Shown: positions 1 to 64,000 of the stretch, piece after piece | Position numbering within the stretch: position 1 is the stretch's first letter | How the letters are laid out: each line of letters begins with the position of its first letter | Origin: Octopus vulgaris | Lineage: Eukaryota | Assembly (NCBI GenBank): GCA_951406725.2 | Contig: OX597818.1 | Location: forward strand, 18,228,001 to 18,292,000 | DNA length: 64,000 bases | Reading direction: 5' to 3' | Translations under genes and position numbers: made by a program | Notes under the pieces: generated by a model | What the model saw: the letters and a program-made list of their open reading frames with translations, nothing else | The model's database searches: none | What the model was told of the DNA's origin: nothing

Positions 1-471
1 GAGAACGACGAAGCAAGATTCGTAATTTCAATCGACTGTTTTTCTTTGAAGCGGCTTTATGTCTGGTTGAAGATAAAAGAAAGAGAAAGCATTTGTTACT
101 AGTTGCGAAATCTCAAAATAAACTCGAACCTACCAAACGTCGACACAAGTAAAAGTAAGATACATTCGGTGTGAAAGTTCCTGTTCGTAAAGCAATACAA
201 CTATGTGTAGCTAAATACTACTTTACCAACTACTAAGTGACGACGGCGCGGCTGTCAGAGACACTTTTATGGGGTTAGATACAATTTACTGACTAATAAT
301 GTTTAGTTACAGCAATTTACCTCATGATTTAAAAAAAAATTGTGTCTGTATACACTTTATCGTTCATCTGTCTCTGAAAAAAAAATTGACTGAACGAAAG
401 TGAAAAGAGTTTTACGCCTGTGAAAAGGGGGGAAAAAAAGGAAAAAAAAATATTGTTGTTTCCAATCCAAC

Positions 472-798
472 TGGCACTCCGTCGGTTACGACGACGCAGG
501 TTCCAAGTTGGTCCGGTCAAAGGAACAGCCTGCTCGTGTAATTAACGTACAAGTAGCTGAGTATTCCATAGACACGCGTACCCTTAACGTAGTCCTCAGG
601 GAGATTCAGCATGACGCACAATGTGACGTGGCTGTTTCTTTGAATTACAGGTACAACTACTTTTTTTGCAAGCTGAGCAAACGGGAGCAATGTGAAATAA
701 AGTGTCTTGCTCAAGGACACAACGTGCTACCAAAGATCATACTCATCACCTTACGATCATGAACCGAATACCTTAACCACTAAACCAGCTGCCTTCAC
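472..798 (-). mobile_element. tRNA-derived CORE-like SINE (family D)
   Basis: Minus strand starts GTGAAGGC..GGTTTAGTGGTTAAGG (A box) and contains the CORE-like GTGTCCTTGAGCAAGACACTT. Homologous to 11068-11391. A 12-bp TSD, ttccaat(c/t)caac, lies at 460-471 and 1249-1260. Confidence 0.85.
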
Positions 799-1213
799 GG
801 ATCTTTTCGGTTTGAACGGCAGTTTTTAAAAATAATTTCCATGTAACTAAACACTTAAACTTCGTATACTGGTAGAATGTGTTTATTAAACATCTTTTTC
901 TCTTGGCTTTATTGAAAAAATTCTATCGTTTGCAAGATATTTGTTGTTGTTTTTCTTCAATTTCTGCAATTTCAACCAATCAATGGCGTCTATTGAGCTG
1001 AAATCATTCTGTGCCGTATGAATATCTCCCTCGTTTAAGAAACAGATTGGGTTTATTTACATTTCTGAAGAAAAAAAAGATACCCTTCCCTCCACCCCTA
1101 ACCCTAACCCTAAAACAGATTGAAATGCAATAGATCGATACTAGGGTCATAATTATGGGTGACAATTTCATATGACACTGCTAGTAAAACTGCCATTCAG
1201 ACCGAAAAGATCC
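799..1213. mobile_element. Non-autonomous TIR element (GGATC termini) with internal telomere-like repeat
   Basis: 28-bp TIRs GGATCTTTTCGGTTTGAACGGCAGTTTT at 799-826 and 1186-1213 (2 mismatches). (CCCTAA)3 at 1096-1113. Flanked by a 35-bp direct duplication, 764-798 and 1214-1248. Confidence 0.9.
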
Positions 1214-1509
1214 CCGAATACCTTAACCACTAAACCACCTGCCTTCACTTCCAATTCAACAGACCGATGCTCAGTGACCATCTCGATATTTAATTGAAGC
1301 ATAGTGTTAGTTTCAATAACACTAACACATGTCAAATATGTTCTTTTTCAAATCGTAAGGGTGTAATTAAAGGAGAGGATAATGTTTGAATTTAGCGGCC
1401 CACTTTCACTTTGTGAAACCTGCATTTTGATAATCGGCCAACAACCGGGAATTGGGGTTAAATAACAACTTTGTTGTTACTGCTGGCATTGTTGTTATCG
1501 TTGTTGTTA

Positions 1510-1685
1510 ATAATCCTTTCTACTACAGGAATACAAGGCCTGAAATTTCAGGTATTTAATTTATCGATCCCGAAAGGATGAAAGACAAAGTCAACCTCGA
1601 CGGAATTTGAACTCAGAACGTAGCGACGGGTGAAATACCGCTGAGCATTTCGTCGAGTGCGTTAACGATTCTGCCAGCTCGCAGT
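1510..1685 (-). mobile_element. SINE family A (Meta/MESC-like core), partial
   Basis: Reverse complement contains GAGCTGGCAGAATCGTTAA..GAGTTCAAATTCC..CTTTCATCCTTTCGGGATCGATAAA. Confidence 0.8.
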
Positions 1686-1850
1686 CCTATCGTTGTTAAT
1701 AATGATGATGGTATTTAGCTCTAGGTCAATGCCAGTCAATCTGATTGATGGAAGGCATTCCAGTTTTGACCATCCTGTTTTCTTTTAGAAGTATGTCAAG
1801 GACTTATATTACCAAACACACCCTGTCTCTTCACAAGATAGTAAGGATGT

Positions 1851-2578
1851 GGATCTTTTCCTTTTGAACGGCAGTTTTCAACACAATTTCTAGTTAACTA
1901 AACAATTTTAAACTTCGTATACTGGTAGAATGTGTCAAAATAAAACATTTTTTTCTCTTGGCTTTCTTGAGAAAATTGTAATTTGTAAGTTTAACGTAGT
2001 TTAATTTTTCGAATTTTAACCAATCCTATGCCCTCTTTTGAGCTAAAATCATTTGCTGCGTCTAAAACTCAGACAACATCCTGTCACTAACCCTAACCCT
2101 CACCCTAAACCTAACCCCAACCCTAAATTTTAGCCTTTCGTTTTTTTTTCTTAATTGTTAAATTAATTTAATTGCTACGCGTGTGTCTAAAATTATTCGT
2201 TTTGTTTTTGTTTGAGTTTTTGCTTTCGTTTTAACCTTTCGTTGTTTTTCTTAATTGTTATCCTTAAATTAATTTAACAATTAAGAAGAAAAAAACGAAA
2301 GGCTAAAATTTAGGGTTAGGGTTAGGGTGAGGGTTAGGGTTAGTGACAGGATGTTGTCTGTTTTAGACGCAGCAAATGATTTTAGCTGAAAAGAGGGCAT
2401 AGGATTGGTTAAAATTCGAAAGATTAAACTACGCTAAACTTAAAAATTACAATTTTCTCAAGAAAGCCAAGAGAAAAACATGTTTTATTTTGACACATTC
2501 TACCAGTATACGAAGTTTAAAAGTGTTTAAGTTAACCAGAAATTGCGTTGAAAACTGCCGTTCAAAAGGAAAAGATCC
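1851..2578. mobile_element. Foldback (palindromic) copy of the GGATC-TIR family
   Basis: About 320-bp inverted arms beginning GGATCTTTTCCTTTTGAACGGCAGTTTT. (CCCTAA)n variants at 2087-2126 and (TTAGGG)n at 2310-2343. The arms are homologous to the left ~220 bp of 799-1213. Flanks are aggatgt and aagatgt. Confidence 0.9.
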
Positions 2579-3106
2579 AAGATGTGATTTGTTAGAACCC
2601 TGGTTGCCTCTTCTAGTAGATCCAGTGATTATGCCCGTTAGATAGTTATATCTGTATTGTTCTGGAGCGGTGGACAAGGCCGACACTGCCGGAGTGCACC
2701 AGCTGTTTCGCCGCTGTTATCATTTGGAACAAGCAATCACAAACAGTTGTGGATTAACCCTAGGTCTGTCCTGATCGAGCAGACCTATTGTCAAGTCACT
2801 GCAGCCACAACCATCCCGTCTTTTCTTTCGTGCATAAAACTTACATTATGTAATGTGTCCCTCCCTTTTCTGAATTCGGAAGGGTGTTATACAAGGGAGA
2901 TTCCGCTTCTATTTCTAGCTGATCGAGCGACTACATACAAGCATCCTCGTTAAACTTTGTTAGTGAAACTAGGTACAAGGAAACATTGCAGAAGCTGATT
3001 GGACGGTATTTTTTGGTGAGAGAATGGGTAAACCTTAAACTTTCGCCAGACAACATTTGGCAGAGCTACTGAAGTTATTGATACTGCTACTATTTTTAAG
3101 TATACG

Positions 3107-3593
<487 letters not shown>

Positions 3594-5484
3594 GTGTGTG
3601 TGTTTGTTTCTTTATGTTTGTCTAGACTAACTGGCAGGTACAGTGTTTTAATACCGTTGTGTTTGGCTGCTTGGATTTTCATTAGACATTATGTGGCAAC
3701 GTCTGGGAAGGCTGGAGTTTTCTGCAGAACTAAACTGCCTGTCCAAGCGGTCTTTTATTTTAAGTAATTTTGTTTTATGTTGTAGGTGGTATGTGGGTAT
3801 TGTCTGCGCGAAGCTTTTGATGATGCGAAGCGCACTGTTTTGTGTTCTTTGTTGTTTATTGTGGAGAGAATAGTTTCTTGGTTTGTCTGGCATAATCCAT
3901 ATTGGAACTACTATATTGTTTTTATACCACTGTTGATTGATTGTTAACGGCTTGTGGGGTTCTGAATATTGTATATTGGTGATTATTTTTGTTCTTTTTT
4001 TTTCAAACTGTCTCTTCTCTGTGTATTGCAAATGTTCTAAGAAATGTAGTACATAATTCCAAAAGTATTTGTCTTCTGCGTGTCTGGTCTTGTTTATGTT
4101 TTTGTGAGCAATGGCTGGTTGTATCTGACGATCTTTGGTGTTTCTTAAGTCCAGGAGAGATGAAGAGAATTTAGACATTAGTGCACATATGTTGGGAGAA
4201 GATAGAGCAATGTTTCTCAAAAGGTAGCCTGTGAGAATTGGAACAGTAGCAGAAAAATTACCATTTATAATAAAATTTAGATGGTTTCAAAGTTGAATAA
4301 TTTGTCCAACACCATGTCGAAGACAAGAATTACATGGATACAAACTCCGTCTTCTTCCTAATGAAGAGCAATAGGGCGAAATCTCCCAGGTATTTTTGTG
4401 GGGCGGGGCTAACAATTGTCAGTTTGAGAACCACAGGTATTGAATCGATTAAATTAACAACAACAAACTGGTATATTATGTATAAAAGTCAAAATTGATG
4501 TTGGCGGGATTTGATTCAGACAGTGACGAAGCTAATAGGGGAGCAAGGTGGGTGACCGCTCCCCACCGAGTACATTTTTCAAAATTGGTGACTTTTCACA
4601 ATTTCTTTTTAGCTCTTTAGTTCACTTGTGCGATAAAAGTCGAATGTCTTTTTTTGTTGTTAATAGCATGGTATTGGAAGAACTTTCTGGAGTCATTAAT
4701 TTATTTAACCAATCTCCCGTAATTTTTAACTCTTTGCTCAATCTCCTGTGATGTGTTGGTGGACCTGCAGAACCAAAACAAACCCTGATGTCATAACCTC
4801 TCGACACCAGACGATCCCCTGGAGTTTCATCTTTCTCACGTCACGCCTATATCAGTAATTGTAAGTTTTATACATAATGGCATTGTTACTGAAACATGAA
4901 ATTAATAATTGTAGAATACAATTATATAAATTATAACTAATGAAATATTTCGTGTACTATAACAGAAATAAGTTAAAATTGTTTGGCATATGACACTGTG
5001 CCGTTTCAATGTTCTCGTTCCCCCTAAATTTAGAACCTGGCTACGCCTCTGAATTCGGAGTCGCAAAATGTTCGACGTTCTATTGCCAATCTCCCATCCT
5101 AAAATCCTTATAATGATAGGGCTGGAGAGAGCTTGTTTAAACGGGTAGGGGTCATATCTATCATTAGTCTTTTTTGAAAGCTGTCCATTGACCCCATGCC
5201 GATATTTTTTACAGAATATGCTTTTCACCGACTCCTATAGTTTATTATAGAGTGATTAAAGAGAATGGTTTCCTGGTACGAATGGCATAATTCACAATGG
5301 ATTAACTTCTGCCAAAAAAGCAAAGTCATTGGGTCTAGGTTTAGAAAAGGTTAAGTGGTTAAGTTGTTATTTTCAAGAAAAAAAAAAGCTCACGTCCATA
5401 AAATCACGTGCCAGAGTTCGACTGTAAAACAAGTTACGTTTTTGCTTTATGCTTCCGCATTTTTCCCAAGCGTAAACATGCGCG

Positions 5485-5745
<261 letters not shown>

Positions 5746-5958
5746 TTTAGAGAAAAACCTCTATTAAGCAATTCAATAAAGAAAGGTGTTATTCACACCA
5801 TATAGAAAACATATACTATAAAATAAAACTTATTCTAAAAATCAATAAAGTACTTTATTGATTTTTAGAATAAGTTTTTTTTTTATAGTATATGTTTTCT
5901 ATATGGTGTGAATAACATCTTTCTTTATTGAATTGTTTAATAGAGGTTTTTCTCTAAA
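5746..5958. repeat. Near-perfect palindrome with ~106-bp arms and no spacer
   Basis: Centre AATAAAGT|ACTTTATT at 5851/5852. Ends TTTAGAGAAAAACCTCTATTAA and TTAATAGAGGTTTTTCTCTAAA. Confidence 0.93.
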
Positions 5959-6068
5959 TTATATACATATATTATACATTGTGAAATTTGATTTAAAATT
6001 GTTAAATTGAAATTTTCCCTGTAAGTTTTGGAATTATATTCCCTATTATTATTATTATTATTTATTAT

Positions 6069-6137
<69 letters not shown>

Positions 6138-6141
<4 letters not shown>

Positions 6142-7402
6142 GTCGTCAAGTATGAAATTTGTAGTAAGGTATATGGTAGATTTTGACAGTTTCTCATTTA
6201 CGCCATTATTATATTTTGTCAATCTTTAGTTTTCGTTAAAAAGCTAACACATCTATTTCTTTATTCTAACTCATTTTGCGCTTTATAAAGTATTTATAAA
6301 TCGTTTTTTGCTATTTTTGTTTAGAGAGAGATGAGTCTGAAATTTGTACAGTTTTGAAATATGGGTTCTTTTTGGGAAATACAGCATCACAGAAAACTCG
6401 GAATATGAATGGAGTATTTCATTCTAATGTTATTACACAGCAGACAGTAACAAATTGGTTTGCAAGATTTCATTCTGGTAACTTTGATCTTACAAATGAG
6501 CTACGCGGTCGACCAGAAACAAAGGTGGATAATGACGAACTGAAAGCCACCGTCGAGTCAGATCCATCCCAAAGTGCCCGTGAATTATCGTTGTCGTTTT
6601 GCGTTAGCAAGCAAATAATATTGACTTACTTAGTTCAAATCGGTAAAGTGAAAAAGTTGGATAAGTGGGTTCCACATAAACTCAATGAAAATCAGAAACA
6701 GCAACGTTTGGAAGCCTGCATTATGCTACTTTCTCGTCACAAAAATGAATAATTTTTGAATCGAATTGTAACATGTGATGAGAAATGGATCCAATACAAC
6801 AACCGTAAACGTTCAGCACAATGGTTAGACAAAGACGAGCCAGAAAGCAAAATTCATCAAAAGTTACTGATGGTATGTGTTTGGTGGTCTGGCGCAGGTG
6901 TGATCCATTATGATTTCATTAAACCTGGCTCATCAATCACGGCCGAAGTATACTGCAGCCAACTGGACCAAACGATGCAGAAACTTACAAAGACCATCCT
7001 AAATTAGTCAACAGATCCACTCCTATTTTATTGCAAGACAACACCAGACCACACCTCGCAAAAATGACATTGGCAAAACTACAAGAGTTGGGGTTGGAAG
7101 ACCTCCATCATCCATCATACTCACCTGAACTTGCCCCCACTGACTACCACATCTTCCAGAATTTGGATAACTTTTTGATAGGAAAAAAATTAATTCCGAC
7201 GATGCTATACAACAAGCCTTCCAAAATTTTATTGACTCTAGATTGCCAGGATTTTACAGTTCCGGGATGGACAAGCTACCACGGAAATGGCAAAAGTGTA
7301 TTTACAATATGGGTGCATACTTTGATGAATAAAACTATTCTTTATAAAGCATTAGCAAACTTTTTTTCTTTTCTATAAATTTCATACTTGACCACGACCG
7401 AA
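6138..7402 (+). mobile_element. mariner (D,D34D) transposon, full length, decayed transposase
   Basis: TIRs TTAGGTCGTCAAGTATGAAATT and AATTTCATACTTGACCACGACCGAA with TA TSD. Split ORFs carry WVPHKL, TCDEKW, QDNTRPH and YSPELAPTDY, with 34 residues between the second and third Asp. Stops and frameshifts present. Confidence 0.95.
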
Positions 7403-7476
7403 TATATAATTTCAAAGCCAATTTCAAATTTTTTTTCTACATCTACAAGAGCTGATGCTCAGAGGTATATAGAGGA

Positions 7477-7699
7477 GAGCTGGCAGAAACGTTAGCACGC
7501 CGGGCGAAATGCTCAGTGGTATTTCGTCTGCCGCTACGTTCGAGTTCAAATTCAGCCGAGGTCGACTTTGCCTTTCATCCTTTCGAGGTCGATTAAATAA
7601 GTACCAGTTACGCACTGGGGTCGATATAATCGACTTAATCCGTTTGTTTGTCCTTGTTTGTCCTCTCTGTGTTTAGCCCATTGTGGGTAGTAAAGGAAT
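7477..7699 (+). mobile_element. SINE family A
   Basis: tRNA-like head and GCCTTTCATCCTTTCGAGGTCGAT core. 14-bp TSD aggtatatagagga at 7463-7476 and 7700-7713. Confidence 0.9.
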
Positions 7700-7739
7700 A
7701 GGTATATAGAGGATATTTTTTTGTAATATATTTCTCTAT

Positions 7740-9700
7740 TCTGATTGAATAGTTTTCACCTAATTGAATTCGCGTTCACAATCAAAACTTAAGGCTTGAA
7801 AATTTGCACATATATCAAGATGCTAAGTGAGTGCATTAAAATGATCAACATTTTACATAATTTAGTCCACCACATATTGAAAAGCTTTCAAGAACTTTAA
7901 TGTTTTGCTTTTGGAGACATCAAATATTTGAAGTCCTTATAAGAACTTAAGTTTTTCTTCTTCATATTTCATGAACAATTTTTATTGTGTTGTCGATATC
8001 AATAGTACAGTGAGTTTGTTCCGATGTGGCGCAAGAATAATCAAATGCAGACAATTTTTCAAGACCATTTAAATAAACAAATGTTAAAAGGTCCTTTATA
8101 TGTAGGTCTTACCCTTCCGTGCCACATACAATGATATTTTGAAGGGTTCCATTCCTGCAAACAATCCCCTAAGATGTTTTCTTATCTTACAAAATTTCCT
8201 TTCATTAGACGATTAAGCTGTTTTTGTTAGTATTTACATTGTGCAGCTAACTCAGAAATATAATTAGTTCAGAAAATTGCAATTCAATATCATTCAGAAA
8301 GTTTTCAATGGTAGCATTTAACAATTGAATCATTATTTTCATTTTTGCCAATTTTGAAGTAATTCAGAAAGGTTTCAGAATTTCACACTGGTGGTTTAAG
8401 TGCCGGATGCCTTGGTAACCACCGCACCTCCTTAAGAGCCTGCAATGATCAAGTTTCACATTGTAAATTTTGTTTATATCCTCAATTTATATCCTCAAAT
8501 TTCTTATTTTCTTCTTGATAATCTACAGAAAGCAGTTGAGACTATCTTGAGATAAGGTTCATATTTCTTTCACTTTTGGTACAGTGTTACAAGAATCAAT
8601 TGTTGCTCTATTTTCTCGGCGTGTAACACATTTCAACATGTTACACAGTGGCATAGCTAGATTGTGTGCCGGTCGGGGCAGCACTCGATTCTGCTGCTTA
8701 CCACCACGGGCTCCTAAGCCTATACAAGCCTATACAGGAATTCCAAAAGTACCACCTTCATAAGGGCGTCACTCAGGTCGGACCTCTCCCTCCAACCTTT
8801 TGATGAGGGAAAATTTATTCACATCTAATGGCTCCTTCCATGTATTTCCCCCTTACTTTATAAACGAACCATCTGAAGTGAACATTACCATGCTTGTATA
8901 TCCATCAGACTGATCTCATTGAAATGTTTGATCGGATTTGTAATCGATTCTGCATAGCAAGAATCCAAAATTAAAATCCTCTAAAAATTGCCTCATAGTT
9001 ATCGTCTGCTATTTTCCTGAACTTAAAATACGGTATAAACATTTTATTAATTCAGTAATAGAAATATTTGTGCCGAATGATTAATTATCGAATTTCTGAC
9101 AATTTCTGAATGAATGACGCTATTTATTGATTCTATAAACTCAAATGCATAATTTTTACCACGCCGCCAGTTACCAAGGGCACATATTCTGCCATATGAT
9201 CTTAAGTATATTGTATAGAGTCCATTGAATCGCTTATTTGTATTGCAAGTAGCAATTGTCTAAGAGAATCTTTACTCCATTTGCCTTGGAAGCCTTTACG
9301 TTCTTCACTTCGGTTAATTTCTCTTTAACTGAAATTTCCTCAAAGATTAGTTTTTATGGATGAATAATCCAAAATCAAAGAATTTCGATAGCAGAAATAT
9401 GTTGCTTCTATGATAAATGTCTTTACAGGCAATCCAATTTACACCCCTCATTGTATGTTTTGCCAATAGTGAACAAGTTAGAAACATTTGCTTCACTACA
9501 AATATTATAGATTAACCCTTGACTTTCATTGTATTGGAAGATTTCTTTGAACTGAATCACTGTCAGATTCTTTGATTCTAGCATTTCTGATTCAACTTTT
9601 GTGTTAAGCCATGCTTCTTCAAATTAAAAGCAAAAAATAAAAAAATTTCTTTTTTCGAAGCTGTACTTTCGCGACATTCCGTTTTTTACATTGCCATCAT
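7740..9700 (-). mobile_element. Highly decayed hAT-type (ZNF862-like) transposase remnant
   Basis: Fragmentary minus-strand translations (NLFTIGK..CKLDCL.RHLS.KQH; MFTSDGS) resemble hAT transposases. Many stops; boundaries approximate. Confidence 0.45.
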
Positions 9701-9744
9701 TATGGGTCATTTGACTTATGATATTATTATTATTACTATTATTA

Positions 9745-9838
<94 letters not shown>

Positions 9839-9904
9839 GCCTGTTTTATTGTTTATGATGGAAAGAAAAATATTTAGCTTATTGTGTTTACTCATTGTAA
9901 AAGT

Positions 9905-10920
9905 AGCACTATTTTATACTTGATTTTAAGCGGAAAAACTGGGGTGCGACTTTTACCCGGGGTAACTTTGAATATGAATGCAAGAAATTCATGTACAAAG
10001 ATTTAACATTAAATTTGAAAGAAGTCATATAAACACGAGTAAATCCGGAAAATGTGTTTATTGGCCGTTTCAAAACTATTTTAAAAAATTTACTCAAATA
10101 AAGTTTTTATAAAATTTTATTAATCTTTGCCAGTTACGAAGTCAGTTTTTAAGGTCTGCTATCTTGTTCAAGTGGCCGAACCCGAGATGCCTTTCACGTG
10201 CCAAGAATATCTATTCTCCCCATTACCTTTTGTAGGTCCTCACTTTCGTGATGCGAGTGATCTTTGTTTCTTGTCAGGGCAAGCCTCCAAATCATAACAT
10301 CCAAAATGGCTTGTTATTTGTCACCATAGCAGTGTCGTGTAAAATCAACGTGGCATTGAGCAAAAACTATAGAAATGCACAGAATGTGTCCAGAAATATT
10401 CTCTTTGGTCTAGTGTTGAAGTCATAAGATGTTTTGAACTGTTATGAGAAATTTGGTGTACGTACCTATTTCTTTACTACCCACAAGGGGCTAAACACAG
10501 AGAGGACAAACAAGGACAGACACACGGATTAAGTCGATTATATCGACCCAGTACGTAACTGGTACTTATTTAATCGACCCCGAAAGGATGAAAGGCAAAG
10601 TCGACCTCGGCGGAATTTGAATTCAGAACGTAGCGGCAGACGAAATACCGCTAAGCATTTCGCCCGGCGTGCTAACGATTCTGCTAGCTCGCCGCCTTGT
10701 CAGCTCGCCGCCTTGTCAGCTCGCTGCCTTAAATTTGGTGTACACCAAAACGCACTATTTTCATCAATTTTAACCATTGATCGCATTCTTTTCTTATGCA
10801 TCTCACGTATCAATGACTATATATACTCTCTTGATGCGAATTGGACATTTCAGTGAAGCCAGCAGTATTATATTTTACGTTACTACTTACAACCAGTGTA
10901 TACTGTAGAATTAGATATTT
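9905..10920 (-). mobile_element. pogo/Tigger-like remnant interrupted by a SINE
   Basis: Terminal-like GGGTGCGACTTTTACCCGGG motif resembling pogo-family ends. No intact ORF. Confidence 0.35.
10464..10730 (-). mobile_element. SINE family A with triplicated 5' head
   Basis: Full body. AGCTCGCCGCCTT is repeated three times at 10686-10730. TSD aaatttggtgtac at 10449-10461 and 10731-10743. Confidence 0.9.
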
Positions 10921-11067
10921 TGCTGCTATTTCACGAAATCGAAAACGGCGAGTAAGATGAAAAAATGTAATTTTAGACTAGAGTGTGATCTGTAACAGAT
11001 TTGTTTTGTATTTTTAGCAGGCTGAGGCTCCACATAGAGGCACCTACGTTGGCTCAAACAATACATT

Positions 11068-11391
11068 AAAAGACTCCGCCGGTTACGACGACGAGGGTCC
11101 CAGCTGATACGATCAACGGAACAGCTTGCTCGTGAAATTAACGTGCAAATGGCTGAGCATTCCACAGACACGTGTACCCTTAACGTAGTTCTCGGGGATA
11201 ATCAGCGTGACACAGAGAGTGACAAGGCTGACCCTTTGAAATACAAGTACAACTCATTTTTGCCAGCTGAGTGGACTGGAGCAACGTGAAATGAAGTGTC
11301 TTGCTCAAGGACACAACGCGTCGCCGGGAATCGAACTCACAACCTTACGATCATGAGCCGAATGCCCTAACCACTAAGCCACGCGCCCTCA
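11068..11391 (-). mobile_element. CORE-like SINE family D, full length
   Basis: A and B boxes (TGGCTTAGTGG; GAGTTCGATTCCC). TSD ctcaaacaatacatt at 11053-11067 and 11392-11406. Confidence 0.92.
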
Positions 11392-11419
11392 CTCAAACAA
11401 TACATTCATATACATATAA

Positions 11420-11825
11420 TGATTAGGGATGAGAAGAGAACCTGTGCATAGTTATGGAAATTAGCTACCCAGCGGATGTTAACACAAAGCTGAAGATCGG
11501 TGAAAAAGAGAATACCTACGCTGAACTAGTGACAAATCTGCAGTTACTCTATCCAGATTACAAGTAATAATCGGGGCCATGGGATATTTAACGCACTGCC
11601 TAAATACCAATCTTGAGAAATTAGACTTCACAAAACCAGAAAGGAGAAAGCTAATTTGATGACTACAGATCCAGTCCATCACTGGAACTGTGAAAATCAG
11701 TAAAACTTTCCAGAAGTTATCATTTAAATATATATGAGCATGTCTAGATATGCAATTATATGCATGAGAAGACATAACAAAACAACTCATACACATCTGA
11801 ACATATACATACATACATACATACA

Positions 11826-11857
<32 letters not shown>

Positions 11858-11960
11858 AAAGTACCCTACTGTTGAAATTCCAATGAAGGAGCCTTGAATC
11901 TAGGTTAGAAACCGGCTCTTTCTCTGTTGGCAAGAAATCTCGAAATAAAACTGCAAAATG
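11420..11960 (+). mobile_element. 3' fragment of a restriction-like-endonuclease LINE plus 3'UTR with (TACA)n
   Basis: Translation EISYPADVN..EKENTYAELVTNLQLLYP..IIGAMG..LQIQSITGTVKI is typical of RLE C-termini. A related 3'UTR (GGAGCC..GAAACCGGCTC) is inverted at about 21225-21430. Confidence 0.75.
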
Positions 11961-12832
11961 ACATACAAGCATGCATACATACATACTGGATTGCATATAT
12001 ACATATTTACATTCTTAAGACAGTAGGGTGTGATCTGCGAGGGATTTGGCCACTATTTTTAGCAGGTCGAGGGTGCGTAGTTTTTGTATTGCAATTTATA
12101 TGAAGTGTAATTCATATATCTAATGTACATGACAACAAATGGTACCCAAACCATACTCACTAGTTTTCTTATAGGTTATTTTATTATCATACACATCCCA
12201 GGAGATAAGTTCTGATAGTTTTTTTTTTTTCCTTTCTAGTATTCTTCTTAGCGTGTAGTAAAATAATGACGGTAGTGAGAAAGCACTGAATAAGTTTAAA
12301 ATTAGAAAAGTAAGTTGATGAAGTGACTGAAGAGTATGACAGTCGTAGAACGTAAGAAAGACCGCATAAAGTGGTGGCTGGTTTGAGAACAGACATTCAC
12401 AATAGACAGTGAAGGCATAATTTTTATAAAGATATATTGCAATTAGCTTTTGAAAAGTTGTATATTTCATTTTAGACTGACCAAAAGAGTTGTTCTGAGT
12501 TTTGGCTATATATATATATATATATATAGATAAAGGGTGAAATATAATTAATTTATATATATATATATAATATATAGATAAAGGGTGAAATATAATTAAT
12601 TTAATAAAATCAACAAATTTCACCAAGTAGTATTTCGGTATGGAAAAGGACCGACCGTGGACTGTTTGATTTTGTTATTTTTCTTTTTTTTTTTTGCCAA
12701 AGAATGAGTTACAATAACTGTTGTCTGTGGAGACATATTTTTGTAGTAAAAGGAAATAGCAGTCCTCTAGCTGTTATTTCTAAAACTTTCGGTACGTGGT
12801 CTAACAACTTGCTGCAAAGACCCTCATTGTTA

Positions 12833-12883
<51 letters not shown>

Positions 12884-13987
12884 CTATATGGGATCCGTAC
12901 AAAAGCCCCACGGTAAAATTTTTCAGTTATTTTTTCGTTTTTAGAATTTTTCTTGTGCAGTTATTAGACTACGGCCGGCCATGCTGAGGCACCACCTCGA
13001 AGAATTTTTAGATGGCGGTATGGAACCCAGAAATTTTTTAAAGCTTGATCAAAACCACTTTTGTGATATAATACATTATTGTTTTTCTTTTAACTTGTTG
13101 CAGTGATTAGACTGCGGCCATGTTGGGGCACCACCTTGAGGAATTTTTAGTCGAATGTATCGACCCCAGAATCGTTTTTAGGTGATTTTCAACCAGCGCA
13201 TGAAGTCAAGCCTAGAAGGTTTCTCGACATGCTAGAAATAACAGTCAAATCTCTTGAAATGTTTTTATAACACCCCCTCGGTTATATTTTTTGGTTATTC
13301 TTCGTTTTTTTTTATTTTCTAAAAATCTTTTTACTTGTCTCAGTCACTGGATTGCGGCCATGCTGATGCACCGCCTTGAAGAATTTTTAGTCGAATGTAT
13401 CGACCCCAGAATCTTTTTTAGGTGATTTTCAACCAGCACATAAAGTTAAGCCTAGAAGGTCTCTCCACATGCTAGAAATAGCAGCCAACTCTTACAATTT
13501 TTGTTTTATAATTCCACGCAAACAAAAACGGAAATTGCGGTTGTAAAAAAAAAAGGATTTTCCAAAATTCCCCTTTTTAAGTAAAGAAAATATAATCAAA
13601 CAAAAAACGGTGTCAAAACATCTTTGTCCTACCGTGTGTTTCAAATATTTTCCTCGCTTTTGAATAATTTATAGTTTGAAAATGAAAATAAATTGACCTC
13701 AACATCAATAATAGAATAACAGGACTCCAGATCCTTTACTATTCAATGTACATATTATTTGAATTCTAACAAAAGGGAAAGCATTTTCTTCAAGAAATGT
13801 ATAGAAACAAAAACGATAAGAAGTACATTTGAACAACTAACGGCCGGAGAAAGTTCAAAAGGTGAATTTATTCTCATTAATTTGTAAGTGCTGAAAGAAA
13901 AAAACAAAATACTTTAAATATATATTTTAAAATGCTGATTTTTCTGCGACCAAAATTTCTTCAAGCTAGTTCCCTAGCATAGCCGCA

Positions 13988-16900
13988 GTTCAAAAGGATT
14001 TAAGGGCACCAAGGACCACCTTTTGATAAACAAGGTTATAACGAAGAACTGTAAACGGTATCAAAAAAACTTATGCATTGTCTGGATAGACTTCAAAAAG
14101 TCTTGCGACATAGCACCATACACTTCGAGTTACCAAATTCCATCCCTGTATCTTTACTGCATATTCGCACAGTCTCAACCAGCTTCTCCATTTCAGGCTC
14201 TGTTTTTTTGTTTTTATGAACAGTTTTAAATCATTCATGAAGAGAAGGTGGTTGAGACGAGGTCCATTCTTTCTCAGCTCATAGTGCACGATAATTTTAC
14301 GTAGGACTACAGAAAGTGGGATCAAGGCTATAACAAATAAAAGAGGTGAACAGGAGTCTCTTTGAAAGATACCTCTTTTGATTGTTACCTGGGCTAAGTG
14401 TTGGCTGTGTCAGGAAAGACGCGTTTTCCAACTAGGCATGCTGTTCTTAATCAGTGCACACACGTTCTCAGCTATTCCACACATGTCAAGTGTTTCCGGG
14501 GGAAAGAGTAAATTGTAGGGGCATAGAATTGCCAAACGGAGAGAGAATGGAAGACTCGGATGACGATGGGTACAAGTACCTTGGGATCCTAAAGCTGGAC
14601 AATATCTTGTACAGAAAAACGAAAGACAAGGTCATCACTACATATTTCAAGCGCATTAAACTTCTCTTGAAATCTAAGTACAACTCAAGGAACATTGCGA
14701 CTGACATCAACATATGGGCCGTTGCTGTAGTCCGCTATAGGGTACCCATACTGGGATGAACACAAGCGGAGTTTGACCAACTCGATCGCACTACCCAAAA
14801 GAAAAGGATAATGCATGGTGCCCTTCACCTTGAGGCAAATGTATACAAGCTCTACATGAAGAGAAGTAAGGGTATACCTGGGCTGATTGGCATACGGGAG
14901 TGCATCAACAATGAAAGAAGAAGCATGGCAGAATATTTGGTAAACAGCAAAGAAGACCTGTTACAGTACGCTGCTAGTGCAGAAGGAGTTAACAAAAATG
15001 AATTTGAGAGTGTTCATGAATTCCGAACAAGAACAGCCAACGAAAGATAAGAAACCCAACTCCGTATGGAATTACATGGTCAGTTCCACCGTGAAGCATC
15101 ATGGAAGTGGCTCCAGAAGGGTGACCTAAAAAAGAATACTGAAAGCCTAATCATCGCCGCCCAAGACCAGGCATTGAAAACCAACTCAGTGAAAAAGAAT
15201 ATATACCACACAAGTGCATCAGACCTCTGCAGAAAATGTGGGAAGAAGGTAAAAAGTGTGTCTCACATTGCTAGTGCTTGTGAAAGTCTTGCGCAAAAAG
15301 AGTACAAGCATAGATACGACAAAGTAGCCCAAAACCTCCACTGGCTGCTATGCCGTAAGTATGGATAGGAAGTTACGGGTGCTTGGTACTAACATACACT
15401 GGAAAAGCTAATGGATGAAAAGGGGAAGGCAAAGATCTTTGATTTTCAGACAGACAAAGTGTTAGAGCACCGAAGACCGGATATAGTAACCTTTAGGAGG
15501 GCCTAATAATCGAAGTAGCAGTGCTAGGAGATCAACATATCATCATGAAAGAAAGAGAAAAAGTTAATAAATATGCAAACCTGAGAATTGAGATCGCTAA
15601 GATGTAGCAGCTATGAGAGTCGAACATAAAGCTTACCCCTATTGTCATTGGAGCATTGGGCTCAATACCGCCCAATCTGAAAAAACCCCAAGGCGATCTT
15701 TCGTCTCTAGTAGAACTTTCCGTCGATTTCCGAAAAAAACTTTTTTTTTACATATGGGCTTGAAGTTACTGTCCAGGGAGAGCATTGATGTACATGTGTG
15801 TGTGTGTGTGTGCGTGTGTGTGTGTGTGCGTGTGTGTGTGTTTGATGGGGTGTGGGAGACAGAAAGTATGTTGTGTAAGTGAAGTGCTTCTGTTAGTGTG
15901 TGTGAAGAGACAGAGAGAGTAATGTGTGAAAGAGAGAGATAACTGAATTTTTTTACTCGGTGTATGTGTATGTGTATATGTATGTATGTGTGTGTGTATG
16001 TATCTATGTATGTGTGAGTGTGTATGTATGTGTGTGTGTATGTGTGTGTGTGTGTGTGTATGTGTGTGTATGTATGTATGTATGTATGTATGTATGTATG
16101 TATGTATGTATGTATGTATGTATGGCCGATTCAGTGTTTACATTATTTCGAGTTAAAACGAAAGATTACCTTTGCTGTTTATGTAACGGTCTGTTATGTA
16201 GAAAATAATGAGGTTGACTCAATGGAATAATGACAGTGATCGAAGATATAGACAAAATGTTTTTTATTTAATCGTTATACATGCCTTGTCGACTGCTACT
16301 GTGCAGCCTTAATGTCTCTGTTGATGTGACGATTGTGAAATGGTAAGAAAAAGACGGGAGAGTTATAAAATGAGGAGATATTCTTCTCATGAATAGATAT
16401 TCTTCTCGGCCATACATACATACATACACACACACATACACACACACATACATACACACACACATATACATACATACATACACGCACACACATACATATA
16501 CACATACACCGAGTAAAAAATTTCAGTTATCTCTCTCTTTCACACATTACTCTGTCTCTTCACACACACTAACAGAAGCACTTCACTTACACAACATACT
16601 GTCTGTCTCCCACACCCCATCAAACACACACACTCACACGCACAGACACATGTACATCAATGCTTCCCCTGGACGGTAACTTCAAAAGAACTTCCCTCGT
16701 CATAAAATCGCTTTCTCTTAGTCTCTTTCGCTCTCATTACTTCAAAAGTTCCCGCAAGCCCATATGTAAAAAAAAAAGAAGTTTTTTACGGAAATCGACG
16801 GAAAGGTCTACTAGAGACGAAAGATTGCCAACCCCCAAAACATCTGAAAACCTTTCAGATACCCTACAATCTAGATGTATTGCAAAAGTCGACATTACTT

Positions 16901-17048
16901 GGAACTGCACGCATATTACGTAAAGTACTGTCGGTCTGAAGTTCTTGTTTTGACTTGACAAACAGTACAAACCCCCGGTAGATACAATATCTTCAATCAA
17001 CAACCTCACGATATTGTATACTGTGCGACGTCTATGACGATAATAATA

Positions 17049-17087
<39 letters not shown>

Positions 17088-17090
17088 GTA
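13988..17090 (+). mobile_element. R4/Dong-like non-LTR retrotransposon, 5'-truncated and decayed
   Basis: RT motifs GTKDHLLI, WIDFKK, RGIFQRDSCSPLLF and HLLFMNDLKLF (the last two inverted), YKYLG. CCHC knuckle CRKCGKKVKSVSHIASAC, RLE motif HRRPDIV, C-terminus LQKSTLLGTARILRKVLSV* (stop 16937-16939) and a (TAA)n tail. Confidence 0.92.
15692..16829. mobile_element. Non-autonomous long-TIR DNA transposon nested in the LINE (Merlin- or MULE-like)
   Basis: About 430-bp inverted arms, 15692-16129 and 16406-16829, with GGC...GCC termini. 9-bp TSD aaaccccaa and aacccccaa. The LINE coding sequence resumes after 16838. Confidence 0.85.
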
Positions 17091-17097
17091 TTAGTAT

Positions 17098-17156
<59 letters not shown>

Positions 17157-17164
17157 ATAATAAT

Positions 17165-17849
<685 letters not shown>

Positions 17850-18254
17850 ATGTATGTATGTATGTATGTATGTTTGTATTTATGTGTGTGTGTGGGGGGG
17901 TTGTAATAATGAAGTGAAACCAAATATTGATATTTTGATTTCATTCGGTACGTACATTTCAGTTCAAGTGGTTTATTATATGAAATGCGTTCATTACGTA
18001 AACATGAAACGTACGTATTAAATAAGTTCAAAATATCGCTCTTTGGTTTGACTTCATTTTTACAACTTATACAACACGATGCCAGTACAAACTAGCCGGT
18101 CTAGACTCTACATATGCAGATACTCTAACAACTATTTAGAGTTGTCTGTTATATTTGACTCGAGTCGTAAATTCTGGTACCGTGCACCGTGTCTTAACTT
18201 AACGATAAAATGTGTTTACATACATGAGAGGCATAACCAGAGTTTAAAGTTAGG

Positions 18255-18492
18255 GTAAAAGTTACCTTCTCGGGTCATGCCGCCTCACAAGGGCCAGCCT
18301 CCTGGTTTCCATGGCGCACGAATTCCCTGCCGGGACGGGACGCGCAGGATTACTCATTTTTGCCAGCTGAGTGGACTGGAGCAATGTGAAATGAAATGTT
18401 TTGCTCAAGAACGCAACACGTCGCTCGGTCCAGGAATTGAGACCACAATCTTACGATGATGCGTCGAACACACTAACCACTAAGCCATGCGA
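18255..18492 (-). mobile_element. CORE-like SINE (D-related)
   Basis: Head GCATGGCTTAGTGGTTAG and GTTCTTGAGCAAAACATTTCATTTCAC. A similar copy lies at 22625-22872. Confidence 0.8.
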
Positions 18493-19330
18493 GTACATAA
18501 AAATAGGCACCGTGACACGTACCAAATTCATTTTTCTTATATTACGCGAAATGTTTCATTAGTTATGAGACACATAATTGTATTCTACATTCATTAATTT
18601 CATATCTCAGTACCTATGTCATTATGCATGAAACTTAAAACTACTGATATAACTAAAACGTTAAAAAAAATTGTTGAAAAGCGCCAATTTCGAAAAATGG
18701 TGCGGGAGGGAGCGATCATTCCCTTTCGTCCCTTATTAGCTGCGCCACTGGTATACATACATAATCCCATTATAATAAAGATTAATATTTTATTTAGTCA
18801 TTCCTTAATCTATTGTATATTTGTTATGAAGCAATAGTTCTTTTCTTTTAAAGATATTTTCTTTTACTTCACGTCATCCCCAATACAAAATAAAATCTTT
18901 CATAACCCTATAATCAAATGATGCTACTTAGAACAAGACATCATAGTTATTGCGTGTTCAGCCATACAGTTCTATTATAGACTATTTTTGTTTTCTATAT
19001 CGGAAACTTCCTAAATTCGTGTGCAGCATAAAAATTTTACAATGCGACATAACTTTTTTTCTTTTGTATGTAGGTGTGTGTGTGTGTGTGTTGCTAGTGG
19101 TAGTGATGTTGGAGGCGAGGCGGCATTGGCGCTGTTTGTATTAGAAGTTGTACTGCTGGTTGTATATTCTTCTTGCATGTATCAGCTTTCTTGCGTTTTA
19201 TTTTGTTATAGTCTTGTAGCTAAAGGTGGTGATGGTTGGTGATCTTTCTTTTGCTTTCTGTTTGTATTTTTTCTTTTGGTTACTTCTGGACATAGAAGTT
19301 GTTAAGCTGATGGCGGCGGTGTTATTATTT

Positions 19331-19644
19331 TCAAAGATTTTGTTTAACTTGAGTATCGGTGTCGTCCTTATTGATTTTGTTGCTTAGCATGTCGTAGTCG
19401 TCATCGTAGCTGCAGCCGCCACCGGCACCACCACCGGCACCACCACCGCCACCACCTCCTTTATCGAAGTCGCCGTCGTCTTCAACGTCGTTGTCGTTAT
19501 GATAGAGGTGAGAGTTGCGTTCCTGGCAGTGAATGGAGGGACTGCTTCCCTGATGAAAGTAGGCCGGCGGTGGTGAAGGCCGACCTTCTCTCCGCTGGTT
19601 AACTACCTCCCATTTCCTAGCTTGTTGGTTTACTTTGTAATTAG
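19331..19644 (-). CDS. Putative terminal coding exon of an unidentified host gene (PPxY motif, Gly/Asp-rich tail)
   Basis: TTTCAG acceptor (19645-19650). Phase-1 open frame NYKVNQQARKWEVVNQRREGRPSPPPAYFHQGSS..DDGDFDKGGGGGGGAGGGAGGGCSYDDDYD..KQNL*, 103 codons plus TGA. Unique and GC-richer than its surroundings. It is absent from the ORF track because there is no upstream start codon. Confidence 0.65.
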
Positions 19645-20021
19645 CTGAAATCTTGAATGTTTGAAGTTTGAAACCCCACTTTTTAATTTTTTTATTTTAT
19701 AGTAAACAAAAGTATGTTTAAAAATACAACCGCAAGAGCGCGAAACTAAAGAAACCTACCACTCCTTTACGGTCGTGGGAAAATGACTTTCGGCTGCCCT
19801 TCCCAACTCGAACCAGCGGGGCTAGACCGAGGGGACGGTAAAAGGCCTGGCGCTATGGCAATTTTCCCGTATCGTGACGATTGGCTCCTCATCTGGTATA
19901 CCACATGCTGTGACGCCTTCTCCAGCGAGGATTGGTGTGATTAGCTAACGACGTCTGAGAAAAGCAAGGCTGAGAAAAGCAAACTATCGAGATATTGGTC
20001 GCTCTCTGGCAGGTTTATGGT

Positions 20022-20070
20022 CGTGCTGAGGAAGATGAGGCTATTATGCCAGTCCAGAAATCGGTCCACG
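20022..20070 (+). ncRNA. Minimal type I hammerhead ribozyme motif
   Basis: CGTG-CTGAGGA-(helix II ..GGC tattat GCC..)-GAAA-TCGG-TC-CACG. Helix I is CGTG/CACG. Confidence 0.7.
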
Positions 20071-20218
20071 TGAGTCCAAATACTTGAGTGTATGCTGAGA
20101 GATTGTCTTAACCAGTTTGCCTTCGGACGGTTGATTTCTGTAGTTAGTATCAGTGTATTTTGGCTGTCATTTCCAGCAGGTAGACATACTTAGTATGTCC
20201 TTTGATTAATTTAAATTT

Positions 20219-20264
<46 letters not shown>

Positions 20265-20265
20265 A

Positions 20266-20305
<40 letters not shown>

Positions 20306-20306
<1 letters not shown>

Positions 20307-20625
20307 GAGGCGCAATGGCCCAGTGGTTAGGGCAGCGGACTCGCGATCTTAGGATCGCGGTTTCGATTCCCAGATCGGGCGTTATGAGTGTTTATTGAGT
20401 GAAAACACCAAAAGCTCCACGAGCTTCGCCACAACTTTCTGTTCACTCCACTCTTTCGCCACAACTTTCTGTTCACTCCTCTTCTGTTGGCCTGCTCACT
20501 TAGCCAGCGGGGTGGCGTCATTTGAAGGATAAAACAATGCGAAGCGCATTGTGACCATCGATGTGTAGCAACATCTGATAGCCTGGTCGGTCACGTGATC
20601 ACGTGATATATATACATATATATAT
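20306..20625 (+). mobile_element. tRNA-derived SINE family C
   Basis: GGAGGCGCAATGGCCCAGTGGTTAGGGCAGCGGACTCGCG..GGTTTCGATTCCC head with a TCACGTGA tail repeat, inserted in (TG)n/(TA)n. Confidence 0.85.
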
Positions 20626-20749
20626 ATATATACGTATGTATGCGCGTGTGTGTGTGGGGGGGGGTATGTGTATATGTGTTGTTTTGGGACCTTATGTCTG
20701 AACCAGTCGTACGAGTACTGTCGCAACATATAGCGTGTCTTATCCACTT

Positions 20750-20788
20750 TTAGAGTTGGTGGAACCAATCACCCTCCATGTTTGACCA
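20750..20788 (-). CDS. Candidate exon WSNMEGDWFHQL* (or a 16-nt microexon, 20773-20788)
   Basis: Strong (CT)n..CTCTGCAG acceptor. Phase 0 matches the preceding candidate exon. Confidence 0.4.
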   Translation of the reverse strand, partial: WSNMEGDWFHQL

Positions 20789-20982
20789 CTGCAGAGATAG
20801 AGAGAGAGAGAGAGAGAGAGGAGAGGAAGAGAAAGAGAGAGGAGAGGAAGAGAAGAGAGAGAGGGGTGCTGGTTCAAAGAGAGGAGTTGATGCAAGTACA
20901 GGACTGCAATAAATAGCAGTGAATTTATGTAATCTTAAACTCCCACGCTAGCTAACACGAAAACAAATCAATTGTTACGTAC

Positions 20983-21119
20983 TCCAGGGAACAGGCCCAA
21001 AACTAAATTTGCATTATTGTTAACTAAGTCTTTCGAAATCCAGGAATAGAGAGACCGAGTTGTTGTTCTCTTATAACTATTCTTTGCAATTTTCCCAACA
21101 TTCAAATTATCTAAAGTAA
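20983..21119 (-). CDS. Candidate internal coding exon TLDNLNVGKIAKNSYKRTTTRSLYSWISKDLVNNNANLVLGLFPG
   Basis: TCTCCCAG acceptor and GGA|GTACGT donor. 137 nt with only one open frame (phase 1 to 0). Confidence 0.5.
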
Positions 21120-21434
21120 CTGGGAGATTATTTAAATATCGAGTGGTAACAAGTGAATTGCGGTGCATACACATATCCATACATACATGCATACATACAT
21201 ACAAACACACACATATATATACACATCGATATATAGACATGTATGTTGGTATGTATACTATGTATGTCTTTTCTATTTTTTAATTGTAATAAATCTTTCA
21301 CTGAGGAGGGAGCCGGTTTCCAACAAAGATACAAGGCTCCATCTTTCGGATGTAGTTAATACAGATGTATGTATGTATGTATGTATGTATGTATGTATGT
21401 ATGTATGTATGTATGTATGTATGTATGTATGTAT

Positions 21435-21472
21435 AAACCTCCTACACTCAGATCCCTGAGTGTAGGAGGTTT
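21435..21472. repeat. Perfect 17-bp hairpin next to (TATG)n
   Basis: AAACCTCCTACACTCAG-atcc-CTGAGTGTAGGAGGTTT. Confidence 0.9.
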
Positions 21473-21644
21473 GTAAACTACAAGAAATAGACAGTTAGTA
21501 TAAAGAACAAAAAGTGGACAGTATATGATAAGATACAATAACAATTTATTGGCATCGAGAGTGATATACTTTTTCCCATATCGATGTTGCAAAGAAATTC
21601 GATAAGCTGATAGTTTCTATACAGCTCACTGTTAGCAAGCAATA

Positions 21645-21925
21645 CTGCTAAATATGGAAGAAAGTAGATATGATACCAATGGTGATTGGTGCATTTGGAA
21701 GTATCAGTACCCCACTACCAGCATGGCTCAAAAAGATTGGAACGAATGTAAAAATAGAACATCTACAAAAATCATCATTGCTTGGGATTAAAAGACTATT
21801 CTGCAGGATTCTTGAAGCATGATCAGTAAACAAGTGTCACGTTCATTTGCTGGCTGTGGAAAGATGACACTTTTCCGTTATACATAACAAAATAAAGCTG
21901 AGATTTTTCACGATAAAATAATAAT
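21645..21925 (+). mobile_element. 3' fragment of an R4/Dong-like LINE
   Basis: IPMVIGAFGSIS..WLKKIG..IEHLQKSSLLG..ILEA*. Confidence 0.8.
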
Positions 21926-22459
21926 TTCTTCATAGGCTACAAGTGCTGCTTAAACATTTAGGACAATATAAAGACAAAGACGATTAGGCATCTCCAATGA
22001 TTGAAGTAAATGACGGGAAAAATTTGCAAGTTCTCCGTACGTGTGTCATGTATATAAGACAAACTGTCTGTTGGTGCAAGTCATCATTTAAAACGTACCA
22101 TGGCCCATCAATGGTTCATTAACAAAATAAAAAGAAATAAAAAGAAAATACTAAGAAGAAAGAGACGTGAAGTTCACAATCAATGTTTTTTTTTAAAATT
22201 TGACACTTGATGGAAAGCAGAGAGTGGCTATATCGTTTTGGATATCGTACTTCTTCGGATAGTGAGTAAATGAGAGGGAAAACCTGGGAAACCTGATTAG
22301 GACAGCGACCAGACATGGCGACCAACACCGCATGGTTTCTTTCTCTGGAATTTGTTGCCCCCTTTTCTTCATTTACCTTCCAGAGTCCATATGTATATAT
22401 ATGTACGTATTTATGTATATATGTAAGCACATGTATGTATGCACATGTATGTATGCATG

Positions 22460-22592
<133 letters not shown>

Positions 22593-22912
22593 GTATGTAT
22601 ATATATATGTATATATATTTAAAAAGTTTCCTTTCTCGAGTCATGCCAGGCTCATGCAGGTCGGTTTCCCGGTTTCAATGGCGTATATATTATCACCTGG
22701 ATGGGACACCGGTCCGTCGTAAGATTATTCCGTTTTGCCAGTTGTGTAGACTGGAGCACCGGGAAATGAAGTGTTTTGCTTAAGAACACAACGCGTCGCC
22801 TGATCCAAGAATCGAAATCACAGTCTTACAATAATGAGTCCAACACCTTAACTACTAAGTCACACGCCTCTACACTCACACACACACACACATATATATA
22901 TGTGTGTATATA

Positions 22913-24142
22913 TTGGGTTATCCCATAAATAATGCGGTTTTTTCAGTTGTATGAACTAAAAGTCGGAGGGGGACGGGAAAACCTACCTGCGTCAACGTGT
23001 CCTTATTCTTAGTGCAAGCTTTGAAGAGTGCGGTTCGATTTTAACAGTAATTTTTTCAAAGCTATAATGGAAGCGACAAAGGAGTATATTCGGTATATTT
23101 TGATTTATGAGTTCAATAAAGGCAACAAGTGCAAGGAATATTAATGCAGTATATCGGGATCGGATAATAAACGTCAGCCAGTGTTAACGGTGGTTCCAGA
23201 AATTCCGAGCCGAAAACTACCGCCTAGAAAACGAGCCTCGTACTGCTCGATGAGGACGTCCTGCAAACTCTGGTGGAACAAAATCCCATCGTAACTGTTG
23301 AAGAACCAGCAAAGAAGTTTGGATTTGGTCATTCAACCATTCATCGGCACCTACGTTCCATCGGAACAGTCAGTAAATTGGGTCAATGGATTCCTCTCAA
23401 ACTTTCCGAGTCTAATCACGCGCAGAGAGTGAGTTTGTGCTCTTCTTTGCCATCACGTTTCATGAATGAACATTTTTGGACCAAATAGTGACTAGTGACG
23501 AAAAATGGGTTCACTATAAAAATGTCAAGCGTCGAAAACAGTGGATAGGGAAGGGAGAAACACTGGCACCTCAGGCTAAAGAAGGTATTCACCTACGTAA
23601 GGTGTTGTTATCTGTTTGATGGGGTATGGAAAGATTGAATCCACTTTGAACTTTTAAATCCCAACCAAACGATAACAAAGGAGATCTAGGGGAACAGTAT
23701 GAGCGGTTTAAGTCAGCGCCAGAAGAAAAACGACCATCTTTGGATTTAAGATGAAAGGTGCTCTTCCATCAGGATAATGCTCGGCCACATACAGCGATGA
23801 TGACATTCCAAAGCTGGAGCAGTTTGAATGGGAAAAGTTGCCCAACGCACCACATTCGCAGGACATTGCTCCGTCTGATTATCATTTATTCTGCAGTCTT
23901 CAAAATTATTTGAACAGAAAAAATATGAATTCTGTAGATGAGGTCAGAACAGTACTGGAGAAGTATTTTTCGTTACGGACAAGTGAATCTTGGAAGAAGG
24001 GCCTTGCAAGTCTACCAGATAGATGGAAGACCATTGTAGAAAACGAAAGAGAGTATATTTTAGATTAAAAAAGAACTTTACTTATCTTAATTTTGAAAAA
24101 TAAAAGAAGTATGAAAAACCGCACTATTTAAGGGATGACCAA
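22913..24142 (+). mobile_element. mariner transposon, full length, decayed
   Basis: TIRs TTGGGTTATCCCATAAATAATGCGGTTTTT and AAAAACCGCACTATTTAAGGGATGACCAA with TA TSD. Motifs WIPLKL, TSDEKW, HQDNARPH and SQDIAPSDYHLF. Confidence 0.95.
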
Positions 24143-24146
24143 TATA

Positions 24147-24222
<76 letters not shown>

Positions 24223-25314
24223 AATGTACAGATATATGTATATGTATGAGTATATATATATATATATATATACCAAATTCACTCACAAGTCCTGGGTCGG
24301 TCTGTAGTTGAAACTTTCCAATTGTGCCGCGCAGTGGAACTGAACCAAAAACCACATATTCGTGAAGGAAGCTTCTTATCACTCAGCCATGTCTGGGCCT
24401 ACATGCAGGAAAAAAATATTCTCCTATTGTGAAAAGACGTCTTCGTCATAAAAAATATTGACTGAAGCATAGATGCGATAAAATTATAAAATATAAATTA
24501 TTGAATAAAATATATACGTGATTAAATTGCAAAGACATTAAAAAAATGCAATTCCTGCTGCGTTACAAAATCTATAAATATATAGAGTTCCTAAGAAGGA
24601 ATGACAAGAAGAAAGTGTAGCTAGGAACCTTCGTTTGACTAGGGAATAAGATACTTTCTTTATCAAATATTCGGAATTGAAATGTGATTAAATCGTTTAG
24701 AAAGTAATAATAGTAAAGGTATTAAAAGTGAGGAGAGTCAACAAAGTATACAAGAATGGAGAAGCAACATCGTACAACAAAATTAAAGTGAAGAGAAAAA
24801 CCAAACTACAGATATGGCTCTACCACTCCATCATTATTACAACTACTGATTCGATTAGTGAGACTATTACAGCTACTACTATTACGACAAATACTATTGC
24901 ACGCACTAATGACATAATCACAATACTACTTCCAGCACCATAATACGACTTCTCCCAATATCACAATACGACTTCTTCCACCATCATAGTAAGACTTAAA
25001 TGATTTAGAATAGTGTACTTAGTATCAACATTGCTAGTAAGGGACGAAAGACAACTACCATTGCTGAAACTGTTTTACAGATATTACCACCAGCCAGCGA
25101 AAGGAAACGAACAACTACTATCATGTGAATTGTATAAGAAAAACGTCTGACCGTTCAAAGCGATTGTTATAAAACATTAATCTAATCTAATTGAATTTAT
25201 TTTCCGTTTTCTTATTGTATGACTAAATAGGCTTAAACAATTGAAACCGGTGAGATATTTTGATAAAAATGTGAATGTGTTCCTCATTTAATTCAGGATA
25301 AATTCATATTATAA

Positions 25315-25712
25315 TCTTTTCTACTCTAGGCACAAGGCCTGAGATTTTAGGGGAGGGAGGCCAGTCGATTAGATCAACCCCAGTACGCAACTGGTACTTA
25401 ATTTATCGACGCGAAAGGATGAAAGGCAAAGTCAACCTCGGCGGAATTTGAACTAAGAACATAAAGTCAGACGAAATACCTATTTCTTTACTACCCACAA
25501 GGGTCTAAACACATAGGGGACAAACAAGACCAGACAAACGGATTAAGTCGATTACATCGATCCCAGTGCGCAACTGGTACTTAATTTATCGACCCAGAAA
25601 GGATGAAAGGCAAAGTCGACTTCGACGGAATTCGAACTCAGAACGTCACGGCAGACGAAATACTGCTACGCATTTCACCCGGCTTACTAACGGTTCTGCC
25701 AGCTCGCCGCCT
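25315..25712 (-). mobile_element. SINE family A, head plus tandem second unit
   Basis: Full copy 25712-25480 joined to a headless copy at the junction GAAATA-GG-TATTTC. Confidence 0.85.
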
Positions 25713-26198
25713 AAATTCATATCATAAGCTAAAGACTTTTGCAAAGTGTATGTATGTATGTATGAAAGTATGTATGTATGTATGTATGTATGTATGTATG
25801 TATGTATGTATGTATGTATGTATGTATGTATGTATGTATGTGTGCGTGCACGTGTAATTAATATAGATATAGGTGAGTAAATATATATTGTAGCATGAGT
25901 GACAGAATTGGATTTCTCCATTAAAAGCATTCCGATTTTATTTTTGTTTTACAGCTTTACCAGTCGTGAAGCATGTTACAGTTAATAACATTCCTTTAAA
26001 TTTTACAATAATACAAGGAAGGCTACTACCATCTCCATGTCACATAGCCGGTACCTATTAAATGGGTGCCGTCTTGCAATGACGATTTAGTCGTAATTCC
26101 TTGCACAGGGAAGGCCATGTTGTTTCATAATGAATCACGTTACTATTTTTATGTACAAGAGTCGCAACATATATCTTAACAAAAATTATAAGCACGTA

Positions 26199-26234
<36 letters not shown>

Positions 26235-26409
26235 TAGATATGTTTCGACCAATGATTGGTCCAGGCCCTGTCTAACTTAATAGCACCACCTGATAGGATT
26301 ATTTGAATCCTGTTTAAGTCAAGTTTTGTTTATGGTCCATTCAAGTAGTGAGTTTTTGTTGGGTGAGTTGTATCCAATTATGGGTGGCTTATCTGGTATT
26401 CCTTATATA

Positions 26410-26445
<36 letters not shown>

Positions 26446-26553
26446 TGTATGTATGTATGTATGTATGTATGTATGTATGTGTATGTATGTATGTATGTGT
26501 GTGTGTATGTATGTATGTGTGTATGTATATATATATATATACATACACATGTG

Positions 26554-26614
<61 letters not shown>

Positions 26615-27086
26615 TTATCTATCTATCTGTCTGTCTGTCCTTAATTACTAACTGTCTGGAGAACTGTCTTGGGAAAGTACCTCTGAAACCCTAAGGGCTA
26701 CCGCCGGCGCATTTGGTTGCAGTTCTACAGAACACTTATTCTTACATTCCAGTATGCATTATTAATTATTTCAAAACTAATTCAAATACTCCTTTCATCA
26801 TTTGATATATGCATATTTTCTTTGACATTAGTATGAAAGCACATTTATAAATGAATGGCAGTATAACTTTGTAATAAATATTCATGCCTGTCTATGTCTT
26901 GTATATTTTTATGTTTAAACGTTCAGTTATATACATACATGTACATACACACATATAAACACTTACACACTTGCACTCCTTTCTTTGTTTCCTGTACACA
27001 CACATACTTACATTCTTACACACGCCTATGTGTATAGTACACTAAAGTACTGTTGCTGTATGTCTCTATTTCAGAGATTTAGAACT

Positions 27087-27192
<106 letters not shown>

Positions 27193-27243
27193 GTATATGT
27201 ATATGTATATATGTATATGTATATATATATGTATATATATGTA

Positions 27244-27277
<34 letters not shown>

Positions 27278-27433
27278 CATACACACACACATATACATAT
27301 ACATATATGTATGTACATATATAAATGTCCAGCCCTACACTCTTCGGGTTGACTCCAAATTTTTTCTATTAAGTGTATGCATGTATGTATGTATGTATGT
27401 ATGTGTGTATATATATATAATATATATATGTAT

Positions 27434-27916
27434 GGTCGGTACATCGGCGACTAAATCGGCAACCCCACCAAGCTTTCTTGGTGAGGAGGGTGTTTATTGG
27501 ATGAAAAACAATACCCGTCAAAGGGCGGAGGAACTCTTGAGAGTCAAAGGCCATCCAATAAAAATGTCTTAAGGCTGTATCATGCGCGGGGACATATAAA
27601 TAATCGGACTGAATACCCGATCGCGCGGTTAAACCATTGGGAGTGAAAGACTCCTAGCCTTTGTTAGGGCATCCTTCTAGGAGAAGGTAACTCAGGTAAC
27701 TGGGATAACTCCGTTATAAAACCTGCGGGTCAGTGGTTACCGATGATGTTGACTTGTTCTTCTTTTCGGATTATGGCTGCTGTTGCTTAGTGAGTGGGAT
27801 TGACTCAGTGCACAACCTTTCCTCACTTAAAAAAATCTTCTTGTACAGGCATTGCACGATAACAACATTGATTAAGCTTCGTGCAATGGCCATACTCGAT
27901 AACGAGGGGGCAGCCA

Positions 27917-27920
<4 letters not shown>
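27434..27920 (+). mobile_element. GC-richer, hairpin-dense non-coding insert in (TA)n, similar to an RTE 5'UTR
   Basis: GGGCATCCTTCTAGGAGAAGGTAACTC resembles RTE leader motifs. Several perfect stems; no ORF. Confidence 0.5.
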
Positions 27921-27971
<51 letters not shown>

Positions 27972-28038
27972 TAATAGAAAAAAAAATTGGAGTGAACCGA
28001 GAGTAGTGTTGGACGATATCCTTGTTGCTTATTTTGAA

Positions 28039-28076
<38 letters not shown>

Positions 28077-28261
28077 ATTTAATATACACTATTAGAATGA
28101 GAGCTACTAATACTTTCTTTAATGGATCACTTTATACGAGGGTGAATCAAAAAGTAATGCCATTTTGTTTAACGGGTCATCCCATAAGTTCTGTTCGAAT
28201 TTTGAATAAAGAAAACAAGTGATCAAATGTTATATTTAATTGAAATTTAATCATCAATTGC

Positions 28262-28625
28262 ATTTCTCGTCCTCTTTTATGTTCGATAGTCGAAGTGTTC
28301 ATCAGATAGGTTTCCCCTAATAGTACATTTTACTTGATTCAACTTCACTCTCAAAATAACCTTTGTCACATGACTCATTAGGCTTATCGTTCTGTGATTG
28401 TTGCACTAGATTGTTCCAGACATTTTAGGCAAGGCAATGAAAACTGATTCCAGCATTTCCTCAGGAACATCCCCCGAGTTGTAATCATGGTTCGTTATCT
28501 ATGTTAATTTTTCTGCTCCAAAACTCCCCAAAGCATTTACTAGCTCAAACGTGATATTGTCATTTCCCGTCGCTTTTCCACTTTCCATCTTGTCCATAGC
28601 CGGCTTGATTTCAGCTGCTGTAATC
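28262..28625 (-). mobile_element. RTE-type reverse transcriptase fragment
   Basis: ITAAEIKPAMDKMESGKATGNDNI..SVFIALPK..HRTISLMSHVTKV. Confidence 0.85.
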
Positions 28626-28627
28626 AT

Positions 28628-29898
28628 ATGGACATCCATAGTTACTTCTATAAATTCAACACTTTAAATATGGATCTGAATTTTACGAAAAACTCTGATT
28701 TCTTTCAATCTGATGCTGACATCATTCTTGCTGAACACGAATCACTAATAGATTATGAAAATAAACTCTGGACACGTTCTGAGAGAATAGTTAACTTCGA
28801 TATAATAAAGGGACTCAATGACACCGTTCTGGCCATGGACCCTGTTGGCATACATATTCTTTTCCAAATGGAGTTTTGGTATCCTAAATTAGGGGAAGGT
28901 TTAAATAGGGATGATGCTCTCTTCACTTTAGATAGATATAGCAAAGTGGAACTGGAGAGAAATAGGAAAAAACTGTTTGAATTCATTAAGTTCTTAAAAA
29001 ATTTCGGACTTCCTATCATGATGGAAAGTTGCATTTGTGAGAGATGGATATAGGGGAAAACATTAGATATGCTTAGTAATAGAGTAGAAGGAAATTCTAA
29101 CAATGACAATATGAAGCCATATAATAATAGGTAGAATACGAAACATCGGGTAACTTGAAAGAGCATTACGAACACTACAAATAAAGTGTATACTAAATCC
29201 TCTTTGAACAACAGTAATGATAGTGCTACTTATAAAATTGGGGATAAAACTAATGTATAGAAGGATTCAGTACAATTAAATTGTCGGAGAAATTTAAGCA
29301 ATATGAATGTAAAAGAGAAAATTAAAAGTAAATTAAATGGAAATTTCTATTTGAATGTTTAAATCGTAATGGCTATAATAGTCTCCCTAATATGAAGTCT
29401 GATAGGAGCGGTGTATTGTGGTATAATCCTGCATTGGGATTCCAGGTATCATCTAAATTTGAAATGGTTTTTACAGTGCAGTGGACAAGCATTTCTCAAA
29501 ATCCAATGAATATTACAATATCTTCAACAAACACACGGTAGAACTATCGTATGCATCACCATACAACTCTGAATACTATACTAATAAATTTTATAACTTG
29601 AAACTCAGCCAAGTAAATAATAATATTAACGATAAGTTTGGTAGTAATGAGAATAGAAAAACCAACCCAAGATATTTGAAATTGCTAGGCAATAACAAAG
29701 ACATAAATAATGGGAATTCTAAAAGATATTCGAATGCTAGAAAAGGTAGATATTATAGAATCGTTACTAATAAAATTGATTATATCATGAACCATGAAAA
29801 TATAAATAAACTAAAAAGGAAATGGTGTTATCGAAATTAACAATAACAATAATAGTGTAAGTTATACAGATAATTAGAATAATAATAACGAGAATGGT

Positions 29899-29951
<53 letters not shown>

Positions 29952-30600
29952 GAAGAAGAAGAAGATGAAGAAGAATAGCAACAACAACATCAACAATAAT
30001 AATAGTAATAGCAATAATAATGGTAGTAATAATAGTGGTAATAATAATAACGGTGGCAATAGCAATTATAATGTTAATAATACCAACAACAATAATGATA
30101 ACAATAATACCAATAGTAGTAACTTGGATAATGCGAATAATGACCATATTTATAATAATATGAAAAAAATGTAATTTTAGAAATAGAGCCATATGTTCTG
30201 TAGGAAATGAATGTCATTGTAAACACATTTTATACAGATTCACTGTTCGGACTATAGCAAAAGAATACTTATATTTAGGTGGAACATTTGATATCTTTAA
30301 AAAATCGATGACGCAACCACGTCACGTCATTCAAACATATAAACAAAAGACACAACACATCCCTGGCCTACGTAATCTGGAATCTGACACAAAAAAAAAG
30401 ATTCAGCACTGCATTTCCTGGTTCGTAATAAAAATTGCATGCCCATAGGTTGCAAATTCCAGATTATGCAATCTTTGTTTCGAAGAGACTTTGTGTATAA
30501 TACTATCCAAACAAAGATTAATTACGAAGTATCCGGTGCTTATTTATTAGATGTAACCATAGATTTGGAAAAGCTATCAGGAAATACAGGAAAAATGTTC
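28628..30600 (+). mobile_element. Penelope-like element remnant (eroded RT, Asn-rich linker, GIY-YIG endonuclease)
   Basis: GLNRDDAL..ERNRKKL (cf. GLYRDDGL), VWYNP..VDKHFS..IFNKHTVELSY, (AAT)n expansions, then YLGGT..HVTSFKH..LCNLCFEE. Confidence 0.8.
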
Positions 30601-30818
30601 AATAGAGAATGATTAATTATTTAAGTAGCTTCTAATATCCATCTCGGAAAACTTATAAATGGTATTTCAAAAGTAAGCATCTGGAATATAACATAATAAA
30701 ATACAAACATCTGTGTCGAAGGGATATCCTTCGGTATATATGAACATTTGTCTTTGGTCATGTTCAATGAATACACGTTTCTGCACAACTTTATTATGTA
30801 ATCACATGTTAACGTATG

Positions 30819-30882
<64 letters not shown>

Positions 30883-31074
30883 GAATCACGCTCACAGGCA
30901 TATATATTGGCATGTTTGTGTACCTGCGTACCTGTATTTCTGTATGGGTCTGCGTATATACGTGAATGTATATATATATAAACCACCCTTAGTGGTTAGC
31001 CCCTTTGAAGTGGCAAATATACTTCACATTGTCGAGTAGCTACTGTTTATACCTCGTTCAGAGATTTATTATTG

Positions 31075-31114
<40 letters not shown>

Positions 31115-31351
31115 ATGGATGGATCAAGGCAAAAGAAGAAAGTTAGCTTCAAGCAATGCATAGTAAATATAAAAAACAACTTTCAGATCAAAAGTGGTTT
31201 ACTGAGGCGGAACGTAGTGGATTGTTTTGTATCGAAGTGCGATAATCTGAAAAAAATTCCTTTTATATTTTACGGTAGTCAATCAGTGTTGCCGGGTATA
31301 CCAATAAGAATACAAAAGTTAAAGAATGGAGTATATAAGATCTTGGCAACA

Positions 31352-31646
31352 TATGTTTCATAGCGAGCGGAACCTCGGAATTGGAAAATATTCAAGCGAG
31401 CTGTATACCGTAGGTTACTCGTCAGGCCAAGGGTATCTTGATTAAATGAAAGTTTACATTGTCACAAGAAAGTACACGTTAACACATGGAGGATTCGATC
31501 TTCTATGTGTTAATGTGTACCTCTTTGTGACAATATAAACTTTCATTTAATGAAGATACCCTTAGCTTGGCGAGTAGCCTACGATATACACCTCTCTTGG
31601 ATAATTTCCAATTCCGAGGTCCGCTCGCTATGAAACATACTCAACT

Positions 31647-31727
<81 letters not shown>

Positions 31728-32158
31728 TAAGGTCCTGGTAAAGTATAAAGGCATGATATTTCCAGAGAAAGACACAGTCCGAGTTCTGGCCAATGAATTC
31801 CGTCGGATTCCAGACTAATACCGAAATTATTCAGGTGTAAAACCGTTGTGTGGCTGCGACGAAGAGTAAACCATAATTGAAATAAGAAGAAGATAAAGAA
31901 ATCCTTTAACATATTTTAAATGATTCGTAATAACTGTTTTTGTACCAACTCAATTGCAATGTCAGTTTACGCAAAAATACGAAGTGAAAATTTACGTAAT
32001 GTTTGCAATTTTTGATATTAGAGTGGCACTTCATCAGACTTGCATCAAAGGTACGCTCTTACGTTGTTGAACGTGCTTCATCGGCTTACCACCAGGGACA
32101 TACCCAACACTTAAATATTTCCAATTCCGAGGTCCGCTCGCTATGAAACATACTCAAC

Positions 32159-32231
<73 letters not shown>

Positions 32232-32557
32232 CAACAATTGAGGGTAAAATTAATTAATTATTAATCAATTTCACCAAGTGTTCAGTATGCAAAGGGACCA
32301 TTTAAGGTGAATTCAAATTATTACATTATATAAAAGGCTTAGTAAATAAATTACTTTGCGCATACTGAACTCATTAGAAATAGCAGAAAAACTTTTTAAA
32401 GCTATTTCTAATACTTAAAAAATCTTCCATATAGTTTGTTAATTCAACTCAAAAGTTTGGTAAGGACATTAAAAAATCAATTTTTTAATGTCCTTACCCC
32501 AAACTTTGTAGTTATATATATATATATATAAAATATATATATATATATATATATAGC

Positions 32558-32599
<42 letters not shown>

Positions 32600-32785
32600 A
32601 TATATATATATATAAGGTCCTGGTAAAGTAAAAAGGCATGGTATTTCCAGAGAAATACACAGTCCGAGTACTGGATAATGAATTCCATCAGATTCCAGAC
32701 TAATATCGAAATTCTTCAAGTGCAAAAACCGTTGTGTGGCTGCAACGAAGAGTAAACCATAATTGAAATAAGAAGACAAAGAAAT
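31352..32785 (-). mobile_element. Non-coding pLTR/retrozyme-like element: inverted repeat plus 513-bp tandem unit
   Basis: Palindrome at 31352-31639. Identical 43-mers at 31605-31647 and 32118-32160. About 170-bp repeats at 31731-31902 and 32616-32785. Degenerate hammerhead on the minus strand at 31925-32040. Confidence 0.7.
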
Positions 32786-32814
32786 TTTGTGTGTGTGCGT
32801 GTGTGTGTGTGTGT

Positions 32815-32895
<81 letters not shown>

Positions 32896-33417
32896 CATAC
32901 ACATATATCAATTCATCTGTAGGTGATATTTTTTACTTTAGTTGTTCTAAATTACTTGATATAGATTGAGAGATAGATAGAAACACACACACACACACTT
33001 ATAAATGATAAAAATTGTATTGTAAATAAACAAACGACAGCGAATAAATGTGATTTAAGACGATGGACAAAGAGGCCCTGAGGCCCTGAGGTTACATTTT
33101 GCTCGCTTCTTATTTATTTCGTCTTTGTCCATCGTCTTAAATTACAATTATTCACTTTCGTATGTCCACTATGTATTGATTTGTTTGCCCTCGACACTAT
33201 ATTCTCTGCCACTTTCGCGGGCACCGCCTGTATAAGAAGTTCCCAGTCTTATCATTAATGGCGCGAAACTGAGTAATATCATCTGGTTGATAACTGATGA
33301 AGAATTAGGGATCTTCTGTGTCTGTTTCCCGTCCGGTTGTACACTCAGTATACATTATACGTTATTTACTTGTCGTATGTTTATTTACAACACATTTTTT
33401 TCATTTATTAAATAACA

Positions 33418-33785
33418 GGTGCAGGAGTGGCTGTGTGGTAAGTAGCTTGCTTACCAACCACATGGTTCCGGGTTCAGTCCCATTGCATGGCACCTTGGGC
33501 AAGTGTCTTCTACTATAGCCTTGGGTCGACCAAAGCCTTGTGAGTGGATTTGGTAGATGGAAACTGAAAGAAGCCTGTCGTATATATATATATATATGCG
33601 TGTGTGTATGTTTGACAACCAATGCTGGTGTGTTTACGTCCCCGTAACTTAGCGGTTCGGTAAGAGATACCGATAGAATAAGTACTAGGCTTACAAAGAA
33701 TAACTCCTGGGTCAATTTGCTCAACTAAAGGCGGTGCTCCAGCATGGCCGCAGTCAAATGACTGAAACAAATAAAAGAATAAAAG
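33418..33785 (+). mobile_element. CORE-type SINE family B
   Basis: GCAGGAGTGGCTGTGTGGTAAG head, CCTTGGGCAAGTGTCTT core, internal microsatellite and GACTGAAACAA tail. Further copies or fragments at 24270-24400(-), 34450-34595(-), 37040-37420(-) and 44815-44975(+). Confidence 0.9.
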
Positions 33786-34232
33786 AATGACATAAGAGAA
33801 CGCCACGCTCCTCGGCTTTTATAAACAGTAAATTATATATATACATATATATATATGCATAATCAAATGAGAATTAATCTTTGCGTCTGTGGGCATTCTA
33901 AATCTCTTTAATTAATCTTCTGCTTTATTTATGACTAGAGGTGAAACACATTTTAACAAAAGATAACTCAGTTTTATCTATCTAGAAAAATATATGTGTC
34001 TGTGTGTCCGAGAGAGTAGAAGAACATGATAGATAATTCAGCTAGTAGGTCATACTAAACTAAATGTCGAAACCGTTTGATCATTAACTCTAGATAACAT
34101 ACAGTAATATCAAATTACATTGTAGACTCCGTATTGTGTGTTTAGCCTTTTTAATAACATCAATTAATGGGTAATAATAAACGCATAGTTCTGGAAACAA
34201 AAAAATCTCTTATCCTAAATTATTACGTACAG

Positions 34233-34340
34233 AATTCTGATGAGTCTATAATTTGCAGTGTACTGTTACACAACGTATTGTTACACATATTATATGGCAA
34301 TATACTTCTTACATGGTATTGATGAAACAATTGTAAAATT
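34233..34340 (+). ncRNA. Hammerhead-like motif with long helix II
   Basis: CTGATGA-GTC (34237) ... GAT-GAAAC-AATT-GTA (34321-34335). Helix III ACAATTGT is a perfect palindrome; helix I is imperfect. Confidence 0.5.
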
Positions 34341-34639
34341 ATGTACTAAAACGAATTGCTCGCTGTATTTTCCTTGCTTATACACACACACATATATACG
34401 TGTATATATATTTATATGTATGTATATGTGTGTGTTGTGTTTCTTTTTTCTTTCTTTTACTTGTTTCAGTCATTTGACTGCGCCATGCTGGAGCACTGTC
34501 TTTAGTCGAGCAAATCGACCCCAGGACTTATTCCTTTGTAAGCTTAGTAATTATTCTATCGGTCTCTTTTGCCGAACCGCTAAGTTACGGGGACTTAAAG
34601 ATTTAGCCCCCTTTGAGTCTGACTTACATGATTAGTTGC

Positions 34640-35845
34640 TAAAAGGCACCATTTCCTCTAAATATAACAAAGCTAACGTAGAGTGATACTATGATATCAA
34701 TGATGAAGCTAAATTCCTTACTAAACATAGTAATATCAATTATAGATTAGAATGCTTAGCTAAGAGAGAGGCGTTTATTACTTTAAAAGACCATAATCAC
34801 AATTTTCATGATAATTCTACAAGTAGATCGTTAAACCCAGGGACATCTGAAATTGGGCTAGTAGCTAAAAAAATAGAATTAGGGAAATTACTGGGCTTCA
34901 CCAATGGAATAACAGTTTTACTCAAATACATTGGTTTATGAATATCCAGAATAAGAATAAGGTTAAATTTACCCAGTTTGATATTATAAACTTTTATCCC
35001 CCTCTATATCTAGATCGCTGGTTGATAAAGCAACTGAATTTGCTAAATCATATATTGATATTGACCCAATAGATCTAGATTTTATCAGGCATGCAAAGAA
35101 AACACTATTGTTCAGTAAAGGATTAGCATGGGTAAAAAAGTTGCATAGTGATGAACTATTTGATGTATCTATGGGGTCATATGATAGTGCTGATCATGTG
35201 GGTTTATTTAAATTAAATACATTTAGAAATAATGTAAAGTATAGAAGCCATCTTATCATGGCTAACCACATTGGGGAGGGGGTGTTACTGTAGCTTTATA
35301 GCCCCAAGAGATCTTCGTCTCAAGCTGGCTTTAGACACAATATCAGTGTCCTTGGATTATTTGCAAAGGGAGGCCATCCCTTCCTCGCAAGCCTGAGTGA
35401 TACGCTCGAACTAGTTTCGGGATTGTTGTCCCTCGTCAACGGGCGGTAACCACCAGGTAGCGATGAAAGTGAAGGCTTTTACCGTGACGACGGTTTGGAT
35501 ATTTTCCATGGGTGTGATGGTCAAATCCTCGGTAAATTTAGGAAGCAACTAATTTCTAACTTTAATCAATTAGGAATTAAAATTATAGTAGTTCCTAATC
35601 TCTGTATAGTTGATTATTGAGAGATTTCTCTTGATTTAAACTCCTCGTGTAAACCTTTCCATAAGCTTAATGAGAAACTCACATATATATATAAACAGGC
35701 TTGTCACCCTCCTATAGTATTTAAAAATCTGATAGCTAATATCAGTAACAGAGTGTGTAACTGCTCTTATTCCAAAAATATTTTTGAGAAAGCTGCCCTT
35801 TATTATAACAATAGTGGCTTCAAAGATAAATTAATATATAATGTA
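34640..35845 (+). mobile_element. Penelope-like reverse transcriptase remnant
   Basis: AFITLKDH, LNPGTSEIG, FDIINFYP, FDVSMGSYDSA, GFYRDDGL, HPPIVFKNL. Interrupted by an insert at about 35238-35460. Confidence 0.92.
35403..35445 (-). ncRNA. Minimal type I hammerhead ribozyme motif (C3>U)
   Basis: CGCCCG-TTGACGA-GGGA caacaa TCCC-GAAAC-TA-GTT-CGAGCG. Helix III AACTAGTT is palindromic. Confidence 0.7.
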
Positions 35846-38002
35846 ATATAATACTGAGCGTAGTGTTTTTATATAGTTGTATATATATATATATTTTCTC
35901 TAGTTTCAGTTTAGAGCTGCGGCCATGCTGATGTCCAAAATCACGCAGTAGGGGTGAAAAGAGAGGAAAGAAAATAGTAATTCAGTGGAGGAAAAGTAGT
36001 GAGTGTAATAACCATGACTGAGAGGGAGTGAGAGAAAGTAAAAGAAATGGGCGAGAGGAAATGGCAAAGGGAGTGTCGTGTATTTTCTACTATAATAATC
36101 TTTTATAATAATACTTCGTCACAACATATGAATGAGAAAGGAAGGGGTGATCCACCGATGGAAGTCGGATGGTTAAAAGTCAACGGTGAAACAAAAATCA
36201 AACAGCGCTTCAACTGTGAGTATGTGTGTGTGCGTGCAAACGGGAGGAATGTGAATGTTTGTGCGTGTATGTATGTTTGTGTTTGTGTAAAATATATTTA
36301 TATATTTGAGCGAGTGTATATGTGTTTGTGTACGTTTATTTATGAGTCTATATGACTCGGGAAGGAGCATTACTTACTAGTATATACACATATACACACT
36401 TATATATGTCTATAGGTATACATATACATACGCATACACATGCGCATATATATTCTCGTGAACGTAAAGTTAATAATAAATACTCATTTTCAAATTTGAA
36501 TATAAAGATCTCCTAACCAGTGGTTTTAGACTAAACTTTATACAGAACCATAAACATCCCAGCGTGTACTGAAATGCTGTTTAATTAAAATATCCATTAT
36601 CAGAAGATTTCTTAAATGTATCGTCAATTTGTATTTTATCCAGAGAAAATTTAGATGCCGAATTAGCTAGAATAAATGCAAGTATTGTCAATAACTGCTA
36701 TCCTAACTTATTGACAAATACATCGATTTCTAACGCAGATAAAAGGCCAGAAAATTTATGGGAGGGACTGTCGATTGTATCGATCCTAGCATTTGACTGG
36801 TACTGTTTTATCGACCCTAGATAGATGAAAGCTAAAATGAATATCGATGGGAATTGGACTCTGAATGTTAAAAGACATAACGACTGCAAGCCATTTTGTC
36901 CGTTGCTATATCCATCCTGCCATCTTATAAACAAATATTAGACAGTTCTCATATAAATTGAATAACACACAAGGCACGAAGTGTAATCCGGTCAATGTAA
37001 ATACAGTAACACACGGAATATCTTTTATCGTTATATTTCCTTTACTTGTTTCAGTCATTGCATTGCGGCCATGTTGGAGCACTACTTTCAAGGATCTTAG
37101 TCGAACGGATCGGCTCCAGTGCTTGATTTTTAAGCTTGGTACATATTCTATCAGTTTTCATTCGTCAAACCGCTAAGTTGCACGGGCGTAAAAACCCCGA
37201 ACACCTACTGTCAAACAATGGTGTGGGACAAACACAAACACATACATACACTATATATATGTGTGTGTGTGTGTGCTTACGACAGGAGTCTTTTATTTTC
37301 CGTCTACCGAAACTATTCACAAGGCTTTGATCGGCGCGGAGCTATAGTGGAAGAAACTTTCCCAAGATAGAACCCGGAACCATGTGGTTGGGAAACAAAT
37401 TTTTTACGGTACAATCACGCCATTACAACGCTCAGTTCCACCCTGCTTATAACATAGTTAAAATAAATCTTATAAATGTTCTGAAACAGAAGTTAAACGC
37501 AAGGTCATCCCAAGTTATATACCATAAAAATGAAAATAGTTACTCTTACGAATAGATCTACTGGGATATTATAAATAATTGCCAACGTAGTATTAACTTG
37601 CTTTCCGGACTAAACCAAACATTTCTTTGGGGTAGATGAGCAGGTCAATAATAAAAGAAGACAGACTTTATAGTAGTTTAGTCAAAGAAATTTCCTTCCA
37701 TCAAAATACACACAGACGTGTGTGTGTGTATAAGAGTGCATACATATGTCTCTATGTATTTGTTGGTACTTATATTGGTGCTTTTCTCTCTCTCTCTCTC
37801 TCCCTCTCTCTCTCCCTCTCTCTCTCTCTCCCCCTCTCTCTCTCTCTATATATATATATATGTGTGTGTGTTTATATATATGTATATATATATATATATA
37901 TATGTGTGTGTATGCATGTACGTATGTATACATACCTATATATATATATATATATATATATATAGGTGTGTGTGTGTATGTATGTATGTATGTATGTATA
38001 TA

Positions 38003-38066
<64 letters not shown>

Positions 38067-38379
38067 ATATATATATATATTATAGATATATCTGAAAATG
38101 AGAGAGAGAAAGAAAGGAAGGGGGAATGTGTAAGATTGAATATATAGTTTCATGTTAATTTCACGTATTGCTCACATGTTACAATATATTCACACATCAA
38201 CATACATACACATTCATATGCACACAAACACACACACACATATATCACAAATCTAAAACCACAGAACTTCCTTAATTTTAATAAATATGCAAAATGGCGG
38301 TGCCCCAGCATGGCCACAGCTCGTGAGCTGAAACTAGATAAGTTAAAATATTAAAAAAAAGCACTTTCTAAGCAGCAGA

Positions 38380-38900
38380 AATTATAAAAACGGTTTTCAA
38401 CATACACAGTCTTAAATTAAGCTACGATAAACATGAAGAACATAATATCATATGTATACGTCGTCCAAGAAAATCAGCCCCTCATATATATGCAAAATCG
38501 TTGACACGTGCGTAATGAATAACTTGCTGCAGGATCTAAATGTATGAAGCATAGTATATTCTACAAAACCAAACACCGTACACTATATATAGGAATGACC
38601 GTAGGGAATTTCAAGAAAAGATTACAACTATACGCCGTCATTTAAATATATCATAGAAGGGAATGCGACAATATTAAGAGATTACACCTGCAGACTAAAA
38701 GTACAAATTACCAATTACTACGTCAAATGAAAGATTATTAAAATATCAAGATCCCATCAGAATGGAAAGAAACTGAACTTTGCTGAGCAAAGAAAAACAT
38801 ATATAAACAAAACTCGCATAAGAGCAATCTCTATTAGAACACCAGTGAAGAGAATTGTCATTTTGAGAAGCACCTCTTACGTAACTAAGCTATATCATAT
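38380..38900 (+). mobile_element. Penelope GIY-YIG remnant
   Basis: SIVY..YIGMTVGNFKKRL. Heavily decayed. Confidence 0.6.
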
Positions 38901-39675
38901 ATACTTCCCAAAGGCATGAAATCTCATGCATTTAAACATAAATAAGCATGTATGCACACATTATTTTCAGTACTCTTAATTTTCGCATTTCCTTCTATCT
39001 TTCTTTCTTTCTTTCTTTCCTCTCCTATTGACGCATTTCTTTTCTTACAATTCTTTGATATTGACCGAGATACAGCTTTCAGCTTTTGATCTATTATACC
39101 TTAAAAAATTTATTTTTCATATCAGCTCTTGAGTTTCATTGTGCTATTAAGTGGAAATAACTTTGTTCTATATAGAATAAGGCACCTTAAAACAGACCTT
39201 GTTCTGTGTATTTTGAGATGAGTAAAAAACAAAAAGATAGTCTAATGATTAATCCTGGGACATGAAACTATCAGTAATCGCGATGGTATATCTATATTTG
39301 TAATATTTTATATGCATACATAGATATGCACAAATAATTCCGCTATTCCTCCCCCATATATATATATATATATAATAAATTAATAAATAAAACATATGCA
39401 TATATACATACATATATGTACGTACCTACCTCTACATGTATATATACACGCATATATAGGTACAGGACACCAAAAAAAAACGTCGAACACAAAGAGAAAC
39501 GAAAACATATACACAAAACCAAGGAACTGGACATTTTTCTTAAACAACGAAAAAATAGAGTACAGGACAAATAACACAAGGAAAATTCCCCTTCTTCAGT
39601 CGCTATGGTTTCATCTACTCTGCGTTTCGAAGGTGAAGGCGATACGCATCTTCGATAGAAACTTTCCTTCCCGCG

Positions 39676-39742
<67 letters not shown>

Positions 39743-39789
39743 TGTATGTATGTATGTATGTATGTATGTATGTTTTGCATGTTTGTATT

Positions 39790-39831
<42 letters not shown>

Positions 39832-40662
39832 AGAGGCGCACGAAACTTCGTTCATTAAAATATATGTACGCACAATCATGTTTAAGATGTTCGTGGACAT
39901 TAGAACGATGGAATATTTTCGTTGCAGAAATTGTCACCGGAAAAAAGATTTTCCGTACAAGCAATCCGTGTCAAAATGTATCACTGCGTTATGATTGATG
40001 CCGTCGAACCGTAGGATGCGTGCATTTCCGTATCGTTACGCTTCATTTGTTAGACACCGAATCCGTCGTTCGTAGTCGACTAAAAAACAACCTTTCTTGT
40101 ATTTAATTAACTAGAGACGCATGCAGCAACGCTTATTGAAATATATGCCTACAATTACATATTTATTTAACATGTTCGTGCAGATTTAAACGTGGAAAGA
40201 CCGCTTTATTTATCTCTAATTCAATACCAAAGTTTGATTTGAAGAGAATTTCGCTGCTATATCTCCTAAACTTTTTAGAAGTGTATTTTCAGCACCGTCA
40301 TAACAAATGTATGATACGATTGTTCTAGTCTTCACTATCCTGTCATTTGTATATCAGGGAATTTATTGTTCGATGTAGTCTTAATCAAGACAGTAGGATG
40401 TGATCTGTTAGAGTTTTAGTTTTTTCTACATGGGGTTCAGCAATCCGGCGTCAGGTCCTTGCTCAGTAAATTTGTCTCACATTGCACATCTCTACCTTTT
40501 CCATTCCTTATCTATCTTCAGTCTGTATCATACAGTCTCAATTTCCTTTCTTTAGAGTAGGCAACTGAAGTGTCAAGCTAGTTAGTCATCAATTACTTTT
40601 GGAGACGATTTGAACACTGACTTATTAAAGGGGGGTCACAAGGTGACAAGCGGATGTTTCAG

Positions 40663-40702
<40 letters not shown>

Positions 40703-41024
40703 AATTAAATTATGGTTGCAGAACAAACAAATATAAGGTCATCCACGTAACATTTCTTATCTCGAACATTTAATCACATAATGCTTTTTCTTTCGCATAG
40801 AATATACATGCATAAAATCACGGAAGATGAAACACAACTCATCAATACAAACATATAAGAAAAATGTGTGAATATAGTTCATCGCGATTAAAAGTAAATG
40901 GTTAATACTTTAGCGACTAAAAAAAAATATATATTTTAACATTACAACATCTAGAATAATAAATACATAAAAATATAAAGAAATATATAAATATATAGAT
41001 ATATAAAAAGATATAAAAATACAT

Positions 41025-41217
41025 CACTTTGATCACTTTGACCGACCAGTCCGTCAGGCGTCCATTTGACACCGCTGGTCACAGCACGCTGTCCACTCCT
41101 CTCTGGATCGCGCCTTTCTCATCCACGTGATCCCAATCGTCCTCTTGAAATCGTCACTCCACCGTCGTGGAGGTTTTCCAGGTGGTCTTTTCCGCTCACG
41201 CGGGTACCACTCGACAA
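41025..41217 (-). mobile_element. RTE LINE 3' end
   Basis: VEWYPRERKRPPGKPPRRWSDD..REEW..* with an (AAAGTGATC)n tail. TSD ataaaaatacat at 41013-41024 and 41218-41229. Confidence 0.9.
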
Positions 41218-42072
41218 ATAAAAATACATATATATAGGAAACATATAAATAAATAATATATAAGGTAAGATAAAAGTTCATCGCTTAGAAGTTTTTTCGA
41301 TTAAAAATTACTTTTCAGGATATGGGAAACCTATTGTTAAAAGCCAGTATATATATGTAGGTTTCAAATTTTGGCGCAAGGCCAGTAGTTTCGGGGGAAG
41401 TGAAAGTCGATATCATCAACCCCAGTACTCAACTGGTACAGTATTCTCGACTCTAAAAACAATAAAAGGTAAAGCCGACTTCGGCGGAATTTGACGGACG
41501 AAATGCCGCCAAACATTTTGCACGGCGTGCTAAAGATTCTTCCAGTTCACCTTGTACGCACACACAAACACACACAGACACAAACAGACAGACAGACACA
41601 CACACACACATACACACACATACACACACATACACACACATACACACACAGATGTATATATACAGATGTTATATGCAACAGAAGCAGTATTAGACTAAAG
41701 TAGCGATCTACCCTAAGGGGGCAGAAATGCATATAGCATTCTTACCATTCGCCAGTAGAAGGACACATGTTTTTAAACACAGCACGTCCGTAAGAGATAT
41801 TATCTTCGGACGATTGCCGCAGTAAATTTATATTTTGCGATGTATTTACATATGCATAGTGACACGTTATTCTCAGTTATAATATAGTTAATCATATATC
41901 GTATAATTTTCTTTGTTTTTCTGCAGAATTGCTTGATAATAATTGATTTTAAATGACATTAATTGGTTGCTATTAAGTATCATATATATATATGTATATA
42001 TGCACTTATTGTTCTTGGTAATTATTTGAGTAGCTGATGTGGTAAAATCTAAGAAGTGAAGATGGTATCTTT

Positions 42073-42119
<47 letters not shown>

Positions 42120-42380
42120 TTCCTCTCGTACAATGTAATTATTTCTACCTTTCTTTTTCTAATTGGTGTACTTTTGTGTGCAAACGTAGAGCATAAGTGC
42201 ATCGACATTAAACAGCTCACATGCTAGAACCAATACAAGAGTAAGTAAACGTCTCTCTTTCTCCCGCTCTGTCTCTCTCTCTCTTTCTCCCATTCTCTCT
42301 CTCGCTCTCTCTCTTTACATATATGTATGCATGTATGTATGTGCGTGTAAATATATGCATATGTGTACGTACACACAGAA

Positions 42381-42420
<40 letters not shown>

Positions 42421-42448
42421 AAACACGCACGTGTATGTATATGCAAAC

Positions 42449-42491
<43 letters not shown>

Positions 42492-42506
42492 CACACACAC
42501 ACACAT

Positions 42507-42576
<70 letters not shown>

Positions 42577-42932
42577 CGCACATTAGATAATCCTAGTGTC
42601 TTATTACGAATAATTAATTAATTATTTAATTAATTTAAACTGGGTTATTTCTGTTTGTTGTTAACATATTAAATTCTTATAAATTAGCAGTTTTCGTACG
42701 TGTTGTGCCCAGTTGAATTTATCAAATAAGATTAATGTTTCGTTAGTATTAATCATTTGTATGTGAAGGCATGTAGTTTAATGGTTTCTGATATTCAGCC
42801 CATAATCATAAGAGTGTCAGTTTAATTCCTGGTACATGAGGGCTGTTGTGTCCTTGAGCAAGGAACTCTATTTCATGTTTTTCCAGTTTACTTAGTACCG
42901 GCTGCGTGTTAGTACAGCGCTTTTTTTCTCAC

Positions 42933-42981
42933 CCTGCTAGTTGTTACTTGCTGAATGTTCTGCTGGGTCGAGGGTGAAGAT
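42933..42981 (-). other. Candidate 49-nt exon (open frame SSPSTQQNIQQVTTSR)
   Basis: CATTTTCAG acceptor and AGG|GTGAGA donor in unique sequence. Confidence 0.4.
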
Positions 42982-44495
42982 CTGAAAATGTTTATATCTT
43001 CTCAGGATAGCAAAGTTATTTAAACAATTACGCTCATAGACGGTTACTAAGAGGTCTCCTTCGCTAGCTCGCAATATTCCAATAGCTAACGAATGTGGAT
43101 ACAACCGACAGTGATTAAGACTAATGAACTTATTGATATTGGTACTGCTGAAATTTCTGCGTGTTTGATTTATGTTTAATGTCTATCCGGAAGGCGCTGT
43201 TGTTTGGCATAAACAAGTCAAAGAAAAGAAATCCACAGAAAATGTCACTGAAAGAATGCAACTGAAAAAGAATGCAACGTATCTCCTCCTATGGTCTAAC
43301 AATTCCGCCAATGGAACACTGTAGATTAGAACACCATTTTATTAAACTGGACAAGATGAAGGGTAAATTTGCTCATATCGGTGAGGTTTGAATTTAGAGC
43401 GCAAATTCCAGAACAAAATTGCAAATCATTTTGCCGTATGTTCTAACAATTCTGTCAATTTACTGTCTTTGGAAGTTGTTGTTGTTCTCTAGTGAAAGGA
43501 CAAGCTTGATTGTATAAGCCGAAGGTAAGCAGATAATTGGTCGAAAAAGTGAGGGCAGGCTACAGATCTCTTGTAATGAGAACACAAAGTTTCCTATTAA
43601 TATAAGAGGCCAGATATGCAGTGACCATCCAGTAAGGCGGACCATACAATAAAGGTTTCATCAGAGGATTTTCTTCTATTCCACTGTTCAGTTTCTGTCA
43701 TTTAGGTTCAGATCAGCTAGAATTAAAAGCAAACTTTTGAATAAAGGTTTCCTAGCCATGGAAAGCCTATCTTCCATACCAAAACTGTGTAACTCATACC
43801 GCATTATACAATGTGTCGTTTTATTAAGACAGTACGGTGTGACACTGAGGAAGATTTAGTTGCTTTTCTAGCAGGTTGAACGACCGCTCAGAGGCTCCTT
43901 TCTTGACGTAAAATAGTTACTGTTATTTAATCCAAGTTCAAAACTGATTGAGTAGGTCTACGATCAAAAGCGTTCTACTCACGGCCATCCCGTCTATTTA
44001 GGAGCAACAAGACTACTATCTAATGATCTATGTTCTATAACAAAGTAGGATGTGATATAAGGGAAATTTAGTTACTACTTGTCACAGGTCTCCTTCATTA
44101 GCTCGTAATATTCCAGTAAGTAACGGAGGTGGATACAACAGACAGCGCTTGAAATTAATCAACTTATTGATACTACAGCTATTTCTGTGTACTTGACTTG
44201 TATGTTATGTTTATATGGAAGTTGCTGGTGTAGTTGTTTGAAATAAACAAGTCACAGAAAAGAAATCCATAGACAAAAAAATCACTGAAGAAAGTTACAG
44301 GAAAACTTCATAAAATTGACTTATTTAAAGTTTCTTTTTCGTTTTGTTGTTTTCTTTAAATTATTGAATAAAACATAAATTATTTTTTTCACATACGTAT
44401 AATGTTATTTGTGGAAAATAAAACGTGTTGTCATTGTTTACGAGCCATGTATTGTCAGTCAATAAGCAACGCAAATATCTTATTTGCTTGCATTG

Positions 44496-44569
<74 letters not shown>

Positions 44570-45138
44570 GTTTTTGTTGCTGTTGTTGTTTTTGTTGCTG
44601 TTGTTGTTTTTGTTGCTGTTGTTGTTTTTGTAGTCGTTTTGTTGTTCTTGCGTTTGCATGAGAAAAATGTCGTTTTGGAGATAATATATATTTACTGAAT
44701 TTTGTTTTGAATAAAATAATATTAGTTTTTGTTGTGTGATTTTGTTATTAGGTCAAACGGCTTCGTCTCAGGCTAGTTAGCTTTGTGAAATTTTTGTGAA
44801 TTTGAAGACCTTTTGTTAGTGGGTAAGAAAGATTGCTTCCAAACCACATGCTTTCAGGTTCAAACACACCGCATGGCACCTTGGGCAGGTGCCTTCTATT
44901 ATAGTCTCGGTCCGATCAAAGCCTTGTGAGTGGATTTGGTAGGCGGAAACTGAACTGAAAGAAGCCCGTTGTATATATATATATTTAAGTAGTTGAATGA
45001 ATTATCCTAGTATGGATAATTCGGTTAACCGATACCCGGGTAGCAAATTTACGTCAGAAAGCACGGTTGAAGCTACATGCCAAGGGCAGAAAGGAATTTT
45101 GTTAAATCGCCGTTCGACTCCATTCTTTCATTTATCTA

Positions 45139-45233
<95 letters not shown>

Positions 45234-45685
45234 TTGTGTGTGTGTGTGTGTGTGTGTGTGTATTGGTTTCAAAGATTTGGCACAAGTCAAGCAGTTTCAC
45301 GGCAGCGGGTAAGTCTTTTACATCGACCCTAGTGTTCAAATAATACTTACTTTATCGGCTCTGAAGGGATGAAAGGCAATATTGACCACGGCGGTATTTG
45401 AACTAAGAATGTAAAGTGGGAAGAAATGCCGCCGAGCAATTTTGCCGGCGCGGTAACGACTCTGTCAGCTTGCCTTGTACACATCTTATCAACTCAGAAA
45501 GGGATGAAAGACAAAGTCGACCTCGGTGGAATTTGAACTCAGAACGAAATGACGGACGAAATGCCTTTAAGTATTTTACCCGGCCGGTTAACGATTCGGC
45601 CACCTAATAATTACAGTCACATTATTAATAGATATTATCTATTACTGATAATGCTTATCCTTTTGATCTCCCTTTCAGCACTTTG

Positions 45686-45749
<64 letters not shown>

Positions 45750-46967
45750 CGAATACCAGTTTTGAAGATAACATATTCATCCTTCTAAATTAAGTTTAAA
45801 TAAAAGTAATTGCTCATTTGAATATTTGGCATAAATATACGTCAATACAATACATAAAAATCAATTAGTAAAATCCTGTTTAAAACTATGAATTAGAATA
45901 TAGGTAAAAATTAGATGTAACGAGGCGAAAGAGGCACTTTAGGGACACATAATGATTGATAAGGTAACAGATTGTGATGAAGAAACGTTTGATAAATTAG
46001 TCGATTAACCGATTGATCAACTGATTTATTATTTAATTGACTGGTAATAAAACTGAAGTGAAACACAGCAAGTGCGTGCATTTTATTAACTGTATGGCCC
46101 TCCCAAAATGCAACAGTATCAGTTTCAACACATGATGTTATATTTATGATCTTGCAAAACAAATATAAAACAGAGAAGAGAAATTTATTTTTAAAAAATC
46201 ACAAAATTATCTCTTGAACTCTATTTTCACTATAAGTTAAATACTCTGTAATTCACTGTAAGTTAAATACTTCATTCACTTTAACCAGTGGTTCTGAAAC
46301 TGACAAATATCAGCCCTATCACCAACTAAAATTAGTGAAATTTTTTTTGCTCGTCTCTTTATTAACCAGACGACAAAACTATATGAGTCATATAATTCAT
46401 TGTTTTCTTCGTCATGTTGTTGATCGGGTTTAAAAATTTAACAACCATCCTAGTTTTATTAAAGAAAGCATTTTGTTCGATTCCTCTTCAAACGTTGAAA
46501 GCCTATCCCTATGAGAAACCCCGATACAAACAACAAAATTTCTATTTCAGTAGAAGTTAAAAAATGTCCATATTTTCACAGCCACTCCTTCTATAATTAG
46601 TCATTTTTAACTACTTTTCATTTGATGTAGTTATATGAAAATTTAATTCGCAAATTTAAACTTATAGATCACATATTCTTTCAGTTAATGTGGAATTATC
46701 AATTTCGGTGTAACAACGAACAAATACAAAGGCATTATGGTTAAGACTACACAAATGTTATTTCCTGGAACTTGTAACATTTTTTTGCCTTAGAAGTGTT
46801 TTATATTCATATTTTCGGTAACAAATTTAAAGTGAATATTTGCATAATAAACTTTTTATGTTGGGATTTTACTTCAAAAGTCTATTTTCAGTGCTTTTGT
46901 TAACAATACAAAATTCAGTATTTCCATCATAAAAGCCTATGCATATATTTTACCTCAGAAGTTATTT

Positions 46968-48140
46968 ACAAAGTGCTCTCCAGAATTTTTGAGACATTTT
47001 CAGGAAAGACATCTATTCCACTCAAAGAAGTACAAAATTCTAATTTCCATCAAAGTTGGGCACCCCTGGCTTCAGTGCACTTGGTGTAGAACTCCAGCCA
47101 CTTCGTGAAGACCCCCATGGAAGTCTTCTGAAGTGAAGGTGTCCAGGACCCTTGTCACAGCCTCCTTCATCTTCTCAATGTCATCAAAACTACTGCCCCT
47201 TAAGTTCTTTTTCAACCTGGGGAACAACCAAGAGTCAAAGGGGGAAAGATCTGGACTGTAGGGAGGGTGAGGGAGTTTTGGAGCCCTTCTAAGTCAAGTA
47301 GTTGGTTACCAGGATCGAGCTGTGGTCTGGTGCATTGTATTGGTGCATGTGCCAACAAGCCGAATGGAAGAGCTCTGGCCTTTTTCGACGAAATCTCTTC
47401 CTGAACTCAATCAAAATCTTCACAAAGTGCCGTTTCTAAACTATTTGGTCAGAGGAAACCCAGTGAATCTAGATGATATCCTTACTTATTTCTTTACTGC
47501 CCACAAGGGGCTACACACAGAGAAGACAAACAAGGACAGACAAACGGATTAAGTCGATTATATCGACCCCAGTGCGTAACTGGTACTTATTTAATCGACC
47601 CCGAAAGGATGAAAGGCAAAGTCGACCTCGGCGGAATTTGAACTCAGAACGTAGCGGCAGACGAAATACCTATTTCTTTACTACACACAAGGGGCTAAAC
47701 ACATAGAGGACAAACAAGGACAGACAAACGGATTAAGTCGATTATATCGACCCTAGTGCGTAACTAGTACTTAATTTATTGACCCCGAAAGGATGAAAGG
47801 CAAAGTCGACCTCGGCGGAATTTGAACTCAGAACGTAACGGTAGACGAAATACGGCTACGCATTTCGCCCGGCGTGCTAACGTTTCTGCCAGCTCGCCGC
47901 CTTCCGTAGTGATACACTTACTGTCTAGAAAGGGGATCACCACGACCTTCCCAGCGGATTGCCTTGTCGGACAACTCGTGTCAGCGAAAAACATGCTCAG
48001 CTCATACAAGTTAATTCATCGGTAGTCTGGAGTATTTCATAATTTTCTGTAGCGTCTTTGCCCAGTCTAACACGAAATTTAATTGGGTAGCGAGCTTTCA
48101 AATTGTCTTCACATCACGACTACATTCTGCAAACAAATCA
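46968..48140 (-). mobile_element. mariner-type element, internally deleted, with a SINE inserted
   Basis: C-terminal PHPPYSPDLSPFDSWLFPRLKKNLRG..FDDIE and N-terminal RYPIKFRVRLGKDATE. Confidence 0.85.
47483..47901 (-). mobile_element. SINE family A, head plus tandem second unit
   Basis: Same junction as at 25480. Other family A copies lie at 41360-41550, 45263-45600, 53084-53290(+) and 61240-61372. Confidence 0.9.
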
Positions 48141-50399
48141 GGTGTGACAAGCTGTGTTCTGCAGAGTGTGTTCAAAGTGCTATTACAGCCGTCTCCTTCA
48201 ATGTGGAATAACAAAAGTTGGTAGATCAGCTTATTAAGAGCATGGTAAATACTAAAATTACAACAATTTAGGGCAGTTGCAACTGCCTCTCTTAAAGATG
48301 TTCCTTAGCTCCTAGAATGTATCTCGCATGACTACATTTGTTTCTATAAAAACAGGATCGTCCGGTAAAAAATACTCAAATCTGTTATTTTAGTGTTGTT
48401 GACTTTTGGTCCTACCTAGAGCTACATTTAGCTGTTTATGACGAAACAGGCCCCAGCTGCATTTACCCTGTTGAAAGACTGGCCCTTAAAAAGGTTGGTA
48501 TTGAAGACAAATGCTTTTGATAAAGACGAAAACGTGGATCATATTGCTAGGTGCCACATCAACTGCTAATTATTATTTATTTATTAATTTTTCTTTGCCA
48601 GCAGTTATTCTGAGTTGAAGAATTTTCACATATTTTCATATTGGAGAATGATTGATGCATGGTTCTGTTATATTAGCAATGATGCCTTTTCGGTTAACCT
48701 TAGCAGTCTAGCGGAAGTCAACTCCAAGTAACAATAACTTCACAAAAAACGACAAAAAGGATGACGCTTAACCTCAATTATATGTTGTGCATTAACTGAT
48801 AAAGCAAAGACTTGGACTTCATCAATCATGATATGAAATGCCCCATAAATTTGCTGTGATTTGTAAGACTGTATCCTTTTTAATCAAGATGGGTGTTTCT
48901 CGTTCAGAATTTGGAAGTTAACGTCATTGTGTACAGTTAGTCCTTCCTTAATCAAATCAGCATCTACTCCAGTTGTTACAATTGGATGAACTATCTGACC
49001 CCTTTCTACATATGAATATTTCAGTGTGTTGTGAATATAGATTTTTAGGGTTTTATAGTATAAAATAACAGACCTTTGATTTACCAATTATTTGATTTTA
49101 AGGACACTATTTTATATGAGGATGAGTCAGAAAGTAAAGGAAATAAAAAAATGCATTATTTAATGAGTTTCGTAATTAATATTATATTAAATATTAAATA
49201 AAATACCCTGGCTACCTAATCTAATCCCTGTTGTCCGAGGAGATTATTCTATATTTTCGGTCATTTCAGATTAGAAGTCATAGTAATGAATAAGTCAAGA
49301 TTTACATATTTTTCCACTATATCCATATACTTATGCTACAACTCCCTCATGTTGCATTTAGAACCTTGGAAAGATGACAGTAGAATTACTGTCCGTACTC
49401 CTTGTACACCGGCATAGTTATCTAGATTAACTAAATGGCCACATAATCCTTTATACTACATAACTTTAAGCTTTTATTGACGTGACCGTTTTGTAGATAA
49501 TTTAAGATATTTGCTTTAATTTGGAAGTACGAATCCACAGCCTATTGAAAGAAAATTTTTCCCATCATGCAAAGCTAAATTGAAATATTATCTGATTGCC
49601 GTCTGTGCTAATATACATTGCTTGTATTTTAACATGATAATTTTATTACTTTAAAGGTGTTGATTTCGTATTTATCTGAATATACGACTACCACTAGGAT
49701 CTCCAAATGGATAACATAACATATATGTTATTGTGTCAAGTTACATCACAATTATCACCATAAGAAATACACGAGAGTGTCTTTAGAATGGTAGTTCTCT
49801 ATCTTTATTCGTAAATATCATGGCTACTTCAAGTGTTGCTAAGTTATATAGTTCTCTATCTGAATTTCTATCTCTCCTAAATTTACAATAGGAAAGTGCT
49901 TATTTTCTGTCATAGCTTTCTCTTCTTCCTTACACTTGACTTCTTTTAATATTTTACACACTTTTGTCCATATATCATTTTCTCTTGTGAAATAGTCAGG
50001 ATTTTGAATCAAACAAATTTCAACCAAACAACCTTGATTATATATTTTATATATTTTAGTGTTATTTGCTTTTCACATGTTTATTACTCAGAGTTGTCGC
50101 TGTTCACTATCATTTAGGCGCACGATAGACGCACGATGATAGATTTGACTGTACGTTCTGAAACAATAAGGACCAAGTCCAGCTGACTTATACTATTTAA
50201 TGCTATTTCCGAAGTTTTTATAGTATCTTTACTCCGGGTTGCTCATTAACTACCGCATATTTGCAGTGGAATCCCGCTGATGCCGTAATAAGACGCGAAC
50301 CCTTTTAAAGAGCATGTTGTTATTTAATTTTTCATCAGTTGGATATTCTCTTAAACCGTTTAATGAAACACAAAACAAATAATCAATTCCAATTCATCT

Positions 50400-51600
50400 C
50401 TGATTATATTGCTGTGTTCACTTCCTTTAAGTGATCACTGTTTACTTTATATTGCCTTATTCTCTGCAGGTGGCAGTCCTCTGGCTCACAGCTTCTCCAT
50501 TTTTCTTTTTCTTCTTTTCTTTTGTCATTTGAGAACGTCTGAATGCAGATGCTTAGATCTTTTATTCCCTCCTATGTTGAAGCAGTTCCTGTAATTAATT
50601 TTTCAGTGTTGTGCGGTATTAACAGATATCATTCATTTTGTCACGGTTATAAGTTTGAGTCTTGGTTCACCGCAAGACATATGCATCTTGATCTTAATTG
50701 TCTCATAATATGAACATTATTTTGTCCTCACATATTGTTCAGTTTCATTATCTCTTGTGTTTGTAATACCCTCCCTTTATATCTTCTCTTTTCTTTGAGT
50801 TCGTGTTGAGATTAGTTTTTCTTTTCCTGCAATTCTTTTTCTGTTTGTTCTCCTTTCTATTTCTTCTGGTGACAAATTTCCTGTTGTTTTTTACTGATCT
50901 TTCTCTTACTAATCATACGACAGTTTAAAAAATTTCTTCATGTAATTAATTATCTCTTCTGCTTATGCAGAGGTATATGGGGAATATTGTGAAGGTGTGA
51001 CTGCGATGCACTCTGCATATAAAGTGTGTATCTGTTGCGAATGCAGAAGAGGTTATGTGGTTATAACTTTAAAAAGGGGTGATGAAAATGCTGATCCTTG
51101 TGATACACCATTCTTAAACTCACTGATTCTATATTTATTGTTATTGCTCACTGTATAAACTTAGCGACATGAGAAGTAGTTCATTAAATAGAATTTTCCA
51201 TCGTTTCATTTGAATGGCTTGTGTATTATTTTTACAAGTGAATAACAAACAATGATGTCAAATATTTTTTTTTACTGTCAATGATAGTTAGGTAGGTGCG
51301 TGCAAAGCAGTTATTGTATTTTCGAAGCCTTCATGTATTCTGCGAATAAAATTTGTTAGTTATGTAACAAATTATAAAGAGTGTAGTAGCCTGAATCATT
51401 GTAAAGATGAGGGATGAATATGAGAATTGACGTTGTCAAAGGTTAGTATTTCTAGGTTTTTAAGTATGTACATAGGAAGGTTGTGGTCCTGTGTAATGAT
51501 GCTCTATTTCAGACTTTGCTGGCTCTTGGAATTACAATTTAATCAGCTTTCAAATTCTGAGAGATTTAACAGTGTTGGCATTGGTTGCCCCAAAGTTAAA
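50400..51600 (-). mobile_element. Decayed non-LTR RT remnant
   Basis: NGVSQGSAFSSPLF and LYAE motifs on the minus strand. Many stops. Confidence 0.6.
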
Positions 51601-52644
51601 CCTGACTGAGGAAACCTTTTATCAAATTCATTCCATCCATGATCATCCCGTTATTTTGAAGTATTTCGAACTGTATTACTCAATACGTGTTTTTCTTTCT
51701 AAAAACAGTAGGGTGTAATTTGAAGGTTATTTGTCTCCTATTTCTGACAGGTCGCGCGACGATGTAGAAGTTTACGCGTGAATATAAATATAGAAGGTAT
51801 TGGTGAATGTAATGATCCCTCTACACTCTAAGTATTCCTAGAGACTGCTTGTGAATTTTAAGAGCTTTGTTGGCTTTGAGCCTTGAGTTTTCGATGTGGA
51901 TTCTTGGGGTATCTAATGAAAGGAATATGTCAAAGTCCTGATCTAGATCAATGGCTCTCCATTTTGCGATACGTGTTGCACTGGAAACCAAGTGAAAAAG
52001 TTCTTTCGCACTTGTCAGATGAAAGTTAAAAACAACTTACGTTTAAAAGTTAAAAATTTATAAAAAATACAGAAAACCATTTCTCACCTTTTTTTTATTA
52101 ACGATATTCAAGTATAACAAAGACCTGAATAACATGTTTCTGTAGACAGTCAAGTAATAGTATGGATTTTCTAAAATCTAAAATTATATCACTTGAGGCG
52201 TACTAGTGTGTTGTTGTACTGTTTGAGAACTCGTGCACCAAGTTAGGAGTGTGTATCTTAAGTTATGTACTTCTGTCTTTGTGCAGCTTATGAAGATTGA
52301 TTTTGAATTGATAGTATGCTACTTAAAGATGTTAATGTGGCATATGATGTGGTTTAATTACTGCTGAAGCTGTTAATTAGTTGTATAGATTTTGTGGTTT
52401 ATATTGGAATACAACTGTTGACCAGTTTTCTCCTTCCTTTGGTTTGTTCCTTTCATTGTTTCATTGTCAAAATAATCATTATTAATGATAGAAATCATTC
52501 ATTAGTTGTCTGATTTTGTGTTTTATTTCTCTTGTATGTAGCGTTGGTGTATTGTCTTTGATGGTATCTCTGTTGTTTTTTAACACCTCATTGGTTAGTT
52601 TGTTGTCTTATTTAGATTTCTCTCTACTTCCCCCACTGTGTATG

Positions 52645-52855
<211 letters not shown>

Positions 52856-52871
52856 TTACATATATATATAT

Positions 52872-52906
<35 letters not shown>

Positions 52907-52956
52907 GCATACATATATGAATACATGCATACACATGCGCACCAAAACACACACAT

Positions 52957-52995
<39 letters not shown>

Positions 52996-53521
52996 AACTA
53001 ACATAATTTACATTCACACCAAAATACATACACGAATTCTAAAAAAGAGGACGAAAGATCCTTCCCGATCCATAGGCTCATAAGGCGGTGAGCTGGCAGA
53101 ATCGTTAGCACGCCGAGCATGATGCCTAGCAGCGTTTAGTCGGTCTTTACGTTCTGAGTTCAAATGCTGCTGGGGTCGATTTTGTTTTTAATCCTTTCGG
53201 GGACGATAAAATAGCACAAGTTGAGCACTGAGGTCGATGTAATTGATTTCTCCCATTCCTTGAAACTCCTGACCTTGCGTCGAAATTTGAAGCCACTTCT
53301 TTTATCGTGACGATGGTGGTGTTTTTGAATTCTGTTGCCACAGTTCTTGATGGAGATGGGTTTGCGTAGGTTGATTTAAAAACGGAAAAAAAATTGAAAG
53401 TGTTGTACTCATTCACGTGTGAGTGTGCTGTGATGTGATAATGGGTAACTGATTGGAGATATTTTGGAGAATTGATATTGTGACTATGGTGGCTTATAAT
53501 AAATATTCGACCAGTATTTAC

Positions 53522-53832
53522 CTCACACACAAGACACTCCGCACCGGTGCTGATAGCTCATGGAACAGAACACACAGTCCCAAATATCTATACTTTTACC
53601 AACGTTATGTTTACTGTTGTGTTTTGTCTTAGCCATGGAAACACAACGCATGTAGACGATGGCGGCACAAGTCACTCCTCCCCGACAGCTTATGGAACAG
53701 TAACTGTCTAGGCCATAGAATCACAACGTATGTAGACGATAGCAGTATAAGAATCACTGACTTTCCTTGGCTGGTTGTCCGATACTTAAATGTCTTGGCG
53801 GCAGTGTTGTTTGGTAGTTGGGTAGGCCATTT
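53522..53832 (-). other. Candidate non-coding (UTR or lncRNA) exon
   Basis: TTTTCGTTTTCTCTTCTTCAG acceptor and GAG|GTAAAT donor. Stops in all three frames. Confidence 0.4.
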
Positions 53833-53879
53833 CTGAAGAAGAGAAAACGAAAATAAATGAATAATTAAATAAAATGTGA

Positions 53880-54290
53880 TGTAGGAGTGGCTGTGTGGTA
53901 AGTAGCCTGCTTAACAACCACATGGTTCCGGGTTCAGTCCCACTGCGTGGCATCTTGGGCAAGTGTCTTCTGCTATAGCCCCGGGCAGACCAATGCCTTG
54001 AGTGGATTTGGTAGACGGAAACTGAAAGAAGCCTGTCGTATATATGTATATATATATATATATGTGTGTGTGTATATGTTTGTGTGTCTGTGTTTGTCCC
54101 CCTAGCATTGCTTGACAACCGATGCTGGTGTGTTTACGTCCCCATCACTTAGCGGTTCGGCAAAAGAGACCGATAGAATAAGTACTGGGCTTACAAAGAA
54201 TAAGTCCCGGGGTCGATTTGCTCGACTAGAGGCGGTGCTCCAGCATGGCCGCAGTCAAATGACTGAAACAAGTAAAAGAGTAGAAAGAGT
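53880..54290 (+). mobile_element. SINE family B, full length
   Basis: Matches 33418-33785. Confidence 0.92.
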
Positions 54291-54334
54291 AATAGATAAA
54301 GGCATGAAAGAGTTGGTTGTGAATATCTTTTATC

Positions 54335-54585
54335 TTTTATTTGTTTCAGTCATTTGACTGCGGCCATGCTGGGGCACTGCCTTGAAGAGTTTTAATCGAA
54401 AAAATCGACTCCACGCTTTATATTTTAAAGCCTAGTACTTATTCTATCGGTCTTTTTTGCTGAACCGTCAAGTTACTGGAACGTAAATATACCAACACCG
54501 ATTGTCAATCGATGGTGGGGATACAAACACAGACATAAATACACACGCACATAGATATAAACATATATAACTGAAATAAGCACGT

Positions 54586-54633
<48 letters not shown>

Positions 54634-54770
54634 TATGACGGGCTTCTTTCAGTTTCCGTCTACCAACTCATGAGGCTTTGGTCAGTCCAAGGCTATAGTA
54701 GAAGACAGTTGCCCAAGGTGTCACACAGTGGGACTGAACCTGGAAGCATGTCCTACCACACAACTAGGCC
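54335..54770 (-). mobile_element. SINE family B, inverted (tail-to-tail with the previous copy)
   Basis: Reverse complement of the family B body. Confidence 0.88.
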
Positions 54771-56289
54771 CGTTAAAAATACTTACAAATTTTTAGTTGA
54801 TAGATTGTTCTGTTGTTGGGTTTATGAGTTTATGAAATGAGGAGGAGTTAGAGATTGAGGAAAAGGCAATAAAGACGTAGATGAAGAGGAGAAGAGTGGG
54901 GAAAAAACGAATAAGGATGTGGTAATAAAGGAGGAATATTGGAGAAGGAAGAAATGGGAGAGAAATATAGTGGACGGGGAGCGTAAAAGAAAGAAGAAAT
55001 GGATAAAGAAAAAGATCAAAATGAAGAAAGATCAATGAGGAAGAAGAATACAGAAAAAAAACCCAACCTAAAATCACAAAAATCAAAACTGTCTATAAAC
55101 AAACAAGCAGAGTAATAAGGGAGGAAAAGCACATGCTGGCATAGCTGGGGACGTAGATACATGTAAAATCCAGGAATTCATTATGTATATGCGCTCATAT
55201 ATTTGCAAATTTATGAAAATGAGAAAGGGTAAATAAATAAATAAAGGAATGTGTGTACATTGGAGATCCGTGGCTTTCACATTACAGTCCAACCAGCTGG
55301 CAATAATGAGTAATCCTGCACCGGACAGGTGTTCTGTCTAGTGGTGGGAATATACGCCAGAGTATCCTGGAAACCGTCCTTAAAAGTCTTCATGACATGG
55401 GAAAGAGTTTTGTCTTTTAATTTATGTCCAGTTTTTTATTCTTTTGTTACGTGCGTATATTGTACGTATTTAAGCCGGAGAATCGGCAGAATTGTTAGAG
55501 TGTAAGTACATGCAAAGTTGAAATGCAGCTAAAATGATATTCATTCATCAGTTTGGGATCGAAAATGTACCAGTCGAGCTCTAGAATCCCTTCTTGTTTC
55601 ACTCTTTTTTTCTAGGAAAAATTGGCTGTTATCTCACCAGGAAGGGATTGGGCTCAACATGTTTAAATAAATGCGTAACAGGGAGGTACACCACGATGAA
55701 ATTCAGATCCAGCTGAACCACGAAAAAAGCGCTCCAGCCACGATTATCCTGTCTATTTTTCAGAAAAAGCGAATTTGAACTAGTCTCTAAATTGTCCGAT
55801 CAATCAGTTTTCTTCTTGTTTTTAATGATGTTAGATTTGAAAAAAATTACTGCTATTTCTGTCATCTTAAGTAACAACTCAGAATCTCCTTCATTGGCTT
55901 GGGAGCCCTTTGTAACAAGCAGGTACGAGCAAAACGCCCCCCCCCCGTCCAATGGAGGGTGCTTAGTTGTCAAACATTTAAACCAAATTTTCTCAAAACA
56001 ACTTGTCCGACCGTCTCATACGCCTCCCCTTTGAGAAACACTGATTTAGCCTAAATTTGAGACACCAGCAAAAGAAGAAATAAAGATAGACTTTTTTCTA
56101 TTCCAAAGAAAAACGATTTTATTCACACAAATATGCAACCGAAGAGTTTAAAGTACCAGTAATGATAAGGCTGTTGACTGGGAGAACACAAACATGGTTT
56201 AAACAGTAAGCTTGGCAAGAAAGAAACGTGCCTTTAAGCAGTACAAAAACAACAAAAAAATGAACGGTGCAGTTATGTACAGGTTGACG

Positions 56290-56487
56290 AAAGAAAAGCA
56301 GGACAAAAACGGCTTTATCGATCGCATTCTCACCTGGAATCGATTTTTGTAATTTTTTCAAGACTTATACACGCCCTAATACCGTCGGTATCTACATATC
56401 AAATTTGAGCGCAATCAGATGGAGGATGCCCGAGATCCTAGAAGACACACACACACACACAGACAGAACTGATTTTATATAATAGAT
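56290..56487 (+). mobile_element. Helentron-associated (HINE/DINE-like) 3' fragment
   Basis: CAAATTTGAGC..(CA)n GACAG..TTTTATATAATAGAT end pattern followed by TT. Confidence 0.45.
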
Positions 56488-57496
56488 TTTGTTCGCTCAC
56501 AATCCTGAGGTAAAATCTTGATGTTGAGAAAAAAATGAAAGTGAGAGCGAGAGAGATAGAGAGAAGGAGGGAGAGAGAAAGGAGAGAGATCCACTAATGA
56601 TTAGTGATGGCAATCCCTTGTAAGTCGGTGCATCGAAATTCTAATTCTTTTTAATAATCCTGTTATTGAAATGTCACATTTTACTTTCAAGTAAACACTT
56701 ATATTTATAACATGATATTGTAGGAAGATTCCTTTCAAAGTTCATCGGGTGTCACCTAAAAGCTGGAACGCGTGTCATAGACTCGCCACTTCTTGTCTTG
56801 ATTCTCTCATTGAAAACTGCGAACTGAATAACGAAAGAAGCCCACCGAGCAGAGCACTTTGTTACCAAAGAATATTAATTCGTAGAAATTGTAGAACACA
56901 AAAACTATCAATAACAACAACCCATTATGGTCAGATCCGAACTCTGCTTTGCTTCTTAGTAAATAGATGCGAAATAAAAGTCTTGAGGGATAAGCTGCAT
57001 GAATCTAAGTAATTGCTTGTAAATTTTACAGCACAGTATATCGATGTGGATTGGCAGAATCGTTAGGAGGCCATCGTGTAGAAAGATTTTCAGTATTTAG
57101 TTATGGCTTAGTATTTCCTGAAATAAAAGCCTGCCCAGGTCAACTTTAACATTCTCCCTAAATTAACTAATTAATTAGACAGGTTAATTAGTTAATTTAC
57201 TTGTCAATGTTACCCGCCCCACCCACCATATTTTATTGTTGACCTTGTTCCAATATTATATATATCACTTTTACAACACTGTTGCCAATTGGAGTGGCGA
57301 GTTGTTTCTACTCCGAAGTAGCTATTTACTGAACTAGGTGGACTTGGCATAGTCATGAGTTAAATATACTGACCACTGACAATGTATTTTAGATGGTAAG
57401 GTACCAAGTACCGACCTATTAGCTGGGTCACACCAAATTTTAGAGAACCACAGCGATATAGCCATCAACAAAGTCCAGTACTTATTGTGGTATAAT

Positions 57497-57680
57497 GTGA
57501 AAGCGCATTGATTTGTATTTAGAACGTCGGGCTTATAATGATGAGGTAGTCAGTTCGATTCCTGGACCAGGCTGTGTGATGTGTTCTTGAACAAGACACT
57601 TTACTTCACTCAGCTGTAGAAATGAGTTGCGACAGCACTGGTGCCAAGCTGTGTCGGTCTTTGTCTTTCCCTCGATAACA
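57497..57680 (+). mobile_element. SINE family D, degenerate
   Basis: GTTCGATTCC B box and GTTCTTGAACAAGACACTTT core. Confidence 0.7.
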
Positions 57681-58879
57681 TCTATCTTTCTACGTTTTAC
57701 ATAGATTGTTCTGGGATTTTGTTCTTAGTCGCTATAGAAAACAATATCATAGTCACGTAATAAATATGCCAACTGAAAGGGAGAAATTAGTTGAAATCAC
57801 GTTGCAGGCACAACAACAAAAAGGTAAAACGACCGCCGGTAAAGCACGGCAAAATTAGTAAGGGAAGCAAAGCAGAATCAAACCCAACAGAAGGGTAATA
57901 ATAATGTAGATTCACTCACAAGAGAGAAGTTAAATTCCCAGAGACCAATTATAAATCCTCTCTCTCCAACAAAGAGTATCATAAAAATGTTCAACTACTT
58001 ATAAAATAAACATTTTTTATGAAGTAGGGATAATAAAAAAGTTACAAAAAACAGGATATGAATCAAGTAATACACAAATGTATATATATATATATATATA
58101 TATATAGGAACTTCGGAAACAACCAATGAATAAGAGATAAACAAATAACTTTAGTAAATGCCATACTTGTAAACATTTTAATAAAAATAACTTGAAGCTG
58201 ATAGCATCTGAAAAACCTGTCCAATCACAAAATAAGAGCTACGAAGAACTTTCATTATTTCAGGTAGAGCATAAATGTATAAACTTTTACAATCTATTTT
58301 CTAAAGAAAATAGATTGTAAAAGTATGCACACACATACATACACATAAGCATATATACATACATATATATAAATAAATGCATGCATACATACTAAAAACA
58401 TAGAAGCTTGCATATATACACACAGGCACACACATACATATATATACATTTAATGCTACCAGTGGTTTCATGTTAACAAAATTATCTTAAAATCTTAACA
58501 AATTTTCAAGCCGATCGCATGGAGGAATGGTGTTCGCCTCCGTTTTGGACGAAAATTCGAAAAACCTCGGGAATTCACAAACAGATCTCGTATAGAAAAA
58601 CAAGAAGTCAATGGCCGTTGCTCTTGGATGATACCTTTTGAGTGACTATTTATCTTGAGTTTGACTTTTGGGAAAAAAACCGTGATGATGAATATATTTA
58701 CATTATATTATATTATATTCTGGTTATATGTAATGTTCGTATGTTTATATGCTAATGGGGTTTATCAGGGGGGCATGTATCTTCTATGGGTGGCGTTCAT
58801 ATTTTGTATATATTCAATGTTCATGTTCAGAGAAAGAAAATATCCTTCTGGGATTTGCGGAGTAGGTGCTGATTTCTCT

Positions 58880-59500
58880 TTGAAATGTCGGGGTGTAAAA
58901 TATTGCTTGTGTATGCAGGTAGAGAAGTTTCATCTTTAATATTTAAGATGTTGTCTATTGACTAGATGATATTTAGATTTTCAGTGATATGGAGCTCCCT
59001 TGTATTTTTTGGCCTTAACAATGATGCTCCATGTTATTTGGAGGTTGCTTACCCTGCTTTCTTTCAATGTCCATATCATATTAGACAGGGTTATCACATG
59101 TCTTTTACTTTTGTCATTGAATGACGCCTGGTGCTGTGCGCATCTTTCCTTGAACGAGTTGCACGTCATTCCGATATATGTGTTTATTACTCCGTTGGGA
59201 TCCATCATTTTGACCTTGCATATAAGTTCTTTTACCAGACAGTTATCACTTAGAGGACAGCGGTTTGGAGATCTACTGTTACAGTGGGTATTGCTGGTGT
59301 GTCTAGTTTTATGGTGGTTGAGTATTATCGAGCCTATATTGGGGAGACGACTATATCCAACATTAACAGACTTTACCCACACGCACTCTTATATATATTT
59401 TAATTGGAACATATGTTAACCTCATAAAGGGATGGTTACATCCAATGAAATACTGGTTCAATATAGCATTATTTGGCAACGAAATTCTTTTAAAACAATA
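58880..59500 (-). mobile_element. Penelope GIY-YIG endonuclease remnant
   Basis: ORF 58981-59382: CPLSDNCLVKELIC..YIGMTCNSFKERCAQHQASF..ITWSII. Confidence 0.9.
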
Positions 59501-59905
59501 GGTATATATTAAGCATATAGTTTATATCCAGTTAGAATCTTCCTACAATATCATGTTATAAATATAAGTGTTTACTTGAAAGTAAAATGTGACATTTCAA
59601 TAACAGGATTATTAAAAAGAAAATGGAGAGCAGGAAGTTAATAATTATTTATTATTAACAAATTGGTCATCTTTATTTCTTACAACCGCTTCAATTAATA
59701 CTCAATAATTTAGTTACAAATTTGTGCATTAAATTTGCAATTATGTAACATGAACATAATTTCATTAGACAAAAAGATATACCTTGAGATGTTACATGCC
59801 GACCAATCAGCAGACTGAAATGGCTGTAAGAAGTAATACTGACCAATTTGTTAATAATAAATTATTATTAACTTCCTAATCTCCATTTTCTTTTCTTCAT
59901 TTAGT

Positions 59906-59969
<64 letters not shown>

Positions 59970-60093
59970 CATATGTGTGTGTATATTTGTGTGTGTTTGT
60001 GTGTGTTTGTGTGTGTGTGTGTATGTTAAATAAAATGAGACAACAAAGCCAAGGCTGTATGGGATTTTAAGAACATTTATAAAGAGAAAGTCA

Positions 60094-60141
60094 GTCTTAC
60101 AGTTGTTTCTGGGATATTAGGAATATCCCTTCCTCAGAGAC
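60094..60141 (-). ncRNA. Minimal type I hammerhead motif in a probable Penelope terminal repeat
   Basis: GTCT-CTGAGGA-A-GGGATATT cct AATATCCC-A-GAAAC-AACT-GTA-AGAC. Confidence 0.75.
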
Positions 60142-60440
60142 AATGTGAGATGGTTAAACAGAGGGAAATAGTAGAGTTCAATATAAGGAATTGTTTTGGA
60201 AAACGATGGAAATAAGAAGTTTAATGGGAAATAAGAGAATAAAAGTAAAAATTAAAATATATGTAGGATGTTATAGCTGCAGTTCCATTATCCAAGGAAA
60301 GTGGGGAGATTGAGTAGAAATGCTTCTTGTCCATGGTATATAAATTCCGATTGGAATTTACATACCATAGAGTTGATATTTTGTCATTACAAATGGAAAG
60401 TGTGGTGACGTAGATTCCATGTGCTGTTCATTCAAAAGGG

Positions 60441-60513
<73 letters not shown>

Positions 60514-61622
60514 ATATATATATATATATAGATACATAGATATATAGGTAAATAGATATTGTTTGAATGTCAAGGGGACATGGATTTCGTAATCAACACG
60601 AATTAATAGGAATTAAATAAATTCTTATTACGCTCTGTACTCGCCAATCGCTTTATTCCGAACCATACATATATTGAATCTTATATTCGACTAGTATCTC
60701 TATGTCTAAGTGAAATCATAATGTTCGCGCACACACACATGCATGTATAATCTCATATACATTCTAATTGCACACAAGTGTATGCCTCTGTGTGTGTGCG
60801 TGTTGGGGGTGTCTTTTATATGCGATTCACTTTATCTTTTACAGTTCTCTCTCTCTCCCTCCTTTACTACTACTTCTTTCGTTTTGTCATTCCTAGACTT
60901 TTTTTTATTATCACACGTTCTGTATTAACTTTCAAAATCTGTCTCGCCATTCTCTGAAAGACTGCAACATAACCATTTCCATTTCGTGTTTATATCTACT
61001 TACGTTTATAGATTTTATGACTGGGATTTTATGTTTAAAGAAGACTCATTTCTTTGAAATATATAAATGCATATATGTGTTTGTTGCACTCGAAGATTTA
61101 TCTCACGTAATACGGATATAATATCTATGCATTAGCTTATAAAATTAAAAATATTAATTTGTTTACTTACTTTTAGGTGTGAATGTATCTCACATGGGCT
61201 TAAATGTATGTGTGAGTATCTATATATACACCCACATAATGACTTCAAAGTTTGGTACAGGGCCAGAAATTTTCGAGAGGAGGGGGAAGTCGATGTAATC
61301 GACTTCAGTTAGGTTGAAAGACAAAGTTGACTTCGGCGGAATTTGAACTGAGAGCGTAAAGACAGACGAATATCTACATACATAACAGCTGCAAATCGAT
61401 TCCGAGGGTTACCATCGCTTGATGAGCAGCACAGATGTGGCTTTTCCGTCTTGTTAGGGACTTGCATTCTTTTGTATAGATGCGGCAATGTCAGGCACCT
61501 TTTGAAGTAGGTTTTACAATATTATTTTGCCGAACTTTCATGACGTTTCAGTCCCACTCTTGGCGCACATTCTTTTTCAGACTAATTTAAGATGGGCGTG
61601 TGTTTGCGCGTATTTATGCATA

Positions 61623-62070
61623 CCGTAAATCCTCGAGTATAGTGCGCCCTTGAGTATAATACGCAGAGGATTTTTAGGGGGCTGTACCTCTGAAAACCTA
61701 AACCTTGTGTATAATACGCACTCCTTCTCTAACTTGAGTCAAGGAGATCTATATAACGGCCTTGGTTTGTAAAAATGTATACGGTAACGTCCTTTATTAT
61801 TATTGTATATATAACATAATGTAAACGTGTTGCTTATTGTAAGTTATGGATGATTCTTTTATGACTTCATTGCTTTCAGGCTTAGCCTAAGGTATTTTCG
61901 TGCCCAATATCACAAAATGCGTCTGAATAAAAATTGTCGGACAGCAAATAGTGACGCCAACATTGCTTAGAAAATATTTTTCATTTTTAACCTCGTATAC
62001 AGTACGCACTAAGGATATTGACCTTTAAATTTTGGGGGAAAAAATGCGGATTATACTCGAGAATTTACGG
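61623..62070. mobile_element. pogo/Tigger-type MITE
   Basis: TIRs CCGTAAATCCTCGAGTATA and TATACTCGAGAATTTACGG with TA TSD. Confidence 0.9.
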
Positions 62071-62872
62071 TATATATAAGTATATTCTGCTCGAGATTTC
62101 ATCTTCCATGTCTCGGTACATATTCTCTGTGTCCCAAGTAAACGTAATCCTCGATTTTCTCACTTCCAATCTCTATTCAGCCTCATGTTGTTTTCGAGCT
62201 GCATGTATTTTACTTCCAAGCATTCATTTTCAAGCTACTCATGAACTATGAGTGTCCAGCTCTGTCTGCGCGACCTGCAGCTGATTTGTAGTGTTCGGCG
62301 AATTTTACAATATTATTTGCGAATCGGAGTTGTGTTAGTCACCCGCCGTTGTTGTTCACGCACCTGTCTGGTCGAGTGTTTTTAAAGACCATTTTCTAGA
62401 CATGCAACGAAGAGCTTTGAAGAGATGGTGCCTTCCTACTTGGAACTTTTACTGGTGGCGAAAGCAGAGTTGCATGTGTGCGTATATATATAAGTTAAAT
62501 ATAACTCTTTATCACAGTTCCGTTTTTACATTACTGATATGTTATATCCTTAAGCCTCCAGTATCGTTGTACAGTTGATGTTGTTGACGATAGATAAAGA
62601 ATACACTGTAACAGTGTTATAACAATACAAAATAGAAACAGCGGCAGTAACAAACAATCTTTTACAAAACAAAAATTAATATTTCTAACACACTAACTCG
62701 AACTGTAAACTGTACCTGGACTTCGAAGACCAAACTACGAACTGCTCTGCTGATTACGTCAGACCACTACTATTAATATGTAGTGGTCCCGTCTATTCTC
62801 GTCAGGGAGTGTCGTACTCTCGCCACAATATCTCCCCTTTTGAGATTTCGATTTCCAAAGGAACAAAGAAAT

Positions 62873-62930
<58 letters not shown>

Positions 62931-63049
62931 TAGTATTTTTTCGCTTGGGCCTTATCGCAAGGTGTTCTGTCTGCTTCTGTTTTCTCATGCTGGTTCTACG
63001 AGACTCCATTACTTCAATGCTGGGACATCAAATACATCAAAAATTACTT

Positions 63050-64000
63050 CCATAGGAATTTCTCTCCCTTCTTCTGTATGTCTCTTATTTAGCTGTTTTA
63101 TGTGTCTCCTACGTTCCCAGCGTGGTCCTTTAATATGATACATCATACTTCCTTATTTTTTGGTTACAAGGCCATTCTCTCAGCCTTTTTTTAAAATCAT
63201 TTCTGTAGGTTTTAAAATGCTCTTTATCTCCGTTGCATCTTTCGTACATCCTTTACATCTTTTTTTCCTCTGACAATAACTTATCTAAAATCGATTCTAT
63301 TCTTCTCACGAACATCAACACTGCAGGTGACTTACCTGAATATTTACTTGGATTGGGGGCTACTCTATATACCCTTAAGAAATTTGTTAGTGTTTTGTCG
63401 TTACTTAATTCGTTCTTAGCTTTTCTTAACGCTCTTTTGAATGTTCACGAATCTTTCTATCTGCGCATTTAACCTCGGGTGGTAGGGTGGAGTGAAAATA
63501 TGCTTTATCGCATGCATTTTACAGAAGTTCTTGAATTTATACCTCGAGAATTGCATTCCATTATCAGAAACTAACGTATCTGGAATACCGTATCACGTAA
63601 TCAATTCATATAGGAACTTCATAGTCTTAGTGATTCGTTTATTGCACCTGCATACCTCTGACCACTTTGTACAGCTGTCTATCACGATTAGATTGTAAGC
63701 CCCGTTTACCGGTCCGGCCTAATCGATATGTAACCTAGACTATGGGTTCTCAGTCTCCGGCCACGATTGATGTTTTACCGGCGAGGCTTTGGTCGCGAGC
63801 GCGCAATCTCGACAAGTTCTCACTGAATTTTCGACATCCCGGTCCATAGTCGGCCAACAGACGTAGCTCCTTATCAGAGCTTTCATCCTCGACATTCCCG
63901 GGTGTCAGCTGTGTAATTGCTGCAATACACGTTTTGTAGTCAGTACATCAGAATATCGTCGCATATTGAGAAACTACTCCAATTTGTATTTTTATTCTAC
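63050..64000 (-). mobile_element. Ty3/Gypsy integrase remnant
   Basis: H..HPGMSRMKALIRSYVCWP..CRDC, RLHID.AGP, IVIDSCTKWSEV, GIPDTLVSDNG, SPAVLMF. Stops and frameshifts; runs off the end of the window. Confidence 0.9.

What the first reader, a model, noticed from the sequence alone, without database searches (positions are those of the whole stretch)
460..1260. Telomere-repeat TIR element with a 35-bp duplication ending exactly at a SINE 5' end
Seen: a 415-bp element with 28-bp GGATC TIRs and (CCCTAA)3 is flanked by a 35-bp direct repeat (764-798 and 1214-1248, 1 mismatch). That repeat is the first 35 nt of the host SINE, and the SINE's own 12-bp TSD (460-471 and 1249-1260) encloses everything. 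Established: DDE superfamilies make short, fixed-length TSDs of roughly 2-11 bp. The sister copy at 1851 has only about 7 bp. Inference: this is either an unclassified transposon making variable, long staggered cuts, or the element was captured by template switching during SINE reverse transcription.
Basis: partly seen in the sequence, partly recalled or inferred. Interest (0 to 1): 0.75.

Follow-up and report, generated by a model that had tools for sequence, protein, structure and literature searches.

The report
Merlin mini-transposon that duplicates its flanks
This is one of thousands of copies of a small cut-and-paste transposon, likely of the Merlin family, that landed in an older SINE; most copies duplicate 8 bases of the target, but about 1 in 20 sits between much longer duplications (13-212 bases), likely because its two ends were inserted separately at two nearby sites.

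Summary
The element is a non-autonomous MITE with 13,112 exact TIR matches in the genome. Of 164 other copies with clean ends, 124 have an 8-bp TSD, and 9 (5.5%) have 13-212-bp flanking duplications, so the 35-mer is neither the family's rule nor a one-off. Homologous ends lie upstream of Merlin (PF12762) transposase ORFs in 11 of 19 loci. A related species has the SINE at this site without the element or the duplication (three studies), which refutes capture during SINE reverse transcription. Both ends of the long duplications score as complete 8-bp target sites (p<=2e-4 against local shifts), favouring two separate integrations (hybrid-element-insertion type, known for P and Ac/Ds) over one long staggered cut. 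The junction at the SINE's first base is unique genome-wide and about 0.24 such cases are expected by chance. A second GG-ended MITE family shows the same tail (4 of 67); a mariner control does not (0 of 47, not significant).

The parts
460..471 (.). left copy of the SINE's 12-bp target-site duplication
   Evidence: 11 of 12 match to 1249-1260
472..798 (-). older SINE, full length, 5' end at 798; present before the element arrived
   Evidence: 81-83% to other copies, 6407 first-look candidates; 5' end fixed by 25 of 29 copies; present without the element in organism C
764..798 (.). left copy of the 35-bp flanking duplication (SINE nt 1-35); its first 8 (764-771) and last 8 (791-798) bases are the two inferred integration targets
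   Evidence: target-site scoring over 11 long duplications
799..1213 (+). 415-bp non-autonomous MITE, likely Merlin superfamily; no coding capacity
   Evidence: 3607 first-look candidates, best copies 92-95% identical; 13,112 exact TIR 24-mers; ends shared with Merlin ORF loci
799..826 (+). left TIR (5'-GGATC)
1096..1113 (+). (CCCTAA)3 internal repeat; copy number varies among family members; no role shown
1186..1213 (-). right TIR
   Evidence: 26 of 28 match to left TIR
1214..1248 (.). right copy of the 35-bp duplication, ending at the SINE 5' base
   Evidence: 34 of 35 match; right junction bridged by a contig of run X1
1249..1260 (.). right copy of the SINE's TSD
1851..2578 (.). sister element of the same TIR family, foldback form (two left arms), ordinary 7-8-bp TSD

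Best explanation
The element is a non-autonomous MITE, likely mobilised by a Merlin (IS1595-type DDE) transposase, that inserted into a pre-existing SINE, and its 35-bp flanking repeat likely arose from two separate integrations rather than one cut. Step 1 (shown by the empty site in a relative): the SINE was there first. Step 2 (inferred from the family norm): the MITE inserted with an 8-bp TSD at 764-771 or 791-798. Step 3 (inferred): after replication the transposase paired the left end of the copy on one chromatid with the right end of the copy on the sister (or homologue) and inserted this hybrid 27 bp away, so that one product carries the element between two copies of everything from the new 8-bp target to the old one (35 bp) and the reciprocal product carries a deletion. 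This happened to roughly 5% of copies. That one target is the first 8 nt of the SINE is likely chance.
For: Family norm: 124 of 164 clean-ended copies have 8-bp TSDs, 4 have 7, 2 have 9 (one manual reassignment). Long class: 13, about 15, 23, 30, about 34, 49, 124, 125, 212 bp in 9 of those 164, plus 71 and about 65 bp in 2 of 14 copies with damaged ends; bimodal, not a continuum from 8. The two copies of each long duplication measured are 87-100% identical, like the 4.4% per-site mismatch of ordinary TSDs, so they are as old as the insertions. A target-site matrix from 123 ordinary sites scores both the outer and the inner halves of both boundaries of 11 long duplications like true sites and above locally shifted positions (inner p<=2e-4, outer p<=0.008 over six settings). 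About 12 of 164 clean-ended copies have no TSD, as the reciprocal deletion would give. Merlin link: MITE-homologous left end upstream of and pointing at the transposase ORF in 11 of 19 loci, right end downstream in L147 and L182; PF12762 at 36.6 bits, cut-off 27. Empty site: one contig in each of three runs of organism C (three studies) joins 763 to 1214. Hybrid element insertion and related events are described for P and Ac/Ds (PMC3744419, PMC2775673; passages).
Against: No complete coding element with both GGATC TIRs and a TSD was found; the coding relatives are only 70-84% identical to the MITE's left 204 bp and are broken, so the actual mobiliser is not identified. The query's own inner half-sites score poorly (-0.58 and -0.81); the signal comes from the set of 11. 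No intermediate allele (same site, element with 8-bp TSD) was seen, and the deletion class is not verified against empty sites; its score (0.45; true 1.22, background -1.21) also fits later loss of one TSD. A single transpososome might read both half-sites even in a long stagger. One other copy (L020, 1501) abuts position 6 of a SINE-like 5' region and has no TSD, a second near-coincidence.
Confidence: 0.62

Rival explanations
1. One insertion event with uncoupled strand transfers: the two ends attack the two strands of one duplex 13-212 bp apart and replication or repair fills the long gap (the first reader's 'long staggered cut', as a minority mode of a Merlin transposase).
For: Both element ends are precise; duplications are short (median about 35 bp) and none above 212 bp was found within 1-3 kb of flank; the rate is high and recurs in a second GG-ended family (4 of 67). 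Bacterial IS1549/IS1634-type elements with long variable direct repeats are recalled, not read (one search listed no primary paper).
Against: Inner half-sites match the 8-bp target preference at both boundaries, which a single cut at each boundary does not require; a TSD-less class of similar size exists; lengths jump from 7-9 to 13 and more.
Confidence: 0.2
2. Local hop followed by ectopic recombination: two copies inserted a few tens of bases apart on different chromatids or homologues and a crossover inside the element produced duplication-element-duplication.
For: Predicts the same two full target sites; local clusters of 3-4 copies within 7 kb exist (L281, L283, L315).
Against: Needs a clean loss of the first copy from one chromatid; the left copy of the repeat continues the SINE without a footprint. 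Independent insertions within 200 bp are far too rare at about one end per 200 kb.
Confidence: 0.1
3. The transposase targets SINE or Pol III 5' ends, so the junction at the SINE's first base is functional.
For: Exact abutment here; near abutment at L020.
Against: Genome-wide pattern search over 31 offsets found 2 matches, this locus and one 13 bases off; only 3 of 178 copies have a junction in this SINE family, at three different positions; about 0.24 exact abutments are expected from 13,112 ends and 20 SINE heads per 557 kb.
Confidence: 0.04
4. The element was captured by template switching during reverse transcription of the SINE.
For: The SINE's TSD encloses everything and the repeat is the SINE's 5' end.
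Against: The same SINE at the same site in organism C lacks element and duplication; the other 11 long duplications show no junction in this SINE family.
Confidence: 0.02
5. Assembly artefact (collapsed alleles).
For: Only the right junction was seen bridged in a listed contig, from a run that may be the assembly's own source.
Against: Duplicate copies differ by 0-13%; contigs of organisms B and D carry the right copy with 28 bases of element end in front (below the tool's 31-base bridging rule).
Confidence: 0.02

Closest known systems
Merlin superfamily DNA transposons (IS1016/IS1595-related; PMC8101967, passages read)
   Same: TIR begins GG, 28 bp, imperfect; 8-bp (sometimes 9-bp) TSD; associated ORF with DDE_Tnp_IS1595; internal tandem repeats; the paper reports Merlin as abundant in an octopus (191 sequences).
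   Different: The passages read mention only 8- or 9-bp TSDs; here about 5% of copies have 13-212-bp flanking duplications. This copy is a non-coding MITE and no intact autonomous partner was found.
Hybrid element insertion of P elements; sister-chromatid and reversed-ends transposition of Ac/Ds (PMC3744419 passages and section 10; PMC2775673 passages; Gray 1996 and Preston 1996 seen only as titles in reference lists, content recalled)
   Same: Ends from two copies act together; flanking direct duplications and reciprocal deletions; precise element ends; new junction at an ordinary target site.
   Different: Different superfamily; duplications here are 13-212 bp against 8 kb-5.3 Mb for the new Ac events; a single element lies between the repeats (maize reversed-ends products carry two elements); fixed in about 5% of genomic copies, whereas the maize survey of 26 hAT families found three cases of its (different) structure.
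Bacterial IS elements with long variable direct repeats (IS1549, IS1634 type; recalled, no paper read)
   Same: Direct repeats of variable, long length at precise ends.
   Different: There long repeats are recalled as the rule; here 8 bp is the rule and the transposase is IS1595-type.
Dada transposons targeting small-RNA genes (recalled)
   Same: Insertion at a tRNA-derived sequence.
   Different: No site targeting here.

Membership tests
Merlin superfamily | TIR begins 5'-GG, 24-462 bp | tested here: met
   28-bp TIR starting GGATC; criterion from PMC8101967
Merlin superfamily | 8- or 9-bp TSD | tested here: met
   124 with 8 bp and 2 with 9 bp of 164 clean-ended copies; this copy itself is an exception (35 bp)
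Merlin superfamily | Ends shared with elements coding a DDE_Tnp_IS1595 transposase | tested here: met
   11 of 19 transposase loci carry the homologous left end upstream (70-81% identity); right end downstream in 2; PF12762 36.6 bits for L147, 26.7 bits (just under cut-off 27) for the stop-free part of L179
Merlin superfamily | A complete autonomous copy: both TIRs, TSD, intact ORF | tested here: inconclusive
   Not found in 8 extended loci; candidates with longer open frames were not examined
Merlin superfamily | This transposase binds these TIRs and moves the MITE | not testable with these tools
   needs a binding or transposition assay
Hybrid element insertion (alternative transposition) | Precise element ends with a flanking direct duplication | tested here: met
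   9 of 164 clean-ended copies plus the query
Hybrid element insertion (alternative transposition) | Both boundaries are ordinary transposase targets | tested here: met
   inner and outer half-sites above local background in 11 duplications; weak for the query alone
Hybrid element insertion (alternative transposition) | Reciprocal flanking deletions | tested here: inconclusive
   about 12 TSD-less copies; no empty site available to size a deletion
Hybrid element insertion (alternative transposition) | Ends come from two chromatids | not testable with these tools
   needs marked ends in a cross or cell assay
Site-specific small-RNA-gene targeting (Dada-like) | Recurrent insertion at one position of the target | tested here: not met
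hAT, Zisupton, P (other 8-bp TSD groups) | Ends linked to their transposase families | not tested
   no search was run for these families once the Merlin link was found

The most novel reading that the evidence does not exclude
Merlin transposases routinely uncouple their two ends, so that about 1 in 20 insertions leaves a 13-212-bp flanking duplication (and as many a deletion); this is a superfamily-level property not shared by mariner in the same genome, and it makes Merlin MITEs a steady source of hundreds of small duplications and deletions and the first window on how IS1595/Merlin enzymes capture targets.
Probability: 0.3. Interest if true: 0.62.

Novelty: new variant of a known kind. Interest (0 to 1): 0.4.

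Why it matters
The element is an ordinary kind of MITE and the SINE coincidence is not meaningful. What has value is the family-level pattern: at about 5% of at least 6,500 copies, some 300 loci in this one genome should record an aberrant integration with both junctions readable. My literature searches found no report of such events for Merlin, and this data set could discriminate two-chromatid reinsertion from a long single stagger without any bench work. It also warns that TSD-based classifiers will misfile a few per cent of copies.

Tried and rejected
SINE 5'-end targeting: rejected. Template switching: rejected. A 3.36-kb TIR pair (L107) as autonomous partner: no transposase ORF, it is a nest of other elements. 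The first 15 PF12762 loci and 19 further ones mostly belong to other GG-ended families; only L147 led to the link. L128 as a long autonomous copy: no ORF link seen. Search for the right end and TSD of 7 coding copies within about 9 kb: nothing convincing. Sizing deletions at TSD-less copies from host repeats in the fetched DNA: no usable case. Cross-matching TSDs between neighbouring copies for inversions: one 7-of-8 match in L315, not decisive. Rows changed by hand in the count: L246 moved from long to 8 bp (host tandem repeat), L300 from none to long (15/14 bp), L277 dropped from none (mispaired end; true pair has an 8-bp TSD); L003, L006, L281, L306 left out of the TSD-less scoring as ambiguous. 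Mariner control: 52 copies, 4 in microsatellites and 1 low-complexity false call set aside, 0 of 47 long; Fisher p=0.21 against 9 of 164 and 0.13 against 13 of 231, so family specificity is not shown. Summed contig depth over the element is far lower in organism C than in A, B, D, a hint only that the family expanded later. Look-ups of earlier findings by sequence and words gave nothing. Supplements of the papers were not read; Repbase-type family descriptions there could already list this MITE.

Full report
Observation. The sequence is as described. A 415-bp element (799-1213) has 28-bp TIRs that match at 26 of 28 and holds (CCCTAA)3 at 1096-1113. It lies between two copies of 35 bp (764-798, 1214-1248; 34 of 35). 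These are the first 35 nt of a minus-strand SINE (472-798), whose 5' base is confirmed by 25 of 29 other copies. The SINE's 12-bp TSD encloses the whole. G000 is a 2.8-Gb animal genome; earlier notes of this scan call it an octopus, which I did not test.

The family. A DNA search gave 3607 first-look candidates with best copies 92-95% identical; an exact 24-base TIR pattern has 13,112 matches and 0 for the reversed control. I paired TIRs in the loci held at that point and classified flanks for 178 elements other than the query, 164 with clean ends. They came from the closest copies (29 clean-ended), two position-ordered lists (54 and 68), older long forms (9) and bystanders (4). Automatic classes for the 164: 8 bp 123, doubtful 8 bp 5, 7 bp 4, doubtful 7 bp 1, 9 bp 2, microsatellite 2, long 9, none 18. 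By hand, L246 became 8 bp, L300 became long and L277 was a mispairing. Final: 124 with 8 bp and 9 long (5.5%, 95% interval 2.5-10%); 6 of 122 in the position-ordered lists alone. Long lengths are 13, about 15, 23, 30, about 34, 49, 124, 125 and 212 bp, plus 71 and about 65 bp among the 14 copies with damaged ends. No long duplication arose in 600 shuffled flank pairs. The duplicate copies measured are 87-100% identical, in line with 4.4% mismatch per site in ordinary TSDs and 90.6% mean pairwise identity of elements, so they date from the time of activity.

The enzyme. GG-termini and 8-bp TSDs suggested Merlin (criteria in PMC8101967, passages). PF12762 has at least 150 matches in the genome. 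One locus, L147, has a GGATC end downstream of a Merlin ORF. Searching with that ORF, 11 of 19 independent loci carry a sequence 70-81% identical to the MITE's left end upstream of the ORF and pointing at it, mostly 300-550 bp before the start; L147 and L182 carry the end downstream. The ORF scores 36.6 bits on PF12762 (cut-off 27) and shows three acidic blocks (VEIDET, IFSD, QQIES) by eye. All these coding copies are broken and no complete element with TSD was recovered, so membership rests on shared ends, TIR start and TSD size; the exact mobiliser is not known. I did not search for hAT, P or Zisupton partners.

Order of events. Contigs from three runs of organism C (three studies) each run from 690-763 directly into 1214-1500, skipping the element and one repeat copy; another contig of X8 joins the left flank to the SINE's 3' part. 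The SINE therefore predates the element, and capture during SINE reverse transcription is refuted unless the insert was lost precisely. The right junction is bridged in run X1, which may be the assembly's source; organisms B and D show the right repeat preceded by 28 bases of element end, short of the 31-base rule. The left junction was not among the rows shown.

Is the SINE end targeted? A genome-wide pattern allowing 31 offsets between element end and the SINE head found 2 matches: this locus and one 13 bases off. Three of 178 copies have a junction in this SINE family, at different positions. With 20 SINE heads in 556,789 fetched bases, half in the needed orientation, 13,112 ends give about 0.24 expected exact abutments. 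Against this reading, L020 abuts position 6 of a SINE-like 5' region and has no TSD. I read the coincidence as chance.

Mechanism. Ordinary sites show a weak palindromic preference (A just outside and at position 2, T at 7 and just outside). If a long duplication comes from two integrations, its first and last 8 bases should each be a full target; if from one long stagger, only the outer halves need match. For 11 long duplications (query included; L092 left out because its end is damaged) both outer and inner halves beat positions shifted within the same loci (inner p<=2e-4, outer p<=0.008, three flank widths, with and without the two shortest) and do not differ from true half-sites. The query alone has weak inner halves. 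Twelve TSD-less copies score between background and true sites, compatible with reciprocal deletions but also with later loss of one flank. The simplest known process giving duplication-element-duplication with precise ends is hybrid element insertion: ends from sister chromatids or homologues act together and insert nearby (PMC3744419, passages and section 10; PMC2775673, passages; the primary P-element papers were seen only as titles). Shown: SINE first, 8-bp norm, long tail, target-like boundaries. Inferred: two rounds, use of two chromatids, identity of the enzyme. A minority long-stagger mode (0.2) and local hop plus ectopic recombination (0.1) remain.

Controls. A second MITE family with GGTAC ends and 8-9-bp TSDs, Merlin by inference only (GG ends, TSD size, weak similarity to an end beside a Merlin ORF in L069), has 4 long duplications (about 26-46 bp) in 67 clean-ended copies. 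A mariner-derived family of similar age (89.9% pairwise; YSPNIAPSDFHLF motif in its remnant frame) has 0 in 47 usable of 52 copies. The difference is not significant (p=0.13-0.21).

Novelty. Merlin is known and reported abundant in an octopus; a recent octopus repeat annotation lists Merlin and MITE families (PMC13282606, first third of the text), so this family may already be catalogued. Alternative transposition is known for P and hAT. Searches pairing Merlin with alternative transposition, transposition mechanism, or long variable TSDs returned no paper that by title or abstract describes this pattern; the library lacks most subscription papers. Verdict: a real feature, a new variant of a known kind, interest 0.4; the striking local coincidence is not meaningful, the family-level tail of long duplications is.

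Noticed in passing
window 1851-2578: The sister element is a foldback made of two left arms with a further internal inverted repeat; foldback derivatives of the MITE are common (L086, L090, L113).
   Followed up: partly
L069 2931-3061; L298 3487-3655: An inverted duplicate of the element's end plus about 30 bp of flank sits just outside the element, forming a 68-75-bp palindrome between two outward-facing TIRs; could be a sister-chromatid transposition or hairpin product, but large palindromes are frequent in this genome generally (L128, L132, L145).
   Followed up: partly
L020 1380-1500: A TSD-less copy abuts position 6 of a SINE-like 5' region; a second TSD-less copy lies 880 bp away in inverted orientation.
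   Followed up: partly
L315 30-3598: Four copies within 3.6 kb, two without TSD, with a 97-bp inverted duplicate (661-757 / 2840-2936, 99%) and one shared 7-of-8 flank: a possible complex alternative-transposition product.
   Followed up: partly
L063-L066, L075, L129-L131: Other Merlin families with open frames of about 305-320 aa; GGCAC-ended copies of 1.6-2.1 kb with perfect 8-bp TSDs look complete and possibly recent.
   Followed up: no
L107 2330-5956: Nested stack: GGTAC MITE around a GGATC MITE around a 3-kb foldback element with a 9-bp TSD.
   Followed up: partly
L208 about 2500-5400: A 114-bp tandem repeat array downstream of the Merlin ORF, shared with L209.
   Followed up: no
window 11073-11392, 18357-18487, 42763-42895, 23152, 31354-32150: Further SINE copies, a mariner-like end and another TIR element; no Merlin coding sequence in the window.
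   Followed up: no
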